Source: Vitrella brassicaformis CCMP3155 (Eukaryota; Protista; Chromerida). From it: a stretch of 64,000 nt of DNA. The stretch is taken from contig CDMY01000490.1 of the NCBI GenBank assembly GCA_001179505.1, positions 3,027 to 67,026 on the forward strand, given 5' to 3'. Positions 1 to 64,000 of the stretch are shown in pieces; position 1 is the stretch's first letter, and the number at the start of each line of letters is the position of its first letter. The notes beneath the pieces were generated by a model. The model did no database searches. It saw only the letters and a list, made by a program, of their open reading frames with translations, and was not told the DNA's origin. Made by a program: the position numbers and the translations under genes.

Positions 1-129
1 CGCTGCATCATCCACACCATCCATGCCTGTCTGTCTGTGTCTGTCCATCGGTCTACGCCTCTTGTGTCGGCCAGGGGGCGCAGACTGCGTGTCGCGGATA
101 GAACGAGACCAAGCTGTGCACACACACAC

Positions 130-1620
130 ACACACACAGTGCAAGAGATGGATTGCCCACTGAGCCCTCTGGTCAAATACCCACTTGTGGAGTGCGTCGA
201 TTTGCTGCCTCACTGGCAACGCTGATGACGCCCCACGCAGCTTCGACGACGGAGAAGCGCCAAGACGCACCAATCCAACCACCACCTGACACCGACGCAC
301 AGGACATGCCCCCGTCTATTTGTGTTTGTCTGTGTGCGTACTGCCAATGTCGCTGTCGTGTGCAGGAGTCTGCCTGGGGTGCATCTTGACCACAAGTGCA
401 TCGTCACTGGTCAAAGACATGTGCACACACACCGGGGAAAGATGGATTGATGGCTGTAGCATCGGTCTGTCTGACTCGTTCACCGACCGCGTGAGTGTTT
501 TGTATGTCGCGAGCAGGTCGGCCAACTCGACGCCATTCGTCAGGTACGCCAAGGCCAAATCGCGACGGCGGAAAGAGTAGCTGTGCGAGGCGATCTCAGA
601 CCAATGCCTTGGCGTCCACGACACATAAAGCAGAGAGAGAGAGAGAGAGATGGATGGAGACATGACGCCCGCTTGTGTGTTTGTGTCTGTGCTGACTACC
701 TGTTGGTCATTTGGTTGAGGTTTGTGTCTGTCTGCTCCTGCATGATGGCCCCCTTCAACGCGTCTGTCCACTGCTGCAGCTCTGTGTCGTCCGTCGAAGC
801 GATCCGCTTCCCCACACCAGCCAACACTTCACCTGAACACACACACGCACACACACATTTGTGTGCGCAGGGTGTCGTAGAGAGACTGGTGCACGAGCTG
901 GGAGAGGATGCTCAGGTGAACAGCTTCCTCGATGGACGGCGTGGGGTACTGATAGACCAGCAGGCTTGCTCCATTGACGTCGTCTGCATTTCGATGAGAC
1001 ATGAATGTATCCCCATTGACAAGTGTGTGTCAGGCAGACACTGCTTGTCGCGTGTGTGTGTATGTGTGTGTGTATGTGACCTGCCTTTGACTGAACGAAA
1101 CGTCTGAGACGTCGATCTGTTGGGAGAGCCTCATCCGCATATACGCACACGCACACGCATGAGATGGCATCTTGAGTAGTAAGTTGGCATCACATCACAC
1201 GAGTCAGTCGCCCATCAGAGTCACGTTCACACATTCACACGCGTTGGCTGGCACAGCCCCCAGAGTCCGTCAGAGAGGCCGCACACACATGGGCGAAGAG
1301 GGAGGTAAGGTGGGGTCAGAAGGTAGGTCGGTAGAACGGAGGCTAGATAGCATAGCTGCCTTTGCAAAGCCATTGTGTGTGTGTGTGGGGAGGGGGGGAG
1401 GGGTGAGAGGGGGGGAGGGTGTAGGCCACTCAGTGCCTGCCTGACTTTGTGGAAACGGAGTGAGAGAAGAAGCATGCTGTGCCTGCGCACTGCACGCACA
1501 CGACAACCGTGCAAAGACAGGACAGCTCTCCCTGCCTTTGCTGAGCCGTCTACACTTCGTAGGGAAGAAAAGCCAGACCGATCAGCACTTGTCTGTAGGG
1601 AACTCGCCAGGTACGTGACA
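130..1620 (-). pseudogene. M16A (insulinase/pitrilysin-like) peptidase, C-terminal fragment only; probably a truncated or degenerate copy
   Basis: Manually spliced minus-strand exons read DDVNGASLLVYQYPTPSIEEAVHLSILSQLVHQSLYDTLRT, EVLAGVGKRIASTDDTELQQWTDALKGAIMQ and RHWSEIASHSYSFRRRDLALAYLTNGVELADLLATY. These match the last M16 domain (L-x-D-x-LRT; W-x-EI-x4-Y-x-F-x-R). There is no room upstream for the HXXEH domain, and the QLGY exon appears to be missing. Confidence 0.6.
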
Positions 1621-1632
1621 GCACTCGTGTCT

Positions 1633-2253
1633 TCATACGCGAAACGGGACCTTGGGTCGCCACTTGGTGGCGATTCGATTCAGTTGCTCTTTCGTCTCGT
1701 CCGCCCTGGCCTGCTGGGCCATCGTCGTCTTCAGGTACCTCGGCTCACGTCGCGGCGGTGGCAGCATGAAGGCGGCCGGCGCACCACCTCCATTGGGCTG
1801 CCCCTGACCCTGACCCTGCTGCTGCTGGAAAGCCCCCATCACAGCATCGCCGCCCTGTCCCTGCCCTCCATTGCCTCTCTTGGGCGTCTCAATGGAGGGC
1901 AGGGAGAGGTTGGCGGTCCAACGCTCAATCAGCCACTCTATCTCCTCTTCAAGTGTCAGGGTGGGAACTGGTGGCGCTTGGCGCTGGGGGCGTGGGAAGC
2001 AGCCGACGGGAGGCGGGATGGAGAAGCCGTCCGGGTTGGGGCCGAACCCCGTCAGCACGACGGGTGGCGGGGAGTAGCCGGGTGTGGGTGAAGGCCACTC
2101 GAGGGGCTCGAAGGGGTTGTCTTCCTCTTCCTCATCATCACTCGATTCCTCATCAAATCCCGACCACCGTGGCGGCGTCGGCGCGCGAGGCCGGGCCGGC
2201 GGCGGCAGCGGAGCCAAATCTGAGGATTGCAAGCAGACGAGACGAAGCCACAC
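1633..2253 (-). CDS. Hypothetical Pro/acidic/Gln-rich protein (structure uncertain)
   Basis: 206-codon ORF free of intron-type microsatellites (DEESSDDEEEED, QQQQGQGQGQ, EEEIEWLIERW). No family recognised. Confidence 0.4.
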   Translation of the reverse strand: MWLRLVCLQSSDLAPLPPPARPRAPTPPRWSGFDEESSDDEEEEDNPFEPLEWPSPTPGYSPPPVVLTGFGPNPDGFSIPPPVGCFPRPQRQAPPVPTLTLEEEIEWLIERWTANLSLPSIETPKRGNGGQGQGGDAVMGAFQQQQGQGQGQPNGGGAPAAFMLPPPRREPRYLKTTMAQQARADETKEQLNRIATKWRPKVPFRV

Positions 2254-2506
2254 GGATCCAGTGACTTGTTAGTCAGCATATGCATGCATGCATATGACCC
2301 GTCGTGCTGCCTTCCTTTCCTCACCTTCCGAGTTGATGAGGGACCTCTCTGCCTCTCTCCCTTCCCCGCCAAGCTCCCCTTGCACTGCCCTCGTCCCCGC
2401 GTTGCTGAAGAACCGCTCGAAATCCATATCGGCGGCAGCCGGTATCAGAACCAATCGGAAAGACAGAAATTAAAGCTGTTCGGTTGTGGATTCAACAACG
2501 ACGACA

Positions 2507-3711
2507 ATGCAACGTCTGCTGCTCTCGATTTGCACTGCCGCTTCTTCTTCGAAAGTCGTGCAGCTCGCAAATAAGCTCGCAGCTCTGAATGAACGTGAAG
2601 GCGGCAATTCGCAGGCTGCCAGGCCTCTCGAGGTGCGGCACATTCGCTGTGTGGCAAAATGCATCCACATCAAGGGCAGCTGGTGAGTTACACAGGATGC
2701 AGCCAGATCTGGGCATCTGCATTCATCGAACATGCTCTCTGGTGTGGATCTGTTGTTCTGCAGATGCCCATACTCCGAGTGGCTCATCGTCGCTGACTCA
2801 CGTGGCATCGGATGATGGCAAGGCGCAGATGGTCGATGTGTCGGTACCCAATGCTCACACACAAATTGCCGGAACACAGAGCATGGCACGGCCTATCTGT
2901 TCGCTGGTGTGTGTGTGTCTGATGTGTGTGTGTGTGTGTGTGTGTTGCAGGGCAAGGTGCCGACACGGCGCACCGCCATTGCAGGGTCCCGTGTGCTGCT
3001 GGGCCAGGAGGTGTTCCGGCTTGTGCAGGAAAACCTCATAAAGAAAGGCAAGCTGAGCTGATAGACCACTCCCTCCTCCCTTCCAGCCAGTGAGTGCCGC
3101 CGTGCCGTATGTGTGTGTAAGTATGTTGGTTACGTCGCTTGCAGGCGATGTGCTGACCACTGCCAAACTGGCCGGCATCATGGGCAGCAAGAGGACCGCC
3201 GACCTGGTCAGCCAGCCTCCCAAACCATGAGCGGTGCTGTGCTGAATTCTGCATTAATTCTCTTGGTTGGTGTGTGCGGTGCAGATCCCCCTGTGCCACC
3301 CTCTCTCTCTATCTCACGTCGATGTGTCCCTCACACTCGATGCCAATGACCATGCAGTGGACATCCGGGCTGAGGCCACCACTGTGCATACGACTGGCGT
3401 CGGTAAGTGAGCTGAGCTGGAAGGAAGGCACACAGACGACACACCAGGCATTAACTGCATTGCGTGTTCTCTTCTGGCAGAGATGGAAGCACTGACTGCT
3501 GCCTCGGTGGCGGCTCTCACTGGTGAGCTCCCCACATGGGCAACCGATGCATCTGTCTGTCTATCCCTGTGTCTGTCTGAATGGTTCATGCCATGCAGTC
3601 TATGATATGTGCAAGTCGGCGTCCAAGGCCCTCGTCATCACTCATGTCCGCCTCCTCGAGAAGACAGGAGGCAAAAGCGGACACTTTATTGCGGGGCGAG
3701 AGCCGGGATGA
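2507..3711 (+). CDS. moaC: Molybdenum cofactor biosynthesis protein MoaC (cPMP synthase; CNX3/MOCS1B-like) with N-terminal transit-like extension, multi-exon
   Basis: Exons give [78 protein letters not shown] and [12 protein letters not shown], all canonical MoaC motifs. Confidence 0.95.
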
Positions 3712-3920
3712 GATGAGTGTGTGTAGGGCTGGCTGCCCTTTCGTGTAGTCAGTGAGTGCATGGCAGGCAGACTGCGAAAGGGCTGGCTGGGTTGCGACAG
3801 ACAGCAATGCGATCGATCGGTTGATTGCATCCGATGGACAGCCCGTCTCCCTCTTGAATCAAGTCACTACGCGCCATGTGCCTATCCGCCACCCATTTAC
3901 CCCTCGCCCAACCATGGAAT

Positions 3921-6121
3921 CTATCGGTCCACAAACAGAATCCCACCAGTAGGCATGGCCACTTGCCCTCCGAACACCATGACCGGAGGCATGAGTGTCA
4001 TGCTCTCTTCCGAATATGCAGGCGGAGTCGCCGGAGGGCCTGCCGTGCTCGTCGGTGACGCAGAAGAGGGAGGCGCTTGCGGTGTGGTCGATGACGCCTC
4101 CATGCCCATCGGCCCGCCTGTTTCCTCGCCCCCAATCGGCTCTCCTGTACTAGAAGTGCTTGCGACGCCTTCCATGGGAGCAGCGGTGGATGACGTTGTC
4201 TCGTCCCCCTCCACTGGTACAGGGGTCGGTGTGGTTGTCGCCTCGCCCTCGAGCGGCTCGGCAGTGCTACTGCTGGTGAGCTCGCCTTGCAGTGGCTCGG
4301 GAGTGCCAGTGGTGGTGGGTCTGAACCCCAGCATCTTTGCTGCATAAGGGGGTGGCGTGAAAGTCGTCACGTGGGGAGGGGGGAGCCGAGGGGGTGGGGT
4401 GGAAGTCGTGGCCTCGCCAATGAGAGGCCGTGGGCTGGGAGAGGTGGAAACCACAAGATCAGCCGTCGGCAAAAGAGTCGTCGATGTCGTTGTGTTGAGC
4501 AATTCTGGCTCCACCCCACAATTCAGTGTTGGCGCCGTCGGGATCGGCGATAGCGCTTCTGCTTGCGGCGGACCGGAAGGCCCAAATGCCGGGGGGAAGT
4601 CACTCGGCATGACAGTGGGGGGCCGATAAGATGCTGGCGGGAAGTCCGTCGCTTGCTTGTTTTGCGCCATCTCGTTCTCACTGGTGGTGGGTGATGTCTC
4701 GGGGTATGCCTGGATGGGGTGAGCAGCAGGAGGTGGCACAGGCTCCCCGCTGGCCACCTGACAAGACAACCGTCACACCTTGAGCACATGGAACACTCAT
4801 TCTCGAGACAGACCCACCGGCTGTGTGGGCTGCCACGGGGTGCCAGGGATGGGGAACGGGGGAGACATGGGGCCGTTAGGCGACAAAGGGGGACCGCCCG
4901 CATACGGGACAGGGGGCCCCTAGCAACCATACACAGGGCAATGGTACATCTTCGCAGCAGTCGTTGCGTACCATCGGTGTCCCCGGCATCGGTGGAGGGA
5001 AATAGGGGGGACCCTGCCGACCGGCCCAAAATGAAAATGCACTTATGGATGGATGCCTTTCTCTCCGGCCACTTACCATCGGCTGCATTGGTGGAGGGCC
5101 ACTCGCATTGGATGACGGCCCACCACCAGACGCATTGAATGGCACCTGCAGTGTTGCAACCATGATTCCACCCGCCCGACGCCGTCATTACTCTGTGTCG
5201 CCTCACCATTGGCCCTCCGTATGAGCCATTGTAGATCGGCGGCTGATTGATGGCAGGGTAAGGGGGGGGAGCCTGAACCATGCATCCAACATGTGATCGA
5301 TCCGTCTTATCCATCATTGCTCTCTCCACTGACCATTGGCACCCCCGGCTCAACCGCGCTGCCGTTTATCGGGAGAGGCTGGTAGGGCGGGGTGGCATTG
5401 TCCGGAGGCATCACGGGTGCCGTGGCGTTGGCGTCGTTTGGTGGCAGGGGGGAGACTGGCGGAAAGTCATCGACGATGGTCACACGATAGACGAGGAAGG
5501 GCTCTTCTCCTTCGTCAATGCCACTGTTATCCCCGACCGCATTGACTGCACGAAGGAGAAAACAGGGAAGCACATATATGATATAGAAGGATGTGTGTTG
5601 TGGCTCTCCCTCCCTACTGTACCGCTGCTGTCCGTCCCTCCCTTCAAAGGCCCTTTGGGTGAGCCTCGATGGCGATACCTCCGTTTGAGCACACTATGCG
5701 CCGGCATTGCCCGTCTGTGTGCCTTCATCACCTGATGAGCGTGGCCTTTCTTGTGGCCGCCAGCCTTCTTCCTCAGCAGCCGACGAGTCGCCCCGCGGTT
5801 CCTCCGCTGACGGCTGCCGGCGAAGCTCTCTTCCCGTCAACTGCTGACGGATCCATAGCGGCGCTGCAAGAGGTGGGAGCGGCTGGTATGATGCTGCAGC
5901 TGATGTGATGCATGGTAGGTCCAGTGGTCCTGCTGATCTCTGCTCACGAGCCTCCTCCGCAGTGCCGTGCTGCCTTCATGGAGTGAGATCTCGTCTGCAT
6001 GACTTATCGCGCCGCTGCCGTCCCGTGTGTGGCGTTGGCGTGCAATACCTTGGCTAGATGAAGAGGCGACGCTGGACGCCAGATGGATCACGAGGATCCA
6101 TAGAACGCCACAGCCTTCCAT
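3921..6121 (-). CDS. Putative secreted Pro/Thr/Ser-rich mucin-like protein (exon structure and 5' end uncertain)
   Basis: Candidate signal peptide MEGCGVLWILVIHLASSVAS at 6121. Short exons each end in ...PM|gt, with multiple N-x-S/T sequons (NAT, NGS, NAS). A long P/T-rich final exon spans 3921-4760. Confidence 0.45.
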
Positions 6122-6345
6122 ACTTGGGGTGGAAAACCGGCCTGGCCGCTGGACCTGGCCAAATGGCATGCGAGCTTGCGAACCTTCCTTGTGCGAGCTT
6201 TGCGGTCTTCCGACCGTAGATCACCTTCCCTCCCCATTACCACACAGAGTGACCTGCAGAGACTGCGCATTATCCATCAAATCGAGCTCATCGCCAGCAC
6301 GTAGCGTCGAGGTGATTCATCTTGCTCTTGTGTGAGTGAGCAAGC

Positions 6346-7957
6346 ATGGCGTGGCGGTGTCACGGCAATACACATCGAGAGCTCATCGACAACCTGCAGA
6401 GAGCCGGGTGAGGTGGCACACAAAGGGAGCGCCTTCAGAGATGCGTATCTGGGAGAGACGAGGGATGGTGGCCGCCGACTCTGTGTGTGCGTGTGTGTGA
6501 TGGATCAGGCTGCTCCGCACTCCCCGGGTTATCGAAGCCATGAAGAAAATCGACAGAGGTATGCCGAACGGACGGGGTGCTCAATGCCGCCTTTGTTCTC
6601 GTTCGTCTCTCTTTCACCGGGATGTCATGTGCACGTACAGGTCACTTCACGGTAGAGGGTCCCACGTCGGCCATGTCCTATCGCGACTCCCCGCAGCCCA
6701 TCGGCTACAACGCCACCATATCGGCGCCACACGTGGGAAGCCACCCAGACACCCAGTCACGCCCGAGTCCTGAGTGGTTGTGTTTGCCGTGCCGGCATCT
6801 TGTTTGTTACGCCAGATGCATTGCGAGATGATTGAGCTGCTGGAGGGCCACCTGAAAGACGGAGCAGTGGCGCTCGACGTGGGCAGCGGTCAGTCAGCCT
6901 GTCTCAGTCAAGCCAAGACACACGCGACGTGCGAGGACCTTTCTTGCTTGGTGTCGGTGTTTGTCAGGTTCTGGGTATCTGACGGCTGTCATGGCCGATC
7001 TGTGCTCGCCTACAGGTAGAGTAGGTACACACACAAACACACACGAACGAACGCGGCGGATCACGGTGGTGCATCCGGCTGCCCGTGTCCGTCCCATGCT
7101 TCCTTGTGTGTCAGGCCGCACGTATGGCGTGGAGCACATCCCCGAGCTGGTCGAGATGTCGCAGGCCAATGCCGAGAAGTCATGCCCACGACTGCTGGCT
7201 AGTGGTACGACCGACCAACGACACATGACTTACACATGTCAGCACCAAGCAACCATCCCACCCACCTCATGTGTGTGTATTGACCTACCTGTCTGTCTGT
7301 CTGTCTTCAGGCTGCCTGAAGTTTGTAGTGGCCGACGGGCAGATGGGCCTGCCTGACGCCGAGTGCCGGTCGCTCAAGCAGGAGGGCAAGGAGATGCCCC
7401 TCTTCGACGCCATACACGTGGGGGCTGCCGGTGAGCGGAGCGGGCCAAACACGGGCGAGAGGAGACCCCAGGAGGCCAAACACGGGCGAGAGGAGACCCC
7501 CCGCTGGGTGGATGCACCTCTCTCTCTCTGGCTCTTTCTCTCTTGGTGTGTGTGGGTGTGTGTGTCTGTGTGTGTGTGTGTGTCAGCTGCTGCGATTCCC
7601 GATAGTTTGTTGCACCAGTTGAAGCCGGGGGGTGTGATGGTGATCCCGGTCGGGCCAAAGGGAGGCGACCAGACCCTCATGAAAGTGCGTCACACCACCA
7701 ACATACACAGGCCGGCCGGCACCCCCTGCAAAATGGTGATGTCTGTGTGTCTGGTTGATCAGCTGACCAAGGACGCTGCCGGCCGCGTGCATCGCGAGAA
7801 CATCACTTCGGTCATATTTGTGCCTTTGGTAGAACGAACGGCCGGCCACCACCAACACACTCGGTGTGCCTATGTCATGTGCTCTCATGGTGTGTGTGTG
7901 TGTGTGTGTGTGTCAGACGAGCAAGGAGGCGCAGCTGGCAGACGACAACTCGACTAA
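6346..7957 (+). CDS. PCMT1: Protein-L-isoaspartate O-methyltransferase, multi-exon
   Basis: Exons MAWRCHGNTHRELIDNLQR, YRDSPQPIGYNATISAPH-MH, ALDVGSG-SGYLTA, GVEHIPELV, FDAIHVGAA and QLKPGGVMVIPVG are PIMT signature motifs. Confidence 0.96.
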
Positions 7958-8556
7958 AGTGAACCTGCTGAGCCTAATGCTCTCCTCGCTCAGAGGCCAA
8001 GGAGAGTAGTTACTACACAGATTGGTGGATGGATGGATGCCTAGAGGCCGATGCGTAGATGAAGGGGCTCTGTCTGCCTGCCTCTCTGCCTGCCTGTCTG
8101 TCTGCCTGCCTGCCTCTCTGTCTGTCTGTCTGTCTGTCTGTCTGTGTACATATAGCAGCGAGTGGACGTGGGCATATATCTTTTTGCCGTACGAGTGAGT
8201 CGGTCTTTTTCGGTGTGTCGGCGTGTGTGAGAGACGTGACGTGTTTTTCGTTCGTTGCAATGCATCCATGTCCAGCTGCCGGTGCTTGTTCGGACCGGCG
8301 AAGGCGCCTGGCATGGCAACACTGCTGCCAAGGCACCTTCGCCACGCCGACACAAGCACACAGGCAGACGGTCAGTGAGACCCACGTGTCACGAAAAATC
8401 CGCACAACAGACTCTGAGAGTCCGCGAGTCAAAAATCAAGACCGTCCTCCATCCATCGCCATGCACTGACGTCCAGAATCCCCAGATGCAGTCGCACAAC
8501 ATCCGAAATGACTGGCCGGTAACTATCGTACTCAGCACTCCCCGCCCAGCCGTCGA

Positions 8557-8628
8557 TCTCCGGTAGTATAGTGGTCAGTATCGCCGCCTGTCACGCGGCA
8601 GACCCGGGTTCGATTCCCGGCCGGAGAG
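8557..8628 (+). tRNA. tRNA-Asp(GTC)
   Basis: 72-nt cloverleaf: acceptor TCTCCGG/CCGGAGA, D-arm TAGTATAGTGGTCAGTA, anticodon arm GCCGC-CTGTCAC-GCGGC, T-loop GGTTCGATTCC. Confidence 0.97.
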
Positions 8629-9327
8629 TGTGAACTATTCAACATCCTTTCTGCGGCTTTTCCGGTGTGCATTGCATTGCCACGTCAGTCAGTTGCGGTC
8701 TGTCTTTCCGGTGTGATTTGCATCGCCACATCATCCTTGGCCTTTCCGGTGTCGCTGACTGTCTCTCTCCTTCGTTCACGGCGGCATTTTGACCCCCGCG
8801 GCCCGCCGCCGGGAATGTGTGTTGTGAGTCCTGATCACGTGGATGGCCTGCTACATTTGCCACAGTCCTCCCAGATCTGCTAAGCTCGCACAGGAGCTCG
8901 CAATTGAACCCGCTTTGGGCGTGGAGTTTAGGAGTCTTGGCTGAATGCCGGTCGTCTCGTCGTCCGAAGGCCCTGTCGTCATGGTACGCGCACCACACAC
9001 ACAGATGCGCAGTCAGGACGGGCCGATATGGCGGCTCGAGCTGGTGGCGTGAGGCGAGGGAGTCGAGGAGTGCCGTCTCTTACTTTGCTACGGACGGGCT
9101 TATTTATGTCGCGCTAGAGTGATGCAGAAGCTGCCTTTTATCTACTACTATCATCTATTCTCTTGCGAGACTTCAGCTTTAGCTATTGGCTGCCGAATGA
9201 TCCCACGCTCTGCTATGTAGTGTGTCTGACTGACTCATCGACTGATTCATACACGACGCACTGTGGCCCTTGTTACCTGTCCCTCCCTCCACGCGCGCGC
9301 GCGTGTGTGTGTATGTGTGTGTGTGCA

Positions 9328-12300
9328 GGACACCGAGAGCCACGGCGGTTACGTGAGTGCATCGCTGGTCAAGGGCGAATCGCATGTGCCCCGCCCCCTC
9401 CACCCCCACCACTCCCACCCGCCTCACCCATCGGACGTCCACAACAGTTGGGATGAGGTCATGATGGGGGGTGACGAGGAGGAGGAGGAGACCATGGAGA
9501 GCCGGGGAGAGGGGGACGGGGGAGAGGGGGGAGAGGGCGACGAGCAACACCCGCAGCACGGCAGCAGCAGGGACGAGGCGCAGATCGTCATGGACGCCGA
9601 GAGCGCTCTGCAGAGGTACTACGGATGGGCGGAGAGTGGGTGGGGTGCGTGGTGTGACATGTGCCTGTCGTGTCCATTTATTTCTCTTTCTGTGTTTTTG
9701 TTTGCTTGTGTATGTGATGTGATGTGCAGTGTGTGTGGGAGAGGTGGTGTGAAGGATATGAATGCAGCGACACACCATGCACACACACTCATCAAGATGG
9801 CCAGGGAGGCGGAAACGGTCAGTCAGCAAGCAAAGCAACCAAGCAAACAAGACTGCCTCAGGTCTGTGTGCCTATGTGTGTGTGTGTGCATTCGTCATTC
9901 AGGTGGGCTGCCGCACTGAGTCTCTGCGGTGCCTGGTGCAGTACATCCAGGCCATCCCAGCCGCATACAACGACACTGCCGAGGCCCTATTCGCTAGCTG
10001 CAAAGACACAGACCAACAGGCAGGCAACCACCACACACACACCGACGAACGAACATCCGGACATCCATCCTTCCCGTACTGCGGTCTGTGTTTCAGGTGT
10101 CCGACTACGCCACGAGCCTGCTGCCGTGTCTGTGCACCACTGCGCCCTCTGACGAGTGCCGCCGACGCGTGCTCGACTTCACTCTGGGAGTTTACCATCA
10201 GCAGTGTCGCCATGTGAGCGGTGTCGGTGAGGGGGCAGCGGGGCAGGACGTGTGCGACCTGCCCGTCACATCTGCGCTCGCACAAATCGCATACCAGTTC
10301 CCACAGGGTAACTGAACTGACAGACGAACTCGGCTGGAATGCTTCACGGATGGATGGATGGATGGTCAGAGTGTCTTGACGGCCTGGTTGACACGAGTGT
10401 CATGGCGGCATTTGGCGCGTCGACGGCCGCTGTGAATGCGCACTTCATCAGCAGACAGGTAAGTAGGTCGGTCGGTCCGCCAAACAAGCTCTTGGTGGCC
10501 CACCCCGTCTGTATAAGTGTGTGTGTGTGTGTGTCTGTGTGTGGTGCAGTGGCTGGCCTACGAGCAGCGTCACCCACTCACCGGCACCGTGAGCGGGCGA
10601 GACCTGCACGAACGGCGCATACAACACGCGGAGATCATCCTGCAGCAGGTCGGTGGCGGTGCGGTGGGCGTCACTGCTTCACGGCTCATCTAATCTTATC
10701 CAATCATCATTCTTTTCTTTGTGCTGTGTCATGAACGTGACGTGTGCAGTTGGCGTCAGCGGACCATCCCGAGTTGACCGAGAGCATATCGGCTCTGCAC
10801 CAGTGCTGGGTGGCCCTCTACGCAGCTCACATTCCCACGCAGACACAGCACCCTGAAGACACAGACAGGGACAATGGTACATACGGACCAGAGAGAAACC
10901 GACACACACACACACACACGCACACACAGGGCGATGCATGCTCATGGGCATGAACCTACCTTGGTTTGTGTGTTGTAGGTGAGTATGGCGATAGTGCCGA
11001 GGGTTTGGTGGCAGATAGTGTGGGTGGCGAGGCGAGCAAGGAGATGGCCGAGGGGGATGAAGAGGGGGAGATTGAGGTGGGCCCGGCCCGCTATACACAA
11101 CACACACGGCGAGAGAGAGAGCGACGCGACACGTGTGGCATGGGTTGGTTATTCATGTGTGCCATATTATCAAATTATCAATCAGGAGGACGAAATCCCG
11201 TATGAGCGGCTCCCCGACCACAACTCGCCAAATGGTGACAGCACAGCACAGCACAGCACAGCACACAACACACCAAATGGAAAGACCTGTGTTGCAATGC
11301 AATTGTGTCCCGTATGTTGCGTTGCGTGTGGTGTGTGTGGTATCATCTAACATCAGTGTGTGTGTTCATTTTCAACCTGGAGCCGTCGATGGACCCCACG
11401 GAGCTCCGCACACGCCTCGAGCGGTACGGCGACATCGCCGCCATGGAGCCCTCGTCAACCAAACCCACGAGAGTCCAATTCAAACGCATCGAAGACGCCA
11501 AGGTGGGTGGGTTGATTACCATACCAGTAGACTCACTCACAGAGAGAGAGGGGCACCGCATGGCATGCATTTGTCATCTCATCCATCCATCAGTCGGCGA
11601 AGCGAGGTCTCGATGGCAAGAAGGTGGGCAACCGCGTGCTGCAAGTGCTGTTCGCCAACCTGGACGGCTCCTGCCCTGGCACCACACCACCACCGCCCAC
11701 ATCCACACCCGAACACCCACACAACATCATGCCGCCCAACCCCCATTGTGGCCCCTTCCCGCCCCCTCTGCTCCCGATGTCTCTGCCCCCACTCGCTCGC
11801 CCTCCGATGGGCTTGCCCCCGCCGCCGCCGGCGGCCGTCTTTCCTCCGCCACCGATGGTGTCCCCATTGCCCCCTTTGCTGCCAATGGTGAGGCCCGCTC
11901 ACCTCATGCCGATTGTTGGTGTGGACTTGGGCGTGGATGCCGTCAAGGGGCTGCTGGGACCGAAGCCGCCCGATGAGGCGATCGGAGGGCGAGGGGAAGG
12001 GGGAGAGGGAGATGGGGACAGAGAGCTGGGGGCCATGAAGGTCGGCGATGAAGGTCGGTGAGAAACAGGAGCCAGCCAGCGATCCTGATGTACATCTTTC
12101 TCTCCCCCCCCTGTCTGTCTGTGTGCGTGTGTCGATCAGAGAGAGCGCCACGTGACGACATGGCAATTGAGAGGCCCCTCTCCGTCGACGGCTCTGCCAG
12201 CGCCCCACGCGAGCACCCAGAGGACGACCACACGCCCCCTGACACCAACAACAAGATGGACACCACCATTGCCACCACCAGTAATAGCAAACCAGACACA

Positions 12301-15300
12301 GACGCGCTTCCTCTCCCCCACACCGTCCCCCTCCCAGAGCGCGTCAAGACCGCCGCTCAGCAGGAGGGCCACAGACACGTCTTCGGTGGTCGCAAGCGCC
12401 TAGGTGACAACGCCAAGGACGACAAGCGAGCAGCGGCATCCTCACGCTCATCTCGCGACTCGCCCCCGCGTCGTGACATCACCCCTGACTGCGACCGTGG
12501 TGGGAACAAGCGTGGCTTCCACGCCACCCTGACAGGCGGCAGTGGCAGCGACCGCCCCAATGGGACTGCAGCGAGCCACCATCAGCAGCAGAATGGCCGT
12601 GAGCAGGGCAGAGATGACAGGGGAGCTGGTGGGCGGGACGGAAGGGATGACCGCAATGGGCGACGGGAGAGACGGGACGATCGGGACGACCGGGACGACA
12701 GCGGCAGCAGGGACCGAGACAGAGACAGGAGGGGCCGTGACCGCGGCGAGAGGGACAGGGAGAGGGAGAGGGACAGGCCACGAAGGCGGTATGTGAGCAA
12801 TTTGGTGTCGCAATGGCGAGAGGGGGGCGACATTCGCGAGCAGATGGAGGAGTACAAGCGAATGAGGGAGGGCAAGAACCTCCACAACCGGTACGGTACG
12901 CGAGTCACTCACTTACAGTGAGTGCAGTGAATGGGATGTGTTTGCTCTTCATGCCTGCCATGCCAGTAGGGATGTGTGTGTGTGTGTGTGTGTGTGTGCA
13001 GCTATGTGCTGATTGACGACCTGCCGTCGTTCTGGAGGGACAGGCCAGAAGCCCTCCATCGATACATCAGATCCCAAATCGCCGAAGTTGTCGACGTGAG
13101 CAAAGCGAGATAGATAGATCAGACAGATCAGCAGCCGCACACGCACACATGAAGGAAGGCAGCACAGAGCAGAGCCACGTATGCATCAGCTCGTGTGCGT
13201 CTGTGCGTGTCTGTGTGTCTGTGTGCTGGGCTTGCGCGCAGGTGACCATAGTAGAGGACCGCGATGGCACGCTCGCCGCCCACGTGTCGTTCAAAGTCAT
13301 CAAGGCGGCCATCGAAGCATGCACACGACTCAGAGAGGTAGGTACCAGCCCACCTTGGCAGCCAACCACCATGCGCACGCACATCACACCATGGAAAAGT
13401 GTGTGGTGGTGGTGTGTGTGTGTGGGTGTGTGGGTGTGTGCAGCTGCCGTGCAGCGACGAGCGCAACGCGCGCAAAGTGAGGGTGCGGATCGAATTCGCT
13501 CCGCCGATCAAGGCAAACCACACACTGTGGTTCGGCAACCTCATGGGTACCCCCTTGACCCCACGACACACACACACACACACATATATATATGGGTAGA
13601 TGGACCGATGGCTGTGTGTGTGTGTGTGTGTGTTCGCACATCCATCAGAGTTCCGCCGTGATCAGTTCCACGACGTGTACGGGTGGGTAGAGGGGTACGG
13701 CGACCCCGTGTACGTGCGGAGCATCAGTGAGCGCAACTGCGCCTTTGTCAAGATGGGCAGCAAGGAGGAGGCCATCCAAGTCAGAAACCACCTCTACGGA
13801 TTCCAATTCGGGTCAGACACTCAGACATGGCAGGCAGAGATGGCAGCACATGCACAACGGCCAACTGACTGACACCTGTGTGTGTGTGTGTGTGTATATG
13901 TGTGTGTTGCTGTCTGCAGTGTGACTCCCAGTCAGTGTTTGAATGTCGACTTCGTCGACCAGGGCACAGAACCAAACAACCCGGGAGGTTAGCCAGCCGA
14001 GATGGATGACCACAATGACCACAAATAATGACCACACTCACGCACCCAACCCACCCACATCTGCCCTCTCTCTCTCTCCATCTCTCTCTCTCTCTCTCTC
14101 TCCCTCCAGCAGTGGGTGCTGGCTGGATCTACATCCGCGACGTCAACAGGCAGCCCCATTCCCATCCCTATCCCCCGCCCCGGGCCAGCAGCAGCAAGCG
14201 TGGGCGCTCCCGGAGCTCCTCACACGACTCCAGGGACAAGAGGAGGCGCATTTCAGCCGCGGCAGCAGCAAGTGGGGGAAGACACGAACGACACGAGCGG
14301 CAGGAGCGACAGGAGCGTGAGCGGCCGGAGCGTCCTCCGGAGCGGCTGTCAGATCGTCAGGAACGGCTGCCGCCCCCCCGCACCCCCACGCCCACGCCCA
14401 CGCCACAGCAGCCGGTGGAAGGCGCACCGGTTCCCAGAGAGGTCAGGATGCTTCTGACACGAGGCAGGGGAGAGAGGGGCAAGATATATGGGTTTCTTGG
14501 TGTCTGATTGCGTGTGTGTGTGTGTGTGTGTGGCAATGTCAGTTCAAGGGTCCTTTCGCTCTGCTGCTGACAAACCTGCCCTATGACGCCGACAGGAAGG
14601 AAATCGACGACTTCTTCAGGCCATACGCAGTCAGTAGCCAACACAGACCCACAGACACACACATGGGTGGATGCGTCTCTCTCTCCGTCTGTGCGCTGGT
14701 GTGTGGATGGATGGCATGGCTGGGTGCGGTGCAGCCGACGTCGATAAGGATAGAGAAGCTCTCGCGGTCCAGCCGAGGCGTCCTGTCGCCCACCGGCCGC
14801 TGCACCGTGGAATTCAAAAACCGGCGCGACTTCGATGGCGCGTGGCACTATGACGGACGGGTAACGTATATGACACCGCCGCCCCCCCAACCACGCATCA
14901 CGAAATGTATGTGTGTGTTTCCGTCATTTAGAGGTTGATGGGTCGCGAGATCAGCGTCCAGCTGGCAGAGGAGATCTCCGGCTTCAGACAGGTGCCCGGA
15001 GGGTCGCACAAGGGCAGCGGCAGCGGCAGGGCCAGCAGTGGTGGTGGCGCCCCACACCCACAGAAGCCGACAAGCAGCGTTCGAGACAGAGACAGAGACA
15101 GAGACAGAGAGAGAGACATGGGTGGAGACAGAGACAGAGCAGCCGCCTACAGTGAGCTCCACAACGCCCACCACCTCATCTATCCGTCCATCCCACTTCG
15201 CTGTCTGTCTCCTTTATCCATCAGACGGCCGCGAGGCCCCCCTTCGCCGTGAGAGCGACCTCAGCAGTCGTGATCGAGATCGAGATCTGGAGCGCTCCCG

Positions 15301-16215
15301 TGAGGCTCTCCCACGTGACCGTCGACCAACCACCGATAGACAAAGGGAGAGGGAGAGGGAGAGGGAGAGGCCTGCTGGTGTGGGCATGGGTGTGGGCGTG
15401 GGTGTGGTTGAGAGGGAGGGGAGGGAGAAGCGTATAGTGTTGGGCGACCGCAAGCCGTCCGAGGCGATGCACCTGGCCATCTACAAGCAGGAGGTGCACA
15501 CGTGTGACGTGACGGCACGATATGTCAGGGGAAACATCGACATCAAACCGTGAGTGGGCAAACACTCAGACGGACGGACGAAGGGAAGTTTTGGGGCAGG
15601 GAATACACGCCTGTGTGTGGTTGTGGTTGTGGTTGTGGTTGTGGTGGTTTGTGTGGTGTGCAGTATGCTGCGTGTGGAGCTGAAGCAGCGAGTGACGGCG
15701 GACAGCGTGCGGCAGCACATCACACGACAGGCCAAACAGCACTCCGTATGGCACGCCGTACCCGGTGGGTGTGTATGCCAAACCGACACACCACAAAATA
15801 ACACACCCACATGCACAGACACACACACACAATGGATTCTCCCTCTCTCTCTCTCTCTGTGTGTGTGTGTGCGTGTGTGTGTATGTGTGTTCGTTCAGAC
15901 TCGGATAGCGACCGTCATGGGTGTGAGGAGCTCTCCGCATACTTTGTGCAGAAGGGCAGAGTGGGGCTCGCCGAGGTCTGCACACACGCACACACATGCG
16001 CACGCCGGCCACTGTTCGTGTGTGTGGTGTGTTGTGGTGTGATGGGGGGTTGTGCAGACGAACGAGATGTCTTTGTACTTCGTCCCGCCTCACGACGCCT
16101 TCATCAAGGACATCGGGGTACCCACAGCACAGCACACTGACTGACACACACACACAGATCCGAGATGAGATGAGATGCCTCTCTCTCTTATGTATGTCTG
16201 CACACACACGTGACG

Positions 16216-16248
<33 letters not shown>

Positions 16249-16301
16249 AGCTATCCTTCTCCAAGCACGTGACGGTCATAGCGGCTGTCAATGACGAGTG
16301 A
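9328..16301 (+). CDS. Large multi-RRM RNA-binding protein with C-terminal SPOC domain (FPA/RBM15/Spen-type) and an N-terminal helical region; 5' end uncertain
   Basis: RRM exons include VFIFNLEPSMDPTELRTRLERYG, TLWFGNL...CAFVKMGSKEEA and LLLTNLPYDADRKEIDDFF...CTVEFKN, separated by RD/RE-rich tracts. Terminal exons splice in frame to DSDSDRHGCEELSAYFVQKGRVGLAE-TNEMSLYFVPPHDAF (SPOC-like), with a stop at 16299-16301. The exons at 10750-11235 splice in frame into the first RRM exon. Confidence 0.75.
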
Positions 16302-16775
16302 GTGACGGCGTATAGGCCCCATCCACATGTGCGGTGCTGCACGGATTTTTGCCGACGGCGAGACAAGACGGCCCTGTGTGTGTGAGTGCGTTTGATGGGT
16401 GGGGTGGGATGCATGAGATTTCCAAGGGATAATTATGAAACAAAGGGGTAGCTGAGCTGCTTCAGTCAGTACATAAGGCTCTCTGCAGGCGGCCAGGCTT
16501 GTCTGTCCGTATGTCTTGCTGGATGGATGGATGGATTTACTATAGGCGCACACAGACACGCCCACGCTCTCACACACACGTGTGCCATCGATCGCATCCC
16601 ACCCCTGCCTGCTTTGCTTGCATCTGATCTCGTGCGACACTTGAATTAGTTGGAGGTCCACACCGATGGATGGACACACCGATGGATGCATGGATGGGTG
16701 GATGGACCCCATTATGACGTTTTCGTGGTTTGCTTGCAACTTTCACAACAGCACGGATGGACGCGTCATGTCCTG

Positions 16776-17833
16776 TCATGTCCTGAGTCTGTTGGCCTTT
16801 GCAGCCGACTTCCTCCTGTGCTCTAGCTTGCTGAGCCACTGTAGGTTCTCTGCGGTGTTGTTGGTCTTGTCGCCGTCAACATGGTGCACCTCCAGATCCC
16901 TCTCCTCATGGCCCTTCTGCAGTAGCTCTCGCAGCTGTCGATGCTGCCACACGAGAGCCACAAGGCGGTGAACCTGGTGCATACGCGACTGCATGGACAC
17001 ACCAGGACACAGAATTAACAGGCCGGTCGGTACAACGAGGGAGGGCTAACCTGGAGCTGTATCCTGCGATAGCCGAGAGACGTCAAGCAGCCCAGAGTCA
17101 CCCTCCCGTTGGTGTGCCGAACCCTGCCCTTGTTCGACACCATGGGCGCCTTCCCCCTCTCATCCCTCAGAAACGGTATGCTGCGGAACGCCTCGCCCTC
17201 CTCGTTGGTCTCTTGCCGCGCCAGCTGAAACGTCCACTTGGCCAGGCTGCGATAGGCGAAACGGTCGGTCGTGAAGATGATGGACCGGAAGAGCTTGACG
17301 GGGAGGTCGAAATGCCGTGCCGCAAGCGTCACGCTGCGAAAGGTATGCCTGGTGCCGTCCTCCTTCGAAACAGCCGTGATTCCTCTCGCCGTCGCCATCA
17401 GAGGGCGGGGCCGCGGTATGTCCAACTGAGCCGTCTTCCTGGCGTGATCCCCCGCCGACAGCCACCGCAGGTTCTCCACCCGGTTGTTGGCCTTGCAGTT
17501 GTCCTTGTGGTCCACCTGGATCAGCGCACCCGGCTGCTCCTGCTGCAGGCGACCTTTCTCGTCCGCCAAGAAGGTCTCTGCTATAAGTCGGTGGACGAGG
17601 TAGTGCTTGCGCATGATGGAGACCTGTAGGTAGCCGTCTGCGCGCGCCTTTCCGGCTGTGGGGAACCTGCTGCTGCGGTGGTGAATGCGGCCGTGGGTGG
17701 ATGCGCTGGCGCCATTTTTGCACAGTCCATCGAATGAAGGGATTTTTCGCCACTCCTCCGCCAGGCGACTGAAGAAACGAAGTCCAAAACGCATTTCGGC
17801 GTTCGTTAGATTGTTTTTGTCGAGACGTTTCAT
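16776..17833 (-). CDS. Tandem NUMOD4-HNH homing-endonuclease-like protein (NUMOD4-HNH-NUMOD1-NUMOD4-HNH), 331 aa, one 62-nt intron (16989-17050)
   Basis: Exon 1 contains EEWRKIP...STHGRI, VHRLIAETF...VDHKDNCKANNRVENLRW, TFRSVTLAARHF and EAFRSIP...VSNKGRVR. A GT-AG phase-0 intron joins it to VHRLVALVW...VHHVDGDKTNNTAENLQW. Confidence 0.88.
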
Positions 17834-17970
17834 TCGGTACCGTGTGGTCGGCCATCAATAGTTGCCCCCGCATCCGTGGCGCAACGTGGCCGCATAGGGA
17901 GCCTTGCATGTGCAATCAGCCGACGCTTACATTTTACTTGCCGGTAGAGGTGGCGGGCAGCAAAAGTATG

Positions 17971-17987
17971 CACACGTCCATCAAGTG
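17971..17987. repeat. Target-site duplication, left copy
   Basis: CACACGTCCATCAAGTG, identical to 21213-21229; flanking bases differ on both sides. Confidence 0.85.
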
Positions 17988-20900
17988 GTCGAATTGATTG
18001 ATTGAATGGATGACACACTGCCTCTATATAGCGCAACGGCAGGCAGAGTCTGTCGGTCTCTCATGAAACGAACTGTGTCAACGTCGACCGACCCTCAATC
18101 ATGCGACAAACATACCAGCACCATCCTCAGCGCCCGCCTAGTGTATCTTCCAGCGGCGCCGCCCACCACGCACACACATACTCGCACTACGTGCCAACGC
18201 AATAGACAGACGAGCACGAACCCATCCCATCACCTGGCCATACGACTTGTCTGCCCACGCAGCCTTGGTGCGCAGCTTCTCAACCAGGCGGCTGAAAAAA
18301 CCGTTGGCCTCTCTGCCCCACACACCATCCACCGTGACGCACCACACACGGCTGTGGTGGGCCTTCTTGGTCTTGGCCTTGCTCTTGAGGATGGAGGCGG
18401 TGGATTGCTTGCGGTAGGACGGTGCGTCAGCGTTCGTCACGCATACGTCGAACGACACGTCCTTCTGCCTCTCCCACACCCCTATCACCACCATGTCCGT
18501 CCGCACCCCCTTTTCCCCCTCCTCCTCGGGCTCCACGATCACCACCTCCTTCCTGACCGCCGACTCACCCCAAGCCTTGGCAGAAAGGTCGCACAGCACG
18601 TCCACCACCTCGTTGTGCCGCCGAATCACCAACCCACCCACCCCACAGTTGAGGGCGTGGTCAAGCGAGTATGCAGCCCCGCAGCCGTCGCAGTGGGTGG
18701 GCATCTTGGGAGGCTCGTAGGCGTATCGGATGGCCATGTTGTCGCGGAACTCGTCAGGCGTCAGGTCGGTGTGGTCCTCTGCGTCAGGGCGGCAAGTCAC
18801 CCACCCGGCCGTCTTGGCCTCGATCGCCCGGTGGACCGCCCGTCGTCTCTCTGGGGGCAGCTGCTGGAGGCCGTCCTCGAAGCGCTCCTTGGCTGCCTCA
18901 TCGGTCGCCCGCCGCCCCTCCTTGACCACTTGCTGCATCTCGGCGCGGTGCTGGAAGGGGTTGAATGGAGGGCCGTCGGGTGGGTCGCCGTTCTGGATGG
19001 TGGACACCAGCAGGGAGGTGCCCTTGGTGGACGTCTTGTATGCCGCCGCCACTCGCTCCGTCGGGTCCCTCACCCCCATCCCCCCATGACGCGCAGGCAG
19101 CATCATCAGCTGGGCCTCAGTGGCGGTCACCGCATGGCTGGAGAGCTGGGTGAGGTAGTGGGTGAGGGCATATCGCAGCGGCTCGAATGTCGCCCGCTCC
19201 TCAGGCATCACCCGCATGAAGAAATCCCACTCGGCCTGCAGAGACGTTGTGAGTGCCGTGTGGGCTGCCTGCGGGTATCTGGCCGCTGCGTCCGCCATCC
19301 GGTTGACACACCGCTGCCACTCCTGCACCCTCTCGGTGGCGTAAGCCCGCTTGACCTCCGCGGTCCCCACAAATCCCCCCATATATCGAGCACCACTCAC
19401 AATCTCCACGTCGGTATCGCCAAACACCTCCCGCGCCCGCTCCTCGCAACCCGCCCGCACCACCAGCTTGGTCTTCTTGCCGTTGGGGTGGTAGCCCCTC
19501 AGTGGCCCTCTTCGCTGCAGCTCATTCCACCACTCGCGCACCGGCTAGAGGTCTCCCACCTTGGCGGAGTCGTCGGCAAACCATGCCTGAGGGCCCTCCT
19601 CTGCTGGCCGCTTCATCTCCCACACGAGCGGAAGGGTGGCCACAGAGTAGAAGAGGGAGGCCAAGGGATCGCCTTGTGTGGTCCCTTCTCGGCTCCACAG
19701 CGGCGCGGACTGGTCGCGCNNNNNNNNNNNNNNNNNNNNNNNNNNNNNNNNNNNNNNNNNNNNNNNNNNNNNNNNNNNNNNNNNNNNNNNNNNNNNNNNN
19801 NNNNNNNNNNNNNNNNNNNNNNNNNNNNNNNNNNNNNNNNNNNNNNNNNNNNNNNNNNNNNNNNNNNNNNNNNNNNNNNNNNNNNNNNNNNNNNNNNNNN
19901 NNNNNNNNNNNNNNNNNNNNNNNNNNNNNNNNNNNNNNNNNNNNNNNNNNNNNNNNNNNNNNNNNNNNNNNNNNNNNNNNNNNNNNNNNNNNNNNNNNNN
20001 NNNNNNNNNNNNNNNNNNNGCATGGCTGGAGAGCTGGGTGAGGTAGTGGGTGAGGGCATATCGCAGCGGCTCGAATGTCGCCCGCTCCTCAGGCATCACC
20101 CGCATGAAGAAATCCCACTCGGCCTGCAGAGACGTTGTGAGTGCCGTGTGGGCTGCCTGCGGGTATCTGGCCGCTGCGTCCGCCATCCGGTTGACACACC
20201 GCTGCCACTCCTGCACCCTCTCGGCGGCGTAGGCCCGCTTGCCCTCCGCGGTCCCCACAAATCCCCCCATGTATCGAGCACCACTCACAATCTCCACGTC
20301 GGTATCGCCAAACACCTCCTGCGCCCGCTCCTCGCAACCCGCCCGCACCACCAGCTTGGTCTTCTTGCCGTTGGAGTGGTAGCCCCTCAGTGGCCCTCTC
20401 CGCTGCGCTGCAGCTCATCCCACCACTCGCGCACCGGCTGGAGGCCTCCCACCTTGGCGGAGTCGTCGGCAAACCATGCCTGAGGGCCCTCCTCTGCTGG
20501 CCGCTTCATCTCCCACACGAGCGGAAGGGTGGCCACAGAGTAGAAGAGGGAGGCCAAGGGGTCGCCTTGTGTGGTCCCTTCTCGCCTCCACAGCGGCGCG
20601 GATTGGTCGCGCATGTAGAGGGCCGCATGGCCGCGATAGGTGTTGAACAGGAAGCGTGAGTACCGCGGCCACAAAATGCGGACGTTCCACAGGGCGGCAG
20701 AGCGACTCATCTCGTTGAAGGCGTTGTCGCATCCACCAGGATCGCGCACTCAACGCCACCCGAGTCGAACTCGCCGGATACCGCATGAATGGCACCCTCC
20801 ANNNNNNNNNNNNNNNNNNNNNNNNNNNNNNNNNNNNNNNNNNNNNNNNNNNNNNNNNNNNNNNNNNNNNNNNNNNNNNNNNNNNNNNNNNNNNNNNNNN

Positions 20901-21212
20901 NNNNNNNNNNNNNNNNNNNNNNNNNNNNNNNNNNNNNNNNNNNNNNNNNNNNNNNNNNNNNNNNNNNNNNNNNNNNNNNNNNNNNNNNNNNNNNNNNNNN
21001 NNNNNNNNNNNNNNNNNNNNNNNNNNNNNNNNNNNNNNNNNNNNNNNNNNNNNNNNNNNNNNNNNNNNNNNNNNNNNNNNNNNNNNNNNNNNNNNNNNNN
21101 NTGAAGACGTCGGAGGGCCAGCAGGGGGAGCGAGGGGTATGCCAGGAGGCGGGCGGTGGGGAGGCTCGGCGCCACTGCAGAGGCAAGCATAGCAGAGACC
21201 CTTGCTGGAGGA
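17988..21212 (-). mobile_element. CRE-clade non-LTR retrotransposon (RT + CCHC zinc knuckle + restriction-like endonuclease), 5'-truncated and inactivated, split by two N gaps
   Basis: RT motifs LVDA-NAFN, GTTQGDPLA and WFADD. C-terminal CDGCG..DHALNC, RRHNEV, RTD..V and FDVCVT. Flanked by the exact 17-bp direct repeat CACACGTCCATCAAGTG at 17971-17987 and 21213-21229. Lesions: TAG stop at 19545, +5 duplication at about 20401, -1 frameshift at about 20728. Confidence 0.92.
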
Positions 21213-21229
21213 CACACGTCCATCAAGTG
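21213..21229. repeat. Target-site duplication, right copy
   Basis: CACACGTCCATCAAGTG, identical to 17971-17987. Confidence 0.85.
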
Positions 21230-23435
21230 TATATACAATTCAAATTCAGCACCATACACTCACAACGCACACACACCACTGACACCTTAGGTCCAACTCA
21301 CACGCCCACCAGTCACCCAACAACACAACACACCAACACACCAACCACCAAGGTCCATCCATGCACTCTTACCACCGAGCTAAAAATCACGGCCACCCTC
21401 CCTCCCTCTCTCCCCCCAGTTTGTTTGTGTCTGCGTGTCTGCGGTGAACGCTATTGTGCACTGCGCTGCACTCGTGCGAGAATCAATCAATGAAACGACA
21501 AAGTCCCCCCCTCCCCCCTCCCCCTTCCCGCAATCGACACGCACGACGGCCATGAAAAAGACAGACAGACAGACAGGTAGACGGACGGACGGACGTAAAG
21601 TGGCTGGCTGATGCAGCAGTACGAGTAGGTTGGAGTATTAGTGATATTGCAGTAGCACAGCAGCCAGCCAAGCCATCGGGCCCCGAGGAAAAAATACGCA
21701 CAGACAGACCAAACGCATCTCTGTTCTCTCCTTGCTTCTTTCGTTTTTTCTGCGCTGCGATGCTTTCCTTGGTGCACTGAAGTGCACTGCATCCCCCGAC
21801 GGCCAGCCAGGCAGGTCAAAGGTCGTCCGTCAACGATGCTGTGACCCACCTATCCTACCGCCCAGAGACACAGCGCATACAACGGAAACGCAGCCCGCAC
21901 CATGGTTGCCAATCCAACGAAACAGACAGACAGACATTCACGGTGAAGCGCATGGCACGGGTGGGCGGAAGAAGACAGACAGACAGACAGACATGGCGAC
22001 ATGGCGGCTGGACAGTGAGTTTGTCGGTGTGGTGTGTGGTGTCGCGTCACTCTCTAAGGCCTAAACACATCAATGCAATCCAATCCAATCCAATCCAATG
22101 TAATGCCATGTATGCAGGAAGCACCAACCAGAGACACATACCCCCACACCCATGGATAAGGTGGATGCGCACACACGCAGGAATATCATCAGCGCGAGCA
22201 AAAAGGCCCACATGGTGCACACCACCACCACCATCACGAGCAGCAGCAGCAGCAGCACGGCTAGAGGGGGGGTATGTGCGTTTGCAGGTCACATGAGGTT
22301 GGGGTGGGGGGAGGGGGGGGGAGGGGACACAGACGCAATTAGAGAGTGGGTGGGGAAGAGAGAGAGGTGCCTGGGTGGGCTCGCTACACAGTCAGGTGAG
22401 GCGTGTGACGACGGACAACGGTACAAAAGCAGGAAGAAACACATACACGTGGGTCGGGTGCGTGGGTGTTGGCCACCTACCAGTTAGTTACTCGCTTGTC
22501 ATAAATCGGTGCCTGTAGACATTTCTTTCACGAGTCTTCCATCCATCCATCCATCCATTTGATAAGAGTCCGCTGCCACCCTCACCCGTGTTGTCTGTCC
22601 TCTGCGCCAGCCAGCCAGCGCAACTCGCTACGCCCACCCCGCCCTTGAAACGTCCAGCCCCCCTCCTGACTGCCTGCCTGCCTGCCCCGCGACCACGGAT
22701 GGTATAAAAATGGGCGCATGGGTGGGTGGACCGATGTGCGAGAGTGTGATGCATGTGACTGACGGTGAGAGACAGAGAGAAGAAACATCCCATCCGGCCC
22801 CCCTCCGTCCCTCTCTGCGGGTGACCCACTCGGTGGCATGACCGACATGCCGGGCTGCGGGTATGCAGCAGAACGAACGAATGAACGAGCGAGCGAACGA
22901 ACGAATACGCACCAAAAATCCGGTGTGTCACGTGCAGTGCAACAAACACGACACTCACTGCCTGGCTGCATCGACAGAAACAATGTGGGCACATGGGGTG
23001 GGTGGGGCAACTCGTGTGCGCCGTCTCTGATCCATCACAATAATAACACAACAACACAACACACGACACGACACGAACACCGCGGCACGACCCGACCGTC
23101 CATGAATGCTTCTCTCCTCTAGACTCAGCAGACAGCAGACAGACAGGAGGGGAGGGGGCAACGACAGACAGACAGACAGCCAGCCAGCCAGCCGACCGAC
23201 CGTAGAGGTGAGAGCGCACAAGTGAGTGAGCAGATACAAATAGGCCCTCACAGCGCACTCACTCGCTCACTCACTCACTCATCCACTCACTCACTCACTC
23301 ACTTCACACCACGCACAAGAAAAAAACCCATGAATGAATGAAAGGCTCCACACAACACGCCAACCGAGCGCACACACAGACAGACACGGTCCACCACGCA
23401 TCCCCCCTCCCTCCCTCCCTCCCTCCTCGCCCTAT

Positions 23436-24464
23436 CTAGCCATCCACCCTATCGACGCGCATCAGCTGGTGGTGGGCATGTGCATGTGCGTGTGGGTGGG
23501 GGAGCGGGGGTTTGTGTGCGTTGGGGACCGACGAACTTGGTGGCGGGAAGTGGACGCCCGAGAGGCTCTGCTTCCGGATCATGTCAAGACAGTGGGACAG
23601 TAGGGGTGAGGTGGAGAACTGGTAGGCCGCCGGGTCGGCCGTCGTGTCGATGGCCGCCCCCTCGTCGCTGTAGACGTCCTGCTCCGAGCCGCCCCCGCCG
23701 TAGATGGGCGGCTCGATGCGGCCGTACCCTCCCATACCCACACCCACACCGACACCCACGCCCATCCCCGACTCCTTGCCGGCTGCCCCACCCCCTGCCG
23801 CTTGGTCATGGTCGTCGTCTGTGATGTCGAGCCTGAATTGGCACTCGAGGTCCTCGTCGCCGTCGATGTCCAGGTCGAAGTCGTCAGAGTGCTGGTGGTG
23901 CCCGTGGTGGCCGTGGGCAGAGGGGTCGAACTCCTCGTCGATGCACGGCGGATAGTGGCCGTCCTGGCTGTCCGTCGTGGATGTGGGAACCGTACTGTGA
24001 ACCACACACGAAGGCAGAGAGCGCAAAACGAGAGAATGAGATGGTCCGTTCTGTCTTGCCCCCGCGTGTCTGTCTCGGCATGCACGTATCGTGTCCCCAT
24101 GTGTGTTGTCGGCTTACCACCTGCTCGACGGCAGCCTGAGGTAGTCATGGTTGGCCGGTGCCGACGACGACAGGGCAATAGAGAACCCCCCCTCCTCCTC
24201 GCGTGTGGTCTCCAGTGGCGCACCACCCGCACCCCCACCGCCCCGCTTGCCTCCATCGCCGTGTTGCTGGTGCTGCAGCCGCGCGGGGAAGTGCTTGCCG
24301 GCCTCCTCAAATGAGGGAGGCAGCTCGAACTTTGGCGGCGAGCCGGGAGGCTGGATTGGCCGCGGCTCGGGACGCACCGGCGGGTCCAGAGGGCATATGT
24401 CTATCGTGGCGGAACGGGGACGACCAGACACCTTCAAATGCACCGACGACGACGACGACGCCAT
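23436..24464 (-). CDS. Hypothetical low-complexity acidic/Pro-rich protein, at least 2 exons
   Basis: ATG at 24464 (MASSSSSVHLK...YLRLPSS|gt) is followed by an exon DGHYPPCIDEEFDP...DDFDLDIDGDEDLECQFRLDI. Divergent from TRAPPC6. No family recognised. Confidence 0.5.
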
Positions 24465-24687
24465 AGTTACTGGCTCGTGACGACACGCAACGGGCTAGCA
24501 ACGGACGGGAAGAGTCAAACAATGGCACCGGGGTGATGATATCTCGTGAAGAGGGTCACTCCATCCTTGCGGTTCTTCCTGACACCGGATTTTTGCGAGC
24601 TTGGATATCAGCTCGCTCGGCTCTCGTGTGCGGAGTGATCCTTTCTCTGAAGAAGAGCCGCACGTCAAGATCTTCCCAGCTGTGGCG

Positions 24688-25597
24688 ATGGTTGACGAGA
24701 CTGTGACATTGCCCCAGCCGCCGGCAGAGGTGGCCGAGTCGCCCTTCATTCTCCTCTGCAACGAGTGGATCCGATACACATCAGAGGCCTTCATGGCCAG
24801 GCAACAACAGCAGCAGCAGCAACAAACAGACAGTAAGTCAAATCCTGGCGCTGCCGCTGACGGCACCACCGACGGGCGGCCAGTTGCGGCGGGAGCGGGC
24901 GAGGGGTCTTCCTCTTCATCGTCACCATCATCCTTATCGTCAGCTGATGTTGATGGTGTCATGGTGGCCTTGGAAGAGATGGGCTTCATGCTGGGAGGGA
25001 AGATCGTCGAGAGGTGGGGCTCGTGTAAGGCAAGGCAAGGCAGGAGCAGACAGAACAGAGATGGATTGTGGCTCGCTGTTGCATCGCCTTGTGCGTGTGT
25101 GTATGGTTGTGTGTTTGGTTGTTGTCTTGTTGTGTGATGTGTGACGTGTGATATGGTTGTCTGTCAGGTTGACGGCGTCGCGTTCCCGTCTGCAGGACGA
25201 GAAGGACATTGTCAAGTTCATCTGCAAGGACCTCTGGAACTACCTCTTCCACAAGCAGGCCGACCGACTGCAGACCAACCGCAGGGTGGGTGGGGCAACA
25301 GACCACACACAGCACAGCACAGCACAGCCTTCCATCCTGCCTGCCCTCTCTGTCTGACCTCTCGATTCGCTCGCACGTCAGGGCGGTTATGTGATCCAGG
25401 ACAACACCCTCCGGTGGTTGCGCCATATGCCGCCGATGCCCGACACGGCTCCGCCCCACAAGCGGCCGATGGCGCCCGTGTCGGTCATCTGCGGCATCAT
25501 CAGGGGCGCCCTCACCCACCTGGGGCTGTCCGCCAGTGTGTCGGCCAGCGTGGCGGAGCCGCCCTGTTGCAGCTTCTCCATCAAGATTCCGTCATGA
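24688..25597 (+). CDS. TRAPPC6: TRAPP complex subunit Trs33/TRAPPC6, 3 exons
   Basis: LEEMGFMLGGKIVER-LT...DEKDIVKFICKDLWNYLFHKQADRLQTNRR-GGYVIQDN...CGIIRGALTHLG...CSFSIKI. Confidence 0.93.
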
Positions 25598-25610
25598 TGC
25601 GCCGTCCGTC

Positions 25611-25746
25611 CACTGATGTAGATGTTGAGGGGGTCTGGGCGGAGGGGTTACACACAGACGGTGACTGCATTGCAACGGAACAGTGAGAGAACGGGTCTGT
25701 GCTTTTTCGGTGTGGATGGATGTTGACAGGCAACTGATGGATAAGT
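25611..25746. repeat. About 140-bp direct repeat, copy 1 (TRAPPC6 3' flank)
   Basis: CACTGATGTAGATGTTG...CAACGGAACAGTGAG...GGGTCTGTGCTTTTTCGGTGTG...GATGGATAAGT recurs with indels at 27296-27448. Confidence 0.85.
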
Positions 25747-25825
25747 GTTGCATGTTAGGGTGCGTGTTTTCATGCTGGACACAGACCGACACGGGAGTTG
25801 GCCGTCAAGCCGCCTAGGGTGCTCC

Positions 25826-26824
25826 ATGAAACTGCTGCCTGAGCTGCAGAAGACATACATGCTTTTTGCGTTGTCTGTGTTGCTGAAACTAGCTCTTGTG
25901 GCCAGCGCCCTTGGCCGCAGAGTGCACACGCCTGCGTTCGCTCCGTTGTCTGTGAGAGGCCCGATCTTGTTTCAGGCTCGGGGCAGAGGGAACGCTGGCC
26001 GACCGCAAGCGCTCAATGCCCAGTGGCTCACAGGCTTTGTGGAAGAAGTGAAAAAGCTGTTGCCTTCTCACGCAGGATCTCATCATTCACAGTGTGAGAT
26101 GACGAAGAAACCACAAGAAATCATGTGTGTGTGTGTGTGTGAGGTGCAGCCTCTACTGCGCCTGAAGCCGTGGACACAGCCCTCGACGTGCTGGATTCTG
26201 ACGCAGAAGCTCTGTTTCCCCCTTCCCCGCAGCGTGGCCCGCTGCCGAAGCTGACACTGTCGGATGCCTTCCTCGATCAGTGGGAGTATTGGCACGGAGA
26301 CTGGACTCTCGGCTGGAAGTACACACACGCGCGCGCGCACACACACGCACTCGCCAAGCCAAGCCAGCCACCGTATGTGTGTCTCCACCGTGTGTGTCAT
26401 CATGTCTGTCAACAGGAAGGCCTTCTCATTCAAGGGCGAGCAGGACGACATGAACCTGCTCTACTTCGTGTGGCCCCTCTTGATGGAGGTGATGCGGCTC
26501 AGCGGCGGGCGCATCCGCATCTGGCTTGAGCACGACCCATTCGGCCACCGCTTCAAGCACTTCATGATCGAAAAAGACGGAGAAGAGGCCGACCCCTCAG
26601 GCGGCCACCTTTTTCATCTTGTCTTCGGCAGAGACCCCAGTGTGACGGCGCGGGACTCCATCGAGAAGCAGCTTGCCGCTATGGACCTCCCTTACGGCGC
26701 AACCACGAGAGGCACCACCACCTGGTACTTCTTCAAGCACCACCGCAGCAGCGGTGAGGTCGAGAAGATCAAGAGGTTCTTCCTCCCCGACGAGCCACAG
26801 GAGGTGGTCGACTTCCTCGTCTGA
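25826..26824 (+). CDS. Hypothetical protein with bipartite (signal + transit) leader, likely plastid-targeted, 3 exons
   Basis: MLFALSVLLKLALVASA hydrophobic signal, then a basic, acid-free LGRRVHTPAFAPLSVRG...GRPQALNA segment. The mature region is W/F-rich. Confidence 0.7.
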
Positions 26825-27295
26825 TGTCTCAACCAGGGCGAGAAGGAGACCCGAGAGAGGGAGGAGGGAGATGAAGAAAGAAACAAACGGAACAAGGACA
26901 AACAAGGCGGCCCTGACGAGGGCCTGCATACCATCCAGGAAGAGGCAGGCCTCGAGAGGGAGCTAGAGCACCAGCCAGGCGACTGGCGGACAGACGGGAG
27001 GCAGGGAGGGAGAGAGGGAGGGGATAGAGGCACAGAGGGGGGTCGGTCAGATGTCTGAATCAGTGAGTGCAGCATAAACAAACTGGTAGGCATATGTGTG
27101 TGTGTGCATCTCGCTGCTGGCAGTGAGATGCAGTGCAATCAGCCTCTGTCTTTTTGCGTAGGTGCGTGATTCGCTGTTCAGACAGAGGCTGGCTGCCTGG
27201 TGTGTTGTGGTTTTTGTGTGTCAGCGTGACAGACAATTGCTTGGCTTAGTTGCTGCTGGTTTGTTCGTTGACACACGATGCGCCGTCGGTGCACT

Positions 27296-27448
27296 CACTG
27301 ATGTAGATGTTGGGGGGGGTCTGGGCGGAGGGGTTACATACCATGCAGACGGTGATCGATTGCATCACAACGGAACAGTGAGGGAACGGGTCTGTGCTTT
27401 TTCGGTGTGCTTATTCGGTGTGGGTGTTGACAGGCAATGATGGATAAG
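27296..27448. repeat. About 150-bp direct repeat, copy 2
   Basis: Diverged copy of 25611-25746. Confidence 0.85.
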
Positions 27449-27996
27449 TCAGTCAGTCAGTGAGTGAAATGGACGGAGTGCTCTGCTCCCAGCTAACTTT
27501 ACAGATGTGGCTGGCTGCTCTGTGAGTCAGTCGTTGGAGAGAGGCAGGCAGGGAAGCGGGTATTACCTCCTGCCTCCCTGCCTACCTTGCCNNNNNNNNN
27601 NNNNNNNNNNNNNNNNNNNNNNNNNNNNNNNNNNNNNNNNNNNNNNNNNNNNNNNNNNNNNNNNNNNNNNNNNNNNNNNNNNNNNNNNNNNNNNNNNNNN
27701 NNNNNNNNNNNNNNNNNNNNNNNNNNNNNNNNNNNNNNNNNNNNNNNNNNNNNNNNNNNNNNNNNNNNNNNNNNNNNNNNNNNNNNNNNNNNNNNNNNNN
27801 NNNNNNNNNNNNNNNNNNNNNNNNNNNNNNNNNNNNNNNNNNNNNNNNNNNNNNNNNNNNNNNNNNNNNNNNNNNNNNNNNNNNNNNNNNNCCTCCTGCC
27901 TCCCTGCCTACCTTGCCCCGCCATGTCACAGAGCAGCCAGCCACAGCCACACACATGGCGGCCAGACATGTGTGAAGGTACCTACCTACCTGTGCA

Positions 27997-29249
27997 TCAT
28001 GACCTGTGGACCTTGAACGAATGCTGACCACACAGACAGCAACCAACAGCAATCACACAACGCAACGCATCCATCCATCCATCCATCCCATGCCCGTGTC
28101 GGGTACGTGTGTGTGTGTGTGTCTTACCGAAAGGTTATAGATGCCTACGGAGAGGTCCTTGTTCTGATATCAATACATCAATCACACGAGAGAACCCGCA
28201 CGCACACACGCACGAATGAATGAATGAATGAAGGAATCGCTGACGGAACGAGTCACAATCGTTGCTGACTGACCCACGCCACGCACCTCATCGTAGTCGC
28301 ACCACTCCGTGTTGTCGAACTCGATATCCTGATAGACACACACACAGTGTCACACATTCAGATTTGGCACACGCTGCCTGCGTGTCGGTGAGGGCGTGTG
28401 CTGTGCGGGACCTGGAATACTTTGCCGCCGGTGCTCTTGACGGTATAGCCGCCCTGAGGATGCCACACCACCGGCTCAACACTGACACCAACCAACCAAC
28501 ACCCATGATTCAACGCACGTGAATCGAAGCCGTCTGCTGGCTGGCTGGCCTGGCCTGGCGTGGCGTACCCTCTGCATTCGAATGCGACGATGGGCACCTC
28601 CTTGCCCGAGTCATCGGCCGTGTAGTCGCGCGTCACACCCTTGATCTGATTGATGCACACACAGATGAGAGAGATGCATCCATCGATGGAATGAAATGCA
28701 TACAGCCCAAGACAGGCAGACGGGCCATTTTAGTGAGTGATTCCCTCCCTCCCTCACGTGTTGGACATTCATGCTGGACTGGCTCTTGCCGCCCCACCGA
28801 ACCACAAAGTTGCACGTGCTGAAAGAAAGAGTGACGCATATGCAGGCAGCACTTTGAATGAAAGCGACAGACATCTGTTCGCTCATCGATTGGCCCACCC
28901 TCGGCTGCCCGCCATCTCGAACTCATCTGCAGTCAGCGTAACACACATACACGCACAAGCGGCTGGAATGGGCGGGCCTGGACGCTTGCTTCATTTGCAG
29001 TGTCTGGGCTGACCTAGTGGGTTGACGGTGATGCGCTCCCGCATCTCCTCGCCGCTCGACTGCTTCACTGCACATCAAAGCGAGAGGCAGGTGAAGCAGC
29101 ACACATCTGCATGGATGGATGGATGGATAAGGATTGCTTTGTGTTCCATCAGTGCGCCCACCGTCGAGGCACCAGATGTGCTCCCTCGGGACGGAGAAGC
29201 TCTCGACGTTCTCAAGGTCAGCTTTGATGCAGAGCATTATCACCACCAT
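27997..29249 (-). CDS. DUF866 family protein (C1orf123/CZIB-like), multi-exon
   Basis: MVVIMLCIKADLENVE..., [53 protein letters not shown] and SVGIYNLS-HSFKV match the DUF866 pattern (L..KA.LEN; FECRG.EP; W..YDE; SVGI). Confidence 0.88.
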
Positions 29250-29284
29250 ACTTGACGGTGGCACTGGGCCGCAGCAGCCTCTAG

Positions 29285-29305
29285 AGGGTCTAGGGTCTAG
29301 GGTTT
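29285..29305 (-). promoter_or_regulatory. Telo-box-like motif (AAACCCTA + ACCCTAG x2) in the DUF866/SRP14 divergent promoter
   Basis: Minus strand reads AAACCCTAGACCCTAGACCCT, about 35-55 nt upstream of the ATG at 29249. Confidence 0.4.
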
Positions 29306-29554
29306 GCTCTCTTAGCTCGCAAAATTGACCAAAGGCAAGCGGAGAAACGACACCCAACCAACCTTCCCGATGCCGTGACGATGGAAGACTGAGATCTGGT
29401 GCGCAAAGGTCGCTGTGTCACTCACGAATGAAGTGAGTGAGCACTTGATCTTCTCGAGTGTTGTGTGGCGTGGTGCAGGCCCATCAAATCGCGCATCCTC
29501 CCTTCACTTACCACCCATCCCCCTTCATCCGGTCCATCTATCTATCTATCGGCG

Positions 29555-30049
29555 ATGCCCCAGTTCATCGATGAAGAGGCCTTCCTTGTGGAGCTCGGCA
29601 AGCTCTATGCCAAGACACGCACACAGGGCAGCGTGTGGCTGTGGTGCAAACAGCACTTCGAGAACGTCCAGCACAAGAAGCGCAAGCCCGTCGACCCGGA
29701 GGCCCTCGCCATGGCGCCGCCCTCATGCATCATCCGCGCATCGGACGGCTCCCGGACCATCTCGTGCATCGTGCCCAGCGAGAGGGTGGGTCCGTTCTCG
29801 GCGAGCGTCAACAACGTGATGCGATACAACTTCGACGGCCTCAAGAGGGCGGCGGGTGGGAAGGGAGCCAAGAAGGTCAATGAGAAGAAGAAAAAACGGA
29901 AGCGCGGGAGCGGCGGGAGGAAGGCCAGGGAGAGGGGCAAGGCTAAGGACGGCAAGAAGGAGGGCCAGGGAGAGGACAACAATGGCAAAGGGGGGGGAGA
30001 GGGAGAAAGAGAGGGAGAGGGCGCGGGAGAGGGGGAGGCCAACCAGTGA
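29555..30049 (+). CDS. SRP14: Signal recognition particle 14 kDa subunit, intronless, with basic C-terminal tail
   Basis: EAFLVELGKLYAKTRTQGSVWLWCKQ...CIIRASDGSRTISCIV...MRYNFDGLKR. Confidence 0.9.
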   Translation: MPQFIDEEAFLVELGKLYAKTRTQGSVWLWCKQHFENVQHKKRKPVDPEALAMAPPSCIIRASDGSRTISCIVPSERVGPFSASVNNVMRYNFDGLKRAAGGKGAKKVNEKKKKRKRGSGGRKARERGKAKDGKKEGQGEDNNGKGGGEGEREGEGAGEGEANQ

Positions 30050-30326
30050 AGCGAGCGAGTGCTTGAGAAGCAGGTAGCAAGGATGTGTGGCCGTCTGGTT
30101 GGCTTGCTTGCGTGGCTGTCCATCAATGAGATGACCCATTCATGGATTGAATACGTGAATGAATCGATCGATGAATGAATGAATGACTTGCTCGCTGGTC
30201 CTTCAGTGACTGACTGACAGTGCAATGCCGCACTCACATGAAACCACACCAGACCAACAGGCCGCTCTCGCACATCCGATCCGCTCACACACAAACCATT
30301 TCACATTCATCCATCCATTCATTCAG

Positions 30327-31550
30327 CTACGTGCCTCTCATCATCCGCCCTCTCGGTGGTGGAGGCGCCTCAGGGTCGTTGGCAAGCCTCTCGACGAACT
30401 TGTCTTGGTTGAATGTGAGCAGCTCCTGTTGCGGCGCCGGCAGCAGCGAGGCCACCCCGTCCCAGTAGCTCGATGGCGGGATGAGGTTGAACAGCAGCTT
30501 GGCGAGGAACTTGACGGGCCGCGACTGCACCAGAAACACCAGCGGCACGCACATAAGGAACAGACGGCGCTTCTGCTCCTCGCTGGGTGTGCTGCCCGAC
30601 GATGATCCCCCAGAAGGGCCGAACCGCCACAGCACCAGCAGTAGGGCCGCCAGGCGAATGGTCGACGCCCAGTGGATGTCCAGATTCAGCTGCACAAACC
30701 GATGCAGCCGCCCTTGCAGCGATCGGGGCCGCCTGGGGTAGTGCACCACTGCTTCTGGGAAGGCCTGGAGGGGCGGGGGAGCGGTGGGATGGTCGGTGCT
30801 CTCGCCTTCTTCATTCTGCTGGCTGCCCTCAGGACTTGTGGGCGGTCTTGCCTTCTTCTGCTTGGTCATGTGTTGCTGCTCCATAGCTTCCTCGAGAGCA
30901 CGATAGGTGTCGCGAAAACGGGCGATGAGCATGACGCCTGACGACTCGTCGCCCTTTAGCTCATCCCCCAGACCATCGGTGTCCGACACGTCCTCTCCAC
31001 TGTCAGCACCGCTGGCCCGCCGCCACAGTGCGGCATAGTACTGCAGGGCAGCCAGGTGAGCCGACAACGCAGCCCGCTTCTCCTCCTCGTTCATCTTCGA
31101 CACCACCATCTTGCCTTGTGTCTGATCGACGGGCGGCACCATGTCCAGCAGCACCGTGGCAGGCTCGTCCGCTGACAGGTCGTCAATCACATCCGCGAGG
31201 TCCATGTCGTCATCCTTCAGGGCCTGGCTGCCCACAAACAGCCGCTGGAGTGTCGCAGGCGGTTTCCCGGGGTAGCTCTGTTCGATGGCTGCCTTGAGGG
31301 ACCGGACCAACGTGTCGTGAGGGGACAGGGTGATCAGCTGCTTGTGATCCAGATATCGGCTGCCGGACGCTGTCGTCACGACCAGACGCACATCGGCCGC
31401 CAGGGAGCAGCGGAACAGGAAAGCGGAGACGGTGCAGAGGAACACGCGAAGCGCGGGGAAGGGTATAGCACTCCTGGATGAGCAAGATGCGCCGCAGCGT
31501 GGATCTGCAGCAGCATCGCCATTATGGATCCACCCATTTATCGTCGGCAT
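30327..31550 (-). CDS. Ubiquitin-like domain membrane protein (HERP/HERPUD-like layout), intronless
   Basis: Ubl fold motifs VRSLKAAIEQSYPGKPPATLQRLFVGSQALKDD, two C-terminal hydrophobic segments (IRLAALLLVLWRF; RLFLMCVPLVFLVQ), and an N-terminal hydrophobic stretch before the Ubl. Confidence 0.7.
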   Translation of the reverse strand: MPTINGWIHNGDAAADPRCGASCSSRSAIPFPALRVFLCTVSAFLFRCSLAADVRLVVTTASGSRYLDHKQLITLSPHDTLVRSLKAAIEQSYPGKPPATLQRLFVGSQALKDDDMDLADVIDDLSADEPATVLLDMVPPVDQTQGKMVVSKMNEEEKRAALSAHLAALQYYAALWRRASGADSGEDVSDTDGLGDELKGDESSGVMLIARFRDTYRALEEAMEQQHMTKQKKARPPTSPEGSQQNEEGESTDHPTAPPPLQAFPEAVVHYPRRPRSLQGRLHRFVQLNLDIHWASTIRLAALLLVLWRFGPSGGSSSGSTPSEEQKRRLFLMCVPLVFLVQSRPVKFLAKLLFNLIPPSSYWDGVASLLPAPQQELLTFNQDKFVERLANDPEAPPPPRGRMMRGT

Positions 31551-31856
31551 GGGGGGCGTCAGAATCAATGCAGCTGGCTCAATTGTGCCATAGATCCACG
31601 ATGGAAGGGAAGGGCCTCTGGGCGACAGAACCGCTGCGAGCTTGAAAACGATCCACAATGCGAGCTCAGCCTGCAGCTGCTCGTCGAGAAGAAGACTCGC
31701 CACGGTCACAACCCGCGCGGGACGGTATCCTGAAGCAGATCCAGCAAACAGGCGAGTCGAGTGTCGACGTCAACAAGACTCTTGAACCTTCCCTCGCGTC
31801 TTGATCCCGTCCAGGCATCCATCCATTTGGCTGCTCTGCCCAGCGCGACAGCCGAG

Positions 31857-33213
31857 ATGGGTCGTAACGCGAAGGTGACCCGCACGCTGGATTACCAGCG
31901 GCAGAAGAAGGCCCTCAAGGGCAAACCATGGAAGGTCTCGCGCCACAAGGAGGCACGGCAGCAGCTCAAGGCACGACTCAAGGCAGAAAAGGGTAAACAA
32001 AAAGCAGACAGACAGACAGACAGACAGACAGACATCTCTCTGGGGCGCATTCGGATGCATATGAGTACAAATCAATCGTCTCTCCTGGTCTCGCTCGTTT
32101 GTCATGCACTGTCATGTATTGTATATGTATGCAGTGTCCGCCCAAGATATGGAGGTGGAGCACGGACCTGACAACCCTGTGGCGGCAACACCAGCACCAG
32201 CACCAACACCAACGTCAGCAGCAGCAGCAGCCGCTGCTACCCCACCAGAGAAGCAGAGCAAGAAGGTCTCCTCAAGTGGTCCGCATCGCCACTTCTTCAT
32301 CCCCGTCACGGAGAGGTCGGCCGACAGCCGCAAGTTTGACCCATCACACCCATACAAACAGGTGGGTGCCGGGGAATGACTAGATAGAAGGGGAGAGGGC
32401 CACACGAACGTTGGCTGCGTGTGTCGTCCGTCAGTGCAATGACATCTTGGCTGGTTGCTTCACGGCCTCGGTGTGTCTGTCCTTCGGCGTCCGCGACAAC
32501 GCCGACATCACAATGGTCTTTGGCGATGAGACCGAGGACAGGCGGCCGTCACTCACTCTCAAGCTCGACAACAAGTTCTACAGCGCACTCAGGGACCGGA
32601 ACAAACGCGCCACAGAGCAGGTGTGTGCGGCTGGACGTGACCGTCCATCTTATGTGTGATTTCTCCATGTGTGTGTGTGTGTGGCCGTGCAGGCAGTGAT
32701 ATCTCTGATGCGCGAGGCCCTCACTGCCAGTGAGTCCCCTGTCAAGGGCGCGACGGTCGAGCGGCTGCCGGGGAGTGCGTCCTTCAAGGCCGTCTTCCAG
32801 CGGTTTGTGCGGGCGATAGATCCGGAGGGCACAGAGGGGAAGCTGTTGGTGGTCTTGAAGGAGGGAGGGGAGCCGATGCTCACATGGCTGGGGCGGGTGC
32901 AGCGGGGCGGCATGACCATCGGCAGCAAGTGGCCGCACCTCATTGTGCTCCTCGGCGCCCAACACGACGTGCCGCCAGAGGAGATGCAGGTGGGTGTGTC
33001 ATGGCATACACACATGTGACATCAACGAAACGGGTGGGACGGGAAGGCTTCGCATCCATCTCTCGTGTGTGTGTGTATCAACAGGCGATTCGTGAGGTGT
33101 GTGTGAGTGAGAGGATTGACGTGCAGCCGTTGTCGCTCGGTCCCATGGCGATGCACGCAAAGGACTGCATCACTGTCTTCCAAAACTACCTGGACGTCGA
33201 CCTGCAGACGTAG
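31857..33213 (+). CDS. trmY: TrmY-like SPOUT methyltransferase (tRNA pseudouridine-54 N1-methyltransferase / DUF358 family) with basic N-terminal extension, 5 exons
   Basis: Phase-compatible GT-AG splicing gives DILAGCFTASVCLSFGVRDN, AVISLMREAL...VKGATVE, VVLKEGGEP, IVLLGAQHD and LSLGPMAMHAKDCITVFQNYLD. These parallel the TrmY motifs D.L.RC...A..LSH..R, IKKAL..PG..V, LH..G, F.LGDH.G and ISLGP..LHA..CI...H..LD. Confidence 0.8.
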
Positions 33214-33531
33214 ATAGATGTCCAGACACACAGATGTGACAGACGGACGGACGGACGGACGGGTGGATTGGATCGAGTCTGGCTTAACGTATGCCATAGC
33301 CTTTTCGTGTGATGCGCCGTCGATGTGATGACTGGCCGGATGAATGGCAAATGCATTTGATCGTCTCTCTCTCGCGTAAGTTATGTATACGATGAATGTC
33401 ATTTGCACATTCACACGCACAGCACATGACGTCATGTCACGTCAGGTCACGTCACACGCGGTCGCTGCGCTGCACTGCACTGCACTGCACACACACTCGC
33501 ATCTATCTACATCATAGCTGAGTCCAATCAA

Positions 33532-36266
<2,735 letters not shown>

Positions 36267-36365
36267 CAGATCGGCATCGTCACATCTGCGGACATAAATC
36301 TGCCGCATGCACGATCAGAGAGCAGCAAGGCATCAGTGCTTTGTCGGCGTCTATGCGGTCGGCCT

Positions 36366-36615
36366 ACCTCTGTCGAGTTTCTCTGTGCGGAGCAGCCTGA
36401 ACCATCGATCACCACAGATATCGTTCATAGAATCTCTGAAGGCGGTCCCTTTGTGCCACCTCACCCGGATCTCTGCAGGTTGTCGATGAGCTCTCGATGT
36501 GTATTGCCGTGACACCGCCACGCCATGGTTGCTCAGTGACACTCACACAAGAGCAAGATGAATCACCTCGACGCTACGTGCTGGCGATGAGCTCGATTTG
36601 ATGGATAATGCGCAG
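36366..36615 (-). repeat. Inverted partial duplicate of the PCMT1 promoter, exon 1, intron 1 and exon 2 (source 6263-6560)
   Basis: The reverse complement matches CTGCGCATTATCCATCAAATCGAGCTC...ATGGCGTGGCGGTGTCACGGC...GCTGCTCCGCAC...GACAGAGGT. Confidence 0.92.
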
Positions 36616-37074
36616 ATCACTATGCTGTATGCACTAATGCGCAGGTGCGCTTCACACCTGGTTCACGAAGAATATCTGTCGTTGCCACTGACCGGTAGTC
36701 AGTTCCGATCGCGATGGTTCTGAGCCCCCTTTGAGCTCGCATTTCGCCGTCGGCATTGCAAAAGAGCTCTTTCCGAGTCTCTGTGACCAGCAGTGCCCTT
36801 CATTCAACCGAACTCTCGTCCCTCTGTCATCGCGGCGCTCACTTGTGAGCCCAACGACGGTCCGACCGTGATTAACCGTCTCGGCTGCTCGTCAAGCCCT
36901 TTTCCGCCGCCAATTCGAATTCGTTGTTCTGCCTTACCAGGAGGCCTGCTGTGCTGATATCGGCCGTCCCAACACCGCCACTGAGCCGCTCGTCGAGTCC
37001 CCAGCGGCCGATTCGTCCGTCGTCCGTCTCATATTCCGTCTGGTCTGACCATTGACGGCCTCTGCCCACCACCG

Positions 37075-37830
37075 ATGACGCCGTACAACCTCAACTCGAC
37101 GGCCATGCAGAGCAGCACCACCATGTCTCACGCCCCCCACTGCTCCAACGGCTTCCCCCAGGGCTACGGATCATATGAGGGTCAGCAGAAACTGCAGCTA
37201 TGGAGCCGCCGCGTCCGGCCACTCTGCTCCAACCACACGAACCACCCCCTAGCCGAGCCCACCCCGACGCACGGCCAAGACCGCATCGCACGGAAGAGTG
37301 CCCAGCTCGGCTGTGTGAAGGAGACGGGCCGTGTGGGCGGGCGGGTGAGCGGAGGGAGCGACGACTCGACGCAGCTGCCGCCATCCCGTCACGACAGCGA
37401 CCGCAGTGTCGGTGGCGGGGTGGATGCGCAGCAGTATCAGGGAGAGGTGGGGGTGGGGGTGGGGATGGGGAGGGGTGTGTTGGGTTTGGGAGGGGCTGTG
37501 TACTCATACCAGCCACATGTGGTGGCATATCGCCCGGAGGCGCCGTGCCCCATCATGCCGGCTGCATGTGCTGCCGCCCGCCACGTGTCAGGTACACAAA
37601 CACCAAATGGACGAACATTCAGGGGTCCGTGTCAATGTGGTTTATGTGTGTGTTGTCCATTAGGTTTCTCTCACCACCACCACCAGCAGGCCAACTACGG
37701 CGACTGCGACTGCTGCGACTTGTGTGCGGCGGTGTGCGACCTGGTCGAGGGCATCGGGGACTGCGTGGTGTCCACCGTCGAGGGTCTCATCGACCGCCTT
37801 AAGTGGTTCTTCATCTCGATCGACAACTAA
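37075..37830 (+). CDS. Hypothetical protein with Cys-rich amphipathic C-terminus, 2 exons
   Basis: A phase-1 intron (about 37591-37662) joins to GFSHHHHQQANYGDCDCCDLCAAVCDLVEGIGDCVVSTVEGLIDRLKWFFISIDN*. The coding part is much better conserved in the duplicate than the flanks are. Confidence 0.6.
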   Translation: MTPYNLNSTAMQSSTTMSHAPHCSNGFPQGYGSYEGQQKLQLWSRRVRPLCSNHTNHPLAEPTPTHGQDRIARKSAQLGCVKETGRVGGRVSGGSDDSTQLPPSRHDSDRSVGGGVDAQQYQGEVGVGVGMGRGVLGLGGAVYSYQPHVVAYRPEAPCPIMPAACAAARHVSGTQTPNGRTFRGPCQCGLCVCCPLGFSHHHHQQANYGDCDCCDLCAAVCDLVEGIGDCVVSTVEGLIDRLKWFFISIDN

Positions 37831-39677
37831 TCCAGCCATCTGCACGGTGGGTGAGGGCAAAGGAATCACACGTAGTGGGAAAGGGGAGGGAGAAGACATG
37901 AATCTATGAGTGCTCATTCTCTTCTGTCCATTTGGCTGTCTGCAGGCATCTGTTCGCCAGGCTGCGGCCGCGATGGTGTGCTGCCCGTGCTGTGTCTGTC
38001 TGTCTGTCTGTCTATCTCAACTATCGACCTGGAGGGATACACATATGGTGACGGAACTCACACACACGAGGGGGAGGAGACACACCACATTCGCTTCACT
38101 CACTACACACGCGGGATGGGATACGGACGGGCATTGCGTTTGGGTGGAGAGGGAGGGAGGGAGTGTTCGCATGTATCCTGTCCATCTGTGTGTGTCTCTC
38201 TTTGCTCTTGGCGGCTGTGCCGTGCGTGCCCCATATCACACACCACACATGTATGGCAGATTTTGATAGCAAAGCTCTCTGCTTTCTCAACATTCTCGTT
38301 CCGTAATCGTCTCCTCAGCTCATCGTCTCCTTAATTTTCTTCCTGGCTGCTACAGCAGACAGACAAGCATCCTTGTCTTTCGTCTCCTCCTTAGTTGGCT
38401 TCCTGAGCATCTCCCTCCCTAACCAATTGTCCCTAACCGTCCTCCTGTTCTCATTCATTCATGTGTTGATTGGCCTGACCCACTTTTCTGCCTTGGCTGC
38501 GTATTTTTTGTCGGCCTCCTGACGTGTGGCCGTCTGTTTGTGCTGTGGTGTGGTGTGGTGTGGTGTGGTGTGTGGTGTGTGGTGGGTGATAGTGACGGCC
38601 ACAGACAGAGAGATAAGAATACATATATGGATGGCTGAATGACCTCTCCCCTCCCCCCTCCCCCCACACGCCTCATCAGGACACAAGCGACATGATCCTT
38701 TTCTCTCGTGTGGATGTGTGTGTGGGTGTGGGTGTGCATGTCTGTCTACACATTGCGCGACGCGACCGACACGGATAATGATAGACAGACAGACAGACAG
38801 TACGTGGCAGTGCCTGTATGGCCATTCTCCCTCTCTGTTACTCTACGCTTCACTCACACACACACACGTGCCTGCCGGGGATGTGTGGGTGTCTGAGGGC
38901 TTGGCGAGACGCGACAAACACAGATAAAGATAGACAGATAGATAGACAGCGGGTCGTTCAGGCTGCCTGCCTGGCCGCTCTCTCCCTCTCTCTCAGTGTA
39001 TCCTTTGCTGTGGTGTGTGTGAATTCGCCCGCTCGGATGGACTGACTGATGCTGTCCTCATCTCCTCAATTGCTCCTCAATGCTTCCTTCCTCCCCTAAT
39101 CCCACTACTTCAAGAAGAGACAAGCCTACTTGTCCTTTGCCACCCTCCCTAATTGTCCTTACTTGTCGTCTTGTTAACCGTCTCCTTCCTCAACTAAGTG
39201 TTCCCGTGTTATCTCATTCATGTGTTGATGGGCCGTGGATCTCTGGCGACACACTGTCTGGCTCTTCAGCTACCCGTGTGCTGTGCTGTGCTGTGTGATG
39301 GGAGACGGCCACGGCGGCCGACAGAATGATAAGGATGGACAAAGGGATGGATGGTCGGTTGCTCAACCGCACACGTGCACAGACAAAGATTGACAGAGAT
39401 ATTGTTAGGTGTGTCCGGATGGCCATTCTCCCTCTCTCTACTGTGTGTGTCTGTGTGTGTGTGTGGCGATTCGTTCGAGTGGACTCATGCATCCATCCAT
39501 CGCTGCCAGCGAGGCGACGGACGGACCGTTCCGGCCAACAGAGAGATAGACATGGTCCGCACTGTCTGTCCGCCGTGTCGTGTCTGTGTTGGCGGCTACG
39601 TGTCGATGGACAGACAGACAGACAGACAGACGCGTGTACGTGTGAGTGATTGCACCGATGATGTGACCAATCACACA
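37466..39677. repeat. Segmental duplication block A (about 2.2 kb)
   Basis: Collinear, indel-rich direct copy at 40874-43259. Confidence 0.9.
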
Positions 39678-39837
39678 TTGCAACATCGACATCACATCAC
39701 ACCTTACACAATAAACGAACAGCTTCAGTAGTCCATCCATCCATCCAGGCAGACACAGCACAGACACACACAGAGTTCCCATTTACAACTCACCACTCTC
39801 TCCGAGTATGTCACTCACTCCCTCACTCCCTCATTCG

Positions 39838-40573
39838 TCAGTCCGTCTCGTCAGCCCAGTCCCTCGGCTTCCTGAGCACGTCCACCAGCCGCCTCTCTTC
39901 CTCCCCTGGCTCCCCATATCGGTAGCTCCACTTGACGAGCGGCGGAGCCGACACTATTACCCTCTCTATCGCCCCTCCCGGCGCCAGACCAAACCTCACA
40001 CCTCTGTCATAGAGCAGGTTGAACTCGACGTACCGCCCCCTTCTCACCAGCTGCCACTCACGCTGCTGCGGCGTGTAGGGCAGTGACCGCCGGCGGTCCA
40101 CGATGGGCCGCCAGCTGTCGAGGAGACCGTCAGCCACATCCTGGACAAATTCGAGGGGTGGTGTGGGAGGGGTCGGTGAAGTGGAGGGGGATGGTGATGG
40201 TGGCGGTGGGAGGTCAGAAAAGTCCATAAGGTCGTCGAAGAAGATGCCGCCGATGCCGCGATGCTCCTGTCGTGCTGGCAGATAGAAATACTCATCGCAC
40301 CACTTCTTGTACCTCGGGTACAGGTCAGGGCTGTACTTGTCACACACACCTCGCCAGTGCTTGTGCCACTCGATCGCGTCCTCCTCGAACAGATAGCATG
40401 GTGTCAGATCGGCACCACCGCCGAACCATCCCTGTGGCTCGCTGTGTCCATCATCAGCCACCTCAAAGTAGCGGACGTCGGCTCTCAATGTGGGGACCAT
40501 TGGATGGGCTGCGTGGACGACGAGCGACAGTGCTGCGGCACAGTAAGGCTGCCCCCCTCCCTCACGCACCTTC
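39838..40573 (-). CDS. hemF: Coproporphyrinogen III oxidase, 3' part only; apparently identical inverted copy of 63536 onward, abutting an N gap
   Basis: WFGGGADLTP, YFYLPARQEHRGIGGIFFDD and RRGRYVEFNLLYDRGVRFGL motifs; I saw no difference from the 63.5-64 kb copy. Confidence 0.8.
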
Positions 40574-40873
40574 NNNNNNNNNNNNNNNNNNNNNNNNNNN
40601 NNNNNNNNNNNNNNNNNNNNNNNNNNNNNNNNNNNNNNNNNNNNNNNNNNNNNNNNNNNNNNNNNNNNNNNNNNNNNNNNNNNNNNNNNNNNNNNNNNNN
40701 NNNNNNNNNNNNNNNNNNNNNNNNNNNNNNNNNNNNNNNNNNNNNNNNNNNNNNNNNNNNNNNNNNNNNNNNNNNNNNNNNNNNNNNNNNNNNNNNNNNN
40801 NNNNNNNNNNNNNNNNNNNNNNNNNNNNNNNNNNNNNNNNNNNNNNNNNNNNNNNNNNNNNNNNNNNNNNNNN

Positions 40874-41238
40874 TGGGGAGGGGTGTGTTGGGTTTGGGAG
40901 GGGCTGTGTACTCATACCAGCCACATGTGGTGGCATATCGCCCGGAGGCGCCGTGCCCCATCATGCCGGCTGCATGTGCTGCCGCCCGCCACGTGTCAGG
41001 TACACAAACACCAAATGGACGAACATTCAGGGGTCCGTGTCAATGTGGTTTATGTGTGTGTTGTCCATTAGGTTTCTCTCACCACCACCACCAGCAGGCC
41101 AACTACGGCGACTGCGACTGCTGCGACTTGTGTGCGGCGGTGTGCGAGCTGGTCGAGGACATCGGGGACTGCGTGGTGTCCACCGTCGAGGGTCTCATCG
41201 ACCGCCTTAAGTGGTTCTTCATCTCGATCGACAACTAA
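40874..41238 (+). CDS. Second copy of the Cys-rich-tail gene (5' part lost in the gap)
   Basis: Same exons as 37466-37830, with two amino-acid changes (CDLVEG to CELVED). Confidence 0.55.
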
Positions 41239-43259
41239 TCCAGCCATCTGCACGGTGGGTGAGGGCAAAGGAATCACACGTAGTGGGAGAGGGGAGGGAG
41301 AAGACATGAATGTATGAGTGCTCATTCTTTTCTGTCCATTTGGCTGTCTGCAGGCATCTGTTCGCCAGGCTGCGGCCGCAATGGTGTGCTGCCGGTGCTG
41401 CGCGTCTGTTTATCTCAATAATCGATCTGGAGAGATCCATGTACATATGGTGACGTAGCTCACACACGACACGAGGGGGAGGAGACACGTGCACCACATG
41501 CGCTTCACTCACTCGCCACACACACAGGATGGGATACGGACGGGCATTGTGTTTGGATGGAGAGGGAGGGATTGAGTTTCGACGGGCATGTATCCTATCT
41601 ATCTGTGTGTGTGTCTCTCTTTGCTCTTGGCGGTTGTGCCGTGCCCCATATCACACACCGTACATGTATGTGTTTGGGCAGGCGGGGCGGGGCGGGCAGA
41701 TTTTGATAGCAAAGCCTTCTGCTTGCTCAACATTCTCTCTCGTTCCATAATCGTCTCCTTAGCTCATCGTCTCCTTATATAATTTTCTTCCTGGCTGCAA
41801 CAGCAGACAAGCGTCCTTGTCTTTCGTCTCCTCCTTAGTTGGCTTCCTGATCATCTCCCTCCCTAACCGTCCTCGTGTTCTCATTCATTCATGTGTTGAT
41901 TGGCCCGGCCCACTTTTCTGCCTTGGCTGCGTATTTTTTGTCGCCCTCCTGACGTGTGGCCGTCTGTCTGTTTGTGGTGTGGTGTGGTGTGTGTGGTGTG
42001 GTGTGGTGTGGTGTGCGATGGGAGATGGTGAGGCCACAGACAGAGAGATAAGGACACATATCTGGATGGCTGGATGACCTCTCACCCCACACACACACGC
42101 GCCTCATCAGGACACAAGCGCCATGATCCTTTTCTCTCGTGTGGATGTGTGTGTGGGTGTGGGTGTCTACACATTGCGCGACGCGACCGACACGGATAAT
42201 GATAGACACAGAGGCAGGCAGGCAGACCGACAGACAGACAGTGTGTGGCAGTGCCTGCCTGGCCATTCTCCCTTTCTCATACTCTACGCTTCACTCACAG
42301 AAAGATATGGATTGATTGCTTGGGTGGGTATCTCGAACGAACACGATTCACACACATAGCCGACAGGTCTTCCTCGCTGTACTGCAACACACAAGTGCCT
42401 GCCGGGGATGTGTGGGTGTCTGAGGGTTTGGCGAGACGCGACCGAAAGAGATAATGATAGACAGACAGACAGCGGGTCGTTCAGGCTGCCTAGCTGCCTG
42501 GCCGCTCTCTCACTCCCTCTCTCTCAGTGTGTCCTTTGCTGTGGTGTGTGTGAATTCGCCCGCTCGGATGGACTGACTGTTGCTGTCCTCATCTCCTCAA
42601 TTGCTCCTCAATGCTTCCTTCCTCCCCTAATCCCACTACTTCAAGAAGAGACAGGCCTCCTTGTCCTTTGCCTCCCTCCTTAATTGTCCTCACTTGTCGT
42701 CTTGTTAACCGTCTCCTTCCTCAACTAAGTGTTCCAGTGTTGTCTCATTCATGTGTTGATGGGCGTGGATCTCTGGCGACACACTGTCTGGCTCTTCAGC
42801 TGCCCGTGTGCTGTGCTGTGCCATGTGACGGGAGACGGCCACGGCGGCCGACAGAAAGACAAAGATGGACAAAGGGATGGACAAAGGGATGGATGGATGG
42901 ATGGTCGGTGCTCAACCACACAAATGCACACACACGGACGGATGCCTCACTGCGACACAAGTGTCTGCTCCTTCTCAGTGTGTCTCCCAGACGTCCGTGT
43001 GTGGACTGGCCACAGATGGATGTGTGTGGGTGGGTGGGTAAGTGGGTGTGGGTGCCGATGTCTTGGCGAGACGCGACCGACAACAGACAAGATAGACAGA
43101 GATATTGTTAGGTGAGTCCGCCTGGCCATTCTCCCTCTCTCTCTCTTTCTCTACTGTGTGTGTGTGGCCATTCGTTCGAGTGGACTCATCGCTGGACAGA
43201 CAGACGTTCGGACGCATGTACGTGTGATTGCACCGATGATATATATAACCAATCACACA
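40874..43259. repeat. Segmental duplication block A' (about 2.4 kb)
   Basis: Direct diverged copy of 37466-39677. Confidence 0.9.
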
Positions 43260-43364
43260 AAACACCCTGAAAATGATAGACTGGCGAATTCACTCATCAA
43301 CCACCACTCATCATATGCAGTCCCCATCTCATCAATCATGGCATGCAGTGCAGGTCTCTCTCAG

Positions 43365-46300
43365 CTAGGTCAGAGCAGAGGAGAAGGGCGAAGACGACTC
43401 GATGCCCTGGTCGCACAGGTACATGACGATGTCCCGCCGCGACTCGTCGGACAGCAGCAGCCGACCCAGCCGCCACCGACGCGCCACACACTTCACCCAC
43501 TCTTGTGCACTCGGGGGCGCGCCCGCCAGATGAACCAGACACTCGAAGGCACGGCCAGACACACACTCCTGCACAGCATAGCAACCACAGCCATATCATA
43601 TACGCATGGACGCTTGTTTTGTGTGGGAGTGTGGCTGCGTACGCACGTACCTCTTTTATGGCTTCGGCCATGGCGTCTTCGGCTCCCTCCATGATGTCGT
43701 GCATGCCCTCGACCAACGCGCACACCTCGGCACACGTCATGCCGCGCAGACCACGGCCAGGGGGGAGCCCCTCCTCGCCATCGGCCAGTGGCATCATAGT
43801 CACGGGCTGGTCGGCGAATGCTGCTGTGTAGGGGTACAAGAACAGCTGCAGCACCGGGCCGAACAGACACGAAGGGGATGGGGGTGGTGGGCCATCGGCC
43901 TGGTGCTGCTGTTGCGGGTGGTGGGTCTTGCCGCGCCAAGCGGTGAGTGCCGCCATGTCCGTGAGCTGATGGACCAGGGAGGAGAGGGAGTAGCCGTGCT
44001 GCAGTTGACACACAACACACACAGTGACGGCGGACATGCTCTCCTTTGCCCCGCCTCTCTGCTCTCGCATACATACCTGGAACAGCTCGTTGCCGAGGGC
44101 TCTCACATGCTCGCACGGATGGCGCTCCACCAGGGCCCGCAGGTCGGCACAGCCGATCTCATCGTACCCCAGCGCATTCATGTCGTCGTCATCTTCCTCC
44201 TTGTTCACGACCACATCATCGGCCGCCCTTCTCTGCTGCCGCTCCTGTTGCTGGTGCTGCTGGTGATGCTGCTGGGGGTGTTGGATGCTGTGCCTCTCCC
44301 TCTTGGCGTGACGCCTCTGCTGCCCACCGGCCCCGTCGGTGCGCGGCCTCTTGCTGCTGCCGGTCTTGCCTCTTTTGCTGCGCGGCACCCGCCCCCCACT
44401 CGCCGCTTTCCTTTTCCTGACAGCCGGTGGTGGTGGAGACTCCACCTTGGCCTCCACATCAGCACCCTCGGCATCTGCATGCTCCTCCTGCTTGACTGTC
44501 ACGGGGGGAGGGGGAGGGGGAGGGGGAGAGGCCTCCTTGGCCGATGCTGGTGGTGGTGGTGGTGGGGCTGGCTCGAGTGGGGCGGGTGGCGGTGGGGGTT
44601 GCGGCTCTAGTCGATGTTTCTTGTGGTGATGGTCGGTGGCCGGCGCGGGTGGGGATGGCACGACGTGTGGCTGTTGGTAGTCGGGGTGGAGGATGGTGGA
44701 GAGCTTCTTGCCAACGTGGGAAGTGGCGACGGCGCACTGAAGCAGCTCCTGACGCGACATGGGCTCGTCACGACGGCCATGGAACCTGAAACACACACAC
44801 ACGCACACACACACACACATACACACACACATTCTTCTCTTCTTCTCCTTCGTGGCTGGTGGTCGATGTCCCTCTCACCCTAGGCCGAAAGGCTTGGCGC
44901 GTTCATGCAGAGTGATCTCCTGGTGAAGGTGCAGGTCGATCGTGTACACCCTGATGGCGTTGCCCGTGTCGCCATGCGTCAACACAATGAGATGCGGGGC
45001 GTCACGTGCACTCGCACCATCCACCACCACTTGCATGCCGCCGATCGGGGTCGATGGTGGGACGCCAGTGGGCAGGGTTGCTTGGCAATCCCTTTTGTGC
45101 CAAGTGCCGTCGGGCTGGTGCCACTCATAGCGAATTATCTGCTCGTCAGTTGAGCAGGGCTGGCGAGTGCGGTAGTAGAGGTACCGGCGACTGGCGTGCT
45201 GCACACAGAGACAGAGAGAGAAGGATGCTTGTGTTGTGTGCGGTGGTAGGTAAGGGTGCTCTGCTCGTCACCTGGTGGAAGTAGACAGCGAAGCTCGTTG
45301 CCGGCGCGTCGACCGTGTGAATGACGTCAAGCCCCCCCTCGCCAACCCTGAAGCTCTCGAGCACGTCAGCCGATATCTTTCTGATCTCGCTTCTGGCCCC
45401 CTCCCTGTGCTGCACCAGACACCAAATGGCGCCCTCCCCACCGCCCTCCTCCACCCACCGCAGCTGCACCACCCGCCCCTCCCTGCTCGGCATGATGTCC
45501 AACCCGTCAGCACACGTGTCCTTCAACACGATCCATCTCGCCTGCCTCTCAGCGCGACAGAGGCGCTGCTCAATCGGCCACGTCGGGAGGTCCGGCTCGA
45601 AAGCGGCGAGGGCCAGTGGGGCGATGGGCGTGTCGACCAGCTGCTGGACGTACAGCATCTTGGCTTGGAAACGCAGATCGATGACCCTGCCGTCGCGAGT
45701 TGTGCCGGTCTCGAGCGACGCTGAGAGGGTGTCTGCCTTGAAGGGCTGCCCCGGTAGCAGGGGCTTGAATGAGGGGATCTCTGGGTAGCGTGTGGCCTGT
45801 GTGAACGGGAGGCTGATGAAGATCTCGTCGTTGTTGACGATGAGGTCGGTGGGCGTGGGGGTCACGGCGGGGTGGGGGGCCTTGTTGCGGCCGCCTCGGG
45901 GAAGGGCGAAGAAGGTCGACCCGCAGCACTTCCGGATGATGTAGGTGGGCAGGTTGGCCGCCTGGATGACAGACAGAGAGAAAGAGAGAGTATGTCAGAC
46001 TAATGACGGTCTGTCTGTCTGTCTGTCTCCTCTGGTCCCTTATTCATTGTTACCTCTGTGTTGTCGTCGTGGGAATCATCACCCTCAGCAGGAGCACCAC
46101 CGGTGTGTGGCTCGAGTGCGCACAGGTAGATCTCCTTGCTGTGGTAATGCAGACCCACAAACACCACATAACCCACCGGACCGCTGCTGGTCACGGTGCG
46201 TCGCTGCTGATGGGTGTGGGAGTGGGTGTGGGTGTGGATGGCCTTCTCGCGGCTCTCATCAGCCGCCGCCTCATGGACAGCCTGATGTTCGCGCACACGC

Positions 46301-48173
46301 GACACAGAGGCACACAGGGAGGGAGGGAGGGAGGGATGGTGCAACGTGGAGTGAGTGATTCGTCTGATCGCCAAGCGCACCTGTGGGGGCGCTGCTGCGT
46401 GCTGGTCATAGTCTGTGACTGTGTCGTGCGGCTGCATGGACTCATCTTCACCACCACCACCACCAGCCTGTGTGATGATGGACACGCATAGAAAGACGAC
46501 AAGTGTGGCCACAGCAGCGGTGACTCCCTCCCTCCCCAGCGGCTATCGCACCTGACTGTCTGGTGTTCCCTCCTCCTCCTCCTCCTTCTCCTGCTGCTGC
46601 TGCTGATGCTGCTGTGCGTCAGCTTCTGTCGCCATGACGACATCCTTGCCACCCTCACGCACAGGGGGCACCACCTGACATACACAAATCAGATGGATGG
46701 ATGGATGAATCGACATGTCATCAAGACACCAAGCACCTGTGTAGGTGAGGTGCATCCACCTACCTGGTCGTCGGGACAGGCGCTGTCGGTTTTCTCAGCC
46801 TCAGCAGCATCAGCGGCAGCAGCAGCAGCAGATGGGTCTCGGAAGAAGGCGCCAATTCTCGCCCCCACGGACTCTGCCTCGACTTGGGCGAGCGGGGCCT
46901 GGCAGGGGAGGGGCACGAGGGGCAGCAGCTGAGCCATCAACGAAGCGACCTGCTGCTCACTCTCCTCCTCCCTACCCTCCTCCTGAACACAACAAAACAG
47001 ACACACCAGACAGTCACACAGACAGATGGGATGGGTGTTTGTCCTCACTCATCTGCACCTGTGTCGCATTCATTGGCACATCACCCGCCTGCTCACTCGC
47101 CGCCCTCTCCTCTGGTGGATGTTGCGGCTCTCCATCGGCAGGCGGCTCTCGCGCCGCTGCCGTCATCTCCATCGGCGCAGCATCCCCTTGCTCACTCTCT
47201 GCCCTCTCGTGTGGCTCCGTCGGCTCACCAGCCGGCTGACCAGCTGCACCATTGTTGTCTTCACTCGAGCCACGAGGCTGCTCCCCATTTGCTTCCTCCT
47301 CTCCCATCACGACGTCATCCACAGCTGGTGGCAATCGCTCAGCCGTCCTCGAAGGCATGACGGCCGACGAGAGTGCTCCAAGCAGCGCCCTGGCGGTTCT
47401 CATGAGGAGGGGCGGCGAGGGCAGGCCCATCCCAGGTGTCACCTCGCCGCCAAAGCCATTCTCCAGAGGTGGCATCTCTTGCTCGGGTGACTGCGAGGGG
47501 GAGGGGGCAGATTGAGGTTGAGGTTGGACGGTGCCCCCCAGGCGCTTCGCCACCTCCTGCAATGCTTCCGTCGGGCCGAATGCCTCCAGCCATGGCGGGG
47601 AGCCGTCTGCCGTCTTGGGGTCAAAGAGCACGCATCTGAACTGCTTGCAAAGCTCGTCACACATCTCGGCTGACGGCCTGGCAGCCGCATCCAGAGCGAT
47701 CCTCGTCGGCTCGCCGGCAGCAAGTGTGTGGACGAGCTCCACCGCCCTCTCGACATTCCGCTCAGAGCTGCCGGCAATCTCCAGTGCCGCGGGGTCTGTC
47801 AGTGATGGTGTGAGGGTCGTCTTGGTGACCCGGTGGATGAGCTCCCGACAGTTGGCGGCGAGGGCTCTCTCTCGCGCCGTGTCCGACCAGTCAGTCCCAC
47901 TCAGGGACAGAGACCTCCTGGTCACTGCTGTAATGTTGTTGGTGAGAGGGTGGAAGGGAGGGGACTGGGCGTTCAACTTGGCATTGCGTCGCCACGGCGG
48001 TTGCTGTTGCTGTTGCTGCTGCTCCGAGTCCGCGCTGGTAGATCTGCACGACAAACCACACCACACGAAAGCCACAGAGGAGTACCTGAAGTCAACGAAG
48101 GAAGGCGCTGTGCGGGGTACCTGTCGGCAGCAGCATACGGATCTGGCGGAAACCAGTCCTTCTCTTCAGCCAT
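43365..48173 (-). CDS. Large hypothetical multi-exon protein with PAM2-like motif and KH-like segments near the N-terminus
   Basis: ATG at 48173 (MAEEKDWFPPDPYAAADR|gt), with long microsatellite-free exons at 47060-48050, 45290-45950, 44880-45150 and 44070-44780. The splice GL-G|FHGRRDEPM is in frame. Motifs KLNAQSPPFHP, LEIAGSSERNVERAVELV and LEAFGPTEALQEV. That this is a single gene is inferred. Confidence 0.55.
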
Positions 48174-48200
48174 GGTCCACTACAGTACCTTTCCGAAGCT

Positions 48201-48222
48201 CAGGGTTCAGGGTTTAGGGTTC
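48201..48222 (-). promoter_or_regulatory. Telo-box-like motif in the divergent promoter of ORC5 and the 48173 gene
   Basis: Minus strand reads AACCCTAAACCCTGAACCCTG, about 30-50 nt upstream of the ATG at 48173. Confidence 0.4.
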
Positions 48223-48338
48223 TGGTGCAAGCTTGCCTTTGCCGCTGATGAGGGACACTCGTCCGAGGAATTTCTTAGCGCATTAGCCTAGTGACCCCGC
48301 CCGGGCAGCCCTTCTATCGTTTGTGGTAGTCTCCAGTC

Positions 48339-51300
48339 ATGGAGCGTCCGGCCAAGCAGAGGAAAACCCGCTCTTCCTCATCAGGGCGTCGAGGCCGGCG
48401 AGCATCCGTGTCGCCATCAACGAGAGACCACAGTGGCCATGACGAGCACGAGATGCAGGCAGCGACCGGGCAGCAAGATCACGGCGGTAGTATGAATGTG
48501 GTGGACGACGGGGCCTTCGAGCAGGTGTATGGCGAGGTCCGGGAGTGCTTCGAGACTGACCGGATGTGCAGGGCCTTCTGCAAGACCGTCATCCAGATGG
48601 GATTCGGTACGGAGACACAGCCAGAAACATCTTCGTTGCATTGCATTGCATTGTGGTGTGTGGTGTGTATTGTGGATGATGACATCCATCAGTGCGCGGC
48701 GAGCGGTTGGGAAAGATATGCCATCTCATCGAGACCAACGTGCGGACAGACACCAAACACACATACATTCGCCCACCCACCCACCCACCCACCCATGCAA
48801 CCCCATGCACACGGACCACTTGCCGCACTCGTGTGCCATGCTCTCTCTGTGTTTTTGTGCGTGTCTGTCATTGTCTGTCATTCGTGCTGCAGAGTGGGTG
48901 TTTCCAAGTAGTGGGTGCCTCGGGTAGCGGCAAGAGCTCCCACGTGCGGGCGCTCCTCCGCAACCTCGCGCCATGGCCAGTCGTGTACGTGGACTTGGGG
49001 CGGTGCGGCGACAGCCCCAAGGCCACCAGGCTCAAGCTCCTGACGGGGCTGCAGCGGTACCTGAGCAGAAACAACCCCATGCGCAAAAGGAAAAGTACAC
49101 AAAAGAGGGCGGCGGGCATGGCATTGGTTGGGTGGGTATGGCTGTGCTTGCGCGTGTGGTGTCTGTGTGTGCAGTCACATCGGCATCGACGCACCATCGC
49201 AAGTTTCCCAAGACGTTCAGCAGCCTCCTGAGCTCGCTCTACGCAGAGAAAGCCAAGCGGGCCATCCTGGTACTGTGGGGGGACCACCTCTTGCCATCCA
49301 CCATGCACACACACCCATTGTGTGTGTGTGTGTGTGTGTGTGTAGGTGTTTGACGGTGCCCATGTGCTCCCGTCGCATGACTACCAGCTGTGGTGGACCC
49401 TGAGGCAGCAGCACCGCCTCTACCACAGCCCCAAGTGCGTCGCCGTGTTTGTGTCCAAGCGGCCTCTCGACGTCCCCAGAGAGATGGAGGGCGACCATCC
49501 CATGCCTCTCGTCGAGTTCACCCCCTATACTACCGGTCAGCCAGCCACCCGGACACACACGAGAAGATCTTCCTTTCCCTCTCTCTCTCGATTTGCGTGT
49601 GGATGTGTGTATGTGTAGATGAGTACCGTAGCATACTGCGGAGCAGCTATGACCGCATCGGCGTGGCGGCCATCCGGCAGTCTGGGTACTGGGGGTTGCA
49701 ACAGCAGCAGCAGCAGCGGGAGGGGGGCGGTGTAGATGCAAGTGCAGAGGTGGTGGTGGACATGGAGATAGATGATGGCGGGGACAAGGTGGACGTAGAC
49801 ATGATGGACGCTGAGACGCACGGCGCTGCTGCTGCCGCTGCTTCCAGTGCCAGCGCCAATGATATCGGCCAATGGCTGCACACACACAGAGGTGAGCTGC
49901 GGCGAGAGATGGAGCCATGCAGGCGGTGGTTGATCCATATTTGTCTATCGTCAGGTGTGTTGTTGCGTTGGTGGAATCGGTTCATCGATGTGGTGCTGAA
50001 CGTGGAGAGCAGCAGCATGGGATCGGACTTCAAACAGATGCAGGACATTGCCAGGTCGGTGCGATGCGATGCGTGGCTGTGCAACTAACTGCAGAAACAA
50101 CTCACCCACACCCACACCCACCACCCTGTCTGTGTCAATGTAATGTGCCGATGTTCAGGATCCTGTGGCCGAGATACATTGCCAAATTCCTCATAGACAG
50201 TACACGCACACACAACAAACAAACGACCCAACACCCACATGACATGGATGACGTTCTGTTGTCTGTCTGTGGTTGGTTCTCTCCCTGTCTGTCTGTCTGT
50301 TCGTTGGTTGTGTTGGACAGAGCGCGTGAGCGACGCAGGTGTGTCGACTGTGGCCATGACCAAACAGCTCAGAGACGACCTGGCCAAGTGAGTGAGAATG
50401 GAGAACTCGGAGCCAGCCAATAACCCACCCACACCGCCCACAGCATAGCATACACACGTGTCGTGGTTGTGGGTGGATCCCTCTGGCCATCGATGGATGG
50501 ATGTCTGTCAGGATCCGGTACCATCTGCACATGCCCGACGCCTATTTCCGCAGCCACCCTCCCGCAGCACTCGCACACCTGACCACCGACACACCACACA
50601 CCACCAGCAGCATCACACTCAAAAGTAGGCAAGGGAACGAACAAGTGGATGTAGGACACATAACGGCACCGGATTGACCCGCCCCCCCTCTGTCCCTCTC
50701 TCCGTCGGTGTGTGTGTGTGTGGGTCAAGAGTGGTCCCTGTTGCCTGTTGCGAGCAAGCTGCTGCTGGTGAGCAGCTTTGTGGCGGGCTACAACACGCCC
50801 ACCAACGACTGGCGGCTGATGCGGCCCGACTCTGCCGGCACATCGCGCGGCAGAGAGCAAAACCAAAAGCATCGCAGGCAGATTAAGGCGCAGAAACAAC
50901 TCATGGACGAAATGGACACACAGGTACCTCAGCACACTCACAGAGAGGGAGGGAGGGAGGGACGGAGAGGAGGGATGTGTGTGTGTCTTCGTGTATTCCC
51001 GCGTGTGGGTGTGTTCAGGAGCATTTGTATACCAGGGCCCCCCAGCTGTTTGATGTGCCCCGTCTGCTGGCCATCGCCGAGGCCATCCGCACCGGCGTGT
51101 TGGACAAGAAAGACAACCTGGAGAGACACATGACCCTGCACCAACACGTACCCACCCACCCACACACACAAGCAACCACCCTTCCCTCCCTCCCTCCCTC
51201 CCTCCCTTCGCCCCCAGCACACATGACATGGCATCGGTGTGTGTGGGGGTGGGTAGGTGGTGCAATTGGTGCGGCTGGGGTGGTTGGTGCTGTGCAAGGA

Positions 51301-51609
51301 CCGGGATGGCGTGCCTGACGAGCTGGGCGGCCGTCGCCAGAGGTGCCAGTATCGCACGCCGAGGTCCGCGGCGTCCGCACACTCCAACAGAGACCTGGGC
51401 CGCCAGCTGCTCGACAACAAGGCCAAGATGCTCACAAATGTACGCCTGTGTGTGCGTGTTAAATTGCAGCGGGGGAATCGCGTGCAACGATGTGTGTGTG
51501 TGTGCGTGTGTGTGTGTGGCTATAGGTGCGGTACACCCAGGCGCTGGAGTTGGCGAGAGACCTGAACATCCGGCTGTGCGAGATCAACTACATTAAGAAA
51601 CGAGACTGA
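48339..51609 (+). CDS. ORC5: Origin recognition complex subunit 5, multi-exon
   Basis: Walker A GASGSGKS, VFDGAH, and the ORC5 C-terminal motifs LPVASKLLLVSSFVAGYN..ND and PQLFDVPRLLAI; final exon LELARDLNIRLCEINYIKKRD*. Confidence 0.88.
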
Positions 51610-51656
51610 TCGTTTCTTGATGTATGTGATCTCGCACAGGCGGATGTTGAGGTCTC
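51557..51656. repeat. 47-bp inverted repeat (hairpin) around the ORC5 stop codon
   Basis: Arms at 51557-51603 and 51610-51656: 42 Watson-Crick pairs, 1 G-U and 4 mismatches; 6-nt loop GACTGA. Confidence 0.92.
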
Positions 51657-54600
51657 CTGACAGACCCCCACACCACGCCGACCCTGATGCACCACACAGA
51701 TGCATCTGGGATGGGTGGGTGTGATCTGACACCGGTGCTGTGTGTGCATATATCGTGGCCTGGTGTGGACTAGATAAAGGCGGGAAGTCAGTTGTGGGTA
51801 GGTACAGACATCCAGCGTACGTGTGAAGGCTCAAGGCTCGTGGGTTTGGCGGTTCCACACGTCACATCTCGATTGACCGACATAATGATATCGGCACAAA
51901 GACGTCAGATATGAGCATCATGCAAGCCAAGCAGCCACCGGGGGAATTAAGAATGTCGGTTCGTCGGGCTAGCTCTGAAAGCAATACGCTTTCCTTTGTT
52001 CTGTCCACCATCGCGCTATCACGCACCATTCGTCCATCCATCCCACGGCATGCAGTGTAGTCGACCGGGTGTGTCGCATCAACACACGCTCGCACGTACG
52101 TACGAAAGAAGCAAGGAGCACGGAGCGAGGGAGGGAGGGAACGAGGGAAGGAGGCAGGACGCACCGACCACCACAAGACAGCAAGCGACCGACCAGCAGC
52201 AACCCTGACTGACGAGAGAGAGGGGAATAGGGGGCCACGCCACCACACCACCACCACACCACCACACCGCCAGCAGCAACATAAGACATGGATGCAATGA
52301 ATCAATGGTTGGTACGAGCGATTAGTCCCTCCCATGTACCTTACCTACCCACACCGCCTGTGTATCCACCCCCATGCACCTCCTCTCCCTGACTGACTCA
52401 CCGACCCGCCCGACCCCCCGCCATGCGAGACAACAGGCTGCTGCCTTGTGCAGTGCAACGAGTTGAGTACTGAGTGAGTGGTAGGCAGTCAGTGGATGGA
52501 TGGATGGATGGGAAATGAGTACGGTAGCAGGCTCACTTACTGGCCGTGTGTATACAGGCACGTAGGTACGGCAGGGCAGAGAGCAAGGCAGAAAGAGTGG
52601 CTCTCGGGTCAGTCAGGTCACACAGGCTGGGCTGTGCGCTCGAGTGTGTGTGTGCGTATGCATGTGTGGATACAGGTACAGGGGTGGAATGAATGGATAG
52701 GGAAGGTGTCTACGTGTGGCAGGCAGGCAGGTAGGCAGGCAGGCATCATGTAATTCGATGAATGGATGGATGGATGGATAGCGTGACTTACGTGTGTGTG
52801 TGTGATAAGGACCGTCCTAAGGGCGAAGAAGGCACGAGCATTCTGTTCTGTTTCCTCGCAACTGTCTCTGTCAGACAGACAATAAGTAAGACACACAAGA
52901 GAGACAGACCACAACACACACACCAAAGTACGAGAGGACAGACCACCACGAGGCAAAAAGGCACACCGACAGAGAGGCACACACCACATGGTGGAGGCAG
53001 CAACCGATTCCCCCCCCACCCCCACACCCACACCCACACAGAGGGGAGATGGGGAGGGAGGGAGGCAGCAGGCCAGGCCGTTTGTGTGTGTATGCGTGTG
53101 TAACGTAGGTACGCAGGCATCGCACACACATTGACATTGACATGCAGGCACAGGTGGACATGAAGGCATGAAGGCACACACACACATACAGGAGGGCCGG
53201 CGACTCCCTCGTCAGTGCATCGAGGAGGAAAGCAGGCCGGCCCCACACCACACCGCACAAGACAAGACCCCCGCACACCTTTACACCACCACTGAAGCCA
53301 GACATGACCTAGAGAGAATACGCCCTTACAAGCCAGCCAGCCATATAGCCATCGGTCTCCATCGGCATGTCATGTGCCCGTGTGACGGGGGGACGGCCTA
53401 GGCCATGCACGCCATAGCTAGCGCATCAATCGTATGCAATGTGTGTGTGTGTGTAGCATGTCAGTGAGCTGGGCGGAGGTGACGTCTGTCTGCAAAAGCT
53501 GAGTGTTGAAAAAACACCTAACCAGTCTCCCTCGCCATGCCATGCCATGTCATGTCATGTCTGTCTGCCCTCAGTCAGCCGCTCGCAGTGTCGCAACAGT
53601 TGCAACCAACCGTTGCAATCGCGATGCATCCATCTGCAGCCAGCCAGCCAGCCAGCCGGAGCAGCCGCAGCAGCAGCATCCATCGCTTGAAAGCCTCGCT
53701 CAGTCAGCCAACACGCCGCCATCCAGCCATCCATCATCACAGGCAGCCCCCAACCACATCCCTGTTATGAGACACGACGAAGAGACGAGTGAAGTATCGA
53801 CACCGACCGCCCTCTCCCCCTCCCCCCGAACGAGTGAGCGACGCGAGAAAGTTGTTTGTGGCTCTGCCTATCCTTCCATCCATCCACCACCCAGCACCGC
53901 GCTATCCGTGTGTGCAGCGCCCTTCACCCACACGGCTGCCACACACACGTTGCTCTACGTGTACCGACAACCATGAGGGTGAGCAAGGCAAACATCGGAT
54001 CGCGCATGGCAATTGAGATCGGTCTCTGTCTCTGAGGGTACGTAAGTCGCATGGCCTGGCCACCCGATCAGATAGACACGCCGGCCGGCCAGACAAAAAC
54101 ACGGTAAGAAGCTCGCTCGTCTACGTACCAGTCGCATAGGTTAGGCCGACGCCAGGTCACCAGGTTATGAAACAAACTACAGACCGCTCATGCCTTCCTG
54201 CCTCGCCCCCTTCAAGCAACCGGTCACCTCACCCACTACCCCACCATGTGCAGCTGTCTGTGTCTGTCTGTCTCTTGTGTGTCAGGTTAGTCGCCAGATT
54301 GCCATCAGAGGGCAGACAGTGATGCTACGCCGACCGTCCGTCCGATGCTTCACTTCAATAATGGTCTGGTCTGTCTGATCGTTAGTGTGTCCATCCGTGC
54401 ATCGGTCCACCGATCCATGCGTCTGTCCACCGTGGATGCAGGCATGGCATGCCATGGCATGGCCACGGGTGGGTAGTGTAGTGCCATGCCTGCCGCCAGA
54501 GGTGAGGTGTCCATGCGTTGCATATAGACTGCCTCCCGACCCGACCCGCCCCCTCCCCTCCCTCACGATTGAGCATCTGTATGTACGTGTGTATGAATGT

Positions 54601-57600
54601 ACGTATGTATGTGTGTGTACGTATGATGGATGGCATGTATACATACTTCCACCCAGCCAGCCAGCCGCTCTCGCTGTGTGTGTTTGGATATCGGTCGCGC
54701 TGCCTGTGTCTTTCGGTGGTGTGTGTTGTGTAATGGTGTGTTGTGTTGTGTTGTGTGTGGTATTTATTGTGCGCCGGACAGTACAAAAAGACGAAAAGCA
54801 AAGGCGGGCCAGACGGTTATGTATGTATGTATTACGTATAGATAGAGAGATAGGTAGAGAATAGAGCCAGCCTCTCTCCGTCCGCATCATGCTTCTGTCC
54901 GCACACACACACACACACACACGTAGGCAGCCAGCCAGCCAGGCAGCCAGCCAGAGACGTGGGCACACACTCAGATAGTCGACACACAGAGGTCGGTCGG
55001 TCGATGGTTCTGCTCTGGTTGCGTGTGGTTGCTTTGCTTCCTTCCCCCGTCGCCTCCCGGATCATTCTTCCCTCCAACCTTGCTATGATATCGACATCCA
55101 GCCCGCGACTACGCATCGCCTTCAGGTGTGTCGGCCTCACCTCCCAACACCCACCCCATCCAACACACACCACACCCATATACCCACCCGATATACCAGA
55201 TACACACAGACACACAAAAAACCTCGGCAATTGAAGAGATATAGAGATAGATAGGCTAGAGGTCTGACGACACACATATATACTGCGAAGAGAGAGCAAT
55301 TGGAGCAAGTAAGTAAGCCAGACAGACAGACAACAGAGTGCCCCCCGACGCAGTCGCCACACATGCAGGCAGCCGACAGACAGACGCCAAGCATTGTGAG
55401 AGCAGCAAGCCAAGCTAGCTGCTCAGGAAAACAGGGCGGACGAGCTGGGGGGCACTCTGGCGGCAGACGAAACAGGGGAAGAAGATACAACCAGCCAGAC
55501 AGACAGACAGACAGCCAGACAGACAGACAGACAGACGTGCACAGTAAGTATAAGAATGCGACTGCTCCTTCCTTCCCTCCATCTCTCCCTCGCTCATTGC
55601 TGTTCGGTCGTTTGTGGGATGGGAACGTGCCCTCTTTCCCTGGAAAAGCCGAAAAATGGCCCGCTCGCCATCTGATACCAAATGAGTCATTCATGCCATG
55701 CCTTGCCTTGCCCGATCCATCCATGCATCCATGCATCCATCCATCCATCCCGCCCGCCCGCCTGGTTGTGTGCCCGGCGCTGGTCAGCTGGCCAACGGGC
55801 ATTCGGCCAGCAGCCGCAGCAGCCGCGCACCGCGTCAAAAAAGGGCTCGGCTCACTCGCGTGACGCAGACATCACGCAGAGGCAGCACGACACACTCACT
55901 CCACCGGTGACCCACACAAACCACTGACCGACTGATTCACTTAGATGAAGGCAAGACAGCAAGGAAGGAAGGAAGTATCGAGTGAGTGAGTGATCAAATG
56001 ATTGATGTTTGAGTGAGAAGCTGGCTGGACGCACAATGAATGCCTGGATGGGATGCTTCCAAGCCGACAGACATCGCCTTATCCGATGATCCACCCTCAC
56101 CTCTCTGCCTGCTAGGTCGCGAGACAACGAGGGAGGGAGGGAGTCAGTGAGTGAGTGAGTGAGTGAGAGTAGCTGACGAGTCAGTCACGAGTTGTCAGTC
56201 AAAATTGCAGCACTCCGTAGAGGCACAGGAAGGAAGCAGGCAAGCAACCAACCAAGGAAGCAGTTCATTGCACGGCACGGCACGGCACATCATGTCAGGC
56301 ACGTCATTGACGGGAGTGAGTGGATGGACCCAGGCAGGCAGGCAGGCAGACAAGCACTTGAACGATGCACAGACGGGCAGGCAGGCAGGCAGGCAGGCAT
56401 GTCGATCACGTCATGAATACTCAATCAATACGATATGCAGTCATGCGCGCAGAGGCGGGCGGGCAGACTGTGTGTGTGTGCGTGTGGGGTCGACTGCAGG
56501 AAGGCAGACAGGCATGGCGGGGCGGCTGGCAAGGTGAGGCTGAAAATTGAATGCCGGCCGCCCTCCACGCCCACTCACACCACACACACATACACACACG
56601 CACACGCCAACCAGCGCCCCGCCCCCCTTTCTCTTGTCGAATTCAGCCAGCAGAGGTGCACGTCTAGTGCTCTTGACAAAGGGCCATCAAGCAATCAATC
56701 GGAATCTCTCTCTCGTGCGCAAGTGGCACTTTCTCTCTTTCCCTCCCCCTCCCCCTCGCGTAGTCTACACCATTCTTGCACACACACACACACACACACA
56801 CACATCCACACAACACTCTCATTTGGAAAAGGAGAAAAGACCGACCATAAGGACGGACACACAGACACGGGTACACGTCAACCGATCCATCATCACTCGC
56901 TCACCCACTCTCTCTCACTCACAAACAACAGACAAACAGCCAGCTGCTCTGCTCTCCTCTGATGTGCAGTGCAACGCAACGCAATGCATCAATGCAATGG
57001 ATGCTCTTACTGCTAAGAGATGCCGAGAAGTCTGCGAAAATCGACGCCAGGCTGGTCTGGGCTGGTCTCACTCATTCACTCCCATCCATCCATCCATCCA
57101 TGCCAGCCATGGCCATGATATGCACTCACGCGAATGGAATGTGTGTGTGAGGGAAAAAAGACGTTGGACGTTCGTGTCGTGTGTGTCCAGCAGCAGCAAG
57201 AGGGAAACACCACACCCGCCCTCACACACAGGGGCACATGTGCGCAGCCACTTGGCACACGTCGATGCACACACCATACAGGAGGTAAGGGCTGGCTGGC
57301 TGGTGGGTGGGTGGGTGGAAAACGTGCCACTGCGATCTCGTTGGCACGTTTGCCTGATGTGGTGTGGGGTGGGGTGGTGCGCTAGTCACGCCATGCATCC
57401 ATCCATCCATCCACTCGAGCAGGCAGGCACGAAAATGGTTGGAGTGGGAGAAATGCGGGCCAATGATTGCAATGAAGCAATGCCTGGCTGGGGAAAAGGG
57501 GCACGCAACGCACACACGGCCGGCCAGCCGTCCGGAAGCGGCGGAAAAAGCACTCGGGCGGGGCGGTGCTGCAAGGCATGCATGGTCGACGGCAATGGTC

Positions 57601-58534
57601 CGTCCATCGGGATGCATCAACAGGACACGCACACACCAGACACCGCAGTCAGTCACAACAAACGAACAACACAGATGAGCAAGGGACATACACGTATGTT
57701 ATGTGTGTTGTGTCAGTGGAGGGTGAGGAGAAAAGAGCGGTTCTCCGTGCGTGTGTGCGGGTGGGCGCTCTCTCTGTCTACCCTGCCATGTATCAACGCA
57801 GCCAATGGACACAGACACACCACACCAGGACACACAGCAAGAGAGAGAGACGGGGAGGCAGGCAGGTACACGGGCAGCCAGGCAGCGAGCAAGACAGCGA
57901 GTGCCTCGCTTAACAAAGGAAAGTACATATGCCCAGAGAAGAGAAAAACCGCATCGCCAGTTAGCCACCCGTCATCCAGCCATCCCATCCTCCGTCTGCT
58001 CGTCCTCTCCTCCTTTAAAAGACGCACCACCCACCCACCCACCCGCACCACTCACCAACCCCCACTGGCATGTCATGTCATGTGATGGCATGCAATGTAT
58101 TGTATGCAATGGGATGTAATGCATTGTAGTGAAATGGGATGAGCAAGAGTGTATCATGTTATGTGTGGCAAGGCAACCAACGCACCAACCCCGCCCACAG
58201 CACAAGACACCACGCAACGCAACGCCACGCCACGCACACGAGAGAGAGAGAGAGGCATCCAGCCATCCATGGCCATGGGCGGGTGGGTGGATGGACCGAC
58301 ACACACTCTATCTATCGCCGCCAGCACCAGCCATGCCAATGTCAGCCACCCCGCCAGCCAGCCGGATCAAGCATCCATCAATGAGTGAGGAAGGGCCCCA
58401 CACGAGGAAAAAGGGGGACACCCTGCAGGCCCTCACACACCCACAAACCCACACACCCACCCACACAATGTAGTAATGGAATAGATAAGAGACAATTCAC
58501 CCTCTCCCTCCCTCCATCCCTCCCTCCCTCTGTC

Positions 58535-62752
<4,218 letters not shown>

Positions 62753-63135
62753 GTGGCCGGTGGCAGCCACCGAAAAAAGCCCGACTCACTCGCTGCCGGC
62801 GGGAAAGGAGGCGGTGGGAAGGGGATAGGAGGGGAGGGGCGGATAAGACGGGGAGCGTGAGTTGAGTGGGGATAGGATGGATGACACACACACGCTTCCC
62901 TCGGAAGGAAACCACCCACTTCTTTTGCGAGCTACCGAAAGGTCTGCGAGCTAAGCTTGGGGGATCTCCCTTTCTTTCCTCTCAGCTTTTCACTCTCCCT
63001 CTCTCCCATTCTCGTCTGGCCCAGATGGAACCGTCAGGTTCGTTCAATCATTGCAAACCATCACCATCTTCCTTTCGTATCTGCACGTGTGATTCAGGTC
63101 TTGGGAGGAGCCGTGAAGGCAGATCGGAGGCTCAC

Positions 63136-64000
63136 ATGTCAAGATTATCCATGTCAGGCCCTGCTCTGATCGTCCTTCTGTCGCTTCTGGGGGCAGCCGA
63201 CGGTGTAGGCATCAGGCTGCCACGCGGCGGCGCATTCGCTGCTCCCACTCCATCTCCCATCACGGCAGCTGCCACACCGTCTGTGGCACCTTCGCGCACC
63301 TTCGAGAAATTCCGGGATTTCATCCTGCAAAGGCAGAAGACCATTGTGCAGGATCTTGAAGCTCTTGACGGCACTGCAATGTTCCGCCTCGATGACTGGC
63401 GGCGGAGCGACACTACTTACGGCGTGACAGGAGTGCTGGAGGGTGGGTCTTTGATCGAGAAGGGGGCTGTCAGCGTTTCCATCATCCAGGGGACGCTGAC
63501 CGAGGAAAGGGCTAGGACCATGAGCAGCAGAGGGCGGAAGGTGCGTGAGGGAGGGGGGCAGCCTTACTGTGCCGCAGCACTGTCGCTCGTCGTCCACGCA
63601 GCCCATCCAATGGTCCCCACATTGAGAGCCGACGTCCGCTACTTTGAGGTGGCTGATGATGGACACAGCGAGCCACAGGGATGGTTCGGCGGTGGTGCCG
63701 ATCTGACACCATGCTATCTGTTCGAGGAGGACGCGATCGAGTGGCACAAGCACTGGCGAGGTGTGTGTGACAAGTACAGCCCTGACCTGTACCCGAGGTA
63801 CAAGAAGTGGTGCGATGAGTATTTCTATCTGCCAGCACGACAGGAGCATCGCGGCATCGGCGGCATCTTCTTCGACGACCTTATGGACTTTTCTGACCTC
63901 CCACCGCCACCATCACCATCCCCCTCCACTTCACCGACCCCTCCCACACCACCCCTCGAATTTGTCCAGGATGTGGCTGACGGTCTCCTCGACAGCTGGC
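63136..64000 (+). CDS. hemF: Coproporphyrinogen III oxidase (oxygen-dependent) with bipartite plastid leader, intronless, runs off the window
   Basis: Open frame from ATG 63136: signal MSGPALIVLLSLLGAADG, transit-like ...GGAFAAPTPSP..., then EGGSLIEKGAVSVS, HAAHPMVPTLRADVRYF, WFGGGADLTP and RGIGGIFFDD. Confidence 0.95.
   Translation, partial: MSRLSMSGPALIVLLSLLGAADGVGIRLPRGGAFAAPTPSPITAAATPSVAPSRTFEKFRDFILQRQKTIVQDLEALDGTAMFRLDDWRRSDTTYGVTGVLEGGSLIEKGAVSVSIIQGTLTEERARTMSSRGRKVREGGGQPYCAAALSLVVHAAHPMVPTLRADVRYFEVADDGHSEPQGWFGGGADLTPCYLFEEDAIEWHKHWRGVCDKYSPDLYPRYKKWCDEYFYLPARQEHRGIGGIFFDDLMDFSDLPPPPSPSPSTSPTPPTPPLEFVQDVADGLLDSW

What the first reader, a model, noticed from the sequence alone, without database searches (positions are those of the whole stretch)
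31857..33213. Spliced eukaryotic homologue of the archaeal tRNA m1-pseudouridine-54 methyltransferase TrmY
Seen: five exons with canonical GT-AG, phase-compatible joins encode a SPOUT protein carrying the full series of TrmY/DUF358 motifs, ending in LSLGPMAMHAKDCITVFQNYLD. Known: TrmY makes m1-pseudouridine-54 in archaeal tRNA and also occurs in some gamma-proteobacteria. Eukaryotes normally have Trm2-made m5U54, and their characterised m1-pseudouridine writer is Nep1/EMG1 acting on 18S rRNA. Inference: this is an old, domesticated horizontal acquisition. Its added Lys/Arg-rich N-terminus (MGRNAKVTRTLDYQRQKKALKGKPWKVSRHKEARQQLKARLKAEK) resembles a nuclear/nucleolar signal, so it may write an undescribed eukaryotic RNA modification on tRNA, rRNA or snRNA. 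The knot loop is altered (LGAQHD versus LGDHxG), which could indicate a changed substrate.
Basis: partly seen in the sequence, partly recalled or inferred. Interest (0 to 1): 0.75.

Follow-up and report, generated by a model that had tools for sequence, protein, structure and literature searches.

The report
Spliced TrmY-like RNA methyltransferase in Vitrella
A marine alga related to malaria parasites (Vitrella brassicaformis) carries and expresses an intron-containing gene for a very divergent relative of TrmY, an enzyme described mainly from archaea that methylates pseudouridine in transfer RNA, so a eukaryote may make an RNA mark not yet reported in eukaryotic tRNA.

Summary
The five GT-AG exons (31857-33213, +) give a 975-nt reading frame of 324 aa. 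This is identical to the deposited Vitrella brassicaformis protein CEM17538.1 / A0A0G4FSA2. Transcript-like contigs from several public runs skip all four introns at exactly those joints.

The full protein passes Pfam's threshold for PF04013 (TrmY/DUF358) and matches no other SPOUT family. Its predicted fold matches the four solved DUF358/TrmY structures best, with Nep1 second. A symmetric homodimer through the knot is predicted.

It is a distant homologue:
- It scores 51.6 bits against NCBI's TrmY equivalog cut-off of 183.
- Only 16 of 35 conserved TrmY columns are kept.
- The invariant Gly and near-invariant Arg of the GR[LM]D motif are Tyr and Lys.
- LGDHxG has become LGAQHD.

The genome also has Pus10, a separate Nep1/EMG1 and Trm2/TrmA-like genes.

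The origin is unresolved. ML trees put the protein with Halobacteria TrmY, but an AU test accepts a position outside all canonical TrmY equally well. The only sign of other eukaryotic members is one ESM Atlas cluster (mostly haptophyte), whose sequences I could not fetch.

The scan noted this same stretch once before (s1-197298). Function is inferred, not shown.

The parts
31685..31856 (+). 5' UTR (approximate transcript start)
   Evidence: Transcript-like contigs begin at 31685-31724. The 1295-nt JGI contig has 172 nt before the ORF. There is no other ATG in this stretch.
31857..31992 (+). Exon 1 coding part: aa 1-45 plus the first base of codon 46. This is the Lys/Arg-rich N-terminal extension that archaeal TrmY lacks.
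   Evidence: 16 of 45 residues are K/R and 3 are D/E. No Pfam hit.
31993..32134 (+). Intron 1 (142 nt, GT..AG), which contains a (GACA)n microsatellite
   Evidence: Records 1, 5 and 17 run without a break from 31991 to 32134 (table 8).
32135..32361 (+). Exon 2: an Ala/Pro/Thr/Ser-rich linker (aa 46-94), then the start of the SPOUT domain from 32281 (aa 95-121)
   Evidence: The AF2 model has its first strand at aa 98-104.
32362..32434 (+). Intron 2 (73 nt). It lies between Q121 and C122, inside the counterpart of the archaeal GR[LM]D motif.
   Evidence: The joint 32358/32432 (cut +3) is seen in X1, X2 and X7. Alignments.
32435..32620 (+). Exon 3 (aa 122-183): D124, the ILAGC helix and R141
   Evidence: PF04013 positions 30-71 and NF002560 positions 30-62. 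Conserved columns.
32621..32692 (+). Intron 3 (72 nt, with an in-frame stop)
   Evidence: The joint 32616/32689 (cut +4) is seen in X1, X2 and X7.
32693..32989 (+). Exon 4 (aa 184-282): the central, most divergent part. It holds the first knot loop VLKEGGEP, a lineage-specific insertion (about aa 250-266) and the altered loop LLGAQHD at 32948-32968.
   Evidence: No Pfam or PDB sequence hit on its own. No real relative among 1.84 billion representatives other than itself. Alignment.
32990..33084 (+). Intron 4 (95 nt)
   Evidence: The joint 32986/33082 (cut +3) is seen in X1, X2 and X7.
33085..33213 (+). Exon 5 coding part (aa 283-324, stop TAG at 33211-33213). It holds the C-terminal knot motif SLGP...H..DCITV..NYLD at 33133-33195.
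   Evidence: PF04013 positions 166-194 (E 5e-4) and NF002560 positions 167-197 (E 1.5e-5). This region is the core of the predicted dimer interface, aa 300-323.
33214..33361 (+). 3' UTR (approximate), which contains a (GGAC)n repeat. A convergent downstream gene overlaps its transcript assemblies.
   Evidence: Contigs end at 33338-33349. The JGI contig has 148 nt after the stop. A 465-aa gene lies on the opposite strand downstream.

Best explanation
Shown: this is a single-copy, intron-containing, transcribed nuclear gene of Vitrella brassicaformis. Its product has a basic 45-aa tail, a low-complexity linker, and a 230-aa SPOUT knot domain that is homologous to TrmY (PF04013).

Inferred: the domain dimerises through its knot helices like other TrmY proteins and binds S-adenosylmethionine in the knot. 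The Gly, Leu, Ser and Pro positions that shape the knot loops are kept. It would then methylate N1 of a pseudouridine in RNA.

The most likely substrate is pseudouridine 54 in the T-loop of the subset of cytosolic tRNAs in which the alga's own Pus10 makes that pseudouridine instead of Trm2 making m5U54. The basic tail would add unspecific RNA affinity and/or nuclear import.
For: Gene and expression:
- Gene model and splicing.
- Identity to the deposited protein.
- Single copy in the genome.
- Eukaryotic neighbours (SRP14) on the same transcript assembly.

Family and fold:
- PF04013 scores 30.7 bits against a gathering cut-off of 25.5 (E 3e-7), covering model positions 30-194 of 198, with no other SPOUT family at E up to 10.
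- NCBIfam TrmY gives E 7.7e-14.
- The AF2 model has pLDDT 82.5. Its top five PDB matches are 2qmm, 2qwv, 3aia and 3ai9 (DUF358/TrmY) at E about 1e-12; Nep1 follows at E about 4e-6.
- The ESM Atlas's own model gives the same ranking.

Dimer:
- The homodimer scores 0.77, with the best of 3 controls at 0.00. That mark was reached by 21 of 30 proteins solved as pairs of one chain and by 0 of 23 solved as single chains.
- The runs agree in at least 95% of contacts, and the partner's pLDDT is at least 89.
- The pass may be from memory of solved TrmY dimers.

Conserved sites and pathway:
- R97, F99, F113, D124, R141, L238, G242, L270, G271, S299, G301, L318 and D319 are kept.
- Pus10 is present in the same genome.
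- M. jannaschii TrmY methylates Pus10-made pseudouridine 54 in human tRNA transcripts in vitro (PMC6380271).
Against: - The protein scores 51.6 bits against the 183-bit equivalog cut-off of NCBIfam TrmY, which both haloarchaeal and Vibrio TrmY pass.
- Nineteen of 35 conserved columns are changed. These include the 100%-conserved Gly (to Y119), the 98%-conserved Arg (to K120), and the D/H of LGDHxG (to A272/Q273).
- The roles of these residues could not be looked up, because the primary TrmY papers are not held.
- The genome also has Trm2/TrmA-like genes, so m5U54 is probably the default.
- The AF2 model was built on an alignment of TrmY sequences, so it leans towards that fold.
- No activity, localisation or nucleoside data exist.
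Confidence: 0.45

Rival explanations
1. Same chemistry, different target. The enzyme still methylates N1 of pseudouridine but has been retargeted in the nucleus or nucleolus to rRNA, snRNA or another RNA. The basic N-terminal tail would act as a localisation or RNA-binding module.
For: The 45-aa tail has 36% Lys/Arg and is absent from all archaeal and Vibrio homologues. The motifs most likely to contact RNA have changed: GR[LM]D and the C-terminal RR. Mj1640 is promiscuous for pseudouridine in vitro and works in human cells (PMC13171889), so retargeting needs little change.
Against: A separate Nep1/EMG1 orthologue already covers the known rRNA m1-pseudouridine site. Haloarchaeal TrmY also lack the C-terminal RR.
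Confidence: 0.25
2. Decayed enzyme. The fold and dimer are kept, but catalysis is lost or changed. The protein would then act as an RNA-binding or chaperone-like protein, or methylate another atom or base.
For: The protein sits on a very long branch (2.6-3.1 substitutions per site). The invariant Gly, the near-invariant Arg and the DH pair of the knot loop are lost. The score is far below the equivalog threshold.
Against: The reading frame is intact across five exons, and transcripts appear in runs of several studies. The loop-shaping residues of the knot and the dimer interface are kept. About 13% of canonical TrmY also lack the Asp of LGDHxG.
Confidence: 0.2
3. Origin, reading A. The gene entered the chromerid lineage (or an ancestor) by horizontal transfer from a Halobacteria-related archaeon. 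It then gained introns, the N-terminal tail and host codon usage.
For: The 14 best phmmer hits are all class Halobacteria TrmY, the best at 41 bits. Vitrella plus Halobacteria forms a clade with UFBoot 97 / SH-aLRT 98, and 967 of 1000 bootstrap trees agree; the smaller set gave 78%. Rare states are shared: D152, P244, D275, Y317 (NYLD). An insertion at the same place, and D309, are shared with two haloarchaeal sequences. The protein is not acidic, so composition does not explain the grouping.
Against: The AU test does not reject Vitrella lying outside all canonical TrmY (delta lnL 1.43, p 0.51). In the larger set the constrained tree is even 0.76 lnL better (p 0.5). One quick tree placed the protein with Thermoplasmatota instead. 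Vitrella lacks 5 of 21 Halobacteria-diagnostic states. Other eukaryotic members, which could break the long branch, were not available.
Confidence: 0.4
4. Origin, reading B. This is an old eukaryotic lineage of TrmY-like genes that survives patchily, for example in chromerids and haptophytes. It was either inherited from the archaeal ancestor or acquired very early.
For: By language-model features, the nearest ESM Atlas cluster is a 57-member PF04013 cluster that is 83% eukaryotic, mostly Haptophyta. Its representative is 301 aa, so it is also extended. The AU test allows a basal position.
Against: The protein is not closer to Asgard canonical TrmY or to the divergent Asgard paralogue: profile scores are 22.6 and 13.8 bits, against 35.4 for the euryarchaeal set. 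No eukaryotic relative was recovered by three word searches, by a full phmmer of exon 4, or by a metagenome scan. Atlas scores of 0.84-0.92 are leads only.
Confidence: 0.3
5. Artefact: an archaeal contaminant or a chance chain of ORFs.
For: None beyond the archaeal affinity of the domain.
Against: There are four spliceosomal introns that transcripts remove. Neighbours such as SRP14 are eukaryotic. CDS GC of 0.61 and GC3 of 0.76 fit a 57% GC window. The DNA-like run X3 keeps the introns over this stretch, and the spliced ORF stands in three further public assemblies.
Confidence: 0.01

Closest known systems
Archaeal TrmY (Mj1640, Haloferax HVO_1989; COG1901 / DUF358 / PF04013; NCBIfam NF002560)
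   Same: Same Pfam family above the gathering score. Best fold match. Same strand and helix order of the SPOUT knot. The knot loop residues (L..G, LG, SLGP, C-I-T, N.LD) are kept. A homodimer through the knot is predicted. The partner enzyme Pus10 is present in the genome.
   Different: - Identity is only 20-30%.
- It scores 51.6 bits against the 183-bit equivalog cut-off.
- G to Y119 and R to K120, with two extra residues in the GR[LM]D motif.
- LGDHxG has become LGAQHD.
- Insertions at about aa 154-158, 170-180 and 250-266.
- A 94-aa N-terminal extension.
- Four spliceosomal introns.
- A eukaryotic host that also has Trm2-like genes.
Bacterial DUF358 / TrmY of Vibrionaceae (PDB 2qwv, VCA1059; plasmid and chromid copies)
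   Same: Same family and fold. It is the best PDB hit by sequence (E 0.13) and is within the top Foldseek group. Both have the spacing K-x3-[DE]-I-L-A-x-C where archaea have GR[LM]D[IV]L[CA]RC.
   Different: phmmer gives only 11-18 bits, against up to 41 for Halobacteria TrmY. In trees the Vibrionaceae sit in another starred clade.
Nep1 / EMG1 (PF03587), the known eukaryotic N1-pseudouridine methyltransferase of 18S rRNA
   Same: SPOUT fold, the same chemistry expected, and the second-best structural match (TM about 0.5-0.57).
   Different: No Pfam EMG1 hit even at E up to 10. Vitrella has its own separate EMG1 gene on contig C562.
Divergent second PF04013 paralogue of Asgard archaea
   Same: Also a low-scoring PF04013 member beside a canonical TrmY.
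   Different: The Vitrella protein scores lower against its profile (13.8 bits) than against canonical TrmY profiles (22.6-36.7 bits). In the trees, rooted on this paralogue, it was not placed beside it, but the AU tests do not reject a position on that side of the root.

Membership tests
TrmY / DUF358 (Pfam PF04013 Methyltrn_RNA_2) | Whole-protein score at or above Pfam's gathering cut-off (25.5 bits) | tested here: met
   30.7 bits, E 3.1e-7, model positions 30-194 of 198. The domain alone scores 32.2 bits.
TrmY equivalog (NCBIfam NF002560, tRNA (pseudouridine54-N1)-methyltransferase) | Score at or above the curated equivalog cut-off (183 bits), which licenses the functional name | tested here: not met
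   51.6 bits (E 7.7e-14). Haloarchaeal L204 scores 217.9 and Vibrio pVS127 TrmY scores 208.3.
TrmY / DUF358 | SPOUT alpha/beta knot fold most similar to the solved DUF358 structures | tested here: met
   Foldseek ranks 2qmm, 2qwv, 3aia and 3ai9 at positions 1-5 (E 1e-12 to 1e-10, TM by target 0.68-0.75); Nep1 follows at E of 4e-6 or weaker. The Atlas models agree. Caveat: the model's alignment consisted of TrmY sequences.
TrmY / DUF358 | Homodimer formed through the knot region | tested here: met
   The prediction scores 0.77, with the best of 3 controls at 0.00. That mark was reached by 21 of 30 solved pairs of one chain and by 0 of 23 single chains. The interface is aa 118-139, 178-184, 244-246 and 300-323. 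This is a prediction only and may reflect memory of solved TrmY dimers.
TrmY / DUF358 | Conserved N-terminal motif G-R-[LM]-D (Gly 100%, Arg 98%, Asp 99% of 148 sequences) | tested here: not met
   Vitrella has Y119-K120-Q-C-N-D124. Only the Asp is kept, and two residues are inserted.
TrmY / DUF358 | Knot loops L-x-E-x-G, [FV]-L-G-D-H-x-G and S-L-G-P...H-C-I-T..H-N-E-L-D | tested here: inconclusive
   L238, G242, L270, G271, S299, G301, L318 and D319 are kept. D272A, H273Q, G275D and E317Y are changed; the last two states also occur in Halobacteria TrmY.
TrmY / DUF358 | SAM-dependent N1-methylation of pseudouridine 54 of tRNA | not testable with these tools
   Needs an enzyme assay or nucleoside mass spectrometry.
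TrmY / DUF358 | Co-occurrence with Pus10, which makes the pseudouridine 54 substrate | tested here: met
   Pus10_C (PF21238) is matched exon by exon on G000:C635:173047-174165, covering model positions 1-230, with the best hit at 82 bits.
Nep1 / EMG1 (PF03587) | Profile match to EMG1 | tested here: not met
   No EMG1 hit at E up to 10. A distinct EMG1 gene lies on C562 at 89.5 bits.

The most novel reading that the evidence does not exclude
Vitrella, probably together with haptophytes and other marine protists, carries a eukaryote-adapted TrmY lineage. Working downstream of Pus10 or other pseudouridine synthases, it would write stand-alone N1-methylpseudouridine into nuclear-encoded RNA (tRNA position 54, or a new site). 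That modification is so far known in eukaryotes only as the intermediate of m1acp3-pseudouridine in 18S rRNA.
Probability: 0.3. Interest if true: 0.75.

Novelty: new variant of a known kind. Interest (0 to 1): 0.55.

Why it matters
Reviews list TrmY as archaeal. [quoted passage not shown] Another tabulates it as Archaea only (PMC9508554). A third notes only a few bacterial members (PMC1829167). No paper in the searched library mentions PF04013 in a eukaryote.

An expressed eukaryotic member, in a genome that also has Pus10, makes a concrete question testable: do some eukaryotes use the archaeal pseudouridine 54 to m1-pseudouridine 54 pathway in the tRNA T-loop alongside the m5U54 pathway?

N1-methylpseudouridine is also of practical interest for mRNA therapeutics, and Mj1640 is already used as a labelling tool (PMC13171889). 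A mesophilic eukaryotic relative could therefore be useful.

The protein itself is already in public databases as an uncharacterised protein with a precomputed PF04013 hit. What is new is the recognition and the context, not the sequence.

Tried and rejected
- Family scans exon by exon gave only sub-threshold hits. The whole protein was needed.
- Exon 4 alone against the PDB found nothing.
- A full phmmer of exon 4 against 1.84 billion representatives found only the protein itself. The two other hits are unrelated bacterial repeat proteins.
- Three word-index searches found no eukaryotic relative: the whole protein, a 15-row profile, and the domain region at E up to 10. In the profile search, 41 of 161 hits were not listed.
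- The search for related loci on genome contigs with the domain found nothing.
- The 3-row alignment on metagenome contigs returned 74 loci, at 22-30% identity, found with motifs shared by the Vitrella and two haloarchaeal proteins; many come from brine or 'marine metagenome' records and none is closer than the haloarchaeal TrmY.
- Hypothesis 'descends from the divergent Asgard paralogue': not favoured by profile scores and free trees, though the AU tests leave a position on that side of the root open.
- Hypothesis 'related to Vibrionaceae TrmY', suggested by the shared spacing of the N-terminal motif: not supported by scores or trees.
- The primary TrmY papers (PMC3285930, PMC3285931) are not held. 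The catalytic roles of individual residues therefore could not be checked.
- Raw ORFs flanking the gene gave no Pfam hits. Context came from called genes on transcript contigs instead.
Full report
**Observation**

The stretch 31857-33213 on the + strand contains five open segments. Joined at GT..AG boundaries, they give an uninterrupted reading frame of 975 nt and 324 aa. The exons are 31857-31992, 32135-32361, 32435-32620, 32693-32989 and 33085-33213.

A phmmer search with exon 4 against 1.84 billion representative proteins returned one true hit, P0001. It is 324 aa long and identical to my spliced translation. P0001 is the deposited 'unnamed protein product' CEM17538.1 / UniProt A0A0G4FSA2 of Vitrella brassicaformis CCMP3155. 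It is also present in MMETSP and EukProt.

The window is contig C490 of a 72.7-Mb, 1064-contig assembly.

**Transcripts**

Logan contigs of runs X1 and X2 (study P1) and X7 (study P4) lie on the exons only.
- They skip 32358/32432, 32616/32689 and 32986/33082. These are the predicted joints once the ambiguity of 3-5 shared letters is allowed for.
- The same records run on without a break from 31991 to 32134 across intron 1.
- The DNA-like run X3 covers the introns.

These runs are only guessed to be RNA. However, a form that lacks all four introns, found in several assemblies beside an intron-containing genomic form, is what spliced mRNA looks like.

An exact-protein look-up found the uninterrupted 975-nt ORF on three further contigs (ERR558152, SRR646408, JGI 3300017297). 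One of them also carries an SRP14 gene and two other spliced genes.

The annotated ATG is the only ATG between the transcript contig start at 31685 and the ORF. The gene is single copy. Contamination or a chance ORF chain is excluded.

**Family**

Exon by exon, only weak collinear hits to PF04013 and NCBIfam TrmY appear.

The whole protein gives a clearer result:
- It scores 30.7 bits for PF04013, against a gathering score of 25.5 (E 3e-7).
- The match covers model positions 30-194 of 198.
- No other SPOUT family appears at E up to 10.

Against NCBIfam's TrmY equivalog it scores 51.6 bits (E 7.7e-14). The curated cut-off is 183 bits, which a haloarchaeal TrmY (217.9) and a Vibrio TrmY (208.3) both pass. 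The protein is therefore a clear homologue, but not an equivalog by curated standards.

**Structure**

An AlphaFold2 model of residues 95-324, built with 14 archaeal TrmY as the alignment, has pLDDT 82.5 and pTM 0.83.

Foldseek against the PDB ranks the DUF358/TrmY entries first:
- 2qmm, 2qwv, 3aia and 3ai9 come out at E 1e-12 to 1e-10, with TM by target 0.68-0.75.
- Nep1/EMG1 follows at E of 4e-6 or weaker.
- RsmE and TrmD come next.

The model's alignment biases it towards TrmY. The ESM Atlas's own model of the protein, which I did not make, gives the same order: TrmY at TM 0.74/0.84, EMG1 at 0.65.

A homodimer prediction scored 0.77, with the best of 3 controls at 0.00. That mark was reached by 21 of 30 proteins solved as pairs of one chain and by 0 of 23 solved as single chains. 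On eukaryotes it was reached by 17 of 29, but by only 1 of the 7 with no older solved relative. The runs agree in at least 95% of contacts, and the partner's pLDDT is at least 89. The interface runs through the knot (aa 300-323, 244-246, 118-139). Because TrmY dimers are solved, this shows likeness rather than binding.

**Conserved sites**

148 archaeal TrmY have 35 columns that are at least 75% conserved. Vitrella keeps 16 of them:
- R97, F99, F113, D124, R141, P159, L193, G210
- L238, G242, L270, G271, S299, G301, L318, D319

The rest are changed. The most notable changes are:
- the invariant Gly to Y119 and the 98% Arg to K120 in the GR[LM]D motif, with two extra residues;
- the C-terminal RR to LQ.

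About 13% of canonical TrmY also lack that Asp, and Halobacteria TrmY also lack the RR.

Intron 2 sits exactly inside the altered GR[LM]D counterpart (Q121|C122). That joint is confirmed by transcripts.

I could not check the roles of these residues, because the two primary TrmY papers are not held.

**Additions**

Residues 1-45 hold 16 Lys/Arg and 3 acidic residues. Residues 46-94 are 61% Ala/Pro/Thr/Ser. None of the archaeal or Vibrio homologues has this extension. There is no hydrophobic signal-like start, as read directly from the sequence. Nuclear or nucleolar import, or extra RNA affinity, is a reasonable inference but untested.

**Pathway context**

The genome encodes three related functions:
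- Pus10: four exon-wise matches cover Pus10_C positions 1-230 on C635.
- A separate Nep1/EMG1 on C562.
- TrmA/Trm2-type m5U methyltransferase matches on C321 and C847.

The TrmY-like gene is therefore not a replacement for Nep1, and m5U54 is probably still made.

Human PUS10 makes pseudouridine 54 in selected tRNAs, and M. jannaschii TrmY methylates exactly that residue in vitro (PMC6380271). Mj1640 also methylates pseudouridine broadly in vitro and in human cells (PMC13171889). A eukaryote that holds both enzymes could thus make m1-pseudouridine 54 in a subset of tRNAs, or m1-pseudouridine elsewhere.

**Relatives and origin**

I found no close relative by any of these routes:
- exon 4 against the representative library;
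- three word-index searches;
- a scan of GTDB genomes;
- a metagenome scan, which returned only TrmY loci at 22-30% identity found with haloarchaeal-type motifs.

The only sign of other eukaryotic members is the ESM Atlas. There, the nearest cluster by language-model features is a 57-member PF04013 cluster that is 83% eukaryotic and mostly Haptophyta. Its representative is 301 aa. The score is 0.92 with the domain and 0.84 with the whole protein. This is a lead, and I could not fetch its sequences.

I collected TrmY from several groups:
- Halobacteria (31 of 31 genomes sampled);
- other Halobacteriota, Thermoplasmatota, Thermoproteota and Asgard archaea;
- Vibrionaceae chromids and plasmids.

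The evidence for a link to Halobacteria is as follows:
- The 14 best phmmer hits of the Vitrella domain are all Halobacteria TrmY, up to 41 bits. Vibrio scores 11-18 bits.
- Profiles of canonical TrmY score higher (22.6-36.7 bits) than the profile of a divergent second PF04013 paralogue found in many Asgard genomes (13.8 bits).
- Under LG+C20+F+G4 (PMSF), a quick 113-row tree and two careful trees place Vitrella within or beside Halobacteria. Support is SH-aLRT 100 in the quick tree, UFBoot 78% in the first careful tree, and 97/98 in the second, with 967 of 1000 bootstrap trees agreeing.
- Rare character states are shared, as is an insertion at the same site as in two haloarchaeal sequences.

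The evidence against is as follows:
- One quick tree put Vitrella with Thermoplasmatota.
- The branch is 2.6-3.1 substitutions per site.
- The AU test does not reject Vitrella outside all canonical TrmY (delta lnL 1.43, p 0.51). In the larger set the constrained tree was even 0.76 lnL better (p 0.5).

I therefore treat a Halobacteria-related donor as the leading hypothesis for the origin, not as a result. In both cases the gene is old in its host: it has four introns, GC3 of 0.76 in a 57% GC window, and an added N-terminus.

**Verdict**

TrmY-family membership and splicing hold. Horizontal origin, localisation and a new substrate remain inferences.
- Mechanistically I favour a dimeric SAM-dependent pseudouridine N1-methyltransferase acting on Pus10-made pseudouridine 54 of some tRNAs (about 0.45). 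The alternatives are retargeting to another RNA (about 0.25) and loss or change of catalysis (about 0.2).

The sequence is already public as an uncharacterised protein with an automatic PF04013 hit. No paper in the library mentions a eukaryotic TrmY, and reviews call the family archaeal.

The scan had noted this same stretch once before under a similar title (s1-197298).

Noticed in passing
Asgard genomes G002-G065; e.g. L131:881-1516 (+) beside L131:1471-2127 (-), and L132:884-1516 (+) beside L132:1474-2133 (-): 42 of 61 sampled Asgard genomes have PF04013, and about 30 carry two genes. One is a canonical TrmY (130-180 bits). The other is a divergent paralogue (about 30-70 bits, often matching only model positions 32-130). 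In two genomes the pair lies tail to tail. Pfam confirms that the paralogue is PF04013.
   Followed up: partly
G000:C847:15211-15618 (+), locus L178: A very strong, uninterrupted TrmA-type (PF05958) match: 183.8 bits over model positions 2-137, at the end of a short contig. It looks bacterial or organellar in type. It could be a plastid- or mitochondrion-targeted TrmA, or a contaminant contig.
   Followed up: no
L299 (Vibrio scophthalmi plasmid pVS127, 65219-65821): An annotated trmY sits on a conjugative (MOBH, MPF_G) 127-kb Vibrio plasmid next to recX. Other Vibrionaceae copies are on chromid-like 'plasmids'. TrmY is therefore on mobile DNA in bacteria.
   Followed up: no
window 32347-32449 (aa 117-126) compared with L299-L302: Vitrella and Vibrionaceae share the spacing K-x3-[DE]-I-L-A-x-C where archaeal TrmY have G-R-[LM]-D-[IV]-L-[CA]-R-C. 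Trees do not group them, so this may be convergence. Intron 2 lies exactly in this motif.
   Followed up: partly
window 31994-32043, 33233-33273, 32200-32231: There is a (GACA)n microsatellite in intron 1 and a (GGAC)n repeat in the 3' UTR. The GCA/GCC-coded Ala run in exon 2 attracts many unrelated contigs in read laying.
   Followed up: no
window 30327-31709 (-), and downstream of 33430: An upstream gene on the opposite strand (372 aa when spliced, no Pfam hit) starts about 150 bp from the TrmY-like ATG, which suggests a shared bidirectional promoter. A convergent 465-aa gene downstream overlaps in transcript assemblies; contig X7 record 17 and L303 span several genes. SRP14 lies further upstream.
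   Followed up: partly
L204 (G095) and L206 (G128): The two Halobacteria-class TrmY closest to the Vitrella protein come from small genomes (2.1 and 1.9 Mb). They carry an insertion before the LSDHHD strand, and HADD instead of HADH. Their organisms are unnamed here, and their identity would matter for the donor question.
   Followed up: no
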